Made by a program: the position numbers and the translations under genes | Shown here: piece by piece, positions 1 to 64,000 of the stretch | Layout: each line of letters begins with the position of its first letter | Numbering within the stretch: position 1 is the first letter of the stretch | Notes under the pieces: model-generated | Seen by the model: the letters and a program-made list of their open reading frames with translations, nothing else | Database searches by the model: none | Told to the model about the DNA's origin: nothing | NCBI GenBank assembly: GCA_002269645.1 | Contig: NIVC01000717.1 | Span: 326,822 to 390,821, forward strand | DNA length: 64,000 nucleotides | Reading direction: 5' to 3' | Source of the DNA: Macrostomum lignano | Taxonomy: Eukaryota

Positions 1-1950
1 GGCGCCAAAATGAGTGCCTGCGGCGCTAAAATGAGTGCCTCCGACGCTAAAATGAGTGCCTGTGGCGCTAAAATGAGTGCCTGCGGTGCTAAAATGAGTG
101 CCTGTGGCGCTAAAATGAGTGCCTGCGGCGCTAAAATGAGTGCCTGTGGCGCTAAAATGAGTGCCTGCGGCGCTAAAATGAGTGCCTGCGGCGCTAAAAT
201 GAGTGCCTGTGGCGCTAAAATGAGTGCCTGCGGCGCTAAAATGAGTGCCTGCGGCGCTAAAATGAGTGCCTGCGGCGCTAAAATGAGTGCCTCCGACGCT
301 AAAATGAGTGCCTGTGGCGCTAAAATGAGTGCCTGCGGCGCTAAAATGAGTGCCTCCGACGCTAAAATGAGTGCCTGTGGCGCTAAAATGAGTGCCTGCG
401 GCGCTAAAATGAGTGCCTCCGACGCTAAAATGAGTGCCTGTGGCGCTAAAATGAGTGCCTGCGGCGCTAGAATGAGTGCCTGCGGCGCTAAAATGATTGC
501 CTGCGGCGCTAAAATGAGTGCCTGCGGCGCTAAAATGAGTGCCTGCGGCGCTAAAATGATTGCCTGCGGCGCTAAAATGAGTGCCTCCGACGCTAAAATG
601 AGTGCCTGCGGCGCTAAAATGAGTGCCTGCGGCGCTAAAATGATTGCCTGCGGCGCTAAAATGAGTGCCTCCGACGCTAAAATGATTGCCTGTGGCGCTA
701 AAATGAGTGCCTGCGGCGCTAAAATGAGTGCCTGCAGTGCTAAAATGAGTGCCTGCAGTGCTAAAATGAGTGCCTGCAGTGCTAAAATGAGTGCCTGCAG
801 TGCTAAAATGAGTTCCTGCGGCGCTAACATGAGTGCCTGCAGTGCTGAAATGAGTGCCTGTGGCGCTAAAATGAGTGCCTCCGACGCTAAAATGATTGCC
901 TGTGGCGCTAAAATGAGTGCCTGCGGCGCTAAAATGAGTGCCTGCAGTGCTAAAATGAGTGCCTGCAGTGCTAAAATGAGTGCCTGCAGTGCTAAAATGA
1001 GTGCCTGCAGTGCTAAAATGAGTTCCTGCGGCGCTAACATGAGTGCCTGCAGTGCTGAAATGAGTGCCTGTGGCGCTAAAATGAGTGTCTGCGGTGCTAA
1101 AATGAGTGCCTGCGGCGCTAAAATGAGTGCTTGCGGCGCTTAAATGAGTGCCTGTGGCGCTAAAATGAGTGCCTGCGGCGCTAAAATGAGTGCCTGCGGC
1201 GCTAAAATGAGTGCCTGCAAAGCTAAAATGAGTGCCTGCGGCGCTAAAATGAGTGCCTGCAGTGCTAAAATGAGTTCCTGCGGCGCTAACATGAGTGCCT
1301 GCAGTGCTAAAATGAGTGCCTGTGGCGCTAAAATGAGTTTCTGCGGTGCTAAAATGAGTGCCTGCGGCGCTAAAATGAGTGCTTGCGGCGCTAAAATGAG
1401 TGCCTGTGGCGCTAAAATGAGTGCCTGCGGCGCTAAAATGAGTGCCTGCGGCGCTAAAATGAGTGCCTGCGGCGCTAAAATGAGTGCCTGCGGCGCTAAA
1501 ATGAGTGCCTGCAGCGCTAAAATGAGTGCCTGCGGCGCTAAAATGAGTGCCTGCGGCGCTAAAATGAGTGCCTGCGGCGCTAAAATGAGTGCCTGCAGCG
1601 CTAAAATGAGTGCCTGTGGCGCTAAAATGAGTGCCTGCGGCGCTAAAATGAGTGCCTGCGGTGTTAAAATGAGTGCCTGCGGTGTTAAAATGAGTGCCTG
1701 CGGTGTTAAAATAATTGCCTGCAAAGCTAAAATGAGTGCCTGCGGCGCTAAAATGAGTGCCTGCAAAGCTAAAATGAGTGCCTGTGGCGCTAAAATGAGT
1801 GCCTGCGGCGCTAAAATGAGTGCCTGCAGCGCTAAAATGAGTGCCTGCGGCGCTAAAATGAGTGCCTGCAGCGCTAAAATGAGTGCCTGCAGCGCTAAAA
1901 TGAGTGCCTGCGGCGCCAAAATGAGTCCCTGTGGCGCTAAAATGAGCGCT
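1..1950 (+). repeat. 21-bp minisatellite (GGCGCTAAAATGAGTGCCTGC)n, running off the window start
   Basis: Tandem 21-nt units with variants; accounts for the MSACGAK and APQALIL ORFs. Confidence 0.97.
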
Positions 1951-2041
1951 GACAACAGCGATTCTGTTAATAATGTACATGTACATGCATATAATTCTTG
2001 GCTTTGTCCCCCTGTCATAAAATCCATTACGACGCCCCTTG
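1..2041 (+). mobile_element. Right part of a hAT-like non-autonomous element carrying the 21-bp array
   Basis: Unique tail after the array (GCTGACAACA..GATTCTG..AATAATGT..AATTCTTGGCTT..CCCCC..GACGCCCCTTG) matches the reverse complement of 5425-5560 and also 42058-42150. Confidence 0.55.
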
Positions 2042-2158
2042 CTGGTGACCGACATAACAGCAGAAATTTAGTTTCTAAATTCGGCGTGCTTTACAATTAA
2101 GTGGCGTAACTTTCATGGTCCCATATAATATACATGTATATAGCCAATATATACCCAA

Positions 2159-2410
2159 GTGGGAATTTTAGCCTGGCGGTTAGAGCGTCGGAGTCACGAC
2201 TGAACAGTCGGGGGTTCGATTCTTGACCCACTTGGAACTATTTGTGTCCTTGAGCATGAAGACACTTAACTCTGCATTGCTTCAGCTTGCACCCAGCTGT
2301 AAAATCGGTGCCAGCATTTAATTTGGGTAATAGTTATGGAGATAATACTAGTAATAATTATTACTAAGGACTACTAGACGTAACAGCGTTATAAAAATAC
2401 ACTAATTCAA
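2159..2410 (+). mobile_element. tRNA-derived SINE with a CORE/Meta-like central domain
   Basis: A-box-like TAGCCTGGCGGTTAGAGCG, B-box GGTTCGATTC, then TGTGTCCTTGAGCA..AGACACTTAAC..CACCCAGCTGTAAAAT and an AT-rich tail; no complete tRNA acceptor stem or CCA. Confidence 0.7.
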
Positions 2411-4493
2411 TATGTTTAACAATCTAGAAAGCTTTTGACAACTTAATAATAAGATTTCACTTAATTGCAGTAGTGTAATTTTACATGGGTCAAAACATTT
2501 GCGTTCAATTAACAAGCTTTTAATTGCAGTCAACATCAACTAAAGAACAGGTGTGTTAACACTGATTTTTTCACTCAAGCAATTGGTGTGTAGCGATGTT
2601 GCTTCAAGAGAACCATAATACGATATTTAAAGTGCTTCTGCAAAAAGTCTACAGAGTATGGTGTGGTATATAACAGGACCATTGGTTCAGTGGGGCAGGA
2701 TGTGCCCTCGCATAGCGTTGTGTGCAGTGTGGTTGCCGTGAACGAATTGAATCAATACAATTATGGGCTTTATTTGCCATCGGCTGCTAAGTTAAGTCAA
2801 CTTTACTCTGAACAACTCTCTTCTACGAAGAACCTCTTTCTCTCTGTCTGCTCTCGATCGTTCAATTTTTCGTCTGTATTGACATTTTTAACCAAATTTT
2901 ACCAAATTTCCTATGTTTCTTAACTTTCTACTAATCAGTAGAGCGAATTGAAAATATTTTAGTTTGGATCGAAACTCGATCTGCAGAAACCGCAAAAGCC
3001 TTAATTGCAAAGTTGGTATAATCCTCGCTTAATAAGAGTACATGTAAATCCCTGAAATAATAAACAAGGTGTATGCATGTAGCAATCTGCTTTTATCTAA
3101 TGCATGCGCGTAGAGCGAAAAATGCTGCTTCCGCTTGTGCATGTTAAACTTTAAAAATTTGTTTATCTGCTGTTGGTCATTACTTTTTAAACTACTTTGT
3201 TTTGATAAGTGGATTTTTCTGATAATTTTTTTATTTTTATTAATACCCGAATCTAAATAAAGTACAATTGACATATAAACAAACAGTGCTATATACAGTT
3301 TATTTACGTTATGAGTATCGAGATACACGCATGTAGTCCAAGTAGTGAAAAGTTACAGTGATAAAAAATAAAATAAAACTTTGCTGCATTCGTGTACGGA
3401 AAATCATTAAAACAAAATAATAAAACAATATTTTCGGTACTAAATTTTGTTTCGGTGTATTTCTTATTTTCTGGTACCATCATGCAGCTAATACCCTAAA
3501 TGTAAAAGAACCGTGACATGTACATATAGAATTATAATCTGAGTTGTAGAAAAAACATTATTAGGTAAAGAACATTTCAACATTTGACAGTTATATATGT
3601 TAGCTCGAAACTTTTACAGTCAATGGCTTGATACGCATACAGTTTTTAAGGTGTGCTATTTTGTCATTAATAAATGTGAATCAATATTTGATCGTCGTCC
3701 CTTGCCACACGTCTTAAAATATTGAAATGCGATAATTAGCTAGTTTTTTAAAATCGGGAATAGGTTCATTAACAAACCTTGAGTTAATCGTGAGTTTCGA
3801 CGCCCATATGCAGATAAACAAAAAACCCGGCACAAAAATGAACGTTATAACGACCAACTTAGAAACATGAAAATTAAAGAACTAAATCACTTACTGCGGA
3901 CAGCTGCATTTATCAAAACCGATTTGAACTTTAACGCTGATGATACATACATGTAGTGAAGGATATGCATTCTTTTGATTGGAATTCTTCTTTTAAATCT
4001 TTTGGGGAAACTGCTAGGGTTTTTACAAGATATGGAGCTAGACTACAATTAATATCAAAAGGAACAATATGTGTGCTGCAGACGCAAAATGTTCTGTATT
4101 TAAATACGGGAATTGGAATGAAGAAACTGATACAATGTTCAATAACGATTCAGTACTGTACATGCAGTTTTAACCCGCATAGAGAATATTTTTGTGTCAA
4201 TTACACATCTGAAACGCTTAGAAAGATTTTTTCAGTTTTGATTGTCGAAACTTCAGTTGAATTAATACAATATCAAATATTAGATTTGATTAGATTGGAA
4301 GCCACACAGTTTTCAAGGTGCATGTGGTTGTGTCAGCGGTGCATGGTTTCTTATCAAGTTTTTACCATGCTTGTTGATAATTTGTCTGTGCTTGGCTGTG
4401 TCTCACTCCAATGCAGTTGATGTAAAAAATAATTACTGACGGTCATTCCGGTTTGATCTTTTCGAGCGTTTCATCGTGATACACCTGGCTGAT

Positions 4494-5175
4494 CTACGTC
4501 TGCACCTGCCTGAAGATGGCCTCCCTAGCTGGCATCGGCAGGTGTCTGGCCGAGAGTCCGGCCACGTGTCTCAATCTGTCAGGCTTGCGCGCCATCAGGT
4601 CGGCCGATTTGCGCAAAAATCTCCGATTTGTGAGGGCGATAATCACAAAGTTGAAGTAGGAATCGGCTATGATGAATAGATTGCCAACAACTCGACTGAT
4701 CACCACCTTGGCTGTCTCCTCGCCCGAGTCTAGCGCGGCCAGAACCGTAGTCGGAACCTCGCACTGGGCAAAAATCAGAGCGACTAGCATCACGCGCAGC
4801 ACCGCCCTGGCTGAGACCTGCGGTCCACCGTTGCCGTTTCCGCTGACGCTCTCGACGGCGCTGCTGTCGCCGCGAGTGATGACGCCGCGAACTCTCTGCG
4901 ACAGTGACAACCTGCGCAATTGGCTGCCGCCCCCTCCGCCGCTGCTACCGCTTGGAGCTGTCAAATCGTCAGCTGTCAACAAGTGATGACCGGCTTTGTG
5001 ACGCAACAGCCTCCAAGAGATCACTAGGGAGATGGTGAAAGCTAGACTGGCTGGTACAGGACCTTGCAGAGCGAATATCACAGCATGAATTGTGTCGTGA
5101 TTGTTCGACAGCAGCTGGATGTAGTGCGGAATCAGGTCCGTTCTCACGTAGATGTTGACTGCTTCGGCTGAGAAT
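4494..5175 (-). CDS. Class A GPCR-like 7TM receptor, exon 2 (TM5-TM7 and C-tail)
   Basis: Acceptor CCAACCAG|A at 5175 is phase-compatible with exon 1; TM6 QCEVP (CxxP) and TM7 DSYFNFVIIALTNRRF; stop TAG at 4494. Confidence 0.7.
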
Positions 5176-5424
5176 CTGGTTGGGATTTGAAGGCGTTTAA
5201 GGAGGCTGTTGGCTAGTTTGTTGAGTTTAATGATACAGAAAAACCTGAATTTCTATTCTTGATGCTTTGAAGATGGCTCGATACTTGTCATAAGCTCTCG
5301 CTAGCTAAATCCTTGATTTCTTACAGACTTGAAGTTTGCCAGAAAGCAAATTTTCTTATTTTTCTTTCACCTTAGCAGAACGGTACCGAGATTGCATGAG
5401 CAGCTCATTAACGATAATTTAAAC

Positions 5425-6314
5425 CAGGGGGCTCGCTATGGTTTTCATGGTGGGGGAAGGGGGAAGCCAAGAATTCGACATGTACAGACATGAATAAATT
5501 CAAACATCCACATTATTTTCAGAATCCGTGTTGTCAGCTCTTATTTAGCGAAGGCATTCATTTTGGCGCCGCAGGCACTCATTTTAGCACTGCAGGCACT
5601 CATTTTAGCACTGCAGGCACTTATTTTAGCACCGCAGGCACTCATTTTAGCACTGCAGGCACTCATTTTAGAACTGCGGGCACTCATTTTAGCACTGCAG
5701 GCACTCATTTTAGCACTGCAGGCACTCATTTTAGCGCCGCAGGCACTCATTTTAGCGCCGCAGACACTCATTTTAGCGCCGCAGTCACTCATTTTAGCGC
5801 CGCAGGCACTCATTTTAGCTCCGCAGGCACTCATTTTAGCGCCGCAGGCACTCATTTTAGCTCCGCAGGCACTCATTTTAGCGCCACAGGCACTCATTTT
5901 AGCTCCGCAGGCACTCATTTTAGCGCTGCAGGCACTCATTTTAGCACCACAGGCACTCATTTTAGCACCACAGGCACTCATTTTAGCGCCGCAGGCACTC
6001 ATTTTAGCACCACAGGCACTCATTTTAGCGCCGCAGGTACTCATTTTAGCGCCACAGGCACTCATTTTAGAACTGCGGGCACTCATTTTAGCACTGCAGG
6101 CACTCATTTTAGCGCCGCAGACACTCATTTTAGCGCCGCAGGCACTCATTTTAGCGCCGCAGGCACTTACTTTTTGGCGCCCTGAATCAAAATTATTTAT
6201 TTTTATACCGGGTCCCAAGTTGGAGTGTGGGGAGGTCGACAAAGCATTGGTATGTCCCCCATAGCTTTTACTGGGGAGTACATGTCCCCCTGTCCCCCCG
6301 TGGTGACGCCCCTG
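5425..6314. mobile_element. hAT-like MITE in the GPCR intron, with an internal inverted 21-bp array
   Basis: Imperfect TIRs CAGGGGGCTCGCTA ... TGGTGACGCCCCTG; flanking 8-mers ATTTAAAC (5417-5424) and GTTTAAAC (6315-6322) match 7/8, consistent with an 8-bp hAT TSD. Confidence 0.7.
5561..6181 (-). repeat. Same 21-bp minisatellite as 1-1950, inverted
   Basis: (GCAGGCACTCATTTTAGCGCC)n. Confidence 0.95.
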
Positions 6315-7339
6315 GTTTAAACTGCAGCCAAAAAACACACGACCCACTACATGTGAAAAGATCCACTAACTCCGCTCGTAGCTGAAGGAGAGCTCAAATA
6401 AACAAGAATTATTAACGTCTGTTGAAAAACATGCCACTTAGAATTTAGGTGACACTTGTGGTTTGGATCCAATTAATTACACAATAATGCCCACGTGTTG
6501 TACGGCAAAATTCTAGTCAGATTAACAAATCTTGTTTTACGATTGCTAAAGCGCTACAGAAATTTCTGACCTCATTGTGTTTGCGGCCTCACGAAAATAT
6601 ATTGATTCATGCGACCATTGATCTGTGGGTCTGCCAGGGCAAACTGCCAACTTTTTGGGAGTCTTCCCATTTCCTATCTACTTCTTGGGGCTAAAAAAGG
6701 AATTAAGGAACAAGTTAAATCAATTGCATGGTGGATTGACTGGGAAGGATTAGTCTTGCAGCCATATATTGTATTGTATTGTATTGCCTTCTCTGTATTC
6801 AACCGATTTTCCCATAAAGAAAAAGGGATCTAATGTATTTCTAAGAAAATCCGCTTAGTCTCAAGAACCTCCTTCGTTCTTCCTACACCCACACATAAGT
6901 TGAAATTTTGTTTTAATTATTTCGCATTGAATGTGGATCAGTCTTAGAGGACGAAATTCTTCAAAAAATCTGCAATGATCGAAGAGTTTTTTCTGACGTC
7001 AGTCACTGCAAACCAAATGCTTTGAAGTTCTGTTCTGTAAAGTGCAATTTGCTGCGGTTTGACAATAAAAGTTTTTCCCACTTGACACTTCTAGCGATCT
7101 GCTGACGTGTATCAAAGCAAGCAGCGCAGCGGTAGGCAACACACGTCATCGCAAAAACTGTCAATCTGTCATAACAATGCATTTGGTTACTTGCTAGGTT
7201 TAGATTTAAGCCATGAAGCCCTGAAATTTGTACACGCAATTACGATCAGCTTCAAGCATTGAAGTACTTTTACCTGACGGAAAATTTCTTCTATGATCAG
7301 GCTATGATCAATATCATACTCAAGCAGGCCTGCTCTTAC

Positions 7340-7935
7340 CGGATGCAGTTAGGCACCAGAGCGAAAATGTAACAGGCGGCAAAGGCGGTCCTGGCTTTGG
7401 CGGCTGTCAAGGTGACCCTCGACCGCATCGGCGAAGCGATGGCCACCAAAGTGAGCGTGGTCTTGACCACAATGCAGTAGTTTCTAGCGAACAGCAGGTA
7501 GTTTGTCGAATAGAAAGCCACTAGCAGAGGAATTGGAAAGTACTTTCCGCCCTTTGAAACGCTGGACAGACTGCTGGTTGTAGTAGCATTTTCGGTAGCA
7601 TCTTTGATGCTGAACAACGAACTGGACAGGTTGGTGGTGGCATTAATCTGCAGCAGCTGATCGATGCTGCCATCCAAACAGGCGGCTCGACTCTCGGCAA
7701 TGTTCGCCAGCTTCAAGCTTAAACAGGCGCCGCTGCTCAGGCAGACGAGCATCTCCGTGATGACGATGGTTAGGAATCCCGTAACGCTGTTGGAATCGGA
7801 TTTCAAACGGTGAAACACGAATGCTGAGAATGCGAATGCCAGGCCAGCTAAGAAGGTGAAGGGAGCCACGACGATGTAGGGGTAGTACTCAATGTCCAGC
7901 AGCCGGCAGAAATGCTCCGCCGAGTTCGGAGCCAT
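7340..7935 (-). CDS. Class A GPCR-like 7TM receptor, exon 1 (TM1-TM4)
   Basis: ATG at 7935, four hydrophobic helices, TM3/ICL2 pattern VAIASPMRSRVTLTAAKAR, donor CG|GTAAG at 7340; the spliced ORF is 425 aa. Confidence 0.7.
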
Positions 7936-8103
7936 CCCGTGCGATTGGGGTTGTTGCTGACCGCGGGAACGACGAGTTGTTGAGGCACCTGTCAGGTAAT
8001 GGATTTTGAACACCTTGAGAAGTATGAAAGATCTATCCTTCCCCAAAGATCTAGCCTTAGAGAGAATTTTTTCTACAATTGATTGAGACTATCGATTGTT
8101 TTT

Positions 8104-8200
8104 GCAGGGAGCACCCGATGTCTGTGCAGGGAGCACCCGATGTTTAAGCAGGGAGCACCCGATGTTTCTATAGGGAGCACCCGATGTTTTTGCAGGGAAC
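8104..8200. repeat. 22-bp tandem repeat, about 4.5 copies
   Basis: GCAGGGAGCACCCGATGTnTnn units. Confidence 0.85.
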
Positions 8201-9149
8201 CTACAAGATTTTCAGATTTACGGAGGCCTTGTTATTGTCTATACTTTACTAAATATTCGTATACCGGAGCTAACGGAGTGCCCGTGAAAACTCATTCAGT
8301 CAACAGTAAAAGTGCAGTCCGTCGCTCCGTTTGCATCCGCCCCCCATCCAACCCCAGTTGGAGAAAATCCCAGCTTAATTAATCATCTCTAAAGGAAGAA
8401 TGTTGAAAATAGAAAAGCAACATGTTTTCCTGGGTTCGCCCTTGTCCCTCTTTACCTCCTGTTTTCGAATCGCATGTCAGACTAACAAAACTAAAAGCAA
8501 TATATCAGCAGCTTTGCTAAATTTTATATACGTTGTAGCTACGGAGCCAAATGCGTAAAGTGAGTTGCTGGGTTGTTTTGGTGTCTGATTGTGAGCGAGG
8601 CAACCCAGGGCGGGGGAGCCTGCGCCTTCACTCGAATTAATCCCAGGCAGCTTATCTTGCCGCGTATCAAACAAAATGAGTAGTCCATCACTTGGCCTCC
8701 CGCGTCTACCAAGTCCGATTCTTGAGCCGCCTCCTGCAACCTTCTTTCTTTATTTCTTTCTTTCTTTCATTCCATCTCTCTTCTCTTTCGCACTTTTGCT
8801 GTTTACCAGCGCAAACCGCAGAGCTCCCATTCAATTTTCATTTCCCCTAGAATTGCACACAGAAGACATGCCAACCCGGACATTGGGATAGTTTAATGCG
8901 CCGAAGTAATGTAATATAATAGTGTAATAAAATTGATTTCTAAGAAATGTTCTCAAAGCTTCAACAGAAAAAATTGTGCGATAGAAACAATTTTGGGATG
9001 AGGTTGATAAAATTTGATTGCTTCTGTGCTTTTTATGGACAAAGCATACAGCTTGAGATTGGGAGAGGCTTAGCGTTAATAGAAGGGTGAGCTTGAGGGT
9101 GAGTGGGAGAGTGAGTAGGAGGGTGAGAAGAAGGGTGAAAGGGAAGATA

Positions 9150-9345
9150 ACAAGGAGGTTGACAAGGGGGTGACAAGGAGGGTGACAAGGGGGTGACAAG
9201 GAGGGTGACAAGGAGGGTGACAAGGAGGGTGACAAGGGGGTGACAAGGAGGGTGACAAGGAGGGTGACAAGGAGGGTGACAAGGAGGGTGACAAGGAGGG
9301 TGACAAGGAGGGTGACAAGGAGGGTGACAAGGAGGGCGACAAGGA
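9150..9345. repeat. 12-bp purine-rich array
   Basis: (GTGACAAGGAGG)n. Confidence 0.92.
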
Positions 9346-9382
9346 GATTGAGAAGGAAGCTGACGTCCAGGGTGCGAAGGAG

Positions 9383-10220
9383 GTGGAGAGGCAGGGAGAG
9401 AGGGAAGATGAGACGCAGGGTGAGAGGGAAGATGAGAGGCAGGGTGAAAGGAAAGATGAGAGGCAGGGTGAGAGGGAAGATGAGAGGCAGGGTGAGAGGG
9501 AATATGAGAGGCAGGAAGAGAGGGAAGATGAGAGGCAGGGTGAGAGGGAAGATGAGAGGCAGGGTGAGAGGGAAGATGAGAGGCAGGGTGAGACGGAAGA
9601 TGAGAGGCAGGGTGAGAGGGATGATGAGAGGCATGGTGAGACGGAAGATGAGAGGCAGGGTGAGAGGGAAGAGGAGAGGCAGGGTGAGACGGAAGAGGAG
9701 AGGCAGGGTGAGACGGAAGATGAGAGGCAGGGTGAGACGGAAGATGAGAGGCAGGGTGAGAGGGAAGATGAGAGGCAGGGTGAAAGGAAAGATGAGAGGC
9801 AGGGTGAGAGGGAAGATGAGAGGCAGGGTGAGAGGGAATATGAGAGGCAGGAAGAGAGGGAAGATGAGAGGCAGGGTGAAAGGAAAGATGAGAGGCAGGG
9901 TGAGAGGGAAGATGAGAGGCAGGGTGAGACGGAAGATGAGAGGCAGGGTGAGAGGGATGATGAGAGGCATGGTGAGACGGAAGATGAGAGGCAGGGTGAG
10001 AGGGAAGAGGAGAGACAGGGTGAGACGGAAGAGGAGAGGCAGGGTGAGACGGAAGATGAGAGGCAGGGTGAGACGGAAGATGAGAGGCAGGGTGAGAGGG
10101 AAGATGAGAGGCAGGGAGATAAGGGAAGATGAGAGGCAGGGTGAGAGGGAAGATGAGAGGCAGGGAGATAAGGGAAGATGAGAGGCAGGGTGAGACGGAA
10201 GATGAGAGGCAGGGAGAGAA
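9383..10220. repeat. 24-bp purine-rich array with higher-order blocks
   Basis: (GAGAGGCAGGGTGAGAGGGAAGAT)n. Confidence 0.92.
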
Positions 10221-11869
10221 GGGAGAGACACACAGGAAGGAAGCAGTGGAGCTGCAAAATGTCCAGCAGAAGCGTTGCCCCTCTGGAGCAGGCCGCAATC
10301 AAGCAGACAAGCGCCTAGTTGGCAGGATACTTGAATTCGCACTCGAGTGTGACTGATCTAATTTAATCGCAAGCTCTATATTTATATCGCAACTTGAGGC
10401 TGACCGATAAAGTAAGAGAGTAGAGACGGAGCGAACGCTCGAACAAGACCAGAGTGAGTTCCACTGCGTGCAGTTGAGCGTAATAAGAATTATTAGTGGC
10501 GCAGATGCTTTGCTATGCTGTGCGTTTCTCGTTTCTCATGCTGCATGCTAAGGATTTCCCCTTCCGGTTGTGCAGACTTGGCTTCGCATTCGGTCTTCAC
10601 ATCGACAGCTTCAGCCTATACGCTCGTACTAAATGGGGGGTTGGCCGCTGCCGTCACATGCGCCATAGTTTTATGACCTCAAAGTGAAATTCCTGGAGAC
10701 AGCCGCAGGACGGAGGCTGCATGGCTACCTGTGGGGGCCAGGGATCGAAAATGCACATGCCAATGCGACCCTGGAACCCGTCTGCGCCTACATGTCTGTC
10801 TGTTTGATTGTAAAAAAATGTTCCAAGGCAGCTATTCGCTATAGAGCCATGGAGTTCTGCAATGGAAACTTGGATTGGAAACTAGCCGCAGGGACTACTA
10901 TAGGTATTGAATTGCGATGGACACTCTATATGGACAGATATTCCATTGATACATTTTTTCATATTTGCCAAAGTAGATCCAAGTGTATCCAAGCAACGTT
11001 GCGTCGAAATTCTGAGGGTATGAGTGCGTGTCTTGTACGTGCTCAGGAGAATCGCCGTCAGCACTGGTAGTGGGACGATGTCGCTTAAAAAAAACGCTTA
11101 AAAACCCACTTCCGATTCACCAGAAGCATCAAACTTTCAACACCGGATAAAAAGTTCTCAGTGCTCGTTGAATCGCCACTTTAGCGACTTGGTAAGACTG
11201 TGGCCGTGCGTGATGCGATGAAGATGACGCTTAGAAGAGACTGAGTGAAGAGCGAAGTTCAGTTGATTAATTCTGGTCCGGAGGGTTTTCTAAAGAGAAA
11301 GAAAAGACGCAGACAACGCGGCGGTAGCGTGAGTCTCGGACAAGTAAGCTGATCCCGGGAGACCGCCTGGACTTCCCGTCCGTGTCTCTGATGGATTCAG
11401 AAGACAAGGTTGAGTAACATGATTAAACTTGACGCCTTACACGCTCAGTGTCGAGTGTGTCTTTATTTTCTTACATAGGGCGATCAAAAATAGAAGACTT
11501 GCTCAAGTTGATTGAACTCCGACTGAGTGTTTTCGGGACCCGCTAATCACGCAAGCCATTAAGTTTTGTTGGCTTGTTGTTTCCGTTCGAAGTCAAAGGA
11601 TTTAGAGCTAGAGAGAAAGAGTAGGGTAGGGATTAAAGAAATGGGAATACAAGAAGGGGAGCATTGGATTAGGGATAATAACGGTTCCAGAGAGTACCTT
11701 AATTAATGTAAACAAAGACGAAACATCAACATCGACCTGTCTCAAAATAGGCCCCGGCAACTGTCTGAGTATCAATATACAGTCAAAATTGTCAGAAAAA
11801 GTCGCCAAAGTGGCCGAAAAAGTGTCAGAAGATCGAGAGTGGCGAGGGGACACGATGTCAAATTATGCA

Positions 11870-12480
11870 CCAAAAAGTCTCAGAGAGGTGCCAAAAATGT
11901 GTCAGAAAATGTGCCAAAATGAGTCAGAAGAAGCGTCAAAAGTGTATCAGAAGAAGCGTCAAAAATTGTCAGAAGAAGCGCCAAAAATGTGTCAGAAAAT
12001 GTGCCAAAAGTGTGTCAGAAGAAGCGTCAAAAGTGTGTCAGAAGAAGCGCCAAAAGTGTGTCAGAAGAAGCGCCAAAAGTGTATCAGAAGAAGCGTCAAA
12101 AGTATGTCAGAAGAAGCGTCAAAAATGTGTCAGAAGAAGCGCCAAAAGTGTGTCAGAAGAAGCGTCAAAAGTGTGTCAGAAGAAGCGCCAAAAGTGAGTC
12201 AGAAGAAGCGTCAAAAGTGTATTAGAAGAAGCGTCAAAAATTGTCAGAAGAAGCGCCAAAAATGTGTCAGAAGAAGCGCCAAAAGTGTGTCAGAAGAAGC
12301 GTCAAAAGTGTATCAGAAGAAGCGTCAAAAGTGTCAGAAGAAGCGTCAAAAGTGTGTCAGAAGAAGCGTCAAAAGTGTGTCAGAAAAAGCGCCAAAAATT
12401 TGTCAGAAAAGATGCTAAAAGTGTGTCAGAAGAAGCGCCAAAAATGTATCAGAAAATATCCCGAAATTTGTCAGACAAGA
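11870..12480. repeat. 20-22-bp minisatellite
   Basis: (TGTCAGAAGAAGCGTCAAAAGTG)-type units. Confidence 0.9.
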
Positions 12481-13039
12481 CGCAGAAATCAGTCATCAAC
12501 AGAGACGCAAAATTAAGCCAAATGAGTATGATAAAACAAATAAAGTAATACGTTGTCAATAAGAGAATTTTTCACAACTCACTTGAATAGTTGATCGTCA
12601 ATAGTCGGAATAACTCCGTCAAGATAGAGACAAAAATTCCTTCTCAGATATAAAGTTACGATTGAATTTGAGTCCAATATGAGCAAATGAGAGCACTGAT
12701 TGGGAATCAGTGGACTGTAGCAGCGGCGGCAGCAGTGGACACCGGTTCCTGCTAGTTGTATCCGGGGGGCAGAAGCACTCGACCAGTTGCAGAGCTCGCC
12801 TCATTGGCTGACTGTCAGCCCTGCGCTAAGCTTCGTCCCTTTGGCTGAATAACTAAACTATTTCTAAACCTAGTCTGCAGCCACACTTGCTGCTCTAAAG
12901 CTGATCTACAACAGAAACGTGAATTAGTCTAAAATAATCGGGAAATGTGTACATCGGACATTTGGGAATGACTCATGCCTACTTACGCTTGGATTACGGT
13001 ACTAAATTTAGATATAGAGAGGCATTAATCATTGTTAGC

Positions 13040-13330
13040 GACAATGAGTCAGCAATCATAACAACTCAATATAGGCAGACAATATTCATTATGAGTCACT
13101 AGATAAAGACAGACAATAATCATCACGAGTCACTAGATAGAGACAGACAATAATCATCATGAGCCTCTATATAAAGACAGACAATAATCATCATGAGTCA
13201 CTGGATAGAGTGACAATAATCATCATGAGTCACTAGATAGAGACAGACAATAATCATCATGAGTCACTAGATAGAGACAGACACTAATCATCATGAGTCA
13301 CTAGATAGAGTGACAATAATCATCATGAAT
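13040..13330. repeat. 31-34-bp tandem repeat containing TGAGTCA
   Basis: GACAATAATCATCATGAGTCACTAGATAGAGACA units. Confidence 0.85.
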
Positions 13331-14139
13331 ATATACTAAAAAGAAGTCAATATTCAGTACTAGTGAATTATCACTGTATTGAATAGTTCTTGCTCCCCTA
13401 GTAGCAGAAAAATTGCCTCAGCCGGCAAGCAGCTGCTAGTTGGGATCTCAGAAGACGCGCTTGAATATTCTTTATGCATAATTCAGCCTACAGTCAGATT
13501 AGGTTGTGCGTGGCTGCGGCAGAAAGTCGCAGAAATCCAAACAGCTGAAGAAAATTACGCCTTGCACTTGCCAGTTGATCGCTCTATACCAGATACATAT
13601 TATTCTATTTGCTCACAGCGGTGCCTGGACACTCGGGATGATGGCTCTCCCCGATCGGTAACGAGGCAAACGCAGAGTTTTTTTGCAATCTATATTTATC
13701 CCCTCTGAGAGCAGTTGAATTTCTTGAGTTGAGAAATCAGTTTAAGCCTCACACAAGATAAAGACGCCTCATCAAGGCTCCTCGGATCCGGGATGAGCTT
13801 GTATAAAAATGAAATTTGTGTCTTTCCTTCGCCAATCGGGATCAGCAATCTTCAGTTCTCTGGGGATAACAGAAGAGACCCGGTATATTTTGCTAGCACA
13901 ATTTCTGTTTCAGCAACAGAATATTAATGCTCACAAGGATCTGGAGCTGTTGGGGTCCTTCTCGGGTTCATATCCTGTTGGATATGATGAAGCTTTGATG
14001 CTGTGTACTTTTACGCTCGTTTGCTATGTATTTAAGGTTATTATGTATGATTCTACGAGCCACGTTATTAATTAACAAATGTATAAAAAACTAATAAATT
14101 TTTGTAAAACTAATGGTCACACTAACGGTGAGGAGAAAA

Positions 14140-14500
14140 AGAGGAGACTAAGAGGGAGAGACGGAGAGAGGGAGAAAGGGAGGAGAGGGAGAGTGAGAGT
14201 GGGAGAGAAAGAGAGAGAGAGGGAGGAGAGGGAGAGAAGGAGGGAGAGAGGGGGAAGGAAGGAGAGAGAGGCAGGGAGAGAAGGAGAGCAAGAGGAGAGA
14301 GGGAAAGAGAGAGAGGCAGGGAGAGAAGGAGAGCAAGAGGAGAGAGAGGGAGAGAGAGGCAGGGAGAGAAGGAGAGCAAGAGGAGAGAGGGAGAGAGAGA
14401 GGCAGGGAGAGAAGGAGAGTGAGAAAGAGGGAGAGGCAGAGACAGGGAGAGGAGGAGAGGGGTGGAGAGAGAGGAAGAGGTAGATATAGAGAGATGGAGC
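14140..14500. repeat. GA-rich low-complexity tract
   Basis: Polypurine sequence with short internal duplications. Confidence 0.9.
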
Positions 14501-15065
14501 GGGAGTCGGTGGAGAGGAGGCCACAGGCAGGAGCGAACAGGTAAACAGACCAGTTTAGTAGTGCCAATCGAATAAATCCCGGCGGGCAGCCGCCCTCACT
14601 TCCAATTAGTCGGTGGGAAAATCTACGAAAAAATCTTAAAATTGAACTTTCCATTCCCTTGGCTTTACGCCGAATCCCATACCAACTAGTAATTAATTTC
14701 CACATCTTACGTTTAGCATAATCATCGGGGATTCTGGCTCGCGCAAAGGCATGCCCCATCAATAATTAATAGCAGCTTACATTAGTGCAGCGGGAGTCCG
14801 TGCACTTACTGCCCAGCAACAGTCATAAACATTAAAGCGGCCGAGTCATGGGATGGGTTGAAGGCTGAGAGGGAATCTATATTTTCACGGTCTCAGATAG
14901 ATAAGAGTTCAGCGGGGATCCTTCGAAGGCTTCTCTGAGTTTGACTATAATACTCTCAATAATTATTATAACTAGTAAATAATATTTGAGAAGATGCTTA
15001 GAAGCTGCTTCAATCGATAAATAATATTCGGTAGTAAAGCGAAAAAAGATCATTTGGAAGTGTCT

Positions 15066-16075
15066 GGGGTTTATCTGAGGGTTTTGAATAGGTGTGGGGT
15101 TTATCTGAGGGTTTTGAATGGGTGTGGGGTTTATCTGAGGGTTTTGAATGGGTGTGGGGTTTATCTGAGGGTTTTGAATGGGTGTGGGGTTTATCTGAGG
15201 TTTTTGAATAGGTGTGGGGTTTATCTGAGGGGTTTTGAATGGGTGTGGGGGGTTATCTGAGGTTTTTGAATAGGTGTGGGGTTTATCTGAGGGTTTTGAA
15301 TGGGTGTGGGGTTTATCTGAGGGTTTTGAATAGGTGTGGGGTTTATCTGAGGGCTTTGAATCGGTGTTGGGTTTATCTGAGGGTTTTGAATGGGTGTGGG
15401 GTTTATCTGAGGGTTTTGAATGGGTGTGGGGTTTATCTGAGGGTTTTGAATGGGTGTGGGGTTTATCTGAGGGTTTTGAATGGGTGTGGGGTTTATCTGA
15501 GGGTTTTGAATGGGTGTGGGGTTTATCTGAGGTTTTTGAATAGGTGTGGGGTTTATCTGAGGGGTTTTGAATGGGTGTGGGGGGTTATCTGAGGTTTTTG
15601 AATAGGTGTGGGGTTTATCTGAGGGTTTTGAATGGGTGTGGGGTTTATCTGAGGGTTTTGAATAGGTGTGGGGTTTATCTGAGGGCTTTGAATCGGTGTT
15701 GGGTTTATCTGAGGGTTTTGAATGGGTGTGGGGTTTATCTGAGGGTTTTGAATGGGTGTGGGGTTTATCTGAGGGTTTTGAATGGGTGTGGGGTTTATCT
15801 GAGGGTTTTAAATAGGTGTAGGTTTATCTGAGGGTTTTGAATAGGTGTGGGGTTTATCTGAGGGTTTTGAATAGGTGTGGGGTTTATCTGAGGGTTTTGA
15901 AAGAGTGTGGGGTTTATCTGAGGGTTTTGAATAGGTGTGGGGTTTATCTGAGGGTTTTGAATTGGTGTGGGGGTTATCTGAGGTTTTTGAATAGGTGTGG
16001 GGTTTATCTGAGGGTTTCAAATGGGTGTGGGGTTTATCTGAGGGTTTCAAGTGGGTGTGGGGTTTATATGAGGGT
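15066..16075. repeat. 30-bp G-rich minisatellite
   Basis: (GGGGTTTATCTGAGGGTTTTGAATGGGTGT)n. Confidence 0.95.
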
Positions 16076-16374
16076 TTGGAGCTTTTCGGGTCAGCAATTG
16101 ATACTTTAAGCTTTGCTTGTCCAAAAAAGAACAAGAAGGATTCGAAGCTCAGATAATGAAGTTAATCCTTGAGCTTCTTGGCTCAGCTGTTTCGCTCTCA
16201 GAAAATTGATTAATTTGACATTTGTTTGGAAATTATTCTATTTGAATAAATTTTTGGGATAACTTTGGAATTCATGGACTTATATGTAACTCAAATTTCG
16301 TTCAGGCAACGAGCGTTCCCAGCTGAGAAATGACTATAGAATCTTTTAATAATTTAAAGATCATAGATATAAAT

Positions 16375-16580
16375 CTTGTAGATCTTCGCTAGATATCTTG
16401 CAGATTTCAGTTATATATCTTATAGATCTCAGCCTGATATATTATAGATCTCAGCTATATATCTTATAGATCTCAGCCTGATATCTTATAGATCTTAGCT
16501 AGTTATCTTATAGATCTCACTTAGATATCTTATAAATCTCATCTAGATTATCTTACAGACCTCAACTATAGATATCTTGC
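16375..16580. repeat. Degenerate AT-rich repeat
   Basis: Recurrent ATATCTTATAGATCTCAG. Confidence 0.7.
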
Positions 16581-17115
16581 AGTTTTCATGCAGTTAGAGA
16601 AGCCGGAAAAGTACAGGAACAGTTTTAAAAATTCCGGGCGTAAAGTCGGTTTCTTTCTATGAAAATGGGCGCAAGACTTCCAGATAAAAGGCGCGCACCG
16701 ACAAACGAGTAAGACGCACTCTGTTAAACAGAGATTAGGCTGACCTCGAGACCAAAGTCTAATCATATCGCATGAGATCTTGCATGGGTTTATCTAGCTC
16801 ACAGCTCACAGCCCACAGGTAGTACCTGGCAGTTCTGATCTTGATAGCGCGGGTCGCTTACTCGACTCGCAAACTCCCTTACTCACGATTTAGTAAAATC
16901 TGCAACACTTCTGCTTTTGTAGAAGAATTCGAATTTTTTATAGTTCGGTTTCGAGTTTTGCGATTAGAGATAAGGAAAATTGCTGCTCAAGGTATGCATA
17001 GTGGGTCAGGTTGACTCGATTGGAAATAATAATGTCGTCAAGGGGTTATATAAACGGTTATTACAATGCAAACAAGAAGCAAAGCTTGTCCAGGTAAAGA
17101 CACGACAACTCATCC

Positions 17116-17192
17116 ATGTCTGCAGACAACTTGCCAGAAGATTCACTTCGATTGAACCCGAATCAGTACGGGTCTGTTCAGTCAGGGAATGA
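17116..17192 (+). CDS. MATE/SLC47 transporter exon 1
   Basis: ATG at 17116 (MSADNLPEDSLRLNP...), donor GA|GTAAGT at 17193, phase 2 matches the exon 2 acceptor. Confidence 0.65.
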
Positions 17193-17634
17193 GTAAGTTG
17201 CCTAGGTGGTCTGTTGATGACTGGTAGCACCACCAGACAGGGCCAGCACCAGTAACAGCACCAACATCTACAGTACAACAAAAAACCCACGACATCTACA
17301 TCTACAACAACACCCACAAGACCAAAATCTACAACAACAACAGCCACAACGCCGACATCCACAGCAACAACACCAAAAACATCTACAAAATCACCCACAG
17401 CCCTAACATCCACAGCACCAACATTCATAAAACAACACCCACAAGACAAACATCCGAACAAAAACACCCACAAGACCGAAAATTACAACAACACCCACAA
17501 CAGCACCAACAATACCACCACCGACAACAACATGTCTAACAAAGTTTAAAGTCTAAAATCAGAGAGCGCGCCACAGTTTTTCGTCAGTCAACAAAAAAAT
17601 GACATAAAACACGCCAAAAAAACTTTCTCCGCAG

Positions 17635-18475
17635 CGGTGCTACACGTCATTCGTGGCCGGGCTCGCAGCCGGCTCGCGGCGGGCCACTGTCGTTGCCAAC
17701 AAGATTCGGCCAGAGATTCTTCCCACTGGGCTACTGGAAAGAATTTCGCGCACTTTCCAAACTGCATTTGCCAGCATTTCTTACCTGCTTCTTCCAGGTG
17801 TTCCTGCAGACAATCAGCGTGATCATGTGCGGCCACCTGTCCAAGGAGCAGCTGGATGCGGCCGCTCTAGCCTGCACTCTCATCAACGTGGCTGGCATGG
17901 GAATCGGCCTGGGCCTGTCAACCGGCTGCGACACCTACTTCGCCCAGACCTACGGCAGCGCCTACAAAAAACGAGTCGGTATCTACCTGCAACGCAGTCT
18001 GATCGTTATGTACATGTTTCTGGTTCCTGTGTACTGCTTGCACCTGCACATGAAACCGCTGTTGCTACTGTTAGGCCAGGACCCAGTGGTCAGCGATATG
18101 GCCTCGCACTACATCCTGATCTTCATGCCGGGCGTGTTCTTTGACTACACATTCCTAGTGCTGGCCCGGTACATGCAGACCCAGAACCGGGTGACTCCGC
18201 CGCTCATCTGCGCCTTCATCGGCAACTTGTTCAACGCGGTGTCCCAGTACGTGGCTATCTACGTGCTGGGCTATCAGTACGAGGCGTCGGCTGCCTGCCA
18301 GGCTGCGTCCTTGATGGTGATGTGCGCCAGCCTCATCATCTACATCCGCGTGTCGGGAGTCTATAAGGAAACCTGGGACGGCTGGACCCTGGAGGCTCTC
18401 TACGATATTAAAGGATTTGTTCGGCTGGCGGTGCCGGGACTCTTGCTGGTTGCTTTGGAGGAATTCTGTTATGAG
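17635..18475 (+). CDS. SLC47A: MATE/SLC47 transporter exon 2
   Basis: Acceptor CTTTCTCCGCAG|; motifs MCGHLSKEQLDAAALA, GLSTGCDTYFAQTYG, GIYLQRS, LAVPG..LEEFCYE; donor GAG|GTGAG at 18476. Confidence 0.92.
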
Positions 18476-19578
18476 GTGAGCCTGCGCAAACCCCCGAGAG
18501 TCTTTTAGGACGTCATTTGTGATGTGTTGCAACTCATAAAGTTTCTAAACTTTGTCAAACAAAGATCGAAATCTGATTGTTTGGGTCCTCGTTGTACAAT
18601 CACCATTGAGTATGCAAGCTACATACTACTACATTTAGCAACTACATTACTACAAGTAGGTAAATAAGTAATTCACAGAGCTGTTACAGCAGCAATTCCT
18701 GTCAAATTTGCTGCGGCAACCTTGGGCAGCCTGCACAGAACTGTGTTCTTCAAGACGAACAACACTGCACTACATCGTTCCAGATATGTCTCCAGAACCC
18801 CTCCGAGCATGTCTGAGACTTTGTAAAGACTTCGAAAAGTTCAGCAAGGGTGCCCGAATGCCAGAATACATCTGAATCCAGTTGCGACTGGGGGTTCTGA
18901 ATGCCTGCTGGTGATCAGCTGGTGATCAGGATGTCACGGCGGCGGCAAGTTGACAGAACTTTTGCATGCTCGTGATTCATGCACACTGAATCTCGCATTA
19001 AAGACATGCGTGTAAATGTATGGCCGGGCGTCGTAGTCTTCGTGGTCTGGCAATGATTTGGGGCTAAAATGGAATCTCGGCTTGGCTCTGCTCGTGCAAT
19101 AAACGTTCTCGTGGCCCAACCCCCAAGGCACAGTGAAGTGTACATGCCTAACGATAAATAAAGTTCGAGCAGCTGTACACTCCTGTGTGAGTGTGTGCCT
19201 GTGCGTATGACTGCGTACGTATCCGCGCGCTTGTGTGCCTGCTCAGGGGAGTCGGCGGAATGGGCAGTAATGCCTCTCGCCGGTTGTGTTTGACAATGGT
19301 ATATCCTTCTGCATCTTCTGCATCCCGACTGCAGAAAAGTGCATTGACTAGTGTTTCCACATAGGCGGTTTCCACATTTATAATTATAAATTAAAAATTA
19401 ATCATTTAATAATTAATAATTGGGTGAGTTCGAGAGTAAGTTCGGGGGGCATGTTGCTGATTCCTTTACCGACAGTGTAGTACGAGCGTAACCCGAGGGC
19501 ACACGTTTGCATGTATTGTATGATCCACACTATACTATGGTATCTAAATGTACATGTGCTTCAATTTTTCTCCCTCAG

Positions 19579-20544
19579 GTCGGCACCTTCATCGCTGGCA
19601 GCATCAGCACATTGCAACTGGCCTCTCAGGGCATTCTCTTCCAGTGCGGCGTTCTATCCTACATGGTCTCCCTGGGCATGTCAATCTCCGTGAACATCCG
19701 CGTCGGGCAGCACATCGGGGCCAGACAGGTGGAGAAAGCGAAGCACACGTACAGAGTGGCAGTCACCATGATTCTGACTACGTCAACGATACTGTGCATC
19801 GTGTTCGCCACCTGCCAGAAGCAAGTTGCCAGCCTGTTTACAAGCGACCCGATGGTTCTGGAGGCCACCGGAGAGATCCTCACCGTCTACGCCCCGTTCG
19901 CGTACGCCGACGGTTTGTCCGCCACGGCATCCGGTGTGCTGAAGGGCAGCGGCCGTCAGCTTATTGGTGCGATTGTCAACATTGTCGCGTACTACCTGGT
20001 GGCTCTGCCCATCGGCATCCCGCTGAGTCTGCTCACCCCGATGCAGATCAGCGGCTTCTGGGTCGGCCTTCTCATCGGTTTAACAGGCGAGACCTTCGTG
20101 TTCTGGCTGATCATCTGGCGCACCAACTGGCACAAGGAGGTCCGCGCAGCGGCCGGTCGAATCACCGGGCAGAGGGCCAACTCGACTCTGTCGGCCAGGT
20201 CGCCTCTGATTGCCGATGAGCAGCCCGCAGTGGACTCTGAGCAAGCCATCCTGCCGCCCAGGCCGCGTCGCATCCGTCGCGAGTCTCGCGTCTATTCTGG
20301 GCCCTACGACAGCGCCATCGAGTTCGACCCGGGCCGGCCACCGAAGCTGGGGCCTCTCCGGCCGGTGCTGATCCGCCAGGGCCTGATCTGGTTCTGCCTG
20401 CTGCTGGTTCTGTCAGCTGCAGCTGTTGCCAGGTCCTATCAGGACCAGTACCTGCCAGTGCACTGGCGCCGGCTGTGCATAATGCAGAGCCAATTGAACA
20501 ACTCCATGGATGTATCACCTGGTGCCAACCTTACCTATTGCTGA
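19579..20544 (+). CDS. SLC47A: MATE/SLC47 transporter exon 3
   Basis: Acceptor TTTTTCTCCCTCAG|; NIRVGQHIGA, GVLKGSGRQLIGAIVNIVAYYLVALPIG, and an extra C-terminal TM as in vertebrate MATE1; spliced product 627 aa. Confidence 0.92.
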   Translation, partial: VGTFIAGSISTLQLASQGILFQCGVLSYMVSLGMSISVNIRVGQHIGARQVEKAKHTYRVAVTMILTTSTILCIVFATCQKQVASLFTSDPMVLEATGEILTVYAPFAYADGLSATASGVLKGSGRQLIGAIVNIVAYYLVALPIGIPLSLLTPMQISGFWVGLLIGLTGETFVFWLIIWRTNWHKEVRAAAGRITGQRANSTLSARSPLIADEQPAVDSEQAILPPRPRRIRRESRVYSGPYDSAIEFDPGRPPKLGPLRPVLIRQGLIWFCLLLVLSAAAVARSYQDQYLPVHWRRLCIMQSQLNNSMDVSPGANLTYC

Positions 20545-21106
20545 TCTGGGTGGCGGTGGTAATAAGCTAGACCAGCTTGAAAATTTAACCAATTTACCTG
20601 CAACTGAAACAAATTTCATGTCTTATTCATGTTTTCATGCCAAAACGCATGGTAATTGCTAGAATTATATAGCCTGATAAAGTTCGTCAGTCGTAATTCT
20701 TCAATACAATAACTTGCTGATAATATACATGATAATTACCGCATGCATTCTTCGCATCTATACAATTGGCCCGAATCGGCCGCGACTTGATAAAAATTGA
20801 GTGGCCGGTCTACACATTATGGTAAAAAAACACTTATCCAGAATTATTGTTTTATCGGTGTACCAAATACGAGCTAATAGAATGCAATTTGCTCGAGTAC
20901 TGTCGGAGTACATCATACAGCAAATTCAGGCAGAATTTTAAAACTGCATAATGTATTACATTAGGCTTGTACAGTACACACTGTACATGTACATGTAGCA
21001 AAACAGGGAAGGATCGCAAGATGCGACGGCTGTACCAAGGAGAGACATCCTGTTTCTTAGAAAAATATGAACGCACCTGGGCATAAACTTTTAATTCCTG
21101 TCTTGA

Positions 21107-21497
21107 AGCACTTTCCCATCATAATAAACCCGACAAATCACAACTCCGAAAGCACTTTCCCATCATAAACCCGACAAATCACAACTCCGAAAGCACTTTC
21201 CCATCATAATAAACCCGACAAATCACAACTCCGAAAGCACTTTCCCATTATAATAAACCCGAAAAATCACAACTCCGAAAGCACTTTCCCATTATAATAA
21301 ACCCGAAAAATCACAACTCCGAAAGCACTTTCCCATTATAATAAACCCGAAAAATCACAACTCCGAAAGCACTTTCCCATTATAATAAACCCGACAAATC
21401 ACAACTCTGAAAGCACTTTCCCATCATAAACCCGACAAATCACAACTCCGAAAGCACTTTCCCATCATAAACCCGTAAGATATCATAACTCCGAAAA
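21107..21497. repeat. 43/46-bp tandem repeat, about 9 copies
   Basis: AAGCACTTTCCCATCATAATAAACCCGACAAATCACAACTCCGA units. Confidence 0.92.
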
Positions 21498-22469
21498 TCA
21501 AAATAGCGTTAGGCATTTGCTAGCACTTGTGGAGTTGCGATTTTTCGGGTTGTATGATACATCCCTGTCTGTCCTTCTGTGTGCCTCTCTGCCTCGCTGT
21601 ATGTGTCTGCTTGTCCATTCTTTGTTTTTCTGTTAATGTGTCTGCCGACCTGTCTGTCTGTTTGTGTCTGTCGGTCTGCCTGCCTGTCTGTCTGTGTCTG
21701 TCTGAGTAAATAAGACCAAATGCGGTTCAGAAGATTATCAAACATACTGATTCGTTGGTGCGCACAAATGTTGCACAACTTGTCATCAATAAATAAATAT
21801 ATATATTTGCATAAAATAATATTGCATTGGGGTGACAAACTGAGATGATGGATCATGCTGGACCACTCAACAGCAACAGCAAACTGTAACGAGTCTTAGC
21901 GCAAGACAAACAATCACAAAGACTTTCATTTCTCGCACTTGTGCAAACTGATAGGTGGTGAATATAAATTCGAATGCATTGAAGAATTACAATATAAACA
22001 TTTGTGTACACACCAATTAGCAGGCATGATATACTAATAATAGAATTAGTTTTTTATTGAACCAAAAAGTTCTTTAGTCATTTCAAACGTTAGTTGACAC
22101 AAAGAGCTACAAAGACTCATATTAAACGTGCACTTACTATCCTGGATATTAAAGTCAACAGGACGCAATTAAACAGGAAAACAAATTATACCTTTATTTA
22201 GCTAACTACTTTACTATGAGTAGAAATGTGCAAAAAAACTATTGATAAAACGCACAATTAACCCGCATTCCGCAACACAAAAACACAAGCCGTTAATTTT
22301 ATTCAGAAGCTGACTTCATCATGATGCGATACGATGGGATGCGATAAGTTACCAAATTATTCGAAGGTATTACTGACTGAATGATGAAATTTCTAAATTT
22401 GAACAGAAAAAGAAATTTAAGTACAACTTATGAATAGGGCCACTTTTTTGTAGGAGCTAAGATTAGCTA

Positions 22470-22885
22470 AGTAGATTGTTCAGGTAAGGTAGATTGGTCA
22501 GGTAAATAGGTAGATTGGTCAGGTAAATAGGTAGATTAGTCAGGTAAATAGGTACGAGCGTAGATTGGTCAGGTAAATAGGTACGAGCGTAGATTGGTCA
22601 GGTAAATAGGTACGAGCGTAGATTGGTCAGGTAAATAGGTAGATTGGTCAGGTAAATAGGTAGATTGGTCAGGTAAATAGGTAGATTGGTCGGGTAAATA
22701 GGTAGATTGGTCAGGTAAATAGGTAGATTGGTCAGGTAAATAGGTAGATTGGTCAGGTAAATAGGTAGATTGGTCAGGTAAATAGGTAGATTGGTCAGGT
22801 AAATAGGTAGATTGGTCAGGTAAATAGGTAGATTGGTCAGGTAAATAGGTAGATTGGTCAGGTAAATAGGTAGATTGGTCAGGTA
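22470..22885. repeat. 21-bp minisatellite
   Basis: (GTAGATTGGTCAGGTAAATAG)n. Confidence 0.95.
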
Positions 22886-23124
22886 GATAAGTAGGCAGAG
22901 AAGTGGATGGGTAGATAAGATACAGACAGAGATAGATTTGTTGGTCGCGCACCAGAAATCGTCAGAAACAAGCGGACAAACAAAATATTTGCTTTACCAC
23001 AAACCATTAATTATTAAATAAACTTTAAAATACAATACCAGCATATTAATATCCGATTGGACGCAAATGAACATAGAAAAACAAATATGTAATAATTAAT
23101 TTTGCCCAGGCACATTTTTAAATA

Positions 23125-25441
23125 TTAAAACTGATCACTACTAATGCTATCATCTTCGTCCATGGCTGCAGTGTCGTTGTAGGGCTCTGGCTTGTTGACA
23201 GTCAGTTTAGCACTTGCCGGGACTTCACCAGCCGTCGCAGCCGCGGCAGGAGCGGCAGGAGCGGCTGCGGTGGCAGTAGCGGAGGTCTGGAAGGTCCTCA
23301 GGGTCGGGCAGGCACCTCGCTGAAGGTGCGACTCCAGACTGGTGGTGGAGCTGGTGCAGCAGGAGATCTCCTGGTAGCCGGAGTCCACGCTGACTGTTGA
23401 AGCTACGGCCGATGCGTTCGAGCCGGCGCAGTTCGAGTGCTGCTGCTGCCTGCGGGGATTCAGTGCTGACTACAATACAATACAATAAATACAATGGCCA
23501 CCGGCCACACCGATCCTCATGCTGACTGATGAGGCACCTGACACTTTGGGAAGCTGGCCCAGCAACTGAGGATCTGGGAGGCTGGCCCGGTAACTGAGGC
23601 TCTGGGAGGCTGGCCCAGCAAATGAGGATCTGGGAGGCTGGCCCAGCAACTGAGGATCTGGGAGGCTGGCCCAGCAACTGAGGATCTGGGAGGCTGGCCC
23701 AGCAACTGAGGATCTGGGAGGCTGGCCCAGCAACTGAGGATCTGGGAGGCTGGCCCAGCAACTGAGGATCTGGGAGGCTGGCCCAGCAACTGAGGATCTG
23801 GGAGGCTGGCCCAGCAACTGAGGATCTGGGAGGCTGGCCCAGCAACTGAGCATCTAGGGGCTGGCCCAGCAACTGAGCATCTGGGAGGCTGGCCTAGCAA
23901 CTGAGGATCTGGGAGGCTGGTGGCCCAGCAACTGAGCATCTGGAAGGCTGGCCCAGCAACTGAGGATCTGGGAGGCTGGCCCGGTAACTGAGGATCTGGG
24001 ATATTTAGCACTTGAGGATTAAAAATCTAATGATCTATAATATCAGCCCTCAGGTTCGAAGCCCTCACCAGAACGATTTCATCCTTCGTTCAGGCAGATG
24101 CCGCGGCTGCTGCAAGCTCAGGTGTCGGCAGATCTGCTGTCCCTGGCCAAAGGTGCTCACGCCGGACACAGGCGGTGACCAGGTGCCGGTTTGGCCCACA
24201 GACAAAACCGGAGACTGAAGCTGAGAGTCGGCAGACTGGCGAGCGTCTTCGCTTTGAACTTGATGATGGACGGCGTCAGCTGCGCCCGCGGCTGCGGCGG
24301 CGGAGGCAGCTGCAGAGTCGCGAGTTCGAATCTCAGCGATCCGCTGGTTGATGGAGCGAAGCTGGTGAAGGGAGAAATTAAAGCCTTCGGTTACATCGTC
24401 GCACAACCAGCGCTTCTGCCCATTCGGCTACTGTACGCGGGCGCGCACTCATGCACACGCTCACACATGGTGTACATCAGCTCTGACTGTCTAATCATCA
24501 GGCATGTACACTCTGTGTACTTTAAATCAATTACCCCAGCTGATGCTGGTCAACTGAAGCAATGCAGAGTTATTCGTTTTGTTTAAAGACACGAATTGTT
24601 CAGCCGTGGGTCCAACGCTCTAACCACTACAACCTTTTGGTCCTTTAAGTTCTTACCTTTTCCTGCGATCGCTGGTACTCCTGAGTTCGTTTCCGTTTCA
24701 GCTGGCGGCCCAGTTTGTCGGCCTGGCACTCGCGCAGCAGGCGGGCGTTCGCCTCCACCATGGCGCGCTGGACCGCCGCCTCCTCTTGCAGCTGGACCAG
24801 CTGGAATTCGCGGGATGGGGGTTGATTTGGTTGGTTAAAAATGGCCGATTCTACTGTAAGTAGAAATAAAAACATTTTATACGTGTGAATCATGTAAAAT
24901 TTTCAGCGTTAGCTTTTTAAGAATCTGTCTGTCTGTCTGTCTGTCATGTCTGTCTATCTATCTATCTATCTGTCTATCTATCTATCTATTTATCTATCTT
25001 TCTATCCATCTATCCATCTATCCATCTATCTATCTATCTATTTATCTATCTATCTATCCATCTATCCATCTATCTATCTATCTATTTATCTATCTATCTA
25101 TCCATCTATCCATCTATCTATCTATCTATTTATCTATCTATCTATCCATCTATCCATCTATCTATCTATCTATTTATCTATCTATCTATCCATCTATCCA
25201 TCTATCTATCTATCTATTTATCTATCTATCTATCCATCTATCTATCTATCTATCTATCTATTTATCTATCTATCTATCCATCTATCCATCTATCTATCTA
25301 TCTATTTATCTATCTATCTATCCATCTATCTATCTATCGTTTCCATCGTTTCCGGTGATCTTGTGTGCGTGCATTCAGCTTGATTGGCTGCGGCAAGCAA
25401 GCTCGAAAGAGCTCGCTTCGCTCGCTCTTTCTCGCTATCTA

Positions 25442-25489
<48 letters not shown>

Positions 25490-25498
25490 TTATCTATG

Positions 25499-25546
<48 letters not shown>

Positions 25547-25608
25547 CATCTATCTATCTAACTATCTATCTATCTATCTATCTATATATCTATATATCTA
25601 TCTACCTG

Positions 25609-25655
<47 letters not shown>

Positions 25656-28600
25656 GTCTATCTATTTATCTATCTATCTATATATCTATCTACCTGTCTA
25701 TCTATCTATCTATCTATCCATCTATCTAATCTATCTATCTGTCTATCAATCAGTCTATATTGTATTTAGCCAGTCCACCACTAAGATACACATGGGCATG
25801 GACTATTGAACTAGGTCCATATAGAAGACATGGAGGTGGCACTCAAGGACTCCCAAAAATATGGGGCCCAGCCCAAAGTTCGTTTCTAAAAAAAAAACAC
25901 TTAAAGTTTTTCACCACAGAAATCAATGCCAAACCAAAGATTTATAATGCCAAGCAAAACCAGACACAAAATGGCAGTTAAAGAGGCAAGGCGCACGAAT
26001 GCGGAGACGCCAAAGAGGGGAGGCAAATCCCTGAGCTCGAGGATAGATAAGATCTGTTTGGACAAGCAATGAGAGACAGACCCTCTTTGTCAAAAGCTGC
26101 GCAATGAGGGTTAAGTGTAGTTAGTCATAGTCAAAATACTCAGCCATTAACGAGACAGTCTGTGACCCTTGCTTGATACCCGTGGGACTCTTTCGGTCAT
26201 AAAATATTATAATAAAAGTTCAACACATATAGAACAAGTTATGGCGGATGGAATTCATGGAAAGCCGAAAGGCCCAATTAGTCATCGCATTTCAGTAACA
26301 GAGAGAAGTTATTAATCAACATTTTTCTTGATAAACATAAGAAACAAGCATATGGCTTGTTTCACAAAAATGTACGGCGATTATCACAGGTGTGAGGCGA
26401 TTTCCACAGGTGTGAGGCGATTTCCACAGGTGTGAGGCGATTATCACAGGTGAGAGGCGATTATCACAGGTGTAAGGCGATTATCACAGGTGAGAGGCGA
26501 TTATCACAGGTGTGAGGCGATTATCACAGGTGTAAGGCGATTATCACAGGTGAGAGGCGATTATCACAGGTGAGAGGCGATTTCCACAGGTGTGAGGCGA
26601 TTTCCACAGGTGTGAGGCGATTATCACAGGTGAGAGGCGATTATCACAGGTGTAAGGCGATTATCACAGGTGAGAGGCGATTATCACAGGTGTGAGGCGA
26701 TTATCACAGGTGAGAGGCGATTATCACAGGTGAGAGGCGATTATCACAGGTGAGAGGCGATTTCCACAGGTGTGAGGCGATTTCCACAGGTGTGAGGCGA
26801 TTATCACAGGTGAGAGGCGATTATCACAGGTGTAAGGCGATTATCACAGGTGTAAGGCGATTATCACAGGTGAGAGGCGATTATCACAGGTGTGAGGCGA
26901 TTATCACAGGTGTGAGGCGATTTCCACAGGTGTGAGGCAATTTCCACAGGTGTGAGGCGATTATCACAGGTGAGAGGCGATTATCACAGGTGTGAGGCGA
27001 TTATCACAGGTGAGAGGCGATTATCACAGGTGTGAGGCGATTATCACAGGTGAGAGGCGATTATCACAGGTGAGAGGCGATTATCACAGGTGAGAGGCGA
27101 TTATCACAGGTGTGAGGCGATTTCCACAGGTGTGAGGCGATTTCCACAGGTGTGAGGCGATTATCACAGGTGAGAGGCGATTATCACAGATGAGAGGCTA
27201 TTATCACAGGTGTGAAGCGATTTTCACAGGTGTGAGGCGATTTTCGTAAGTCTCTAGATTCCTGTAAAGAATTCTTTTGGGGAAATAAGTTTAAAAGCTC
27301 TGCACGTATGTATAAATTTGTGCGGCTTTTGTGGTTGTGGTGGTGACTGGTTAGCGACCCTAAAAAATGAAACCACGAACTGAAGATAGGAAATGGGAAA
27401 ATTTAGGCAGATTGCTATCAGTCTGTCTTGCTTTTATTCGACGACTTCCAAACTTTCCTAATCAAGCAATATTTTGTAGCAATAAAAATTAACAACTGCC
27501 GCAACCATGGGTGTCTAAAACTGCGAGTAGATATCTGGACAAGAAATTTTACCGGGAAACTCCCATTTTTTACTTTGTTAGTCATTCTTCACAATCCTTA
27601 ACTTCACAAAGTCCCAATCTTCACAATTTCGAATGTTTACAACCCCAAATGTTAGCAACCTCAAAATCTTTACAACTCCTCAATCTTCACAATACCCAAG
27701 CTTCACCGTTTCCATAATCTTCACAGTCTCGAATCTTCACAATCCTAAATCTTCTCAATCCCCTTAATCTCCCCAATCTTCACAATCTCCTCAATCTCCC
27801 CAATCTCCCCAAATTCCCTAATCTTCACAATCTCCCCAATCTTCACAATCTCCCAAATCTTCACAATCTCCCAAATCTTCACAATCTCCCCAATCTTCAC
27901 AATCTCCCAAATCTTCACAATCTTCACAATCTCCCCAATTCTCACAATCTCCTCAATCTTAACAATCTCCCCAATCTTCACAATCTCCCCAATTTTCACA
28001 CTCTCCAAAATCTTCACAATCTCCCCAATCTCCCAAATCTTCACAATCTCCCCAATATTCACAATCTCCCCAATATTCACAATCTCCCAAATCTTCACAA
28101 TCTCCCCAATTTTCACAATCTCCCAAATCTTCACAATCACCCCAATATTCACAATCTCCCCAATATTCACAATCTCCTCAATCTTCACAATCTCCCAAAT
28201 CTTCACAATCTCCCAAATCTTCACAATCTCCCCAATTTTCACAATCTCCCAAATCTTCACAATCTCCCCAATATTCACAATCTCCCCAATATTCACAATC
28301 TCCTCAATCTTCACAATCTCCCAAATCTTCACAATCTCCCAAATCTTCACAATCTCCCCAATTTTCACAATCTCCCAAATCTTCACAATCTCCCCAATAT
28401 TCACAATCTCCCCAATATTCACAATCTCCTCAATCTTCACAATCTCCCAAATCTTCACAATCTCCCAAATCTTCACAATCTCCCCAATTTTTACAATCTC
28501 CCAAATCTTCACAATCTTCAACAATTACCTCAGAATGTACAGTCTCCTCTTCCACCGCGACAAGATATTGCGTTGGGAAGCAAAGCTGGCCAGAAGCTGA

Positions 28601-31207
28601 CCCGACCGTCGACTGATGATGAGGCTGCTGGTGATGCTGGGGCGGCTGATGCAGATTTGGCTGATTGCGCGGCAGAGAACTGCTGCCACTATGGTCAGTA
28701 TGATGCTGACTGTCTGACCTGGGACAGAACTCGCCAGATAGACTCTGCAACGGAGAGGCGGTAAGATTAATGATTAATTTAAGTTAAGGTTAGTTTGAAA
28801 GTTCTGAATCTGATAAATTGATTGTGGCATCTCTCGCTTTTTAGGCGATATGTATGATACAAAACTTAGCTACAAAATACGATAAAACTTGGCTACTAAT
28901 TGCCATGGCAACTAGATTAATACACGCCCAGGTTCCGGTCGGCCTCAACGCCCCAGCAACAGTAGTTAATGGCAATCTCCCAATGTCATTGTTGGTTTAT
29001 CCCGAATTGGGTTTGAAAATGGCATGAGATAGCTTAGTCAGGCTTTTGATCAATCAATCTTAACGCATCGTTGGCTTTATTGTTTCGCTTTGCATGGGGG
29101 ATTGATTTATTACTCATAGGTAGGCAGGAAGAGCTGGACAATTTGTCTGATGCTAGGGCGATTGATGTGCTAGGGGGGAGATGCTAGAGGGAGAGGGGAG
29201 GAGAGGGAGGATGCGGAAAGAGGAGAGGGGATAAAGGAGAGGAGAGGGAGAGGGTAGAGGGAGAAGGAATAGGGGGAGGGGAGAGAGAGTGGCTCAGGGG
29301 AGGAGAGGTGAAAGAGAAGGTAGAGAGAGAGGCTAGAGGATCAGGGAGAGGGGAGAAAGAGGGAGGAGAGAGAAAAGGGAGAGGGAGAGAGGGTAGAGGG
29401 AGAGGCTAGAGGGAGAGGCTAGAGGGAGAGGCTAGAGGGAGAGGGTAGAGGGAGAGGGTAGAGGGAGAGGGTAGAGGGAGAGGGTAGAGGGAGAGGCTAG
29501 AGGGAGAGGGGAGGAGAGGGAGCATGCGGAAAGAGGAGAGGGGATAAAGGAGAGGAGAGGGAGAGGGTAGAGGGAGAAGGAATAGGGGGAGGGAGAGAGA
29601 GTGGCTCAGGGGAGGAGAGGTGAAAGAGAAGGTAGAGAGAGAGGCTAGAGGATCAGGGAGAGGGGAGAAAGAGGGAGGAGAGAGAAAAGGGAGAGGGAGA
29701 GAGGGTAGAGGGAGAGAGGGTAGAGGGAGAGGCTAGAGGGAGAGGCTAGAGGGAGAGGCTAGAGGGAGAGGGTAGAGGGAGAGGGTAGAGGGAGAGGCTA
29801 GAGGGAGAGGCTAGAGGGAGAGGCTAGAGGGAGAGGCTAGAGGGAGAGGGTAGAGGGAGAGGCTAGAGGGAGAGGCTAGAGGGAGAGGCTAGAGGGAGAG
29901 GCTAGAGGGAGAGGGTAGAGGGAGAGGCTAGAGGGAGAGGCTAGAGGGAGAGGCTAGAGGGAGAGGCTAGAGGGAGAGGCTAGAAGGAGAGGCTAGAGGG
30001 AGAGGCTAGAGGGAGAGGCTAGAGGGAGAGGGTAGAGGGAGAGGCTAGAGGGAGAGGCTAGAGGGAGAGGCTAGAGGGAGAGGGTAGAGGGAGAGGGTAG
30101 AGGGAGAGGCTAGAGGGAGAGGCTAGAGGGAGAGGCTAGAGGGAGAGGGTAGAGGGAGAGGGTAGAGGGAGAGGCTAGAGGGAGAGGCTAGAGGGAGAGG
30201 CTAGAGGGAGAGGCTAGAGGGAGAGGGTAGAGGGAGAGGCTAGAGGGAGAGGCTAGAGGGAGAGGCTAGAGGGAGAGGCTAGAGGGAGAGGCTAGAAGGA
30301 GAGGCTAGAGGGAGAGGCTAGAGGGAGAGGCTAGAGGGAGAGGGTAGAGGGAGAGGGTAGAGGGAGAGGCTAGAGGGAGAGGCTAGAGGGAGAGGCTAGA
30401 GGGAGAGGCTAGAGGGAGAGGCTAGAGGGAGAGGCTAGAGGGAGAGGCTAGAGGGAGAGGGTAGAGGGAGAGGGTAGAGGGAGAGGCTAGAGGGAGAGGC
30501 TAGAGGGAGAGGCTAGAGGGAGAGGGGAGAGGGAGAGGGGAGAGGGAGGAGAGTCAAGTAGAGACGGATGAGAGATGGGAGATGATAGGAAGAGCAGGTA
30601 AGATGTAAGGCAGGAAAGAGCATAGTGAATGAAAAAGTAGGTTGGGATAGCAGATGACACAAATGGCCTAGCAGACTCAGTCAATAGACATTCCAACACG
30701 CATATAAAATATAGGTAGACACACACACTCGTATATCTCTAGGCTGTATCCAACTTGGTGGCATTGCAGTGGGTATGGCATGTCTATGGCCCAACCCAAG
30801 CTAAGCCCTCATCACGGGCCCATCAAACCCTCCCCCCCTGCGGTCTGTAGGCTTGTATTACGTAATAATCCTTCGAAAATCGTGTTCAATGCCTTCAGGC
30901 TCTTGTCAGCCAGCCAGCCAACCAAGCAGGACAGGAGGAGCTCGCCCAGCCGTGCCGCAATCGAAATACCCTACCAACCCCTTCATTATGATCAGTTGTC
31001 TCGGATTACTCCACGAGAATGCAATGCATCACGGGTAGACAAAACTAAAGATGGAGAAAAAACCCAACCCCGTCTGCTTAAATGTTTAAACTGAAATTGT
31101 TAGCAAAATAGTCAAGCCCTATGCTTCAAGTGGGAAGTGCATATTGACTTATTTATTCGTAGGTTGCGTTTTAAATTCGTTTCAAAGGGAAATTGTAGCG
31201 GGAGAGA

Positions 31208-31279
<72 letters not shown>

Positions 31280-34200
31280 ATAAAGATGAAGCTTTGAAGC
31301 AAGGTAGATAGGAATAGATAAGAAGGGTACAGGAATATAGTGAGATGTAGAGGAGAGATAGGAGAGGTAGAGGAGGTAGAGAGACAGGAGAGGCAGAGGG
31401 TTGTAGGAGAGGCAGAGAGGAGACAGGAGAGGAAGAGAGGATTTAGGAGAGGTGGAGAGAGGATAGGAGAGGTAGAGGGGAACATAGGAGGTAAAGAGGA
31501 GATAGGAGAGGAAGAGAGGAGAAAGGAGAGGTAGATAGGAGAGGAAGAGAGATACGAGAGATAGAAAGGAGATAGGAGAGGTAGAGAGAGATACGAGAGA
31601 TAGAGAGGAGATAGGAGAGGAAGAGAGCAGACAGGAGAGTTTGAGGGGAGATAGAGACGTAGCAAGATAACAATTAAACAGTCAGACAAAAAGCTTCAGT
31701 CAATGACACAAACCCCCTGTCACAACTAAAGCCTAGCACCGATATGTATCGAAAGTAAAATTCGCAGAGCTAGAATGATATTAATAATAGCGCAATAGTC
31801 AAGGTTTAACTGACTATTTACCTTCTCTTTAGCCTCGAGCGCAGCCAGCTGACGGCATTTGTCGGCTTTACGCTTAGTCAATTCGACCAGCAGTCGTTTC
31901 AATTCCCAGAATCTGGCCACTCGCCTTTGATGAGCTGGAGAATGTTGTTGCTGCTGTTGCTGCTGCTGTAACGGAAGAGAGCGAACAGAAGACGGAGCTT
32001 GCGACAACAGTTGCTGCTGCTGTTGCTGTGAATGGAAAGAAGATTCTTCTAAACTGCTGGCATGATTGATTGATGACTGATTGAGCTGGTGACCGGCCGT
32101 CAGCAGCAGGTCTGAGGCCGCGGCAGCATCAATTGCGACGCTTGAAGCTGACAATGGAGCGTCGGAGACGAGGTCGGAGCTGGCACGCCGGTGTCGGTGA
32201 GAACGACGTCGAGGCAGAGTGACCATTGCCGCTGCTGTCGCTGCAAGGGTTAAAAAGCATGGTAAAATAAATTTTATAGTTTACCATAGCTTGCTTTGAC
32301 AGTTATTGACAACGCAACAGACACTAACATTAGAGACAGAGATAGAGAGAGGGAGACAGGGTAGAGATGGAGACAGAAAAGAGAGGGAAACAGGGGAGAG
32401 AGGGAGACAGGAGAGGGAGACAGGGGAGAGAGGGAGACAGGGGAGAGAGGGAAACAGGGGAGGGAGAGGGAGAGAGGGTAGAGATGGAGACAGAAGAGAG
32501 AGGGAGACAGAAGAGAGATGGAGACAGAAGAGAGAGGGAGACAGGGGAGAGAGGGAGACAGAAGACAGAGGGAGACAGAAGAGAGAGGGAGACAGAAGAG
32601 AGAGGGAGACAGGGGAGAGATGGAGACAGAAGAGAGAGGGAGACAGAAGAGAGATGGAGACAGGGGAGAGAGGGAAACAGGGGAGAGAGGGAAACAGGGG
32701 AGAGAGAGGGAGAGAGGGTAGAGATGGAGACAGAAGAGAGAGAGAGACAGAAGAGAGAGGGAGACAGAAGAGAGAGAGAGACAGGAGAGAGGGAGACAGA
32801 AGAGAGATGGAGACAGAAGAGAGAGGGAGACAGGGGAGAGAGGGAGACAGAAGACAGAGGGAGACAGAAGAGAGAGGGAGACAGAAGAGAGAGGGAGACA
32901 GGGGAGAGATGGAGACAGAAGAGAGAGAGGGAGACAGGGGAGAGAGGGAGACAGAAGAGAGAGGGAGACAGGGGAGAGAGGGAAACAGAAGAGAGAGGGA
33001 GACAGGGGAGAGAGGGAGACAGAAGAGAGAGGGAGACAGGGGAGAGATGGAGACAGAAGAGAGATGGAGACAGAAGAGAGAGGGAGACAGAAGAGAGAGG
33101 GAGACAGGGGAGAGAGGGAGACAGAAGAGAGAGGGAGACAGGGTAGAGATGGATACAGGAGAGAGGGAGACAGGGTAGAGATGGATACAGAAGAGAGAGG
33201 GAGACAGGGGAGAGAGGGAGACAGAAGAGAGAGGGAGACAGAAGAGAGATGGAGACAGAAGAGAGAGGGAGACAGGGGAGAGATGGAGACAGAAGAGAGA
33301 GGGAGACAGAAGAGAGATGGAGACAGGGGAGAGAGGGAAACAGGGGAGAGAGAGGGAGTGAGGGTAGAGATGGAGACAGAAGAGAGAGGGAGACAGAAGA
33401 GAGAGGGAGACAGGAGAGAGGGAGACAGAAGACAGAGGGAGACAGAAGAGAGAGGGAGACAGAAGAGAGATGGAGACAGAAGAGAGAGGGAGATAGGGGA
33501 GAGAGGGAGACAGAAGAGAGAGGGAGACAGGGGAGAGATGGAGACAGAAGAGAGAGGGAGACAGAAGAGAGAGGGAGACAGGGGAGAGAGGGAGACAGAA
33601 GAGAGAGGGAGACAGGGTAGAGATGGATACAGAAGAGAGGGAGACAGGGGAGAGAGGGACAGAAGAGAGAGGGAGACAGGGTAGAGATGGATACAGAATA
33701 GAGAGGGAGACCGGGGAGAGAGGGAGACAGAAGAGAGAGGGAGACAGAAGAGAGAGGGAGACAGGGGAGAGAAGGAGACAGAAGACAGAGGGAGACAGGG
33801 GAGAGAGGGAGACAGAAGACAGAGGGAGACAGGGTAGAGGGTGGAGAGGGACACGTTGGAGATAGATAAATACCACACGTCATAGGAAAACTCTTTCTTC
33901 AGAAGTAGTAGGTCGTAAGCTTATTTTTTTGACAGGCTCTTTAGGTTTTCTTTTAATTCAAGTGTCTGAATTGAAACGTGTTCTGCCTTTGAACTAATAA
34001 TAATAGCCAACTTTTTAGGGACAATCGATTACGTAATCAACAACCAAATGAAGGCATTGTGTAGCATACATGAGCACATTTTGTTTTGAATAAGCCTTAT
34101 ATAATGATTGTGAGGAAAATAGCAATGTTGGCAACAGGCAGACATTGGTTAATCAGACAGGGCGCCAAACTCTCCTCACTGATGGTTAAACAGTTAGGGC

Positions 34201-36972
34201 GCCAAACTCTCCTCATTGATGGTTAAACAGGCAGGGCGCCAAACTCTCCTCACTGATGGTTAAACAGGCAGGGCGCCAGACTCTCCTCACTGATGGTTAA
34301 ACTGTTAAACAGGCGCCAAACTCTCCTCACTGATGGTTAAACAGGCAGGGCGCTAAACTCTCCTCACTGATGGTTAAACAGGCAGGGCGCCAAACTCTCC
34401 TCACTGATGGTTAAACAGGCAGGGCGCTAAACTCTCCTCACTGATGGTTAAACAGGCAGGGCGCCAAACTCTCCTCACTGATGGTTAAACTGTTAAACAG
34501 GCGCCAAACTCTCCTCACTGATGGTTAAACTGTTAAACAGGCGCCAAACTCTCCTCACCGATGGTTAAACAGGGCGCTAAAATTCAAAAGCAACACTTCA
34601 ATTGGAATGCTTTTGGCTGTCCTACCCATAGGTCTGAACAGACCAAGTTGTTAATTTAGTGATTGCGCAATCAAGCCTAACATCGCGGGGGCTTCATCTG
34701 CCCTTTCATCCCCTCATCCAAACTCGGAATTGTTAAGCGCCGATGCGCGCAACGGGGGTCCCCGACAAATTTTCGCTAAGTTTCACCAATCGTTTGTTGA
34801 AATAAGTTCGGTTTTAGTGGGTGCAGCAGCATTTTGAATATTCAACAAAGAGAGAAAACGCCTATGATGGAGACAATGAATTCTTAATGTTATGATAAAA
34901 GTTTTACCTAGGGTTATAGACTTAGTCAGGATCTGAGCTTATTAAGCGATGAGAATATTTGTCAGAGATTTTATTGAAAGTCAAACAAAACGACAACGCA
35001 ATCTTAAGCTTAAGTAGAACAATAAAATAAATTTTGACCCGAGAGAGTGGACAGTGGGAATACTGGACTAAAACTTGATGAAGCATATCCAGGTGTCCCA
35101 TTTCTTTTTGGCCCTGTGCTGTGTGGCGCAATGACGTGACGTGGCGATGAAGATGAAGAAAAGAATCTGGACCTTTCAGCTATAGTCAAAGGGAATATAT
35201 CCATAGAGAATGAAGATAAAAAGCCAAAGTCCAAAGACTAAGAATGCCAAGAATGTGATAGTAAGTAAGAACTAATAAATAAATATGAATTGCATTGCTG
35301 GACCACCTGGTCATCTGTTGCATTCAATCAAGAAACACCCACAACTGGAACCATTCGAGTTTAAACTATTTTGCTTTCTAAGAAATTTGACACGAAACTG
35401 GAATACGGAGAATTTCCTAGATTTCCTGGATGAGAGGGAGAAGAGAGGAGAGGGAGAAGAGAGGGGAGAGAAGAGAGGGAGAGGGAGAAGAGAGGGAGAA
35501 GAGAGTGAGAAGAGAGGAGGGGAGAGAAGAGAGGAAGGAGAAGAGAGAGGAGAGAGGAGAGTGAGAAGAGAGGGGGAAGAGAGAGGAGGGGAGGGAAGAG
35601 AGAGAGGGAGAAGAGAAGGAGAGAGAGAGAAGGAAAAGAGAGGAGGGGAGAGAGGAAAGGGAGAAGAGAAGAGTAGAGAGAGGAGGGGAGAGAAGACAGG
35701 AGGGGGGATGGAGAAGAGAGGAGAGAAAAAGGGGAAAGAGGAGAGGGGAGATGAGAGGGGAGGGGAGGAGAGAGGGAGAAGAGAGGGGAGAGAAGAGAGG
35801 GAGAGGGAGAAGAGAGGGAGAAGAGAGGGAGAAGAGAGTGAGAAGAGAGGAGGGGAGAGAAGAGAGGAAGGAGAAGAGAGAGGAGAGTGAGAAGAGAGGG
35901 GGAAGAGAGAGGAGGGGAGGGAAGAGAGAGAGAGGGAGAAGAGAAGGAGAGAGAGAAGGAAAAGAGAGGAGGGGAGAGAGGAAAGGGAGAAGAGAAGAGT
36001 AGAGAGAGGAGGGGAGAGAAGACAGGAGGGGGTATGGAGAAGAAGAGAGGAGAGAAAGAGAGGGGAAAGAGCTGAGGGGAGGAGAGAGAGAGTGAGAGAG
36101 AGAGGAGACGGCCACGGGAGAGGAGAAACGAAAGAGAAAGAAGTTGAGAAGTGGGGGCGGAGAGAGGACAGAGGAAAGATGACACGAACCTGGCCTGAGC
36201 GCAATGAGCGGGCCAGAGAGCTAGTGGTGTAAAGTTCCAAAGGACCCGAGGGCAGGATAGAGGCTTCGCAGGCCACACTGTCCTTGCGGACCCCTGAACT
36301 GAATTGTAAAGTATTAAAACAAGAATATAAAAAATCTTCGAACTCACGAACGGCAGATTTCTGCTCATCAAAATCGTCTTCAGTTAACGCGATTGGTGCA
36401 AATACTCTTCTACTAGTGGTAGTTCTCGATCGGACATTGCTGCTGTCATCGGGCTCTGCTTCCATCTGCTGCTGCTGCTGCATCAGCCGGGTGACAACCG
36501 GATGGCTCTGCAAAGTTGGTTCCGTCACAGTGGCAGTCGCGGCAGCAGTTGTCGCCATTTCTGTTGCTCCAGCTGCTGTAACGGTGGATTTCTGCCGAAA
36601 TCCGAACAATTCTTTAGCTTTCTGCACATCCTCAAAGATGATTTCGGTCAGGCAGGCTCGCCTAGAACTGGCGCCATCTTTGTGCCGGCCAGTTACAGTT
36701 GATTTGCGCTGCTGTTTAGCAGCTTTCGAGGTTGGCGACAATTTAGCCGTTCCAAATAGACTGCGGCGTTTGCGCTGCCTGCCTGGCATGGAATTGGAGT
36801 TTGAAGCAGCATCGGCTGTATTCTCGGAATCCGCTGCATTGTCGTTTGTACCGGCTATTGTCATGGCTTGTTCGTCGGCTGCTGCTGCTGTTGACTTGCT
36901 TTTATTGTTAGGAGTTGCATTGGACTGAGGGTCGTAGACCAACAGGTTGAGCTGTTGCTGTTGACGATCCAT
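23125..36972 (-). CDS. Multi-exon coiled-coil gene, CUPID-domain-like (FRMD4/CCDC120/INAVA family). Supported exons: 36972-36190 (possibly with a 54-nt intron), 32240-31822, 28744-28529, 24853-24657, 24361-~24161, 23469-23125
   Basis: Canonical GT-AG edges on Q/S/A-rich ORF islands. [20 protein letters not shown]|SLSGE and [38 protein letters not shown]|[12 protein letters not shown] resemble the two CUPID coiled coils as I recall them. At least two phase-bridging exons were not located. Confidence 0.5.
23540..23998. repeat. 28-bp intronic minisatellite
   Basis: (CTGGCCCAGCAACTGAGGATCTGGGAGG)n. Confidence 0.95.
24500..24635 (-). mobile_element. Degenerate copy of the SINE at 2159
   Basis: Reverse complement GGTTAGAGCGTTGGACCCACGGCTGAACA..TAACTCTGCATTGCTTCAG matches 2178-2290; the B-box region is deleted. 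Confidence 0.65.
24925..25745. repeat. (TCTG)n/(TCTA)n microsatellite split by a ~100-bp unique island
   Basis: Tetranucleotide arrays flank 25337-25437. Confidence 0.95.
26376..27245. repeat. 20-bp minisatellite
   Basis: (GGCGATTATCACAGGTGTGA)n. Confidence 0.96.
27690..28522. repeat. 18-bp (2x9) minisatellite abutting an exon donor
   Basis: (TCTTCACAATCTCCCCAA)n. Confidence 0.93.
29180..30545. repeat. Polypurine tract with a 13-bp array and a ~0.3-kb duplication
   Basis: (GAGGGAGAGGCTA)n. Confidence 0.93.
31200..31660. repeat. (GA)n microsatellite and GA-rich tract
   Basis: Pure GA run at 31200-31277, then degenerate GGAGAGATA units. Confidence 0.9.
32330..33850. repeat. GA-rich 17-19-bp minisatellite
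   Basis: GGGAGACAGAAGAGAGA-type units. Confidence 0.92.
34158..34582. repeat. 37-bp minisatellite with a GGCGCCAA core
   Basis: (CAGGGCGCCAAACTCTCCTCACTGATGGTTAAACAGG)n. Confidence 0.93.
35425..36130. repeat. GA-rich intronic tract
   Basis: Polypurine sequence with internal duplication. Confidence 0.9.
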
Positions 36973-38379
36973 GAGTAAAATAATGTTCTTAGTAATTTAA
37001 TGCCTGGTTCTGTATACAAGGGGGAAAGGTGCTCGCTCTAAAGTGGGAATCGTGGCCAAGTCTTCTCTCTTGTCTGGTCCTCTCTTTTCCTCTTCTGTGG
37101 GATCGTATCGGTGCGCTTATAAAAGTTATTTTAGATTTCGAGGGCAGTTAAAGTCTAGTTTAGTTGGAGGAGTGGATAGAGAAAAGGAAAGGTAGGAAGG
37201 ACCGGCCATTTCCTAAATGGGCCCCCATCGCGTTCTCGATTAGGCGGGGTTGGCTGGATCGGGGGGTGGTTGGGGTTGAGGGGGCGGGGGCCCGCACGTT
37301 GTGCGCGAGGCTCTTACCCCAGCCCATCCTTCTGGCCTGTATTGAGCTTTGGCCTCGTGAGGGGAATGGGTTGGGGCAGGGGGGGGGTGGGGTGGGTGAT
37401 ATCGGGGGTGATGCTGGCGCCCCCACTTCAGATCAATTATATTGACTACTACTACTCTAAACTAATGTGTCCCCAGATGTGTGCGCGTGAACTGGCGGCG
37501 TTGTGACTAAATCGAAAATGCAAATTAGACATTGAAGGTCGTGTAATTTAATCATGGAGCCTGTTTTTACTAATTATATTAAATGAAAACCACTAGAGAA
37601 CATTTTTAATTCTGTAGTAAGTCGCTTGAAGTGCGCCATTGACTTCAACTGGCAAATTGCCAAAATTAGACCTAGGTAGTTTTTATTCCACATCTATTTA
37701 AAAACCAATAAAAATCGATCTCTAAAAAGCTGTCAAAACGCTTCTTAAGTCTCTTGAGCAAACAATCCCACCGATAAGAGGTATAAATAACGGATCAATC
37801 AATATCGCGGATGAAACCCCCAACACATCTGTCAAAACAAAAATGATGACATTGACATGCATGCAGGGTTATAAATAAAAATTTGGGAAAACTTTCAACT
37901 TATCAAAAAAACACCCCAAGTAACGCTCGTAGGTCCGCTTTTGTTGCCTTCCCAAAGCTTCTGAGCGATGCAACGAGGCAGATAAGGGTATTTTTTGTTG
38001 CTAAGGCTAAGCCCAAGAAGAACCTGAAAAAGCCAATAAACGATGCCTCCATGGTTGCTAAGAGCCCAGCCGCGAGTTGTATTCTCTATCAATTTTATTG
38101 TCAGTTCAGTTCGGCTTTAAGAAACCCATTTTAGACAGACCTGGGTAAAGGGAAGCACTATAAAGCCTAGTAGCAATCTTTACAGTAATAAAGGCGATTG
38201 CCGATTGGCGATCTTCAACTGAATCTTCTCCGTCATATTAAGAGACAAGGGGAGTTATGAGGACAAATGGGATTAGTCAGAGACTGAGTTGGCGCTGTGG
38301 GTGAGTTAGCGCTGTTGGTAAGTTGGCGCCGTGAGTAAATTGGAACCGTGGGTGAGTTGGAACTGTGAGCGAGTGACTT

Positions 38380-38790
38380 GGCGCCGTGAGATAGAGACTT
38401 GGCGCCGTGAGATAGAGACTTGGCGCCGTGAGATAGAGACTTGGCGCCGTGAGATAGAGACTTGGCGCCGTGAGGGAGAAAGCGGGCGCCATGAGGGAGA
38501 GACCTGTCGCTGTGAGTGAGTGACTTGGCGCCGTGATGGAGTGACTTGGCGCCGTGATGGAGTGACTTGGCGCCGTGATGGAGTGACTTGGCGCCGTGAT
38601 GGAGTGACTTGGCGCCGTGATGGAGTGACTTGGCGCCGTGATGGAGTGACTTGGCGCCGTGATGGAGTGACTTGGCGCCGTGATGGAGTGACTTGGCGCC
38701 GTGATGGAGTGACTTGGCGCCGTGATGGAGTGACTTGGCGCCGTGATGGAGTGACTTGGCGCCGTGATGGAGTGACTTGGCGCCGTGATC
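38380..38790. repeat. 21-bp minisatellite with GGCGCCAA on the - strand
   Basis: (GTGACTTGGCGCCGTGATGGA)n and the variant GAGACTTGGCGCCGTGAGATA. Confidence 0.95.
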
Positions 38791-39202
38791 CAGATGCAGA
38801 ACTAGATGCATGGCTAAAGGATTGCTCACCTTATTTTTGATTGTATACTATTATACGTAACCAACCATTTTTTGTGCTTGGCTTAGCAACTAGCGAAAAA
38901 CTAAAAAAAGCAAAAAAGAAAATAGTGATTGATATATTTGTATATTTATACGTAAAAAAGCCTATCAGACAAGGATATAATTAGCATACATAATATCGAG
39001 CACATCTGTTTTCCCACGGACCTCGACATCACCCATCATATAATTATCAACCTTTCCATCAAAGAAGGCCATTGTTATTACAGACAACCAAGCTACTCAA
39101 TACGTCATCATTATATTTTGACAGCTGCTTACATTAGCTTAGTAACTAAAATGTACAATTTCATACTGTAATAATGATTGCTTATGAATGCCGAATAACA
39201 GA

Positions 39203-40610
39203 ACGCCAATCTCAGTAGCTTAAGGGCGCCAATCTCAGTAGCTTAAGGGCGCCAATCTCAGTAGCTTAAGGGCGCCAATCTCAGTAGCTTAGGGGCGCCA
39301 ATCTCAGTAGCTTAAGGGCGCCAATCTCAGTAGCTTAGGGGCGCCAATCTCAGTAGCTTATGGGCGCCAATCTCAGTAGCTTAGGGGCGCCAATCTCAGT
39401 AGCTTATGGGCGCCAATCTCAGTAGCTTAGGGGCGCTAATCTCAGTAGCCTAGGGGCGCCAATCTCAGTAGCTTAGGGGCGTCAATCTAAGCAGCTAAGG
39501 GGTGCCAGTTTCAGAAATCTCAGTAGCTTAGGGGCGCCAATCTCAGCGATCTCAGTAGCTTAGAGGCACCAATCTCAGTAAGCTTAGGGGCGCCAATCTC
39601 AGCAATCTCAGTAGCTTAGAGGCACCAATCTCAGTAGCTTATGGGCGCCAATCTCAGTAGCTTAGGGGCGCCAATCTCAGTAGCTTATGGGCGCCAATCT
39701 CAGTAGCTTAGGGGCGCTAATCTCAGTAGCCTAGGGGCGCCAATCTCAGTAGCTTAGGGGCGTCAATCTAAGCAGCTAAGGGGTGCCAGTTTCAGAAATC
39801 TCAGTAGCTTAGGGGCGCCAATCTCAGCGATCTCAGTAGCTTAGAGGCACCAATCTCAGTAAGCTTAGGGGCGCCAATCTCAGCAATCTCAGTAGCTTAG
39901 AGGCACCAATCTCAGTAGTTTAGGGGCGCCAATCTCAGCAATCTAAGCAGTTTAGGGGCACCAATCTCAGAAATCTCAGTAGCTTAGGGGCGCCAATCTC
40001 AGCAATCTCAGTAGCTTAGGGGCGCCAATCTCAGCAATCTCAGTAGCTTAGGGGCGCCAATCTCAGTAGCTTAGGGGCGCCAATCTCAGTAGCTTAGGGG
40101 CGCCTATCTCAGTAGCCTAGGGGCGTCAATCTAAGCAGCTTAGGGGCGCCAATCTCAGAAATCTCAGTAGCTTAGGGGCGCCAATCTCAGTAGCTTAGGG
40201 GCGCCAATCTCAGTAGCTTAGGGGCGCCAATCTCAGTAGCTTATGGGCGCCAATCTCAGTAGCCTAGGGGCGTCAATCTAAGCAGCTTAGGGGCGCCAAT
40301 CTCAGAAATCTCAGTAGCTTAGGGGCGCCAATCTCAGTAGCTTAGGGGCGCCAATGTCAGTAGCTTAGGGTTAGGAGCGCCGATTTAAGAAGATTAGGGG
40401 CGCCGATTAAAGTAGCTTAGGAGCGCCAAACTCAGTAGCTTAGGGCCGCCATGGACGCCAATGTCAGTAGCTAGGGTTAGGGGCGCTAATGTCAGTAGCT
40501 GAGGGTTAGGGGCGCCAATGTCAGTAGCTTAGGGTTAGGGGCGCCAATGTCAGTAGCATAGGGGCACCAATCCCACCAAATTCAATAGCTTAGGGGCGCA
40601 AATCTCAGTA
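39203..40610. repeat. 23-bp minisatellite with a GGCGCCAA core and higher-order structure
   Basis: (GGGGCGCCAATCTCAGTAGCTTA)n. Confidence 0.95.
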
Positions 40611-41963
40611 AAGTAAACATAAATATTTAACAATTGTCTGTTAAAAGATCTGCCACAAATGATTATCCTCAGCTGTTTTAGCGAGTTTTAGACGCAAAGC
40701 ACTAGCGGCAGTGAGCAGTCATGGAGATGATACCCTATAATTAGCACATAAATATTATTATCTGTCAGCGTCATTAATTTTTATTTCGAAAATATGGCAT
40801 GGCAGATTAGCACCTTCTATTCACAGTTGGGGTGGTGAGTGAAATTTGTTTATTGCACCTGGCATTAATGTGATGCTTCTCACAGATTGTGGTTTTATCG
40901 CACCTGCCTCTTATTATCGCCTTGACCAAAATCAACAAACCCTATGACCTATATGAGATATTGCAAGCGTAATACAAAATAAAATATTGTTTAATAATCT
41001 GGTAAATGAAATGGAAATTATATTTAGTTGCCATTGGAAAAGCTGCTGAAGCAAACAGTACAACACGTAACAAACAAGACACATTTCAGTCTCATCCTCT
41101 GCCTGGGTCAGTATTCCTCTCTGACCCATCGTTGGGATAGGACAGTCTCACTTGCTGCCTCATCAACTCCTTGGGTCAGCCTCACTTGCAACCTCATCAA
41201 TTAGTTGGATCAGACTCACTTATAACCTCATCAACTGGTTGGGTCAGCCTCACCTGTAAGTCCGTAACCTCACCAACAACTTAGGGTTCATGAGGCAATT
41301 CTTTCCTGCCCATATCAGAACCCGTCTTTTAACAACTCGAAGCAGTTCAAGCCAAAATGCAATTGTGACCAACCAGCAAGACAAAGTTGCTCGCTAAATA
41401 AAAGCAGAGTACTACTCGTATACCATACGGCATACAATCGTAAGTGTAAACAAACTTGGATATTTATGAATTGTAATACGAAAAATTCGAAGACTGCATG
41501 ACAAACAATAAATTTATGATCTGCATGGCAGCTTATATAGCAAAAGTTGCTTATATTTTACAACTTTTTAAAGCAGATTTTCTACTTTGATTTCAAACGA
41601 CCTTAAGCGATTCCGTGGGTGGGATTTCCTGTTGTCTGCAACTCGAGGACTTCTGAAGGGAATTCATAATTTATATACAATCTGCTATATAGTTTATAAC
41701 CCACAAAATGAGTAACCAAACTAACTATATAGCTGTGTGCTGGCCCTGACCAGCTGTTTAATGCTAGCATAATAATCATACAAGCTGGTATTACAGTGCA
41801 GGTGGGAACCTCTATAAACCTGTATTTTAAAAGAGTAAATAAAAGGGATGAATCCCGGAATGCAGCTTGTGGGAACAAAGATGAGTAATGCCTGATCCTT
41901 GGATTGAGAGAAAATGCACAGTGAATAGAGAATGTTTTGTTGTGGAAATCAGTAATTGTGCTT

Positions 41964-42150
41964 CAGGGCGCCAAAATATAGCGCCTGCTTGCGGCGCCAA
42001 AATGAGCGCTTGCCTGCGGCGCCAAAATGAGCGAATACCTGCGGCGCCAAAATGAGCGCTAACAAAACAAGTTCTTAAAATAATGTAACATTTCTTGGCT
42101 TCGTCACCCCACCCCCCTCCCCCCCAAAAAAACCGACGGTGACGCCCTTG
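41964..42150 (+). mobile_element. Truncated relative of the hAT-like MITE, with only 4 units (25-26 bp)
   Basis: GGCGCCAAAATGAGCG units, then AATAATGT..TTCTTGGCTT..CCCC..GTGACGCCCTTG as at 1950-2041. Confidence 0.55.
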
Positions 42151-42154
42151 CGAT

Positions 42155-42424
42155 TCAGAGAATGTCAGAGTGACAGAGAATGTGAGAGCGAGGAATATGA
42201 AAGTGAGTGAGAATGTGAGAGTGAGTGAGAATGTGAGAGTAAGTGAGAATGTGAGAGTGAGTGAGAATGTGAGAGTGAGTGAGAATGTGAGAGTAAGTGA
42301 GAATGTGAGAGTGAGTGAGAATGTGAGAGTGAGTGAGAATGTGAGAGCGAGGAATATGAGAGTGAGTGAGAATGTGAGAGCGAGGAATATGAGAGTGAGT
42401 AAGAATGTGAGAGCGAGGAATATG
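42155..42424. repeat. 18/27-bp minisatellite, left part (interrupted by the LTR element)
   Basis: GAGAGTGAGTGAGAATGT and GAGAGCGAGGAATAT units. Confidence 0.93.
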
Positions 42425-43337
42425 TGTAGAGAGTTATTAGACCATACCGTAATGCTCTACTTAAAGTAATATTCTAAGGAAGTCAATTTCTTTCAAAATG
42501 AGTCATATCTATTTTAGGAATCACGCGCAAACAGAATGATTTAGAACCCTACATTGTTTGATCAAGGAACCGGATTTCAACAGCTGTATTTGTTTAACTC
42601 CATATATGGTAATGCTCAAACATGCATGACCGCTTAATCAAACATTTTTGACCTAAGTAAATACCCAATCCCAAACCGGTTTTTCTCCAAAATTTTGCTA
42701 TAAATATAAGTGAAAATTCAAGTCAAAAATTCAGACTCGGAGCGGTCTCTAAGAAGACACCGAAGAAATAAGAAGACCAATCTCTGAGGGACCATCCCTG
42801 TCCAATTGGTAAGCGTTTACCCGATTTAGTTAATTGTTAATAGCGCTAATAAAGTGATTGATTGAGTATACGAGAGCAGTTCATTGTCGATACATTTGAG
42901 AAAGGCCTCCTTGTTTCCTAGGATATTCCTAGAGGATTTATTGATTTAATTGAGTTATCCGTTACGTTTCGGACGTAACGAAGAAGCCGCCCTTCAGGAG
43001 GACCTATCACAGAAAATTAGAGAATTCAATTGTTCATTAGGGCGCAAGTTCTATTGTGAATTCCGAGCTCGAGGACCGTTAAGAAGTTCTGATTCGCTCT
43101 CGTTTGGTCGACCCACAGATAAAGGACACCAAAGAAAAACAGTGGTTCACCGGAACCGGTCGCCGTAACCGCTCAGCAAGCTTGCTATCCCGACGCGCCA
43201 CAGAACTCCACCGGCTGCCGACCCCAAGAGGATCCGCTGAAGTAAGTTATTTGAACTGATAAATACCTAGGCACTTGTTCCCCCGTGTCTAGAAGTGGGA
43301 GTTTTTGAGTGACTGATCACCACTCTTAAACTCTTCA
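42425..43337 (+). repeat. 5' LTR (913 bp)
   Basis: TGTAGA...CTTCA; TATAAATA at 42699, AATAAA at 42848; differs from the 3' LTR by 2 substitutions and one 5-nt indel on manual comparison. Confidence 0.97.
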
Positions 43338-43339
43338 AC

Positions 43340-43356
43340 TGGTGATCTCGCCCAGG
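43340..43356 (+). promoter_or_regulatory. Primer-binding site (tRNA not assigned)
   Basis: TGGTGATCTCGCCCAGG starts 2 nt after the 5' LTR. Confidence 0.75.
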
Positions 43357-43703
43357 CTCAAGCGCTACCAGGCTAGATCGCTGAAAGTACTTTGACACAA
43401 GTCCTTTGCGCAAATTTTTCTGAACTTTTTACCGAACCGCCATTGTTTGCATAGAGACCCTTTGATTCTTCGTGCACCGTTTTATACTTTTGTTAAATTT
43501 GCGAATATCCTATCTCAATTTCTTTCTTTGGTAAAGGCAACACAGAATTTTTTTTGCCCCCGTGTCCATTTTCCTTTCTTCCTTTAAGTAAATAAGAGCT
43601 TGCACACACACACAACACTTGTTCGCCACTTTGAAAGTCCAATCTGGAAAATCCTTTGGAAATTGATCCAGATCTGGTCCTCTTGCCGTTCCCATTTGAA
43701 AAT

Positions 43704-44600
43704 ATGGCTCGAAGAAACCCTACAGTGCATCGCGATGTCAAGGAAACTGTTGGAATGTATACCATGGATAAAGATTTTAACACCTTCATTGAACACTTCG
43801 ACCTTGTAACTCGCGAATACGGACTACAAAATCCAGAAAAGGCACTTCTTCTTCCTCCACTGTTAGAAGGTACTGCTCGAGAAATTTATGGCAAACTAAA
43901 TGCCGCCGCACAGCAAGACTATCATACTTTAGTTACACAACTGAGAGCACAATTCGCCAGATGTGGAACCAATCGATCTGTGCTTCTACACAAACTTCAT
44001 AATCGAAAAATGAGTCCGACGGAATCCTTCCTTACTTTCGTCGATGACGTCCGCAAAATTATTAAAGCGTTGCACCAGCCACCACCACCGAACCCAGGAG
44101 CTCAGCCTATCGGACCAGCAGAACTAGCTGCACGAGAAAGACAACGCCTTGCTGACCAAGAACAAAGCCTAATCCTCCATGTCATTAATAATGCTCAACC
44201 TTCGCTGCGAGACAGGTTGTTAAGAGAAACCATTGAGACAGAGGAACAATTAATTCGTTGCGGCATGCAATGGGAAGCAAGTGCCCCACTCCTGACTTCT
44301 CGTAGTAGTGATACGACACAATTGGGAGAACAATTGAGCAAACTCATGCAGCAGTACCAAACTTCTGCAATCATGCCACAGCGACAGAGATACGCTCCGC
44401 CACCCACTTGTTACACCTGTGGAAGAATTGGTCATTACGCCAGAGACTGCCGATCACGTGGCAATCCAAGACAATATAATGACAACAGAAGAAAAAATTG
44501 GACTCGTCCTCAAAATCGCAATTGGAACCCACCACAGAATAGACAAGGAAATGCCTTGGTACCTTATCGACAACAAAGAAATCCTCCTCCTCCAAGACAG
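43704..44600 (+). CDS. gag: Gag region: capsid-like domain and CCHC nucleocapsid knuckle
   Basis: FIEHFDLV..LLEGTAREIYGKL..LRAQF capsid pattern; CYTCGRIGHYARDC at 44409-44450; basic R/N/Q-rich tail. Confidence 0.9.
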
Positions 44601-47600
44601 CCTACTCAGGTCCGCAGACAATATGCTCAAGCTATTGAACCGGAATACACTCAAGTCATCGAACCAGAGTTTAAGATAGAGGATCTTATGCCGGATTTCA
44701 CAATCAATGTCCTTGAGGAGTTTGAAAGACGAAAAGATAGCACAAGCAGCGAAAGTAGCTGCATGATGGATTCTCTGTTTGAAGAAGATCCACCCATTCC
44801 TACCTCTTCTAAAGCAAGTCCAGTCTTCCGAGAAAACAAAAGACAACAACAAACTATTTCTAAGCAACAAAGCAATCTATTTAAAGTTCCGACGATCGAC
44901 AATCTTTCGGAAACTCACCGAGATGACAATTTCCAGGATCGTAAAGAAATGACAACACTTGAAGAAGACAGAGATCCAGCAACTTCTCAAAACATCTTTG
45001 AAGAAAGCGTTGACATGTTGCAGGTCCTAGTCGACGATATAGACCTGTCAGAAACACCTCCAACACAGGAACCAGACTATGAAAATATTGTCTCCCCTAG
45101 TCCAGTCCACGAAAAATGGAAACATGACAAGGCCACGAACACACAATCTAACCATTCGACAGATGAAAAGTTCGTACAGACGGAGGATGACACATATGTT
45201 TCAATGAACCTAGACTATGAAAGCGAATATGATGAACCGATAACAATAATGGAACCGGTTAACACTCCAACTGATGAGAATACAACTACACATCTTACCA
45301 ATATATCAAAATCAACCAACTTTATGCGTCCGATGTTGCAATCGCAGCCACCCACACCATTACCATGTTCCAACAAATGGCACTTTTCGACTCGCCTTAC
45401 TCCTCCGCCGTATCCTGAAGATAGTCATGACGAGATTGAAGACACTCCACCAGTACCAACAAGACGAAAGAAAAAACATCCGCTACTGCAATGCTTCCTC
45501 ACGATCTTGATGATGGCAATTGTTCCCACGGTACTGCCGTCTCCATCTCCAATGATCTGTCCCACTGATGGAGACATCCAGCCAGTCATTTACAAGATTC
45601 CTACGGAAATCAAATGCAGTTACTTTAAGACAAACCAAACCAAGCCACTACCACTAACTATTGAAATATACAAAGCAAATACAAAGAAGCATCGACAAAT
45701 GGGAATTGTGTGCTTCCGAGACAAGGATGAAATTGAAAAGGTTTGGCTGGTACAATGGAACCGAATCAGGTATTGGCAAACTTCGATGATGGTATCACAA
45801 GAAGAATGCTTTCGGTGGAATCAAACTCTGTTTTCCGAAGATGGTCAATTAAAACTTCATGAGACGTCCGCCAGCGGAGCACAGCTATTTCGCACAAAAA
45901 ATGTAGCCGATGGAAGATATGTCCATTATCATCAATCACGATGGCCTACATACTCAGTCTACAATAGCTACCTCATCCGAAATGTTTTATTCTACCACAA
46001 TCCATTTGACAACATGGAATCCTTACAGCTACCACTCGACCAGTGTCACTACAGCTCTGGATATTGTTCTACCCCTAACTACAACAAAGAAGAAGCTCAA
46101 AATTTACCCCTAGCACCGACTTATTTCCACGACTATCGATACCAAATTGAATACAGATCGGATTCCCGCTATGAGGAGCCTAGCCGAACCCGCAAATATT
46201 TCATTGCATGGGAAGTTAAAACTGAAATTGACTGCAAGCTACAAAAATATCACACTGTTAAAGGAAAATTGCTATCTAACACCTTCCTTGCCGACTCAGG
46301 AGATCTCGCTCTTACATTTCCTAAGCAACCAAGCTACACACACTTGAAATGTAAAGACAAGGACGAGCAACTAATCCTCTCCGACCAAGAAATACCAATC
46401 GTGCTTAAGGATATGGATAAGAATGTGTTCCTGAAAGTAGTAAATGGAACCTATCAGAGAAAAGATGTCATAGAACGACATAAGCGAGACCTACCTAAGC
46501 CTTCTCTAGTATCAGCACGACTTCTGGCAGCAAAACTAGCCGCCATGGAACATAAGCTACATAAGCAACTGAACTATCTGCATCGATCCATGGTCAAACT
46601 AACGTGCCGAATGCACGAAACCAGCCTGAATTACGCAAGACAGAACTATTATGTCAATCCCACGACGACCTTTAGGAAAATCACAGGTATTGAAGATGTC
46701 TTGGCAATTCCAGTTTACGGATATTTGCTAATCTATAAATGTACACCGATCCACCACTTTAACATCTTGCCATCAAATACTACAACAACCTGTTACGACA
46801 AACCTCGAATCGAGGCCTTTTACAAGGGAAGGCGCATCCGAGGATTTTTGGACACTGTCCACAATATTATTGTTGGAACCGCCATTCCAAGACCATGTAC
46901 AAACTCAGCCAACTATTTCAACTTAAACGATCTACTACACCAAATTTCGTCGGCAGGCGATATTAAAAACATTTCAAACTCGCAAGTTATTGTTGACGAG
47001 ACTTACGAAATGACGGACCTCGAAGTAAAATTCAATAAAACAACATACAAACCCTTTGGAGATATTAAACTAGACGAAATCACCCCAGGATGGACTATCA
47101 ACGATTTCCTGCAGGTTTTTATTTCACAACGGCAAGTCCTGACAAAACTGTTCACGGAACGACAGCAACGAGATGCAGATCGACTTACATCTCCAATAGG
47201 AATGACTATGCACAATGCCATTCAATCGTTTTGGTCAAATAGCTTTCTGGACCTAATACAAGGACGAGGAAGTCTATACCAAGGTTTTCTTTTCTCCAGT
47301 GCTTGCATTGTATGGATCTACTTAGTGCTACTCATTCTTGTCACAGTAGTCCGATGCGCAGCAAGAAATTGTCCACAAACTCGAGGCATCTTTCAAATAA
47401 TCAAACAAACAGACACTACCACTACAGGAGAAGAACCAACCGAAGAGACACCTATGCAAGTTCAAGAAATTCGACCAGAACCTACAGCACCAGAAACCTC
47501 AAACATTTATCCAAAAATCGATTTCAAGCCAGCAATTCCTCCGCCAATGTCACCTCCACTACCAATCGACCCAAAATGGCCAGCCAACTACGTCTGTACT

Positions 47601-50600
47601 CTCCAAGCCAATATGGGAAGAGCAATGGCTCAAGTACTTGTCAACAACAGGCCCAGCAAAGCACTGCTTGATTCTGGAAGCTCCATCACTGTCATTACTA
47701 AGAGACTATATGACAAACTACAACTTCGAATGCGACCATCATCCATCGCTGTTGCTGGAGCAGGTGGACATGCGCTTAATATCCTTGGACAAGTTGGGAT
47801 TATGCTCAAACTGGCAAATAAACAACTCCCTGTTCAAGCATTTGTTATCGACCACCTTCCAAGTCAAGATGTTATCATTGGAATCGACACATTCCAAAAA
47901 CTGAATTTACCCTTGACATTTGATTTTAACAAACAGACATTCAAACTAGACAACGTAGAACACCCATTGGTCAGCCAAGTTCATTTACAACCTAAAGTTC
48001 ATCTCCGACAAGATGTATTCATACAGCCTGAAAGCACTTGTTGGGTTAAGGCTTATCTAGTAAATAACGAAGACGTCGAAGAAGCTATGATTTTCGAACC
48101 AAGAAAGAAACTACTAACAACAAAGGAAGTTCTAATTCCAACGGCATTGGTCCTGATCACATCAGAAAAAGTTATTCCGGTACAGATTGTCAACCCTCAC
48201 CAACATCCCGTTAAGATCTACGCAGGAACATGCATGGGACACCTCAACACACAAGCCTCCGTCATGCTGATTCAACATACAAAAACAACAAGGATGTCAA
48301 AGCAACAATTCTTACAACAAATTGATCTCTCGCAAAGTCCCATTACGGAAGGACAAAAAACACAGGTCAGAGATCTACTTTGGAAGTACAATGACGTCTT
48401 TTGTCATCATGATTACGACATTGGTCGCGCTCGCGACATCAAGCAGAAAATCGAACTGCTACCCCACCAGGAACCCATCCAATGCAAACCATACCCAGTA
48501 GCAAAACATCTGCAACAACATTTTGATGAAATCATCGAAAAAATGCTCAAGGCCGGAATCATCAAACGAACAGTCTCAGCATATTCATCACCGTGTCTAC
48601 TAGTTGAAAAAAAGGAAACAAATGAAAGACGACTTGTCTGTGACTTTCGAGTCCTAAATAAATACATCCCCACAGATCAACAAAGTCTACCAAAGATTTC
48701 GGAACTATTGGCACGACTGAATACAGCTACTCTCTTCACCGTATTTGATCTACGACATGGCTTTTGGCAAATTGAACTTGAAGAAGAATCAAAACAATAT
48801 ACAGCATTCAAGACCTACAAGGGAGAAGTCTTTGCGTACCAGAGAAGCCCAATGGGGATTTCCAACTCCCCAGCGACCATGAGCCGCTTAACAGCCTACA
48901 TGCTAGCGGGATGTACGAATCTATTGCATTATGTGGACGATATTCTCGCTTTCGGCGATAATTTCGAACAACTACTGAGTGTCATGGAACAAGCTCTCTT
49001 TCTACTTCAGAAACAAGGACTAAAACTACAACCTACAAAATGTAAATTCTGCAGAGATTCAGTCCGATATCTGGGACATCATGTTTCAGCAAGAGGAATT
49101 TCACCCGACCCTAATAATGTCGAAAAGGTCAAGAAGTTCCCCAAGCCTACAACACTTACAAAACTACAATCATTCCTTGGATTAGCACAGTACTTCCGAA
49201 AATTCTTACCAAACTTCGCGCAAACTGCAAAGCCATTATATGAGTTGTTGAAGTTTCCCAAATGGAAGGAAGAAAATTGGAAAACGGAACAGCAAAACAG
49301 TTTTGATAAAATTAAACAGCAACTAACCAGCGACGCTCTGCTCAAACACCCAGACTTTCAAAAGCCGTTTATTATCGAAACCGATGCATCAGGAAGTGGT
49401 TTAGGAGCTGTACTACTTCAACAAACAGATCAGAAAAAGGAAAAACCAATTGCCTTTATCAGCCGAGCCCTGCGTCCAAATGAAACAAAATGGTCCGCCA
49501 CCGAACGTGAATTACTAGCGATTTTATTCGCTCTACGACAGTTTCATTACTACATCTACGGATCACCGCTACCAACCATCATCCGCACAGACCACGCACC
49601 GCTGACTCATGTTGTCAAAACAAAAGGACAAACGAATAACAGACTTATCCGGATGGTCCTCAAAATTCAGGACTATAACTTTCATCTCGTCTATAAACCA
49701 GGACCTACAAACAAGGCCGCGGATGCGCTATCAAGAGCATATGAAGTCAATGCTGTCCACCCCATTCCAACCATGACGGATCTACTGAAAGCGCAACAAG
49801 AAGATAATTTCTACAAAGCTGTATACGAAGACACAGAAGAAATGCAAAAACCGCTCACCAAGATCGAAAAGAAATTTTTACGGAAACAAGGCAATAATCT
49901 CATCTTCAAAGAACTAGCACTTTACTGGCTGCACAATAATACCCCAAGATTGTACCTACCATACAACTATCGCGCCGCAATCCTACATGAACTACACGAC
50001 ACACCCCTAGCCGGACATTTATCCGCCAAGAAAACAATCCACAGAATAGCCCAGTTCTATTTCTGGCCAACAATGAATGCAGACATCCGCAACTACTGCC
50101 TACAATGCCACTCATGTGCTTCAACAAAGACTGGAAGAAGACAAAAACCAGAACTTCAATCCGTACCAAAGACAACCACATGGGACATTGTATCACTTGA
50201 TATTACCGGACCACTACCGCCAGCTCGACAACATGCTATCGATTACACTTACATTCTTACCGCATTAGACGTGTTCTCTAAATTTGCTGTTGCCATTCCA
50301 CTGCCTGACATTACAGCCACTACAGTTGCAATGGCCTTCTACAATGAAATTATCTGCAAATACGGAACTCCAAAGACACTAACCTCCGACAATGGTACAC
50401 AATTTACGTCGCAACTATTCCAACAGGCGGCTAAATTACTAAATATCCAACAAATTTTCACCTCCACCTACAATCCAAAAGCTAACCTAGTAGAACGATT
50501 CCATAGAAATCTATACGAAATGTTGACACACTTCGTCTATAAGCAACCTGAAGATTGGATCATATACCTGCAGTCAGTGACAATCGCCTACAACAGTGCA

Positions 50601-51146
50601 GTACACCGTTCAACAGAGAACACACCGTTTTTCCTTATGTTCTCTCGAGACTTTCAGCCACCAAGCCTACTAGTTCAAAAACTATTACCTTCTCAGTACG
50701 TGGAAACGCCAACAACACTACAAAAGTTTACTTCGCAGCTACACCTGGCATGGCAAATCGCGAAACACAATTTAGAAAATCAACAGGCAGTAGTCACCAC
50801 CAGCAATCATACATCTACTCTACAAGTCGGAGACATCGTTTACCTACATTACCCTGCGCAACATACACATAAACACGCACTTAAATACAAAGGACCATTC
50901 CGAGTAACGGCATTGGTATCGGCAACAACGGCACGCCTCGCTAATATCCAGGATCCACATCAACCTCAGTTCTATGTTCACATTCAACGTCTAAAACGTA
51001 TCACTAACGACACTACATTCCTCCCAGACCTACAAAATCCAGACCACACAAAAACAACAAATAAACACATTGCCACTGCACACGCCGAAACACAAACAAC
51101 AAACGCACCACCTGTCGGTCATACGTACAACCTAAGACCTCGTTAA
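43704..51146 (+). CDS. gag-env-pol: Single Gag-Env-Pol polyprotein, about 2480 aa from the first ATG
   Basis: One open frame with no stop or frameshift (ORF track 43656-51146; ATG at 43704). Confidence 0.95.
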   Translation: MARRNPTVHRDVKETVGMYTMDKDFNTFIEHFDLVTREYGLQNPEKALLLPPLLEGTAREIYGKLNAAAQQDYHTLVTQLRAQFARCGTNRSVLLHKLHNRKMSPTESFLTFVDDVRKIIKALHQPPPPNPGAQPIGPAELAARERQRLADQEQSLILHVINNAQPSLRDRLLRETIETEEQLIRCGMQWEASAPLLTSRSSDTTQLGEQLSKLMQQYQTSAIMPQRQRYAPPPTCYTCGRIGHYARDCRSRGNPRQYNDNRRKNWTRPQNRNWNPPQNRQGNALVPYRQQRNPPPPRQPTQVRRQYAQAIEPEYTQVIEPEFKIEDLMPDFTINVLEEFERRKDSTSSESSCMMDSLFEEDPPIPTSSKASPVFRENKRQQQTISKQQSNLFKVPTIDNLSETHRDDNFQDRKEMTTLEEDRDPATSQNIFEESVDMLQVLVDDIDLSETPPTQEPDYENIVSPSPVHEKWKHDKATNTQSNHSTDEKFVQTEDDTYVSMNLDYESEYDEPITIMEPVNTPTDENTTTHLTNISKSTNFMRPMLQSQPPTPLPCSNKWHFSTRLTPPPYPEDSHDEIEDTPPVPTRRKKKHPLLQCFLTILMMAIVPTVLPSPSPMICPTDGDIQPVIYKIPTEIKCSYFKTNQTKPLPLTIEIYKANTKKHRQMGIVCFRDKDEIEKVWLVQWNRIRYWQTSMMVSQEECFRWNQTLFSEDGQLKLHETSASGAQLFRTKNVADGRYVHYHQSRWPTYSVYNSYLIRNVLFYHNPFDNMESLQLPLDQCHYSSGYCSTPNYNKEEAQNLPLAPTYFHDYRYQIEYRSDSRYEEPSRTRKYFIAWEVKTEIDCKLQKYHTVKGKLLSNTFLADSGDLALTFPKQPSYTHLKCKDKDEQLILSDQEIPIVLKDMDKNVFLKVVNGTYQRKDVIERHKRDLPKPSLVSARLLAAKLAAMEHKLHKQLNYLHRSMVKLTCRMHETSLNYARQNYYVNPTTTFRKITGIEDVLAIPVYGYLLIYKCTPIHHFNILPSNTTTTCYDKPRIEAFYKGRRIRGFLDTVHNIIVGTAIPRPCTNSANYFNLNDLLHQISSAGDIKNISNSQVIVDETYEMTDLEVKFNKTTYKPFGDIKLDEITPGWTINDFLQVFISQRQVLTKLFTERQQRDADRLTSPIGMTMHNAIQSFWSNSFLDLIQGRGSLYQGFLFSSACIVWIYLVLLILVTVVRCAARNCPQTRGIFQIIKQTDTTTTGEEPTEETPMQVQEIRPEPTAPETSNIYPKIDFKPAIPPPMSPPLPIDPKWPANYVCTLQANMGRAMAQVLVNNRPSKALLDSGSSITVITKRLYDKLQLRMRPSSIAVAGAGGHALNILGQVGIMLKLANKQLPVQAFVIDHLPSQDVIIGIDTFQKLNLPLTFDFNKQTFKLDNVEHPLVSQVHLQPKVHLRQDVFIQPESTCWVKAYLVNNEDVEEAMIFEPRKKLLTTKEVLIPTALVLITSEKVIPVQIVNPHQHPVKIYAGTCMGHLNTQASVMLIQHTKTTRMSKQQFLQQIDLSQSPITEGQKTQVRDLLWKYNDVFCHHDYDIGRARDIKQKIELLPHQEPIQCKPYPVAKHLQQHFDEIIEKMLKAGIIKRTVSAYSSPCLLVEKKETNERRLVCDFRVLNKYIPTDQQSLPKISELLARLNTATLFTVFDLRHGFWQIELEEESKQYTAFKTYKGEVFAYQRSPMGISNSPATMSRLTAYMLAGCTNLLHYVDDILAFGDNFEQLLSVMEQALFLLQKQGLKLQPTKCKFCRDSVRYLGHHVSARGISPDPNNVEKVKKFPKPTTLTKLQSFLGLAQYFRKFLPNFAQTAKPLYELLKFPKWKEENWKTEQQNSFDKIKQQLTSDALLKHPDFQKPFIIETDASGSGLGAVLLQQTDQKKEKPIAFISRALRPNETKWSATERELLAILFALRQFHYYIYGSPLPTIIRTDHAPLTHVVKTKGQTNNRLIRMVLKIQDYNFHLVYKPGPTNKAADALSRAYEVNAVHPIPTMTDLLKAQQEDNFYKAVYEDTEEMQKPLTKIEKKFLRKQGNNLIFKELALYWLHNNTPRLYLPYNYRAAILHELHDTPLAGHLSAKKTIHRIAQFYFWPTMNADIRNYCLQCHSCASTKTGRRQKPELQSVPKTTTWDIVSLDITGPLPPARQHAIDYTYILTALDVFSKFAVAIPLPDITATTVAMAFYNEIICKYGTPKTLTSDNGTQFTSQLFQQAAKLLNIQQIFTSTYNPKANLVERFHRNLYEMLTHFVYKQPEDWIIYLQSVTIAYNSAVHRSTENTPFFLMFSRDFQPPSLLVQKLLPSQYVETPTTLQKFTSQLHLAWQIAKHNLENQQAVVTTSNHTSTLQVGDIVYLHYPAQHTHKHALKYKGPFRVTALVSATTARLANIQDPHQPQFYVHIQRLKRITNDTTFLPDLQNPDHTKTTNKHIATAHAETQTTNAPPVGHTYNLRPR
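45480..47360 (+). CDS. env: Env-like class III fusion glycoprotein (herpes gB/chuvirus G-like) embedded in the polyprotein
   Basis: Signal-like stretch after RRKKK; 12 ectodomain Cys; 6 N-glycan sequons; RHKR furin site at 46476-46487; heptad helix; VNPTTTFRKITGIEDVLAIPVYGYLLIYKCTPI resembles the gB NP...GDV...C motif; TM at 47286-47351. Confidence 0.8.
47600..51146 (+). CDS. pol: Pol region: aspartic protease, RT, RNase H, integrase
   Basis: LLDSG at 47664; RLVCDFR, DLRHGFWQI, YVDD at 48930; ETDASG, ERELLA, TDHAPL; H-H-C-C zinc finger, LDITGP, SDNGTQF, VERFH. Confidence 0.97.
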
Positions 51147-51277
51147 ATTATTCGCTTCATGTCCCCGTGTAGTGACCGGGATAAAGAATAGCACTACAGC
51201 TTCCTCAAGCTTGTCGTAAGAGGCGACTAAATCCTTGTTTTCCTACAAACGCTCACACAACTACGACAAACACGACA

Positions 51278-51928
51278 ATGGATTGTCCTATCTGTCTCGG
51301 AGAATTTTCATGTAAACTACCTTGTATATGTGTCAATAGACACCAGGTGTGTGGTTCTTGCTTAAGCCTTGCACATTACAAAAAACCTTTAAAAAATTGC
51401 CCTATGTGTCGAGGTAATCTCCGTCAATGCATGATATGCAACTCCTGGCGCACTGAACAATATTGCTTAAATCAACATTTTATGTGCACACAATGTATTA
51501 AGAAGCTTGCTTATCGCTCCATTTGTCAGTGTCCTATATGCGATGCCACCCCTTTACCTAAAGTTAACAACAAACTTGCATGCATTCAAGCGGACTACAA
51601 CCTACAGCTTCACCCATTCACTTATGCTCTTTTTCCATCACATGCTATAATTATCCGCCTCAGATCATGGCCCATACCACGTGCTGCTCATAAAACACGT
51701 AAATACCTCGTTCGCTATTCCTCTTCCTACGGTTCTAGACTCCGGCAATTATCTCCACAAGAAATTGAACATAAGCTGTTTAAAATTGTTAACGATATGA
51801 ATTTTCACCCATGCCCCATCCTCTGTACAACTCTACCTGCACTCATTCTGCGTAATGAGGACTTGTCTTATATATTACCACCCCAAGAATCATATGACTA
51901 TAATAGTTCCGCTTCAGAAATTGATTAA
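51278..51928 (+). CDS. Accessory ORF A: tandem RING-HC fingers and an unknown C-terminal domain (216 aa)
   Basis: C-x2-C-x11-C-x3-H-x2-C-x2-C-x12-C-x2-C, followed immediately by CMIC..CLNQHFMCTQC..CPIC. Confidence 0.8.
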   Translation: MDCPICLGEFSCKLPCICVNRHQVCGSCLSLAHYKKPLKNCPMCRGNLRQCMICNSWRTEQYCLNQHFMCTQCIKKLAYRSICQCPICDATPLPKVNNKLACIQADYNLQLHPFTYALFPSHAIIIRLRSWPIPRAAHKTRKYLVRYSSSYGSRLRQLSPQEIEHKLFKIVNDMNFHPCPILCTTLPALILRNEDLSYILPPQESYDYNSSASEID

Positions 51929-52001
51929 AATACCATGCACCCACAGATATTGCAACCATTCTTGCACAGATATTACTTATCACATTGACCATTTTTCAGA
52001 C

Positions 52002-52601
52002 ATGGATAGCGACGAGTGCATTGTTTGTTATGAAGACACTGAACAGTATGTCTACTGTCAGCATGGGCATAAGTTCTGCTATAACTGCTGCACAACGGAT
52101 AGAATAGACAAATGCCCGCTATGCCGCGCACCACCTACCCTGTGCCAGGTATGCAATACAACACCGCAACAAAGGATGTGCGCCAACGGACACTGGGTCT
52201 GCCGAGATTGTGCTCTAAAAATTCGGTGCCGCGACTATAAGCATTGCATAACTTGTGCAGCGCCAATATCTAAGGAAATTTACGCCGGAACAACAACATT
52301 ACCAAAGATCCAACTTACAAAGGAGACCATGGACAGTATGACGGCCAAGGAACTAGCAACAGCTATACGAACCTGGCCAATACCATTCAACAAGAGAGAC
52401 CATTTGGAATATCTTTTTGACTTGGTACGTCAATATGCGGCGCATCCAATAAATACTACGAGTACAACTGAAGAGATCTACCTGGAATTCCTCAACGCCA
52501 CCGAATCAACACAATTTACGCCGATACAGCACTTACTGTGGCCACTCGCGAGATTGACAACCAAAGTAAACGATATACTGAATAATACGCTTTCCTATTA
52601 A
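52002..52601 (+). CDS. Accessory ORF B: paralogous tandem RING-HC protein (199 aa from ATG 52002)
   Basis: CIVC..CQHGHKFCYNC..CPLC, then CQVC..CANGHWVCRDC..CITC; shares R-x-WPIP with ORF A. Confidence 0.8.
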   Translation: MDSDECIVCYEDTEQYVYCQHGHKFCYNCCTTDRIDKCPLCRAPPTLCQVCNTTPQQRMCANGHWVCRDCALKIRCRDYKHCITCAAPISKEIYAGTTTLPKIQLTKETMDSMTAKELATAIRTWPIPFNKRDHLEYLFDLVRQYAAHPINTTSTTEEIYLEFLNATESTQFTPIQHLLWPLARLTTKVNDILNNTLSY

Positions 52602-52780
52602 CAATAACAATGCATCCTGCCAAGCAACACAATAACAATGTGACCTACCTATCTACCTATCCATCTACTATACTACTACTGGTTCAAAATTTCTAATCCT
52701 TAAATACATTTTCATGTTTATTAGAAGATAAAACCCCACTTCACCGCTTTAACTTTAAAATTCGGGACGAATTTTTCGTG

Positions 52781-52791
52781 AAAAGGGGAGA
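52781..52791 (+). promoter_or_regulatory. Polypurine tract
   Basis: AAAAGGGGAGA, 3 nt before the 3' LTR. Confidence 0.9.
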
Positions 52792-52794
52792 TAT

Positions 52795-53712
52795 TGTAGA
52801 GAGTTATTAGACCATACCGTAATGCTCTACTTAAAGTAATATTCTAAGGAAGTCAATTTCTTTCAAAATGAGTCATATCTATTTTAGGAATCACGCGCAA
52901 ACAGAATGATTTAGAACCCTACATTGTTTGATCAAGGAACCGGATTTCAACAGCTGTATTTGTTTAACTCCATATATGGTAATGCTCAAACATGCATGAC
53001 CGCTTAATCAAACATTTTTGACCTAAGTAAATACCCAATCCCAAACCGGTTTTTCTCCAAAATTTTGCTATAAATATAAGTGAAAATTCAAGTCAAAAAT
53101 TCAGACTCGGAGCGGTCTCTAAGAAGACACCGAAGAAATAAGAAGACCAATCTCTGAGGGACCATCCCTGTCCAATTGGTAAGCGTTTACCCGATTTACT
53201 TAATTGTTAATAGCGCTAATAAAGTGATTGATTGAGTATACGAGAGCAGTTCATTGTCGATACATTTGAGAAAGGCCTCCTTGTTTCCTAGGATATTCCT
53301 AGAGGATTTATTGATTTAATTGAGTTATCCGTTACGTTTCGGACGTAACGAAGAAGCCGCCCTTCAGGAGGACCTATCACAGAAAATTAGAGAATTCAAT
53401 TGTTCATTAGGGCGCACGTTCTATTGTGAATTCCGAGCTCGAGGACCGTTAAGAAGTTCTGATTCGCTCTCGTTTGGTCGACCCACAGATAAAGTTAAGG
53501 ACACCAAAGAAAAACAGTGGTTCACCGGAACCGGTCGCCGTAACCGCTCAGCAAGCTTGCTATCCCGACGCGCCACAGAACTCCACCGGCTGCCGACCCC
53601 AAGAGGATCCGCTGAAGTAAGTTATTTGAACTGATAAATACCTAGGCACTTGTTCCCCCGTGTCTAGAAGTGGGAGTTTTTGAGTGACTGATCACCACTC
53701 TTAAACTCTTCA
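52795..53712 (+). repeat. 3' LTR (918 bp)
   Basis: Near-identical to 42425-43337 plus a 5-nt insertion near 53494. Confidence 0.97.
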
Positions 53713-54925
53713 TATGAGAGTGAGTGAGAATGTGAGAGCGAGGAATATGAGAGTGAGTGAGAATGTGAGAGTGAGTGAGAATGTGAGAGTGAGTGAGAAT
53801 GTGAGAGTGAGTGAGAATGTGAGAGTGAGTGAGAATGTGAGAGTGAGTGAGAATGTGAGAGTGAGTGAGAATGTGAGAGCGAGGAATATGAGAGTGAGTG
53901 AGAATGTGAGAGTGAGTGAGAATGTGAGAGTGAGTGAGAATGTGAGAGCGAGGAATATGAGAGTGAGTGAGAATGTGAGAGTGAGTGAGAATGTGAGAGC
54001 GAGGAATATGAGAGTGAGTGAGAATGTCAGAGTGAGTGAGAATGTGAGAGCGAGGAATATGAGAGTGAGTGAGAATGTGAGAGCGAGGAATATGAGAGTG
54101 AGTGAGAATGTCAGAGTGACAGAGAATGTGAGAGCGAGGAATATGAGAGTGAGTGCGAATGTGAGAGTGAGTGAGAATGTGAGAGTGAGTGAGAATGTGA
54201 GAGTGAGTGAGAATGTGAGAGTGAGTGAGAATGTGAGAGTGAGTGAGAATGTGAGAGTGAGTGAGAATGTGAGAGTAAGAATGTGAGTGAGTAAGAATGT
54301 GAGTGAGTAAGAATGTGAGTGAGTGAGAATGTGAGTGAGTAAGAATGTGAGTGAGTAAGAATGTGAGAGTAAGAATGTGAGTGAGTAAGAATGTGAGAGT
54401 AAGAATGTGAGTGAGTAAGAATGTGAGTGAGTAAGAATGTGAGAGTATGAATGTGAGTGAGTAAGAATGTGAGTGAGTAAGAATGTGAGTGAGTAAGAAT
54501 GTGAGTGAGTAAGAATGTGAGTGAGTAAGAATGTGAGTGAGTAAGAATGTGAGTGAGTAAGAATGTGAGTAAGAATGTGAGTGAGTAAGAATGTGAGTGA
54601 GTAAGAATGTGAGTAAGAATGTGAGTGAGTAAGAATGTGAGAGTAAGAATGTGAGTGAGTAAGAATGTGAGCGAGTAAGAATGTGAGAGTAAGAATGTGA
54701 GTGGGTAAGAATGTGAGCGAGTAAGAATGTGAGTGAGTAAGAATGTGAGTGAGTAAGAATGTGAGTGAGTAAGAATGTGAGAGTAAGAATGTGAGTTAGT
54801 AAGAATGTGAGTGAGTAAGAATGTGAGTGAGTAAGAATGTGAGAGTGAGTAAGAATGTGAGTGAGTGAGAATGTGAATGAAATGCGAGGGTGACAGGATG
54901 TGAGAGCGACAGAGAATGTGAGACT
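53713..54925. repeat. Continuation of the 18/27-bp minisatellite, grading into 14-18-bp GTAAGAATGTGAGTGA units
   Basis: Same units as 42155-42424. Confidence 0.93.
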
Positions 54926-55644
54926 TGTTGGCCAATTTGCTGCAGAGGATCCAATATCGCACAATCCCAGCAACTAACATGTATAAGGTGTGCGTGATGC
55001 TGGCCTAGCGGACGAGTTCAAGGAGATATCCGGGAAGCGGCAGATGGCCGCACAGCTTAACACACCCGGGTATTAATTGTGCGCCAAAACGTGAAATGCA
55101 TGGCAATTGGCATTACTCGAATTGTCATCTTTAAAGGATATTCATAACTATGATCCGCATATATAGATTTTGTTATTCGAATAAATATAGGTTCCCCACA
55201 AAACAATGACTATAAAATCGCTTTCTCACGCACAAGTCCATAATGATAACAAAGATATTTTTAAATGATCAGATCAATAATTCCATAATAATCTACTATG
55301 GCAAACAGTTCGGATTCAGAATTTGCATAGTCATATGTCTAGCTTGAATAAATCACAGATGGTTGTTAGTTGTTGCAGTTTACGGATCTATACGGATCTA
55401 TCTTACGGCAATATGCTTATTATATAATAAGCATATTGCCACCATAAAGTTAAGAAATACCGGTATATGTATTAACATTAGCAGCTATAGTTGCAGAGTC
55501 GAATTACGTTGCATTGCAGTTAAAGTTCTGTACGCACAAGCACTGTAGGTTAATTACAGTCTGTAAAAGGTGCGACACTTCAAGACTGAAGATCCAAGCA
55601 GTGTTTAAGGGCCAACAATACTTAAATAATATCAGGCTAGGATG

Positions 55645-56130
55645 AGATAGGACGGACAGAAGTGAGAGGGGAACAGAGAGGGGAACAGAGAGGGGACCAG
55701 AGAGGGGAACAGAGAGGGGAACAGAGAGGGGAACAGAGGGGAACAGAGGGAACAGAGAGGGGAACAGAGAGGGGAACAGAGGGGGAACAGAGGGGAACAG
55801 AGAGGGGAACAGAGAGGGGAACAGAGGGGAACAGAGGGGAACAGAGGGGACCAGAGAGGGGACCAGAGGGAACAGAGAGGGGACCAGAGAGGGAACAGAG
55901 GGGACCAGAGAGGGGAACAGAGGGGACCAGAGGGGAACAGAGAGGGGACCAGAGGGGACCAGAGAGGGGACCAGAGGGGAACAGAGGGGACCAGAGGGGA
56001 ACAGAGGGGACCAGAGGGGAACAGAGAGGGGACCAGAGAGGGGAACAGAGGGGAACAGAGGGGAACAGAGGGGACCAGAGGGAACAGAGAGGGGACCAGA
56101 GGGGACCAGAGAGGAGACCAGAGAGGAACG
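55645..56130. repeat. GGGAACAGAG/GGGACCAGAG array
   Basis: 9-12-bp purine-rich units. Confidence 0.92.
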
Positions 56131-56849
56131 GAGGGAAACAGAAACGAAGAAGTGAACAATAAAATAAGCAACACGCCATAAAAAAGCCAAAAGTCCATTT
56201 ACCGCAAAAAGCCAGTGCAACAAGCTTGCACAACGAGTTACTTTGAAACTATTTTTTAGCAGAAAAATCTACGTAAGCAAAATTTAACAGAGTGTTGGTA
56301 TGTATTAATTGATAAAAGAGACAGACACTAAAGCATAGGAGATACAATTTACAGCGAGAAATTACGGGTCAAGTTTTAAATGTGTTTTTACACTGATGAC
56401 GCGTACTATGATAACGATATAACGAGACGATATTTACACAAACTATTGCAAGTAGCATTGTGATAGACTGTGTGCATCGTTTTGAGCTTGTGCAAAAGTT
56501 TATAAGTTGCTAGGATACGCACTTTACTACTATTATTAATATAGATAAGTAAAAATGCACTCTTAAATATGTTGTATAGAAATAGGAAAAAGTAAATAAC
56601 AAAAAATGCCGTAATTTTCCGAGCCCCAAACATATGCTTACTCAGCTACTGTTAGTAGAAAAATTGGTAAATAGAAAAGCGACCTAAAAATGTCAAAACA
56701 AAAATCAAGTTAAGTACTGACTGACTATAAAGTTGATTGAAAATGCTTATTTAGTGAACAACCACTATTGAGCCTGGGCTTTAGCAAAATAACGCAAAAG
56801 TACACCGACTAAGCTGTTAAATTGAGTTTTTCTTAGGCACAGGACAAAT

Positions 56850-57600
56850 AAAGAATACAGACACAGACAGACAAATACAGAATACAGACACAGACAGACA
56901 AATACAGAATACAGACACAGACAGACAAATACAGAATACAGACACACACAGACAAATACAGAATACAGACACAGACAGACAAATACAGAATACAGACACA
57001 CACAGACAAATACAGAATACAGACACAGACAGACAAATGCAGAATACAGACACAGACACAGACAGACAATTACAGACACAGACAGACAAATACAGAATAT
57101 ACAGACACAGACAGACAAATGCAGAATACAGACACAGACAGACAAATACAGAATACAGACACACACAGACAAATACAGAATACAGACACAGACAGACAAA
57201 TACAGACGACAGACACAGACAGACAAATACAGAATACAGACACAGACAGACAAATACAGAATACAGACACACACAGACAAATACAGAATACAGACACAGA
57301 CAGACAAATGCAGAATACAGACACAGACACAGACAGACAATTACAGACACAGACAGACAAATACAGAATATACAGACACAGACAGACAAATGCAGAATAC
57401 AGACACAGACAGACAAATACAGAATACAGACACACACAGACAAATACAGAATACAGACACAGACAGACAAATACAGACGACAGACACAGACAGACAAATA
57501 CAGAATACAGACACAGACAGACAAATACAGAATACAGGCACAGACAGACAAATACAGAATACAGACACATGCAGACAAATACAGAATACAGACACAGAAA
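56850..57600. repeat. 27-bp minisatellite
   Basis: (TACAGAATACAGACACAGACAGACAAA)n. Confidence 0.93.
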
Positions 57601-57823
57601 GACAGATAGAGAAAAAGGTTAAAACAGACACAGCAAAAGCACACTTACTTCATACTATTTAGAAACCATTTCAATTTTTGGCTTGGATCGCTAAATTAAA
57701 AAAGAGAAATCATCATTTTTACAAAGCCATTAGGCGTATAAAAATATTGACAGTTTTAGTGAAACCATTTTTCATAGCAACAAATTGCGTATTTATACTG
57801 AATGAACTACTAATCTATACTAG

Positions 57824-60800
57824 TCAGTGCTGCTTATTCTTCAATAGCTGTTTCAATCTTTGATGCTCCCTAGGCTCCAGAAAGCCGACTAGCACCCTAT
57901 CCATCACACGGATCGGGTGCTTCCGATAGCCGAATACTCGAACCCAATCAGACGGCACGTGTCTCACAGGTGGATTATTCTGTATCCGCTTGCTCCGCCT
58001 CACAGCCGCAGTAGCATTAGTGGCATTCGACAGTTCACTAGCCGACGCTAGACGATATTCGTCAACTTCGCTAGTTAACAATTTTACTTGTCTAAGCGTT
58101 GACATATCGAATTCCGTTAGGCCTTGCTCGACTGTGAAAAAATTGAAGCAATCCAACGGTAGCAGATTTGGCAACAGACTGACGCGCTCTACTTTGGCTT
58201 CTTTAGTAAGAAAATCGTGCGGATCGTAAAAGTATGAAGTTGCACTGAACTCGTTAGCGCTCTCTAGATCTTCAAAATTATCAAAAACTGCCGCCTTGTT
58301 TAGACTAGACAAGTCAGACTGAGTCTGGGTGTCCGCGTCGCTGCAGCTTAGAGCTTCCGTTGCTTGGTTGACAGATTGAATTTCCTGTCGAGATTCTGCA
58401 ACATCTTCAACTTGATGCTCTTGAAGTGTCCGTACTTCATCTGGTTCATGTTGATCGTAAACTAACGGCGACGGAGCTGGAACTGACACCCGTCTGGAAA
58501 CTACTTTATCCAGTTGATGTTCGTCTTCATCAACATCCAAAATCGGAGATGGAGGCGCAACAGATCGAATATATAACTGTCTAACGGATGACTGATCCAT
58601 AGTTTCCTCCGGTGCCACTGTATGAAAGATGTTGGACTCGTGCCAAGACGATAAATATTGACAACGCATAGCGGTATCGTCCACAGTGAATTCGGTTTCA
58701 GTCAGATAAGACTTAGCGACGGTGAGACTGGTACCTGTCGCTCTTGCTCTCTGACGCTGACGAACAATCGATGGCAACAATTCGCGTCTAATAGAACTAT
58801 TGTCAATGGTAGCCTGCGACACTGTCGCGTACATATTCGACGCGTGTACAGAGTCAATGTATTGTCGACGAATGCTAGAATCATTGACAGTTACTAGGCA
58901 CTCGGTTGCGTAGAGATTAGACGATTGCAAATCTGGTTGCGATTGGCTTTTGTAACTTGACACACCGTCGCACTGGATACCTTCCTCGACAAGCTCCACT
59001 GACCGTGGATTAGATGAACTAATAATCGAACGAGGAACCATTGCAACTTTGTGAGGATCCGAGGACGCGGAAGCGTACCCAGTGGTGGTCGCACTGTCGC
59101 AAGACGTTGCTACGGGCAAAGTTGACACCACCGCTACAGCTGGCTGACAACGCATCGGACTCAACGAATGCTGAGACACCGAATGGACAACAGAACAAGT
59201 GCTAGAACCGGCTTCAACAACATTAGCAAAATTCACAGCTTGACTACTTCTGACCTGTGCAGCATTGTTGATTTTAGCAGGAGAAGACGTTCGACAATCT
59301 TCTAGCTTCACACCTGCAGGCTGATCAGTGATAAATTGAGTTGCAGTTACTGCAGTTTTTCCCTCGGCAACCAAATCAGCTTTAAAATTTTGACTGTCAA
59401 TTCCAGTTTGACTGTGCAGTGCTTCAGTGTTTGACTGTTGAATAATGGTGAACTCCGGCTGCATACATGGCAAGGTTTTATCATCGAGTCCAGACGATGT
59501 AACGAATGAAGATTTAGCGCGTTTAATCTTATCGCGATTGCTGGACTGGGATATCCTTGATGTGGAGTCACTGGATTGATAATCTGGTTTCTGAAGTAGC
59601 TTATCAATTACAGATGAAGAACTTTGCTGCCAAATCGATTCAGCATGTTGTGACGCTGCTGAGCCTAGAGACTTTACGCGATGGATGCTGCGGCCAAGAG
59701 AACAACCTACTTCAAGATTTTCAACCCTGGAATTTTTTAGCTGAAGCGTTTCAGAGGCCGAATTCCTGCGCAAAAGACTACGTCTGATAGAATTGGCAGG
59801 TTGCAGGCTCAGTCGAGTCGAGTCACTGATTTGCGATGTTTCGGGTTGCTGGCTCAGTTCGATTGCATCGAGATTCTGCGATCTGTCATGCGTACGACTT
59901 TTCAGATGACGACTTCCACAGCCAAGCTGAGATTCGTTCGAATTATGACTTTTATTAGTCATCTCAAGCCTTTCGGGTTGCAGACTCTGTTAGTGAGTTG
60001 CTGTGTTGAGATCTCACCGGTAGCAGACTCGGTTGGCTTGACACACTAAGCTGAGATCTCTTTGGTTGCAGACTCGGTCGTCCTGACTCATTAAGCTGAG
60101 ATCTCTCTGGTTGCAGATTCGGTCGGTTTGACTCACCAAGATGAGATATCTCTGGTTGCAGACTCGGTCGGTTTGACTCATTAAGCTGAGATCTCTCTGG
60201 TTGCAGACTCGGTCGGTTTGACTCACTAAGCTGAGATCTCACCGGTAGCAGACTCGGTCGTCCTGACTCACTAAGCTGAGATCTGTCTGGTTGCAGACTC
60301 GGTCGGTTTGACTCATTAAGCTGAGATCTCTCTGGTTGCAGACTCGGTCGTCCTGACTCACTAATCTGAGATCTCTCTGGCTGCAGACCCGGCCGTTGTG
60401 AGTCACCCATTTGAGAACGCTCCTGTTTCAGACTCAGTCGCTTTGAGTCTTCGAGCTGAGATCTGTTCGGTTGCAGATTCAGTCGATTTGAGTCTCCAAG
60501 CTGAGATCTGTCTGGTTGCAGACTCAGCTGAATTGAATCACCAAGCTGAGATGCCTCTGGTTGTAGACTCAGTTGAATTGAGTCGCAAAACTGAGATCTG
60601 TCTGGTTGCAGACCCGGCCGTTGTGAGTCACACATTTGAGAACTCTCCTGTTTAAGACTTAGTCGGTTTGAGTCTTTATGCTGAGATCTCTCTGGTTGCA
60701 GACTCGATCGTCTTGACTCACTAAGTTGAGTTTCTTCTGGTTGCAGACTCAGTCGGTTAGAATCTTCGTGCTGAGATCTGTCACGTTGCAGACTCGGCCG

Positions 60801-63233
60801 TTGTGAGTAGCTTATCTGAGATCTCTCTGGTTGCTGACTTGGTCGTCTTGACTCACTAAGCTGAGATCTGTCTGGTTGCAGACTCGGTCGCGTTTGAGTC
60901 TCCGAGCTGTGAACTGTCTGGTTGCAGACTTAGTCGGTTTGAGTCTCCGAGCTGTGAACTGTCTGGTTGCAGACTTAGTCGGTTTGAGTCTCCGAGCTGT
61001 AAACTGCCTGGTTGCGGACTCGGTCGGTTTGAGTCTCCAAGCTGAGATTTCTCTGGTTGTAGACTCAGATGAATTGAATCACCAAGCTGAGATCTGTCTG
61101 GTTGCAGACTCGATCGTCTTGACTCACTAAGCTGAGATTTCTCTGGTTTTAGACTCAGTTGACTTGCATCGCATATCCGAGATCTCTCTTGGTGTAGACT
61201 CGGTCGCGACTTGCTGGATAGCTGAGACGCAACCGTTGAAGCTGGACTTCATCATCGCAGAGCTCAGAAGTGGCACAAGCAAGACTGACGGCGACATTAG
61301 CTCGACTAGGTGTGCTTGCCTGTAGACGCAGTTTTATCAGTACACTCGCCAGCTACTACTACTGATTCACCAGTAGTAGTAGACGATTTTGAATCATCCG
61401 ACGTTAAATCGCTGTCATTGCTACTGGATTGACTAAATGAATCATCTTGGCTGACATAAATACTGACGCCTAGAGCATCAGCTGAGTTAGTCGACAAACC
61501 AGAGTAGTGAGCACTGCTATAGGACCTAACCGAACTGCTTTTTGTTTAACGACTGAGGCGCTTTCTACATTGGCTTGCGAATCAGACAGAGAAACGGCTC
61601 TCGGTTACAACTCTGACTAGTTGAAGACGCAATTAACTCCTCTATCGACTGTCCATCGGCAAACTTTCGGTTTTGAGACTTCTGAGAAGTTGACAGATCA
61701 GTGAGATTTTTTACTACAGACGATGAACTAAGCTGCTCTTTACAGCTAACACTTTTATTCGTCGATTCCACAGACTGATTAGTCAAGCCCCGATCAGCTG
61801 ACCGACAGCTGTTGCGAATAAGCAACTTTTCAATAGGCTATTCCTTGCTGCAGCAGTTTTCTACTGCGTTCTCTGCTGCGATCGAACAGCAGAGCTGCGG
61901 CTGCCACCCTGGGCCGAGCTGATGGAGCCAGATGGCAATAATTGCGCGCGGCTCAAGCGATTTATCGATGCTAGCTGACAGATTTAGACTGGCTATAGCG
62001 GATAATGCCATCGATGGTTGCTTTTGAATGCATCCGCTTTGATTGTTGAATCTATTTGCAGCTAGCAGCATCATCTGGCTGGTGAATATCATCAGACATG
62101 CTGACACATTCGCTTACACCGCTACTCTGCATAGCTATTGAATCTAACAATAGCGTCGCTTTACTTTTGCCGTCCAATCGTTTTTTAGTTCGTTGTCCAC
62201 TTCTAGAGTGTCTAGCATCGGGTTCGGCGTCTGCTTGGGACTTAGAGAGGCTAGGAGGTTGCTATTCCTTTCATGACTCTTATTAGTCTTAGTTGTCCAC
62301 TCGTTGGCAACGATTAATTTCTCAGCCGGCCTGGCGCGATCCCGACTGCGACCTCGTTGGTAAACCATAGTGGACATTGCCAAAATTTCCATACGCCGTT
62401 GCTTCACTGTCGCAAGCAATCGAAGATAAACTAAGATTTGGCGGAGCTCGATTAATCTGACTTTCCGTGGAGCCTACAGCTGTAGAGACAGTGGTCGCAG
62501 ACGAGGCTACCAACGTTTAGCAGATTTTGATTTGTTAACGACAGTAGGGGACTGCTTGACATCAGCTGCGGCTGCTACCCTTTCATTCTCTTTATCATCT
62601 GTCCCAGCGGTAGCATTGCTACTGTCTGCAAAGCTTACAGAAGATATTTTACGACGGTGACGACGCTTAACAACTCGGACAGCATTCTGCTTGGTGCAGC
62701 AGCAGCAGCAGCAGAAGGTCGAGAAGTGATGGCGGGGCTACGCAGTAAGGAACTGCTTAAAGTCGGACAGTTAACCGTACTGTTTGGAGAATCAGTCAAG
62801 CCTGTCTGACCGCGTCTTTTAGATTGCCTTTTGTTCCGCCAAGGGATTCTACATGGCTAACAGCAAGAGTGCTATCTAAAGCTTCTACTAAATGAGCCTG
62901 CTGGTCCTGTTGCTGCGACTGTTGTTGGTTTACTTGAGGACAAATCTGCTTCTGAATGACAGCTACAGAGCTCAGAGCCAGTGTTGTTTCTGGTGATAAA
63001 TCAATTCGACTAAGTCGCATCTGTTGCCTATTAGCCTTGCTAACTCTGCCATTTTGCTGCGAGGTTGCCGTTTGACTTTCTGAGCCCGACTGGCGCATCG
63101 GGTTTTCATGTCTGGTTTTTGGCGACCAATTTAATTGGCTGGCTGTAAATTGTTGTTTTTTAATTTCAGTTAAAACTGTATAAGGGCCAATTTTTAGAAA
63201 AGCATGAAACCTAGATGTGTTGTTAAATAACAA
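57824..63233 (-). pseudogene. Decayed long Ser-rich ORF of unknown function; the 3' 712 codons (57824-59962) are still open
   Basis: Consecutive Ser-rich ORF fragments; in-frame stops at 62144, 61838, 61306; frameshifts near 60892 and 59990 are visible against the 45-bp repeat register. Confidence 0.55.
59980..61230 (-). repeat. 45-bp coding-like tandem repeat (SQLSESNRPSLQPER)n
   Basis: CAGCTTAGTGAGTCAAACCGACCGAGTCTGCAACCAGAGAGATCT-type units on the - strand. Confidence 0.9.
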
Positions 63234-64000
63234 AACAGACTGGCTAAATAAGCTTGATAATCATAACAATGGCACAGCTTGGCCCATTAATTGTATCAAT
63301 CTATTTTATCATTCTTAGCTTTTTGACTGAGTAGTGAGTACCAAAATGATAAGAGAAACAAAGTCATGTCAAACATAAAAGCCATCATGTAAAACATAAA
63401 ATAAACTTCAAACATAAAAGTAGCATAAGGTAACACATAAAAGAAATGTCATCTAATATATAACAGAAGCATCATGTCAAATATAAAGAAGTGTGAAGTC
63501 AAGCATACAAGAAGTGTCATTTAAATTTTTTTATATCTTTGGATGTTAGTGTTTATGGGGACAATTGCTGCAATTTTGAGGCTTATTGGGGAAGTTGCTA
63601 AGATCTCAAGGCTTACTCCATGGCAAGATTGCTACTAATGTTCAAACAGATCTTCCATATATAGTTTTTGTTCAATGAATGCTTTCTTTTTCCCATGTGA
63701 TATTAATCTCATATTTGAAAAAAATGCCACATACCTTTCCTATCAGAATAACTTTACTAGGCCTAGCCAAAGCTAAAGTTAGTTATTTGCTAGCATGTGG
63801 GTAGCTCTATAAATAACATTTATTCAACATAGCTACGTGTGGAGGATCCATTTTAATATTAGTAATATATACATGCACATATTGTTGGAAGCCAAATGTA
63901 GCTTGCATTTTTGCTTATATAAAAAGCCTTGTTAGCCTTATACAGATATGATCATGAAAAAAGTCTGGAATGATTTTAGGCAGTCATTTTTGGCAGTCAC

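Follow-up and report, generated by a model that had tools for sequence, protein, structure and literature searches.

In retroviruses and errantiviruses, env is usually expressed from a spliced RNA. Chary and Hayashi (eLife 2026, PMC13524379) described gypsy elements of a GAG-ENV-POL type, termed 'ancient errantiviruses' and carrying an ENV of the HSV/gB type, from nematodes, bryozoans and flatworms. In its accessible passages, that study credits Sacco et al. (J Gen Virol, 2022, 103:1739), cited there for non-canonical nematode endogenous retroviruses, and lists a Macrostomum element whose primer site is identical to that of the locus analyzed here. The earlier note on this DNA had offered the gag-env-pol order as novel and had itself named a prior description for the clade as what would remove the novelty; since the passages mentioned contain such a description, the order is not new.

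Our analysis covered a window of 64,000 nucleotides of Macrostomum lignano DNA (contig NIVC01000717.1). The frame at 43704-51146 lies in an intact, recently inserted Ty3/gypsy (Metaviridae) endogenous retrovirus-like element of this flatworm, of the GAG-ENV-POL type and with a gB-type class III Env; the identity of the element and the fold of its Env, taken jointly, are in our view close to certain. From LTR to LTR the element spans 11,288 nt (Table 1), and its LTRs are more than 99% alike, with 2 substitutions and a single 5-nt indel between them. The hallmarks of Ty3/gypsy elements were found, namely a target-site duplication of 4 bp, LTR ends of the form TG...CA, a primer-binding site, a polypurine tract, and a Pol that runs PR-RT-RH-IN and retains its catalytic motifs. 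RT-RH matches bear gypsy-type domain sets and names, our own tree being one without reference sequences from BEL/Pao, retroviruses or named clades. The LTRs, primer-binding site, polypurine tract, target-site duplication and two RING ORFs had gone unreported in the earlier note.

Table 1. Features of the element, in positions of the window.
Feature	Positions	Strand	Remarks
Target-site duplication TATG, left copy	42421..42424	+	within 18-nt tandem repeat (insertion target)
5' LTR	42425..43337	+	913 nt, TG...CA; TATA-like box near 42699; lone AATAAA 42848
Probable GT-AG intron within LTR	42809..43118	+	taken from a joint in two sets of contigs whose RNA nature is a guess
Primer-binding site	43340..43357	+	18/18 complementary to 3' end (including CCA) of host tRNA-Val(AAC)
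Gag	43704..44468	+	capsid region and CCHC knuckle (44406-44453)
Spacer	44469..45461	+	basic, then acidic/Pro-rich; evolves fast
Internal signal sequence	45462..45539	+	RRKKK and 19-residue hydrophobic stretch
Predicted class III (gB-type) fusion ectodomain	45540..47273	+	VWLVQW hairpin loop aa 680-685; second loop aa 731-750
Transmembrane anchor (stop-transfer)	47286..47351	+	about aa 1195-1216
Pro-rich cytoplasmic tail joining Env to protease	47352..47600	+	WPxNY conserved immediately ahead of PR
Pol	47601..51146	+	protease DSG aa 1323; RT YVDD aa 1743; RNase H; integrase with GPF motif
Accessory ORF A	51278..51928	+	216 aa; two RING-like Cys/His repeats and helical C-terminal part
Accessory ORF B	52002..52601	+	199 aa; paralogue of ORF A; zf-C3HC4_3 over cut-off
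Polypurine tract	52780..52791	+
3' LTR	52795..53712	+	918 nt
Target-site duplication TATG, right copy	53713..53716	+

The coding region consists of one frame that extends from stop to stop over 43635-51146, with its first ATG at 43704 and the Pol stop codon at 51144-51146. Its 2,480 aa are read without a single internal stop. Gag with its CCHC knuckle is followed by the acidic/Pro spacer, an internal signal peptide, the ectodomain, the TM and PR-RT-RH-IN; apart from the signal peptide, this is the order that the earlier note had given for an uninterrupted ORF. Pfam domains follow in the same order: zf-CCHC (aa 235-250), aspartyl protease (1306-1404), RVT_1 (1635-1794), RNase H (1859-1991), integrase H2C2 (2086-2143) and rve (2163-2258). 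Within the spacer, YAQ/AI near aa 308-312 is a candidate protease site. The element also has the properties of the GAG-ENV-POL class as specified in PMC13524379: its env lies between gag and pol, its genes are uninterrupted, it has LTRs and exists in several copies, and its ectodomain of gB-type fold is flanked by a signal/TM and a TM.

The insert has the basic residues RRKKK (aa 587-591) and a hydrophobic stretch (aa 593-611), and the signal-peptidase site of the present copy lacks the textbook A-X-A. The ectodomain comprises 580 aa (aa 613-1192), with exactly 12 Cys, six N-glycan sequons and a furin site RHKR at aa 925-928 (nt 46476-46487). Its AlphaFold model (pLDDT 78.5, pTM just 0.57) contains a central helix of 47 residues (aa 938-984) and shows the predicted features of class III proteins, a beta-rich fusion domain, long central helix and crown domain, with a structural match to gB/G. 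All 33 rows listed by Foldseek against the PDB were herpesvirus gB (best E 5.2e-21, TM-scores about 0.5), VIA aligned 440 residues at Z 13.0 and rmsd 9.1, and a profile search matched gB by sequence at E 1.2e-9. Class III families fill nine of the ten best Atlas rows, the best BFVD rows are Beihai rhabdo-like virus 3 (Nyamiviridae) and Midway nyavirus G, and Pfam Monjiviricetes_fusion scores under its cut-off (21.8 vs. 27 bits). By its predicted structure, the insert between Gag and PR is thus a gB-type class III fusogen, and on this claim of the earlier note AlphaFold, Foldseek, VIA, the profile search, Atlas and BFVD were concordant. The Cys count, VSQEEC, CHYSSGYC, VWLVQW and RWPTY were all found exactly as that note gave them. 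The proposed NP..G..V.A pattern is present, with NP at aa 986-987, but its spacing is looser than had been written. As regards the two aromatic candidate fusion loops, VWLVQW tops a beta hairpin in the model, while RWPTY lies within the 18-residue second candidate loop (aa 731-748), at its far end and not at its tip. Both aromatic-bearing loops are visible in the secondary-structure string of the model; in a class III protein they would lie side by side at the tip of domain I.

The segment might instead be a host exon, nested insertion or assembly chimera unique to the present copy, but we found nothing in support of such an origin and regard it as next to impossible. The GC content of the segment (0.417) is close to that of pol (0.423), whereas host coding stretches within the window have 0.57-0.61, its fold is viral, and both junctions are spanned without gaps by contigs from other runs (44457-46514 and 46507-49889). 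Moreover, many copies have the segment in frame, as does a sister family: 12 of the 91 env matches in the M. lignano genome fall in frames of at least 2,370 aa, so that the host exon or nested insert absent from sister copies, which the earlier note had set against its own claim, does not hold. Of eight copies examined, six combine the knuckle, Env with its furin site, PR, YVDD and the integrase tail in one frame. The family is young and multi-copy. Its sister family in the same genome is 62-64% identical in env and 82% in RT-RH, and includes copies with LTRs of 855-867 nt and spans from 10.5 kb.

Outside this genome, the one-frame layout was found in 15 of 89 database relatives, which have a knuckle before and a protease motif after Env in the same protein. 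A hydrophobic stretch (Kyte-Doolittle of at least 1.5 over 17 aa) directly ahead of Env was present in 37 of 39 scorable relatives, a figure that stands without a hydropathy control. None of 119 RT matches was env-bearing according to an env profile free of protease and gag columns, and a metagenome scan with RT-RH yielded two short, distant loci. In the RT-RH tree, built by a quick method with 45 env-less RT rows chosen by id order and with deeper branches unresolved, a Macrostomum group (5 rows, support 98) is separate from a group with a Meloidogyne protein (6 rows, support 100); this protein (P0085) counts among the Env relatives.

Concerning expression, the full-length RNA would be translated as one polyprotein, and processing in this form appears likely. 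Gag would be synthesized in the cytosol, after which the internal signal (RRKKK and the hydrophobic helix) would initiate translocation into the ER, where the ectodomain would be glycosylated and its N-end released by signal peptidase. The TM would halt transfer, leaving PR-RT-RH-IN in the cytosol again and attached to the Env tail; the element's protease may then separate Gag from the spacer and release PR, RT and IN, and Env may be cleaved by furin at the RHKR motif. The three products, Gag, Env and Pol, would begin 1:1:1 on the same membrane, where capsids would bud and acquire Env trimers. Such a ratio is wasteful for capsid building.

Alternatively, the DNA may form one frame while Gag-Pol and Env come from differently spliced RNAs, the fusion being seldom translated as such. 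The general habit of errantiviruses and retroviruses speaks for this, as does a good splice donor in the LTR that is apparently used; excision of the LTR intron would probably take out AATAAA. However, no joint skipping env to fuse gag with pol, and no env-skipping GT-AG joint, was seen among the 15 of 19 joints listed, which were read from contigs of runs guessed to be RNA, where rare spliced forms would escape. Two large joints, 44479>52555 and 46514>50931, were considered as env-skipping or gag-only splicing and rejected: they show microhomology of 7 and 5 nt, respectively, lack GT-AG and occur as copies in the genome, and thus represent deletion derivatives. In addition, the unbroken frame and the internal signal are kept in distant relatives, which splicing alone would not demand. 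We thus consider differential splicing quite improbable and retain the single polyprotein.

The resulting particles would fuse with another cell, most likely passing from soma to germ line in the same animal, and we judge the chances of such cell-to-cell infection to be about even. The same element with the same fold could also do without infectious particles, its Env anchoring assembly to the membrane or fusing cells with each other, with transposition confined to the expressing cell. According to the available passages of PMC13524379, the transmission mechanism outside Drosophila is unknown, which leaves room for this reading. Furthermore, deletion derivatives from which most of env and pol is missing have multiplied: a deletion of 4.4 kb is present in six copies, and three others are gag-only; as these have spread, an element's own env is dispensable for spread, but the deleted copies could be carried in trans. 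Against a non-infectious Env also speak dN/dS values of 0.09 and 0.07 for env relative to two diverged copies (spacer 0.40), the synonymous share of env variants (12 of 20 listed vs. 30% expected, p 0.005) and the furin site, retained in six of the eight copies examined. These substitution patterns indicate purifying selection on the whole ectodomain rather than on the TM alone. A non-infectious role therefore seems to us rather unlikely, and transfer between cells remains the reading we favor.

The two accessory ORFs are 24% identical over 181 aa, with the Cys/His residues retained between them, and both double-RING genes are under purifying selection, comparisons of ORF B with distant copies being left aside since paralogues may have been paired there. 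ORF B matches zf-C3HC4_3 with 32.6 bits (cut-off 27) and has a pyrimidine-rich CAG immediately ahead of its ATG, while ORF A itself gave no Pfam RING match and only Atlas matches below 0.9. Foldseek rows were nearly all RING proteins, none reaching E 0.001; ORF B had no database homologue at E 0.001 among proteins of 109-349 aa, and viral contigs yielded none. For the helical C-terminal part (model pLDDT 62) no clear fold match was obtained, the best Z being 6.3. The two proteins may be accessory factors made from spliced RNAs, most likely ubiquitin ligases directed against host restriction, a role that we put forward tentatively and with more doubt than confidence. No RING genes in LTR elements were found in the openly accessible literature, and the main texts of PMC13524379 and PMC5408684 do not contain the word 'RING'.

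The locus offers a clean, young example of a gB-type errantivirus in a laboratory animal, from a class whose transmission its cataloguers call unknown (PMC13524379, accessible passages). Two aspects go beyond these passages, which contain no statement of the three genes forming one frame, nor of RING genes: the single, presumably membrane-threaded frame with an internal signal conserved in distant relatives, and the selected double-RING pair. On a bolder view, which is speculative and on balance unlikely, the family would function as a 'complex' retrovirus of invertebrates that lies outside Retroviridae, its virion built flavivirus-style from one membrane-threaded polyprotein, with Env trimers on the ER triggering the protease, particles passing between cells or animals, and captured double-RING ligases serving as a Vif/ICP0-like counter-defence. 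If this were true, the young, transcribed copies in a flatworm that is transgenic and regenerates would give access to the question of how gB-type errantiviruses are transmitted.

Herpesvirus gB and the G proteins of nyamiviruses, chuviruses and rhabdoviruses share the predicted class III fold of the insert at 9-16% identity, the insert differing in that it is embedded in a retroelement polyprotein. The nematode endogenous retroviruses, from another host phylum, reportedly have one continuous gag-env-pro-pol ORF, an Env like the G of Nyamiviridae, and extra ORFs; the BFVD matches of our element likewise point to nyamiviruses. In these metaviruses, too, ENV stands ahead of POL, through capture of an RNA-virus glycoprotein (Sacco et al., 2022, via PMC13524379). 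The closest counterpart in the passages of PMC13524379 is Platyhelminthes_Rhabditophora_Mlig_errantivirus_2, a multi-copy flatworm element with a Ty3/gypsy pol, a gB-type Env between gag and pol, and the identical 12-nt primer site GCGAGATCACCA. Its LTRs of about 864 nt and span of about 10.6 kb differ from the 913/918 nt and 11,288 nt of our element and agree with those of the sister copies, and thus, as compared by length and not by sequence, it is probably the sister family. In Atlas virus and other nematode Belpaoviridae, one polyprotein likewise unites Gag and Pol with a glycoprotein captured from a virus (PMC9094657), but these are BEL/Pao elements of the order Gag-Pol-Env with a class II Gn-Gc, in contrast to the predicted class III protein found here. 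Finally, the Drosophila errantiviruses gypsy and ZAM are likewise Ty3/gypsy elements with env and serve as a model for soma-to-germ-line infection (PMC13524379, accessible passages), while their Env is of the F-type, class I, and is encoded by a separate ORF 3' of pol.

The reading frame extends from stop to stop over 43635-51146, with an ATG at 43704, and encodes 2,480 aa without internal stops. Its Pfam domains follow the order claimed by the earlier note, which had described one uninterrupted Gag-Env-Pol ORF, and the 12 cysteines it attributed to the Env ectodomain were counted. The interval between knuckle and protease consists, in order, of a spacer, the RRKKK motif with its hydrophobic stretch, the ectodomain, the TM and a Pro-rich tail. 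The element is complete, as LTRs, PBS, PPT and TSD were all found: the two LTRs are distinguished by just 2 substitutions and a single 5-nt indel, the PBS is complementary (18/18) to the end of a same-genome tRNA-Val(AAC) gene plus CCA, and the TSD is TATG. Its insertion split an 18-nt tandem repeat array (42160-42424 and 53713-55000). Elsewhere, 17603-20544 (+) holds by eye a host gene of at least two exons, presumably a MATE-family transporter.

Features of the Gag-Env-Pol element (nucleotide positions in the window; aa, polyprotein residues)
Feature	Position	Strand	Basis
5' LTR	42425-43337	+	
CCHC knuckle	aa 235-250	+	Pfam
RRKKK + hydrophobic stretch	aa 587-611	+	translation
Env ectodomain (12 Cys, six sequons)	between hydrophobic stretch and TM	+	translation
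RHKR furin site in Env	aa 925-928	+	translation
TM	about aa 1195-1216	+	translation
Protease	aa 1306-1404	+	Pfam
RT	aa 1635-1794	+	Pfam
RNase H	aa 1859-1991	+	Pfam
Integrase	aa 2086-2258	+	Pfam
PPT	52780-52791	+	
3' LTR	52795-53712	+	

The insert had been read as a class III fusogen, to be checked with AlphaFold and Foldseek, and this fold call is right. Pfam Monjiviricetes_fusion matched the insert at E 5.5e-5, below the family cut-off, and class III families occupied 9 of 10 ESM Atlas rows (best score 0.96), a result weakened by its low recognition value. Scanning 1.84 billion representatives with phmmer yielded 88 relatives, and a profile built from the window ectodomain and 83 relatives matched herpesvirus gB chains by sequence (E 1.2e-9). 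The AlphaFold model from the Env alignment (pLDDT 78.5, pTM 0.57) has a beta-rich N-terminal half and a central helix of 47 residues; gB filled all 33 listed PDB rows in Foldseek (best E 5.2e-21, TM about 0.5), and VIA-align aligned 440 residues (Z 13.0, rmsd 9.1). Concerning the two proposed aromatic fusion loops, VWLVQW caps a hairpin in the model, and RWPTY is predicted to close a second loop (aa 731-750). In BFVD, Beihai rhabdo-like virus 3 (Nyamiviridae) and the G protein of Midway nyavirus led the rows, interspersed with proteins of gB, chuvirus-like and entomopoxvirus type; these rows do not name the donor of Env.

Could the segment be a host exon, or a nested insertion absent from sister copies? 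The base composition of env equals that of pol, unlike host coding stretches, and 6 of 8 fetched copies keep knuckle, Env, furin site, PR, YVDD and integrase tail in a single frame, which is broken in the other two; this argues against both alternatives. The env segment is not peculiar to the window copy: the same genome holds at least 91 env matches (89 scored out of 254 candidates), 12 of them within frames of at least 2,370 aa, and contigs of other runs give gap-free bridges over 44457-46514 (gag-spacer-env) and 46507-49889 (env-PR-RT). The copies are young, with LTR pairs 99.0-100% alike in all eight, and under selection. Pairwise dN/dS against the copy on contig G000:C583 was 0.05 for gag, 0.40 for the spacer, 0.09 for env and 0.02-0.04 for pol, and 0.07 for env against that on C391. 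Furthermore, 12 of 20 env variants, taken from the best 40 of 406 variant places across contigs of other runs, were synonymous (expected 30%, p 0.005) and none was a stop. Of 89 database relatives, Env is preceded by a knuckle in 36, followed by a protease motif in 21 and flanked by both in 15; 5 extend from knuckle through integrase. Of the 39 relatives that could be scored, near-duplicates among them, 37 have a hydrophobic stretch directly ahead of Env. Macrostomum lignano proteins are the nearest relatives with a name, which points to a Macrostomum host. A quick RT-RH tree, with poorly resolved deep branches, groups the window element with the relative P0002 (99) and the P0004 family (98), and places a Meloidogyne protein in a separate group (100).

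P0004 (Macrostomum lignano BOX15_Mlig009479) represents a third, distant gag-env-pol family (env 27%, RT-RH 41%) from this host group; midway along its Env lies a Thr-rich, mucin-like insert of ~200 aa that bears two furin-like sites. Non-autonomous deletion derivatives of the window subfamily outnumber its full-length copies: six (G000:C525, C1192, C352, C301, C2869, C2828) share a 4.4-kb deletion that removes half of env and nearly all of pol and leaves the RING ORFs in place, three are gag-only (C3022, C70, C1130) and C4582 carries another deletion. On contigs C272, C2121, C87, C1130 and C1405, fragments of these families are numerous and, within each contig, almost all in the same orientation; such contigs might represent tandem arrays or piRNA clusters confined to one strand.

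Regarding expression, a topology is proposed from established ER biology. The internal signal behind the basic patch would direct the ectodomain into the ER lumen and the TM would return the chain to the cytosol, so that Gag and Pol would flank the membrane on its cytosolic side. Flavivirus and alphavirus structural polyproteins have a similar membrane-threaded layout. Env would be processed by signal peptidase and furin, and the element protease may cut after Gag at YAQ/AI and before PR at WPxNY, both conserved putative sites. With Gag, Env and Pol all tethered at one site, particles would bud there and could then fuse with an adjacent cell, in the way described for Drosophila errantiviruses passing from soma into the germ line (PMC13524379). 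No env-skipping splice was found among the best 15 of 19 joints in contigs, which miss rare forms; two large joints were rejected as splices, since they match genomic deletion derivatives. Within the LTR, 42809-43118 is probably a GT-AG intron, with its joint in contig sets X15 and X19 and not listed in X9 or X11. Its excision would remove the only AATAAA and could prevent premature polyadenylation in the 5' LTR; it suggests transcription, the runs being only guessed to be RNA.

Between pol and PPT lie ORF A (51278-51928) and ORF B (52002-52601). They are paralogous (24% over 181 aa, E 4e-13), and each contains a pair of RING-like Cys/His repeats. ORF B has 139 matches in the same genome, and dN/dS of ORF A against G000:C583 was 0.21. 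RING ORFs also accompany the sister family, in one copy two directly behind the polyprotein. Database search and viral contigs gave no homologues outside this group of elements, no Foldseek row reached E 0.001, and literature searches on RING genes in LTR elements returned no account of the pair. Our guess, drawn from viral RING proteins, is that they may be ubiquitin ligases against host restriction. In rotifers, LTR elements are known to carry additional ORFs of different types (PMC5408684). Row 82 in supplement 2 of PMC12801592 is a heat-induced M. lignano transcript annotated zf-C3HC4_3 only (score 32.9, near the 32.6 of ORF B), which may derive from the RING gene of the element.

A literature search for 'gag-env-pol' with 'retrotransposon' returned the errantivirus catalogue work (eLife 2026) alone. 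Sacco et al. 2022 reportedly described a continuous gag-env-pro-pol ORF with a nyamivirus-like Env. The catalogue credits them with the flipped gene order in nematodes (PMC13524379). The novelty suggested by the earlier note is mostly removed, since a gag-env-pol order with gB-type Env is already published for flatworms including M. lignano: according to the catalogue, errantiviruses of Nematoda, Bryozoa and Platyhelminthes have GAG-ENV-POL order and ENV of gB type only, are not monophyletic, and have ENV ectodomains bordered either by a signal together with a TM or by a TM on each side (PMC13524379). Nine flatworm elements are listed there; the M. lignano entry among them has 16 copies, LTRs of ~864 nt, a span of ~10.6 kb and primer site GCGAGATCACCA, whose 12 nt are identical to the window element (PMC13524379). 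The window LTRs measure 913/918 nt, whereas sister-family copies carry LTRs of 855-867 nt and thus fit the entry better; the window element is therefore probably an unlisted close subfamily. The excerpts available of the bioRxiv version add nothing on one-frame fusion, and those of PMC12801592, on M. lignano LTR families, contain no env discussion. Interest now lies in the proposed expression from one polyprotein, in the two RING genes and in a host that is amenable to experiment. For the single polyprotein, Atlas virus is a precedent (PMC9094657); it combines BEL/Pao with a class II Env, in contrast to the gypsy backbone and gB-type class III Env of the window element.

Follow-up and report, generated by a model that had tools for sequence, protein, structure and literature searches.

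RESULTS

The 64-kb stretch of Macrostomum lignano DNA analyzed here (the window) contains what appears to be an intact, recently inserted, errantivirus-like Ty3/gypsy LTR element at positions 42425 to 53712, and all features given below are on its forward strand unless stated otherwise. The hallmarks of the Ty3/gypsy group (Metaviridae) are present. The 5' LTR (42425 to 43337; 913 nt, TG...CA) and the 3' LTR (52795 to 53712; 918 nt) share 911 identities with 2 mismatches and one 5-nt gap, the target site duplication (TSD) TATG flanks the element, a polypurine tract lies just before the 3' LTR, and a primer binding site (PBS; TGGTGATCTCGCCC) lies at 43340 to 43353. The same PBS is found in a sister family, in which the LTR is about 860 to 870 nt long and Env is 64 to 66% identical to that of the window. 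Each LTR contains a 310-nt GT-AG intron (42809 to 43118, with a second copy at 53179 to 53488). The element sits inside a GA-rich satellite that is seen on both sides of the insertion (42140 to 42424 and 53713 to 55000). The window is rich in other tandem arrays as well, such as the 21-mers at 1 to 2100, and two long, adjoining open frames of 721 and 321 aa, for which Pfam gave no convincing match, occupy 57824 to 60929 on the reverse strand.

Between the LTRs, a frame of 2503 codons is open from 43635, and its first ATG, at 43704, begins a single Gag-Env-Pol reading frame of 2480 aa (43704 to 51146); the leader upstream of 43704 has no earlier ATG. The Gag side (43704 to 45461) consists of a core, a CCHC knuckle (44409 to 44450; Pfam zf-CCHC, E = 3.8e-6), an acidic linker, and a PPPY motif (45402 to 45413) that is neither enriched nor conserved among relatives. 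Next come an internal signal sequence or signal-anchor (45462 to 45539), with a basic n-region, a hydrophobic core, and a Pro-rich c-region, then a predicted gB-type (class III) fusogen ectodomain (45540 to 47285), a single transmembrane (TM) helix assigned by hydropathy as a stop-transfer segment (47286 to 47351), and a predicted cytosolic Env tail, or protease spacer, of 84 aa (47352 to 47603). By Pfam, pol has the order protease (PR), reverse transcriptase (RT), RNase H (RH), and integrase (IN): an aspartic PR (47631 to 47915; LLDSGS at 47664; E = 4e-9), RT and RH (48606 to 49676; YVDD at 48930), and IN (49959 to 50900) with a zinc finger, a core, and a GPF motif. The best solved relative of the RT was Ty3 RT (E = 2e-67), followed by those of foamy virus (3e-41) and MLV (4e-36), in what is a ranking by similarity without BEL/Pao references rather than a tree. 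The nearest named proteins are from Macrostomum lignano itself, at 65% identity.

Two accessory reading frames lie between pol and the 3' LTR, and both have counterparts in the sister family. ORF A (51278 to 51928) encodes a Cys-rich, tandem RING-like protein of 216 aa, and ORF B (52002 to 52601) encodes its RING-type paralogue of 199 aa (Pfam zf-C3HC4_3, E = 4.8e-7; 24% identity to ORF A, E = 4e-13). A pyrimidine-rich AG occurs directly 5' of the ORF B ATG. A word search found no sequence relative of ORF B, and matches from an Atlas search, at 0.86 or below, serve only as leads. RING is nowhere mentioned in the available portion of PMC5408684.

The original prediction held that membrane topology lets one polyprotein keep Gag and Pol cytosolic and Env luminal, and every motif that it named is in place, in one open frame, in the translation of 43635 to 51146. 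RRKKK (45462 to 45476) precedes the hydrophobic core CFLTILMMAIV (45492 to 45524), RCAAR (47352 to 47366) follows the TM helix, and a furin-type RHKR site (46476 to 46487) and six sequons (NQT at 45633, NQT at 45819, NGT at 46443, NTT at 46776, NIS at 46968, and NKT at 47034) lie between them. The signal core and the TM helix are the two strongest hydrophobic segments in the whole 2503-codon frame when scored in windows of 11, 15, and 19 residues. The signal, the TM helix, and the furin site exceed chance; the sequons do not. That all six sequons fall between signal and TM helix is correct as to location but is circular as evidence for topology, because it follows from how the segment was drawn. 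Six sequons occur in the 582 aa of the ectodomain and as many in the 586 aa of the Gag side (about 1.0 per 100 aa in both), shuffled ectodomains averaged 4.1 (P = 0.2), and 14 polyproteins pooled had 68 where 58 were expected. Sequon enrichment was rejected as support for a luminal ectodomain, since the density is the same as in Gag. The positive-inside rule, to which the prediction also appealed, found partial backing at the TM helix, where the C-terminal side was the more positive one in only 13 of 21 proteins.

What backs the topology is conservation in relatives of about 25% identity, together with the gB-type fold and the late-domain motifs past the TM helix described below. An Env search returned 71 proteins, mostly 22 to 30% identical, of which 27 were scanned for domains, and signals and TM helices were called by hydropathy and the (-3,-1) rule in place of SignalP/TMHMM-type predictors. 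Among the 27 scanned, four distant complete proteins (P0006, P0009, P0016, and P0052) have Env-PR-RT-RH-IN within one chain. Thirty-six proteins, the query and 2 close relatives included, have at least 150 aa of in-frame sequence upstream of Env. A hydrophobic 11-mer lies no more than 45 aa before the start of the ectodomain in 34 of the 36, compared to 6 of 375 background upstream windows, and the n-region is net positive in 32. A (-3,-1) site follows the signal in 32 of the 36 as well, compared to 39% of random windows and 16 of 35 TM helices. Moreover, exactly one segment of TM strength was found from the ectodomain to PR in 18 of 21 proteins, and the remaining 3 had no segment above threshold. 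With two membrane crossings, Pol would therefore be back in the cytosol. We consider it very probable on these comparisons that Gag is cytosolic, the ectodomain luminal, and Pol cytosolic.

The ectodomain has a recognizable fold. A model of its 582 aa, built from a 58-sequence alignment, had a pLDDT of 78.9, and Foldseek matched it to herpesvirus gB (E = 1.7e-20) and, as the best viral match, to nyavirus G (E = 2.5e-25), with low global TM-scores of 0.2 to 0.4. The model predicts a gB-type class III fusogen. Env dN/dS was 0.05 to 0.16 relative to two genomic copies (L031 and L011), close to the values for PR and for the Gag core (0.06 relative to L031), and the linker, signal, and tail evolve faster than these three regions. 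By these ratios, Env is under purifying selection. If env were a neutral passenger or an assembly chimera, the topology would be accidental, and the Pfam fusion-family match does fall under the curated cutoff (19.4 versus 27 bits). That reading is refuted by the Env dN/dS and by copies in long open frames: 11 of the genome's 77 env matches fall in frames of 2461 to 2538 aa, and frames of 2859 to 2866 aa occur at 4 places in a third family. Many independent copies, the coherent class III fold, and published relatives also stand against it, and we give it almost no credence.

The furin-type site has a conserved place in the fold. RHKR lies in a low-confidence loop directly N terminal to a long central helix, the position at which gB proteins carry their furin site. 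An R-x-K/R-R motif occurs in the ectodomain of all 15 proteins that have upstream sequence, ectodomain, and PR, but the count is 10 of 16 when the test is anchored to the central helix, compared to a background of 4%. The furin cut of gB-type proteins falls in a linker between domains, so that the earlier proposal that furin matures Env keeps its conserved site, but the event would not be a class I, SU/TM-style maturation. We think it quite likely that furin nicks the ectodomain linker. The third family has a Thr/Ser/Pro-rich, mucin-like insert of 200 aa just N terminal of its furin site (P0006, residues about 990 to 1190).

The Env tail is enriched for late-domain motifs. The window tail carries PTAP (47481 to 47492) and IYPKI (47505 to 47519), the sister family has LYPSI and PTAP, and the third family has PSAP and LYPTL. 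Tails were compared in 34 proteins, after those with a TM score of <1.6 or a tail of <40 aa were dropped, and were grouped into 27 clusters by linkage at 40% identity. P[TS]AP was found in the TM-PR spacer of 7 of the 27 clusters when 0.32 was expected, a number reached in 0 of 2000 shuffles; without the query, which had itself prompted the test, it was found in 6 of 26. YPx[LI] was found in 6 of 27 tail clusters (1.15 expected), and PPxY was weakly enriched (3 of 27; 0.77 expected, P = 0.03). Anagram controls of P[TS]AP had 0 matches in 10 of 11 cases, the overlapping [TS]APP having 5. There were 0 such late motifs in 9738 aa of pol regions, and general YxxPhi sorting motifs were not enriched in the tails (14 versus 14.4 expected). 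All three motifs are absent from 16 of the 27 clusters, and L031, a 94%-identical copy, has PNAP instead of PTAP. The enrichment in Env tails is a new observation made here. Because late-domain motifs are enriched past the TM helix, the spacer is likely cytosolic, a point that is independent of hydropathy. PTAP and YPXL bind TSG101 and ALIX, as described for retroviral Gag (PMC8952333). We lean slightly toward the view that P[TS]AP and YPx[LI] in the tail recruit ESCRT (TSG101 and ALIX) for budding.

Cleavage at the signal would not release Gag in the manner first proposed. Signal peptidase was said to free Gag, but it cuts on the luminal side; therefore, such a cut would release Env, and the signal would go on holding Gag to the membrane by its C terminus until Gag is cut again. 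The capsid of flaviviruses likewise keeps its C-terminal signal, as anchor C, until a second cut (PMC7601889). The signal of the window family lacks a canonical (-3,-1) site, and both sister families have good ones (ATA in L033 to L039 and VTS in L011). We judge it moderately likely that signal peptidase separates Env from membrane-anchored Gag, with a cut that is probably slow in the window family. Farther downstream, it is highly likely that the element's own PR cuts Pol from the tail near a conserved PKWPxNYVC block.

Perhaps, within the same topology, the first hydrophobic segment of the window family is cut very slowly or not at all and acts as a signal-anchor that tethers Gag to Env. The tether would last until the element PR or signal-peptide peptidase cut it, and it would couple capsid to envelope at budding, for which flavivirus C-prM provides a precedent (PMC7601889). 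Four proteins (P0001, P0006, P0038, and P0068) have no proline-free (-3,-1) site, and L031 and five derivative copies share the Pro-rich c-region without change. The (-3,-1) rule from which this reading starts is, however, a crude proxy for signal-peptidase sites, and the good sites of the sister families, like those in 32 of 36 proteins, indicate that cleavage is the norm. We regard a lasting signal-anchor as unlikely, although it deserves serious weight. A side observation concerns the same junction: 1 of 74 proteins, P0010, has the sequence DVESNPGP at residues 200 to 207, immediately before its Env signal. We take this sequence to be a 2A-like StopGo motif by its consensus, and as such, it appears to mark the Gag/signal junction as a processing point.

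How one frame is expressed bears on the model. The LTR intron contains the only AATAAA of the LTR (42848). Its spliced joint was present in contigs of 3 runs from 3 studies, whose status as RNA is a guess, and had a depth of 0 in X17. The intron was also precisely lost from the LTRs of related genomic copies (L021 to L023). RNA that skips env had been named as a check on the prediction, and no env-skipping GT-AG joint was seen in 15 of 19 joints, all from contigs of guessed RNA status, a result that weakens splicing without closing the question. Joints of deletions in the coding region were rejected as splice products, as they end in microhomology and exist as DNA copies; two read runs (X5 and X9) are dominated by such deletion derivatives. 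Programmed -1 frameshifting as a means of lowering Pol output was rejected: four in-frame slippery heptamers precede PR in the window, and none is kept across families. Synthesis of Gag, Env, and Pol from full-length RNA would be 1:1:1, as follows from the frame, which need not mean equal products.

Alternatively, the working mRNAs might be subgenomic, with env spliced out for Gag-Pol or with Gag alone, Env made from a separate transcript, and the fused frame seldom read through. The element does splice its LTR intron, U5 has a second donor-like GTAAGT at 43242, the two 3' RING frames need some subgenomic route, and the single-ORF elements copia and BARE1 splice for Gag excess (PMC3735527). 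Against this stand the joints themselves, as no coding-region GT-AG joint was among the 15 of 19 and the coding joints matched genomic microhomology deletions. In addition, a hand count in the two closest families put the end of Env just upstream of PR at 75 of 75 PR-bearing places, with no env-less gag-pol copy, although only 119 of 1060 candidates were scored and the count favors env-bearing copies. There is no stop past the Env tail, the 15 aa that precede the signal core include no Met in 29 of 36 proteins, and continuity of the frame holds across families of about 25% identity. We consider subgenomic expression rather improbable and the single polyprotein the better account.

Defective copies of the element have multiplied. 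One derivative (L015 to L020) arose by a microhomology deletion (46514/50931) and has a 1031-aa open frame consisting of Gag, the signal, Env up to a point shortly beyond the furin site, and the end of IN. It is present at five insertions, each of which has a TSD and flank of its own and LTRs that are 99.8 to 100% identical (L020 repeats the flank of L019), and it dominates the contigs of X5 and X9. Other deletions (L024 to L027) have the junction 44495/52555 in 3 copies and 44084/50654 in 1, and the LTR pairs, comparable in 3 of these 4 copies, were identical in all 3. The near-identical LTR pairs and separate TSDs of these derivatives point to recent mobilization in trans. In each of two groups in the sister family (L043 to L046 plus L048, 5 copies, and L049 to L054, 6 copies), the copies have in common the loss of one base in the TM-PR spacer, at several different flanks. 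The losses end the frame 14 to 17 or 29 codons past the TM helix, and what remains is a Gag-Env frame whose tail is short. Of 5 such copies checked, 4 have an open pol frame downstream, and the frame-ended copies contain no slippery heptamers.

Such copies might serve the element. With the topology as proposed, defective copies that multiply while retaining Gag and some or all of Env could act in trans as the source of a surplus of Gag or Gag-Env over Pol. In favor are the in-frame Gag-signal-half-Env derivative, with its five insertions and its dominance in X5 and X9, and the two sister-family groups with shared frame-ending losses after the TM helix. Parasitic, nonautonomous copies suffice as an explanation, however, with no need for a helper role, and chance alone gives an in-frame junction one time in three. 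Moreover, copies this young do not allow a test for selection, the shared indels might be assembly errors, and the frame-ended copies lose the tail motifs. We consider supply in trans improbable.

DISCUSSION

The architecture itself is already known. "Ancient errantiviruses" with the order GAG-ENV-POL and a herpes simplex virus/gB-type Env are described in Platyhelminthes, Nematoda, and Bryozoa (Chary and Hayashi, PMC13524379), and the window element appears to be a new member of that published class. The likeness includes a Ty3/gypsy pol, a gB-type Env between gag and pol, and an ectodomain flanked by a signal and a TM helix. Platyhelminthes_Rhabditophora_Mlig_errantivirus_2 of that paper has a PBS identical to the first 12 nt of that of the window element. 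Compared by PBS and LTR length, its LTR of about 864 nt fits the sister family and not the window family. The portion of PMC13524379 available to us is silent on late domains and on how the polyprotein is placed in the membrane and processed. The statement that such expression is not typical of reverse-transcribing elements was overstated, as single-ORF gag-pol is common, in Copia and in most plant elements, where splicing or degradation provides the excess of Gag (PMC3735527). Atlas virus, too, has one polyprotein that includes Env (PMC9094657), and elements with the order GAG-ENV-POL are already in print (PMC13524379).

Other systems share parts of the design. The nematode non-canonical ERVs of Sacco et al. 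2022 reportedly have a continuous gag-env-pro-pol frame and a nyamivirus-like Env. They belong to another host phylum, and the best viral fold match of the window Env is a nyavirus glycoprotein. The same work (J Gen Virol, doi 10.1099/jgv.0.001739) is cited in PMC13524379 for a nematode metavirus with Env before pol. Atlas virus (Belpaoviridae) encodes one stop-free Gag-Pol-Env polyprotein of 2828 aa, but its Env is class II, phlebovirus-like, and C terminal, so that no part of the chain has to come back into the cytosol once Env is made, unlike in the window element (PMC9094657). Nor does the window element read as a member of the Belpaoviridae, as that source describes them: its Env is internal, and its RT has YVDD versus YVDN in a nematode RT (PMC9094657). 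The order of flavivirus C-prM-E-NS is closer, with a capsid that ends in an internal signal, a luminal glycoprotein, cytosolic enzymes, and possibly a poor signal-peptidase site, although there is no homology, and flaviviruses are RNA viruses with a class II fusogen and a serine protease (PMC7601889).

In retroviruses, late domains are carried by Gag, and in HIV, p6 lies just upstream of the protease. The elements compared here have the same motifs (PTAP, YPXL, and PPXY in retroviruses) clustered in a Pro-rich spacer that is also just upstream of the protease, but here, they are past the Env TM helix and should stay on the Env tail (PMC8952333). In the literature found, no account was given of topology or of Env-tail late domains in GAG-ENV-POL elements, and Sacco et al. 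2022 may hold one.

We conclude that the observations as a whole are likely best explained by one GAG-ENV-POL polyprotein with Env threaded through the membrane by an internal signal and a TM helix. Sequence and conservation show the frame, both hydrophobic segments, the predicted fold, and selection on Env. Full-length RNA would be translated into one polyprotein, beginning with Gag in the cytosol. Translocation would then start at the internal signal that follows RRKKK and send the gB-type ectodomain into the ER lumen. Finally, the single TM helix would stop transfer, and the Env tail and PR-RT-RH-IN would be made in the cytosol.

Perhaps GAG-ENV-POL elements represent a separate design of enveloped reverse-transcribing virus. 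We suggest tentatively that the Env signal also serves as the membrane anchor of Gag, in place of a matrix domain, that the Env TM helix, rather than a Gag-Pol fusion, keeps Pol where budding takes place, and that the ESCRT late domains are on the Env tail. If so, capsid, fusogen, enzymes, and scission signals would all reach one patch of membrane as parts of a single polyprotein, with no recoding. The GAG-ENV-POL order has been known, but its workings are not explained in the literature found, and the conserved pair of signal and TM helix offers an answer that can be tested. If real, the late domains of the Env tail would be an unusual division of labor in a retrovirus-like agent. Ultimately, they would suggest that these elements of flatworms, nematodes, and bryozoans bud as enveloped particles.

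Follow-up and report, generated by a model that had tools for sequence, protein, structure and literature searches.

The window, by which we mean the whole stretch of 64,000 nucleotides of Macrostomum lignano DNA that was analyzed, contains one full-length LTR element, spanning positions 42425–53712 on the plus strand (Table 1). The two LTRs of the element are 2 substitutions and one 5-nt indel apart. One open reading frame (P0001, positions 43635–51146) runs for 2,503 codons from stop to stop; its first Met is at 43704 and it encodes Gag, Env and Pol in one frame. As assigned by Pfam, the domain order of Pol is PR-RT-RH-IN, as in Ty3/gypsy elements (Metaviridae), and the hallmarks of that group (TG..CA LTRs, target-site duplication, PBS and PPT) are all present. 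Among the closest RT matches in the homology search are proteins with the names Gypsy, Ty3 or 297-like. The window element is a young gag-env-pol Ty3/gypsy 'errantivirus' with a gB-type Env. Errantiviruses of the gB-type GAG-ENV-POL kind have been reported from Platyhelminthes, Nematoda and Bryozoa (Chary & Hayashi, PMC13524379, main text); since that survey describes them, the element type is already known.

Table 1. Features of the LTR element in the window
Feature	Positions	Strand	Remarks
Target-site duplication TATG, 4 bp	42421..42424	+	repeat at 53713–53716
5' LTR, TG...CA, 913 bp	42425..43337	+	GTAAGT splice donor inside, at 43242
Primer-binding site (PBS), 12 nt	43340..43351	+	
Gag and acidic/Pro-rich spacer, predicted cytosolic	43704..45479	+	CCHC knuckle at 44409–44450
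PPPY, candidate NEDD4/WW motif	45402..45413	+	family-A specific, chance level
Internal signal/anchor segment	45480..45536	+	RRKKKH just before; hydropathy; N-in topology predicted
Env ectodomain, gB-like class III fusogen	45537..47285	+	profile match and Foldseek
Env transmembrane anchor	47286..47342	+	hydropathy 2.69
Env cytoplasmic tail / pre-protease linker	47343..47579	+	last residues Trp-Pro (presumed protease site)
PTAP, candidate TSG101-binding late domain	47481..47492	+	
IYPKI, candidate ALIX-binding YPx[LI] late domain	47505..47519	+	
Pol, same frame, protease through to stop	47580..51146	+	
RT	48606–49085	+	Pfam
RNase H	49278–49676	+	Pfam
Integrase	49959–50477	+	Pfam
Accessory ORF 1, Cys-rich, RING-like, 216 aa	51278..51928	+	weak Gin match only
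Accessory ORF 2, C3HC4 RING, 199 aa	52002..52601	+	PF13920, E 5e-7; acceptor AG at 51998–51999
Polypurine tract (PPT)	52780..52791	+	
3' LTR, 918 bp	52795..53712	+	

The element is inserted in an 18-bp tandem repeat array (42157–42424 and 53713–54000). Elsewhere in the window, positions 1–2100 and 5549–6173 are occupied by a tandem array of a 21-bp unit, one block of which is inverted and whose long ORFs are probably repeat artefacts, and the minus strand of 57824–60929 carries two long ORFs of 721 and 321 aa. The two RING-like accessory ORFs of the element are located downstream of pol and upstream of the 3' LTR. Two are also present in family B, a sister family of the same genome, and at least one in locus L061. 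Judged by their sequences, they may be E3 ligases encoded by the element. One contig of run X11, which we guess to be RNA, shows a GT..AG joint 43241 > 52000 that connects the donor in the LTR with the second RING ORF; the joint is not listed for runs X1, X5 and X16, and it is likely to represent a spliced subgenomic message. None of the runs that contain the element is recorded as RNA, and no splice joint into env was found among the 15 listed of the 20 joints in the contigs of the four runs. With a single frame, Gag, Env and Pol are expected in equal amounts, unless these are altered by processing or splicing. Six matches of 98% identity (among L005–L010, L029 and L030) end at one same place, and in the two that were read Gag and half of Env are fused in frame to the end of integrase. 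The corresponding joint, 46514 > 50931, is present in runs X5, X11 and X16; these copies are a multi-copy non-autonomous derivative without anchor, tail and enzymes.

The env region sits between gag and pol, and its ectodomain (∼580 aa) is bracketed by two segments detected by hydropathy, the signal segment at aa 616–634 and the Env anchor at aa 1218–1236. The ectodomain contains six N-glycosylation sequons and one furin-type site, RHKR, at 46476–46487. It matches the profile PF24664 with an E of 3e-4, short of the cut-off, and a PDB sequence search with the ectodomain gave no match. The predicted structure of the C-terminal 387 aa of Env has a pLDDT of 67.5 and a pTM of 0.39; when this model was used in Foldseek, every listed match was a herpes gB, the best with an E of 1.8e-8. 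The linker between the anchor and the protease is ∼80 aa in length, and Trp-Pro is found at its end in 9 of 10 tails from the same genome; retroviral proteases cut at aromatic-Pro sites. Hydropathy and charge would place both the spacer and the tail on the cytosolic side, and they predict a double-pass topology for the polyprotein.

In an earlier, sequence-only reading of this DNA, all three types of ESCRT late-domain motif were proposed to flank the env insert. PPPY, RPEPTAP (47472–47492) and IYPKI are indeed located where they had been placed, all in frame with the long ORF, and each is the sole match of its class (PPxY, P[TS]AP and YPx[LI], respectively) within the 2,503 aa. PPPY, at aa 590, is 26 aa upstream of the first hydrophobic segment, whereas the PTAP-containing motif (aa 1280–1286) and IYPKI (aa 1291–1295) are 46 and 54 aa downstream of the second. 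The classes were assigned to their host partners according to the late-domain literature (PMC8402826, cited part). When each region of the window copy was shuffled, the p value was 0.026 for PTAP in the tail, 0.0045 for [LMI]YPx[LI] in the tail and 0.08–0.11 for PPxY in the spacer. Because such single-copy chances prove little, support for the motifs must come from relatives. The nearest relative, 77% identical, has PMPTAP where the window element has RPEPTAP. The seven-letter match to HIV-1 p6 is subfamily-specific, hence we rejected it as significant; the string RPEPTAP occurs in 16 papers of the literature, and all five of those listed concern HIV. YPKI carries Ile in place of the Leu of YPXnL, and had been called non-canonical. 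The relatives do not bear this out, as they have LYPSI, MYPSI, LYPKI, LYPTL and IYPTI, so that both residues occur among them, and the generic Pro-less YxxPhi is not enriched.

Searches of the same genome gave 40 matches with the DNA query and 146 with the protein query, from which 38 stretches were fetched; only natural frames were used. These represent nine families, to which we assigned letters, with one representative each picked by identity (23–77% to the window element). L027 and L028 have no usable frame, and the A2 copies L015 and L016 appear to be without the anchor-to-protease region. PTAP and IYPKI occur together in the tails of families A1 and A2, PSAP and IYPTI in family G, and PSAP and LYPTL in family D. 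The tails of families E and F have PSAP, family C has only LYPKI, and no motif was found in family H. Family B contains all three motif types within 19 residues, in the order LYPSI-PTAP-PPxY. Tail P[TS]AP is thus present in 7/9 families (0.26 expected from shuffles), [LMI]YPx[LI] in 6/9 (0.05 expected) and PPxY in 1/9 (0.54 expected). With family A left out and close families merged, P[TS]AP is still found in 3/5 (0.10 expected), and so is [LMI]YPx[LI] (3/5, 0.02 expected). Among seven of the families, P[TS]AP occurs outside the tail in 1/7 Gag and spacer regions, 0/7 ectodomains and 0/7 Pol regions; [LMI]YPx[LI] is found in 0/7 of each. Two structural features were also observed: a long Thr/Pro-rich, mucin-like insert at the Env furin region of families D, E and F (L039–L048; seen in L039 and L043), and three Gag CCHC knuckles in families C and G (L037, L038 and L050; seen in L037 and L050).

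Family B, 60% identical in amino acids to the window family, allowed the motifs to be followed through many loci. PTAP and [LM]YPSI are present in all 16 loci read, with codons varying synonymously; PPxY is present in 15 of the 16 in the same frame, with constant P, P and Y and with N, T, G or I as x. The order of the motifs is reversed between families A and B. A quick tree method places the families of this genome in a single clade of the Env tree; they therefore count as one long retention with reordering and not as nine events. Within that limit, PTAP and YPKI proved to be conserved across divergent families, both together in the tail behind the anchor. One copy (L013, 94% identical) has PNAP and IYPRI, an open frame of 2,502 codons and LTRs identical at 982/982 positions. 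As this copy is very recent and yet has PNAP, a recent insertion can do without PTAP in cis; we propose that redundancy accounts for this, or help provided in trans, or an intracellular route.

Relatives from other organisms were collected as a set of 67 Env-bearing proteins, after the exclusion of eight cluster duplicates and of five proteins that came from the same genome or the same species. Word-indexed homolog searches with Env gave only two proteins each, and the set was drawn from other searches. A fixed rule defined a tail in 38/67; the other 29/67 were truncated or unparsed, one of which (P0127) shows PPTY. One near duplicate was dropped and two proteins fell in the clade of the M. 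lignano families, leaving 35 tails. P[TS]AP is found in 6/35 of these (0.29 expected), [LMI]YPx[LI] in 3/35 (0.20 expected) and PPxY in 2/35 (0.85 expected), which, like the 1/9 in the M. lignano families, is at chance level; any of the three is present in 10/35 and none in 25/35. The six P[TS]AP rows are spread over six distinct positions of the Env tree, two of them being labelled as nematodes, Auanema and Haemonchus. We also considered that late domains had moved to Gag in these relatives, and rejected it for two of the classes: 0 of 17 outside Gag and spacer regions has a P[TS]AP or [LMI]YPx[LI] that could stand in.

The tails are Pro-rich (9–16%), and several controls address the background. 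When all 4-mers were counted in 43 tails, P[ST]AP was the commonest (11 tails), followed by the overlapping [ST]APP (8); among 12 letter orders compared, the only frequent ones are P[TS]AP and [TS]APP, which overlaps it. The pooled control regions contain 5 P[TS]AP compared to 2.17 expected, 2.3-fold above the shuffles; this total includes 3/35 outside ectodomains compared to 0.39 expected, two of the three sharing one homologous site. Because the control regions exceed it, the shuffle null is somewhat generous; for the outside clades, P is 7e-5 after the 2.3-fold correction and 0.027 after correction by the worst single ratio (7.7x). As a second control we used pre-protease stretches of env-less Ty3/gypsy elements, of which 114 candidates, less 10 duplicates and 53 in which the protease motif was absent or the lead was too short, left 51. 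Any of the motifs was found in 0/51; compared to 9/35 outside tails this gives a Fisher p of 1.5e-4, for a control that is soft because its stretches are less Pro-rich (6%) and taxonomically mixed. Generic sorting signals were examined in the same tails. The Pro-less YxxPhi is at chance level (4/9 compared to 3.2 expected, and 13/37 compared to 15.8), whereas its Pro form is enriched, and dileucine motifs are also at chance; a generic enrichment of YxxPhi or dileucine was rejected as explanation. PTAP and YPx[LI] are enriched beyond chance in the tails, and the pre-Env PPPY is not. By these statistics, the candidate P(T/S)AP and [LMI]YPx[LI] motifs of the tail are under selection across divergent families.

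The pre-Env PPPY is specific for family A and at chance level. The nearest relative has other sequence at this position and, as judged by eye, PPAY ∼20 aa further upstream. Within 100 aa before the signal segment, PPxY was found in 2/9 families, both of family A and at differing positions, and in 0/7 of the others; we rejected a conserved PPxY ahead of Env, as it would consist of the two family-A cases only. The proposal that all three types flank the env insert therefore holds for the family of the window element; beyond it the conserved unit is the tail. Taken alone, the pre-Env PPPY is best read as a chance match. It is possible, if doubtful, that this PPPY is the turnover equivalent of the PPxY in the family B tail.

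The host genome contains genes for the TSG101 UEV, the ALIX V-domain and HRS, and HECT genes, the last counted at the level of the HECT family. The host UEV matches human TSG101 with an E of 2e-43. By our own reading of the alignment, it keeps T58, Y68, N69, P71, T92, M95 and V141 and has His at human Tyr63; we take T58, Y63, Y68, N69, P71, T92, M95 and V141 to be the pocket residues of the TSG101 UEV. Human ALIX has PSAP right behind its V domain. Host ALIX retains PSAP at the same place, suggesting that this animal reads the P[TS]AP code. For host HRS, two stretches were read as unassembled exons, and their coding frames showed no P[TS]AP. Between exons of the host HRS gene lies an intronless frame of 777 codons (L058:2080–4410), which presumably resembles kindlin/FERM. 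Complex prediction for the host UEV with a 50-aa piece of the tail gave a score of 0.00, which is evidence neither way.

The candidate late domains for TSG101 and ALIX probably sit on the cytoplasmic tail of Env and not on Gag. We propose that the element would be translated as a single polyprotein, with Gag, Env and Pol in one chain. Gag and the spacer would remain cytosolic, the internal signal segment would thread the ectodomain into the ER lumen and, as hydropathy and charge suggest, the anchor would bring the tail and Pol back to the cytosol. The viral protease probably frees itself at Trp-Pro, leaving an Env tail of ∼80 aa. As all three proteins would derive from a single chain, this tail would be at the inner face of the membrane where capsids would assemble. 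By analogy to retroviral late domains, its motifs would most likely recruit host TSG101/ESCRT-I and ALIX there, and enveloped particles would be pinched off where capsids gather; PPxY may serve as an optional third signal, in the tail of family B and possibly in the spacer of family A. Tentatively, and with slightly less than even confidence, we extend this to the gag-env-pol errantiviruses of flatworms and nematodes: they may be budding enveloped viruses with the late domain on the Env tail, in which capsid, fusogen, scission signal and enzymes all come from one polyprotein threaded through the membrane. Scattered lineages would have retained or re-evolved the signals, and the element's own RING proteins may add ubiquitin as a further ESCRT handle. 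Selection for budding of enveloped particles had been suggested before from the motifs of the window copy; conservation across divergent families supports it for the two tail motifs and not for PPPY, and budding itself is what we infer.

The main rival is ESCRT-dependent endosomal sorting of Env, which we consider unlikely. The tail motifs would bind TSG101 and ALIX but serve to sort Env, or an Env-Pol precursor, to multivesicular endosomes, where trafficking, turnover or transfer of the exosome type would follow. Every sequence statistic given above fits this equally well, and sequence alone cannot separate it from budding; the motifs are on a glycoprotein tail, the usual place of sorting signals, and not on a capsid protein, and ZAM particles have been described to travel along endosome/exosome routes (PMC3383448, cited part). 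However, the single polyprotein would tether the tail with Gag and Pol at the membrane, the site where scission is needed, and endocytic signals of the generic kind (YxxPhi, dileucine) show no enrichment.

A different partner for the motifs is very unlikely in our view. Here YPx[LI] would serve as a tyrosine signal for AP-2, and P[TS]AP would be an SH3/WW-type Pro-rich site or the context for protease release. YPKI satisfies YxxPhi by definition, and the Pro-rich tails end at a presumed protease site; however, it is the Pro form of YxxPhi that exceeds chance, the letter orders other than P[TS]AP and its overlap are not frequent, and the distance from motif to Trp-Pro ranges from ∼15 to 38 aa. 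That the motifs are unselected chance matches in Pro-rich linkers combined with shared ancestry is quite improbable: the own-genome families form one clade, most outside tails are motif-free, the P[TS]AP background exceeds the shuffles and the PNAP copy L013 was recently mobile, but the motifs persist, and even reorder, amid diverged flanks, the independent outside set stays enriched after the background correction, and the env-less controls have none.

If budding is the correct reading, these signals matter for how such elements may exit cells, as their retention in distant relatives suggests. Env by itself points to entry and late domains point to exit; late-domain retention would therefore be a separate line of sequence evidence that such elements pass through an extracellular stage in invertebrates other than insects. 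For direct testing, the tail motifs offer short peptides and named host genes. A 2012 review described the use of ESCRT by errantiviruses as not known (PMC3383448, cited part), and a 2026 survey described the transmission of most env-bearing Ty3/gypsy elements as unknown (PMC13524379, main text). The terms 'late domain', 'ESCRT' and 'RING' have no occurrence in the main text of the latter, and we found no report of late domains on a Ty3/gypsy Env tail in the literature within reach, to which most subscription journals do not belong.

Drosophila gypsy and ZAM have the gene order gag-pol-env. Like the window element, they are Env-bearing Ty3/gypsy elements, with cell-to-cell infection described for gypsy and ZAM (PMC3383448, cited part); different from it, their Env is of F type (PMC13524379, main text), and their candidate YxxL motif lies in Gag (PMC3383448, cited part). 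The errantiviruses of PMC13524379 are closer, as they share the Ty3/gypsy Pol and the gB-type Env between gag and pol. The one Macrostomum row shown in that survey has the same 12-nt PBS as the window element and an LTR of ∼864 bp, and it corresponds to sister family B, in which the PBS is likewise identical; the window family, with its LTR of 913 bp, does not match that row.

Late domains have been described for Gag and also for structural proteins of other RNA viruses (PMC8402826, cited part). Those of retroviruses (PTAP and YPXnL in HIV-1 p6; PSAP, LYPAL and PPPY in MLV) resemble the tail motifs in being of the same classes, multiple, and placed in a Pro-rich linker before the protease; there they are in Gag and their function is shown, whereas here they lie behind a membrane anchor, on Env, with a predicted function (PMC8402826, cited part). 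If this is true, a late domain on the tail of the fusogen instead of on Gag or matrix is an unusual design. The foamy virus Env leader, with its long cytosolic segment before the signal, type II topology and Env-dependent release, may serve as a model for the spacer and signal segment that hold PPPY; different from the window element, foamy virus has a separate env gene (PMC7828637, cited part), and its late domains are located on Gag (PMC8952818, cited part). In bluetongue virus, it is also a viral membrane protein and not the capsid that carries the signals: NS3 has PSAP and PPRY, which recruit TSG101 and NEDD4. Different from the Env described here, NS3 is a non-structural protein of a non-enveloped dsRNA virus, and is neither a fusogen nor part of a Gag-Pol polyprotein (PMC7409164, cited part).

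Follow-up and report, generated by a model that had tools for sequence, protein, structure and literature searches.

A variable cassette of tandem-RING genes behind the integrase of an env-carrying Ty3/Gypsy lineage in Macrostomum lignano

ORF-A and ORF-B, two RING-RING genes carried by a young Ty3/Gypsy element of Macrostomum lignano, are intronless genes located between the integrase and the polypurine tract (PPT); they represent two old classes and are under purifying selection. The element, whose gag, env, and pol share one frame, lies in the window, the 64,000-nt stretch of DNA analysed here. In the reading that we favour, and to which we give about an even chance on the strength of sequence comparison and structure prediction, the two proteins would be trans-acting accessory E3 ligases of an env-carrying (errantivirus-type) lineage, directed against host factors. 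The element type has already been published; its variable tandem-RING accessory cassette is real and conserved, and it appears to be undescribed. The cassette touches on the open question of whether animal retrotransposons actively fight silencing; to our knowledge, few of them encode counter-defence proteins.

The element and its two RING-RING proteins

The 5' LTR (TG...CA) occupies positions 42425..43337 and the 3' LTR positions 52795..53712 of the forward strand, on which all features of the element lie. Aligned with each other, the LTRs share 911 of 913 bases and differ in addition by one 5-nt indel; the target duplication, TATG, follows the 3' LTR, and the insertion site is inside a GA-rich microsatellite. 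The primer binding site (PBS, 43340..43351) is a 12-mer that is also given in the supplement of PMC13524379 for a published M. lignano gag-env-pol errantivirus. Next come a single-frame polyprotein of 2480 aa (43704..51146), containing Gag (CCHC), an env-like glycoprotein, protease, RT, RNase H, and integrase, and, behind the RING genes, the PPT (52780..52791). Thus, the features of a Ty3/Gypsy element (LTRs, PBS, PPT, target duplication, and the order PR-RT-RH-IN) are all present. Read by eye, the env-like segment has a signal-like stretch, a furin-like RHKR sequence, and a hydrophobic segment; the Pfam fusion glycoprotein PF24664 matches it at E 3e-4, with 19.4 bits against a cut-off of 27 that it does not reach. 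The polyprotein also contains PPPY and PTAP, which we take to be late-domain motifs. Downstream of the element, the minus strand holds a stop-free frame of 721 aa (57824-59989).

An earlier note, made from the DNA letters, had placed two intact ORFs between the pol stop (51146) and the PPT, and both are there. ORF-A (51278..51928, 216 aa, A class) has RING1 at C3-C44, RING2 at C51-C88, and a C-terminal domain with a WP motif. ORF-B (52002..52601, 199 aa, non-A class) has RING1 at C6-C41 (with P39 and R42), RING2 at C48-C85, and a predicted all-helical domain at 107-197 with W125-P126. The two back-to-back C3HC4 fingers with C-x3-H spacing that the note read in each protein are there; the pattern of 16 ligands recurs in 0 of 20000 shuffles of each sequence. 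The proteins are indeed paralogues (24% identity, E 4e-13), and R-[ST]-WPIP is common to both. The motifs CANGH and CQHGH, which had been quoted for the pair, do exist, but both belong to ORF-B, and ORF-A has CVNRH and CLNQH; hence C-x-x-G-H is not common to the two ORFs.

Pfam and profile matches, the predicted structure, and Foldseek all support the RING fold that the note proposed, and the fingers have the eight zinc ligands, the spacing, and the predicted fold of C3HC4 RINGs. The Pfam family zf-C3HC4_3 is above its cut-off for ORF-B. PF21362, a Sina-type RING, reaches 22.1 bits on ORF-B (cut-off 29.3) and has no match on ORF-A; in the genome search, the scores of some relatives exceed that cut-off. 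Sina_RING matches 22 of 26 family members at E<=0.05. The best PDB sequences found with the family profile are nearly all E3 RINGs (RING1B, SIAH1, TRIM21). The AlphaFold model of ORF-B, built from a 26-row alignment (pLDDT 90.7, pTM 0.81), consists of two RINGs and the helical domain. Many of its top Foldseek rows are E3 RING domains (IDOL, BIRC7, cIAP2, RNF8), with an rmsd of ~2 A over 44-48 residues at E 0.1-1, and no row reaches E 0.001. Neither structure nor Pfam searches yielded a clear match of the helical C-terminal domain to a known family. The architecture, a rigid RING-RING unit joined to such a domain, is of interest for ubiquitin biology in itself.

Residues associated with E3 activity were counted in 38 ORFs with all 16 ligands, drawn from 57 distinct long ORFs (54 genomic ORFs and 3 Logan proteins; the other 19 were omitted from motif counts). 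In RING1, Pro follows C7 in 37/38, Arg follows C8 and L, Y, or F follows C2 in all 38, and I or V precedes C2 in 28/38; the Pro, Arg, and L/Y/F positions are presumably those of E2 contact and the linchpin. Position C6+4 of RING1 is A, S, G, D, E, Q, or C in every one of the 38, and the bulky hydrophobic residue seen there in many E3 RINGs is absent. RING2 has R or K after C8 (the linchpin) in 0/38 and a hydrophobic residue at C6+4 in 31/38. The invariant RING1 Arg could be structural, packing against RING2. From these residues and the model we infer an arrangement in which one active RING (RING1) would be braced by the second, with the helical domain as a substrate adaptor.

Copies, classes, and selection

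Matches in the genome number at least 139 for ORF-B and at least 148 for ORF-A. Near-identical ORF-B loci are 14 in number, with B intact in 11 and A intact in 8; the 11 that include an LTR end have 10 different 3' flanks, and 6 of the 14 represent a derivative that is deleted from env to integrase and retains both RING genes. Context was surveyed on 20 contigs, in stretches that surround diverged matches on 19 of them and a solo near-identical copy on the other. Among the 50 RING-gene clusters present there, 22 have an integrase upstream and a PPT/LTR downstream, 22 have the PPT/LTR only, 4 the integrase only, and 2 neither, these last being fragments among broken elements. No host-like copy of the family outside elements was seen among these 50 clusters, which cover a subset of the matches. 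In this genome the family was found only within one element lineage (48/50 clusters examined). Broken and intact copies of the lineage form dense nests at C272:359000-425000, C2121:1-66000, and C87:229000-280000, which could be piRNA-cluster-like element graveyards.

The cassette consists of one A-class gene, first wherever it is present, followed by one or two exchangeable non-A genes; the element on C391 has three genes, and those on C282, C240, C669, and C1154 have two. A tree of 32 genomic ORFs and 3 Logan proteins separates the A class (support 100/99) from the non-A class, which contains four or five subfamilies on long branches whose deeper joins are unsure. The duplication and divergence that the note had supposed are borne out by this tree. 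However, the pair it described is not a fixed one: the second gene varies between elements, some elements have three genes, and in a sister subfamily the cassette is reduced to a truncated first gene. The elements on C583, C2129, and C262 are 94-100% identical to the window element in pol and 86-99% in ORF-A, but identity between their second gene and ORF-B is only 32-33%. This difference would be explained by recombination, or by reciprocal loss if the ancestor had three genes, as in the C272 copy. Such exchange or loss between near-identical elements suggests that the second genes fill alternative functions and not one invariable core role. In one A subfamily the protein starts with MGNALSK or MGNAQSR (MGN-x-x-S), likely a myristoylation signal, which is kept in the truncated high-copy form (L038:9187-9855, L056:2175-2843, L135:554-928).

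The sister subfamily has multiplied with a truncated cassette to at least about 44 copies. Among the ORF-A matches listed, at least 23 (outside C87) run from the start of A to about residue 106 only, and at least 21 to about residue 74 only; they adjoin integrases of ~75% identity that dominate the integrase search. In the 8 truncated loci that were fetched the non-A gene is lost from all; 3 keep a 124-aa RING-RING ORF, 2 a differently ended or shorter one, and 3 have no A ORF of >=70 aa. Since these copies multiplied, the cassette is dispensable in cis, a result that agrees with a trans-acting accessory gene and just as well with one whose product is required only in certain tissues or for cell-to-cell transmission.

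To measure selection, 38 genomic ORFs that differ in DNA and retain every one of the 16 ligands were compared by the Nei-Gojobori method; 49 of 703 pairs, which are not independent, passed the filter (>=55% identity, dS 0.08-2). Median dN/dS is 0.17 in the A class (range 0.12-0.30, 18 pairs) and 0.25 in the non-A class (range 0.18-0.34, 31 pairs). By part, the values for A and non-A are 0.14 and 0.22 in the RINGs and 0.21 and 0.25 in the C-terminal domain. The ratio near 1 that the note had named as evidence against functional genes was therefore not what was found; all 49 pairs, at 0.12-0.34, indicate purifying selection. None of them has a sign of positive selection, and dN/dS of the C-terminal domain does not exceed 0.38; thus, an "arms race" is not evident at the codon level.

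The family profile found nothing in the 3' regions of 6 more distant elements of this genome, whose integrases are 33-43% identical, and 5 of the 6 have other, unrelated ORFs there. A distant Gypsy element on C505 (L148:1083-1493; integrase 36% identical) has two ORFs behind the integrase, one of them with a DnaJ domain (PF00226, E 1e-13, HPD motif), and its integrase score is common to 13 loci in the integrase search. Another env-carrying lineage, with an RT 39% identical to that of the window element (C1405:266542-268698, L145, L146), has two different conserved 3' ORFs of ~260 and 105-113 aa, the longer without a convincing Pfam match, and elements L147 (C2365) and L149 (C616) have unrelated 3' ORFs of 318 and 277 aa. 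Extra genes behind the integrase thus seem common in the Gypsy elements of this genome.

Transcripts and splicing

None of the runs listed is recorded as RNA; the comparison used three that are guessed to be RNA, each from a different study, and one run of unknown kind that behaves like DNA. GT..AG joints are present in the three RNA-guessed runs only, not in the DNA-like run, and contigs of those three cover both ORFs. Within the 5' LTR, which has a TATA sequence at 42699, an intron of 310 nt (42809-43118) is spliced in all three. The only AATAAA of the LTR, at 42848, is 40 nt behind the donor of this intron, a position that recalls, we presume, donor-mediated suppression of a 5' poly(A) site.

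A further donor, after 43241, serves the joint to ORF-B. This joint (43241->52000) is present in run X6, whose RNA nature is guessed, in one contig with 29 letters on the short side, and is absent from X16. It uses an acceptor (51992..52001, the exon starting at 52000) 2 nt before the ORF-B ATG, and the leader exons have no upstream ATG. The joined form is found in the genome at 0 of 14 ORF-B loci. A YAG sequence 0-2 nt before the ATG is present in 10/16 distinct non-A upstream sequences, versus 10/177 other ATGs of the element and 0/8 A genes, and the ORF-B-type acceptor is conserved across subfamilies. Synthesis of ORF-B from a spliced subgenomic RNA that joins the LTR leader exons to this acceptor thus has support that is still thin, and the joint is among the observations that speak for the accessory behaviour suggested in the earlier note. 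Upstream of ORF-A, a conserved non-coding motif (51192..51228) consists of a candidate splice acceptor, whose AG ends at 51199, and a short hairpin motif; a YAG with this hairpin motif precedes 13/13 A-class ORFs examined, 62-106 nt upstream of the gene. No splice joint was observed at the motif in the runs, and local folding of its hairpin is no better than that of shuffles (z -0.06). Judged by this conservation, ORF-A probably uses the acceptor at 51199. Accessory genes fed by alternative acceptors would give a Ty3/Gypsy element an organisation like that of complex retroviruses.

The RNA-guessed runs also contain two deleted derivatives, a mini-element (44479/52555) with ~1.4 kb between its LTRs and a 6.9-kb form (46514/50931) in which gag, part of env, and the two RING genes remain.

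Relatives, precedents, and possible function

An exhaustive profile search of 1.84 billion representatives returned 4 matches under 1e-30. Of these, a gene model in UniRef belongs to Macrostomum lignano and hardly differs from family members described here, and the other three are full-length Logan proteins. For two of these three, the best identity in this genome over most of the length is ~42% (P0005) and 30-33% (P0006), so both classes exist in other sources. The next-best matches, sina-like and tandem-RING proteins, cover the RINGs only; in the host genome, sina frames and other RINGs align over RING1 alone, with 22-28 bits.

The note had likened the spacing to that of SIAH/Sina RINGs and proposed a captured ligase. 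Likenesses do exist: the C-x3-H spacing of RING1, G-H in 24/24 non-A members, Sina_RING as the commonest Pfam match, and sina-like proteins among the best matches outside the family. However, SIAH/Sina proteins have one RING and the cassette proteins have two, and membership in that family was rejected, as the C-terminal domain is predicted to be all-helical, without the two SIAH zinc fingers or the TRAF-like domain. A profile of this domain has no match to the host sina frames, and Pfam gives none for the SIAH zinc finger or TRAF-like domain. Capture from SIAH is likewise not borne out; host sina genes and unrelated C-x3-H host RINGs score alike, and a SIAH-like substrate domain is missing. 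An arenavirus Z-like matrix RING was also rejected, the window ORFs having no Gly2 and two RINGs each.

GAG-ENV-POL errantiviruses with an HSV/gB-type Env are described in Platyhelminthes, Nematoda, and Bryozoa, among them Mlig_errantivirus_2, in the part of Chary and Hayashi (PMC13524379) drawn on here. The published M. lignano element shares its gag-env-pol order and PBS 12-mer with the window element; it is 10,591 bp long with an LTR of 864, and a cassette-deleted relative in this genome is ~10,620 bp. This length fits a derivative that has lost the cassette, and this may explain why the genes were not commented on; the main text of that paper does not contain the words "RING", "accessory", "zinc finger", or "ubiquitin". 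The window element belongs to another subfamily, with an integrase ~70-75% identical to that of the cassette-deleted relative and two full RING-RING genes. The statement that Gypsy elements normally lack such genes needs a caveat, since excerpts of PMC6431247 describe planarian giant Gypsy elements (Burro/GYPSM1) that carry ubiquitin-related domains: cargo annotated as AIR1 "RING Zn-finger", MATH, BIR, and SUMO-like. Burro resembles the window element in being a flatworm Gypsy with env in frame between gag and pol and cargo linked to ubiquitination or apoptosis, but that cargo is mostly inside or upstream of a 4,900-5,100-aa polyprotein, and section 7 of the paper does not describe stand-alone tandem-RING genes after the integrase or an exchangeable paralogue cassette. 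CERV of C. elegans Cer1 is likewise an accessory protein beyond gag, pol, and env with a Cys-rich region, but the excerpted text of PMC10309623 does not describe its Cys loop as a RING. Rotifer LTR elements also have extra ORFs beyond gag, pol, and env (PMC5408684), and "RING" and "ubiquitin" are absent from the available text of that paper, as is "RING" from that of PMC12801592. A description of stand-alone RING genes in LTR elements was not found in the literature covered, whose scope left subscription papers and Repbase aside.

Viral RINGs (herpesvirus ICP0, giant-virus RINGs, arenavirus Z) share a virus-borne RING fold with the cassette proteins and give weak Foldseek rows (best E 7e-3); ICP0 and arenavirus Z have a single RING each. 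The nearest Atlas clusters, Nucleocytoviricota RING/SAP proteins at 0.86, are a lead only. Tandem C-x3-H RINGs are shared with two proteins, P0011 and P0016, and no full-length viral homologue was found at E<=1e-3 in BFVD or viral contigs.

In the favoured reading, RING1 would bind and activate E2~ubiquitin, RING2 would be its structural partner within one polypeptide, and the substrate would be picked by the helical C-terminal domain, a part in which the paralogues differ widely. Working in trans, the proteins would ubiquitinate host proteins that limit the element, such as silencing or antiviral factors, for which viral RING ligases of the ICP0 type are a precedent. Action in trans would account both for the multiplication of cassette-less relatives and for the expression of pol-deleted copies in which the cassette survives. 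A bolder form, put forward tentatively and with some doubt, is that an errantivirus lineage encodes its own stand-alone tandem-RING ligases from spliced subgenomic RNAs, with exchangeable helical domains aimed at different host defence proteins, and that cassette-less relatives "free-ride" in trans. If so, the retrotransposon would have in its cassette an equivalent of ICP0/Vif/Vpx equipped with a catalytic RING of its own.

It is unlikely that the proteins are instead non-catalytic zinc-finger adaptors for the element's own cycle, for example membrane-bound factors for matrix or budding functions in the manner of arenavirus Z, or Rev/CERV-like proteins that control how unspliced genomic RNA is spliced or exported. 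Window ORF-A, C391-type A genes, and P0005 have no Gly2; the Pro and Arg that active E3s have are retained in RING1; the non-A genes form four or five exchangeable subfamilies, a diversity less to be expected of a core step in the cycle; and CERV has a different architecture in the text of PMC10309623 available here. Active ligases that modify the element's own Gag or Env, aiding budding, Env traffic, or turnover rather than acting on host defence, would draw on the same RING evidence as host-directed ones. A stable partner of this kind agrees with selection that is steadily purifying and nowhere positive; the PPPY and PTAP motifs and the lack of a RING-RING match in the 3' regions of all six more distant elements examined also speak for this reading. 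Yet the second genes of elements that are 94-100% identical in gag/env/pol share only 32-33% identity, which is difficult to reconcile with recognition of the element's own proteins, and we consider this reading quite improbable. That the ORFs are neutral passenger host sequence, or copies of a host gene family, has been largely refuted and is very improbable indeed: the broken or deleted copies (A intact in 8/14 and B in 11/14 near-identical loci) and the loss of most of the cassette from a high-copy subfamily speak for it, but dN/dS in every pair kept, the conserved acceptors and splice joint, the element context of 48/50 clusters, and host sina-type genes that match RING1 only speak against it.

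A conserved, spliced, exchangeable RING cassette is testable in its host worm, for which RNAi and transgenesis exist, and knowing the substrates of the cassette would reveal which host factors hold env-carrying retroelements in check in flatworms. In many host E2 (UQ_con) genes a single open frame spans the complete domain, and these genes are present as sets of about three near-identical loci (L110-L134).
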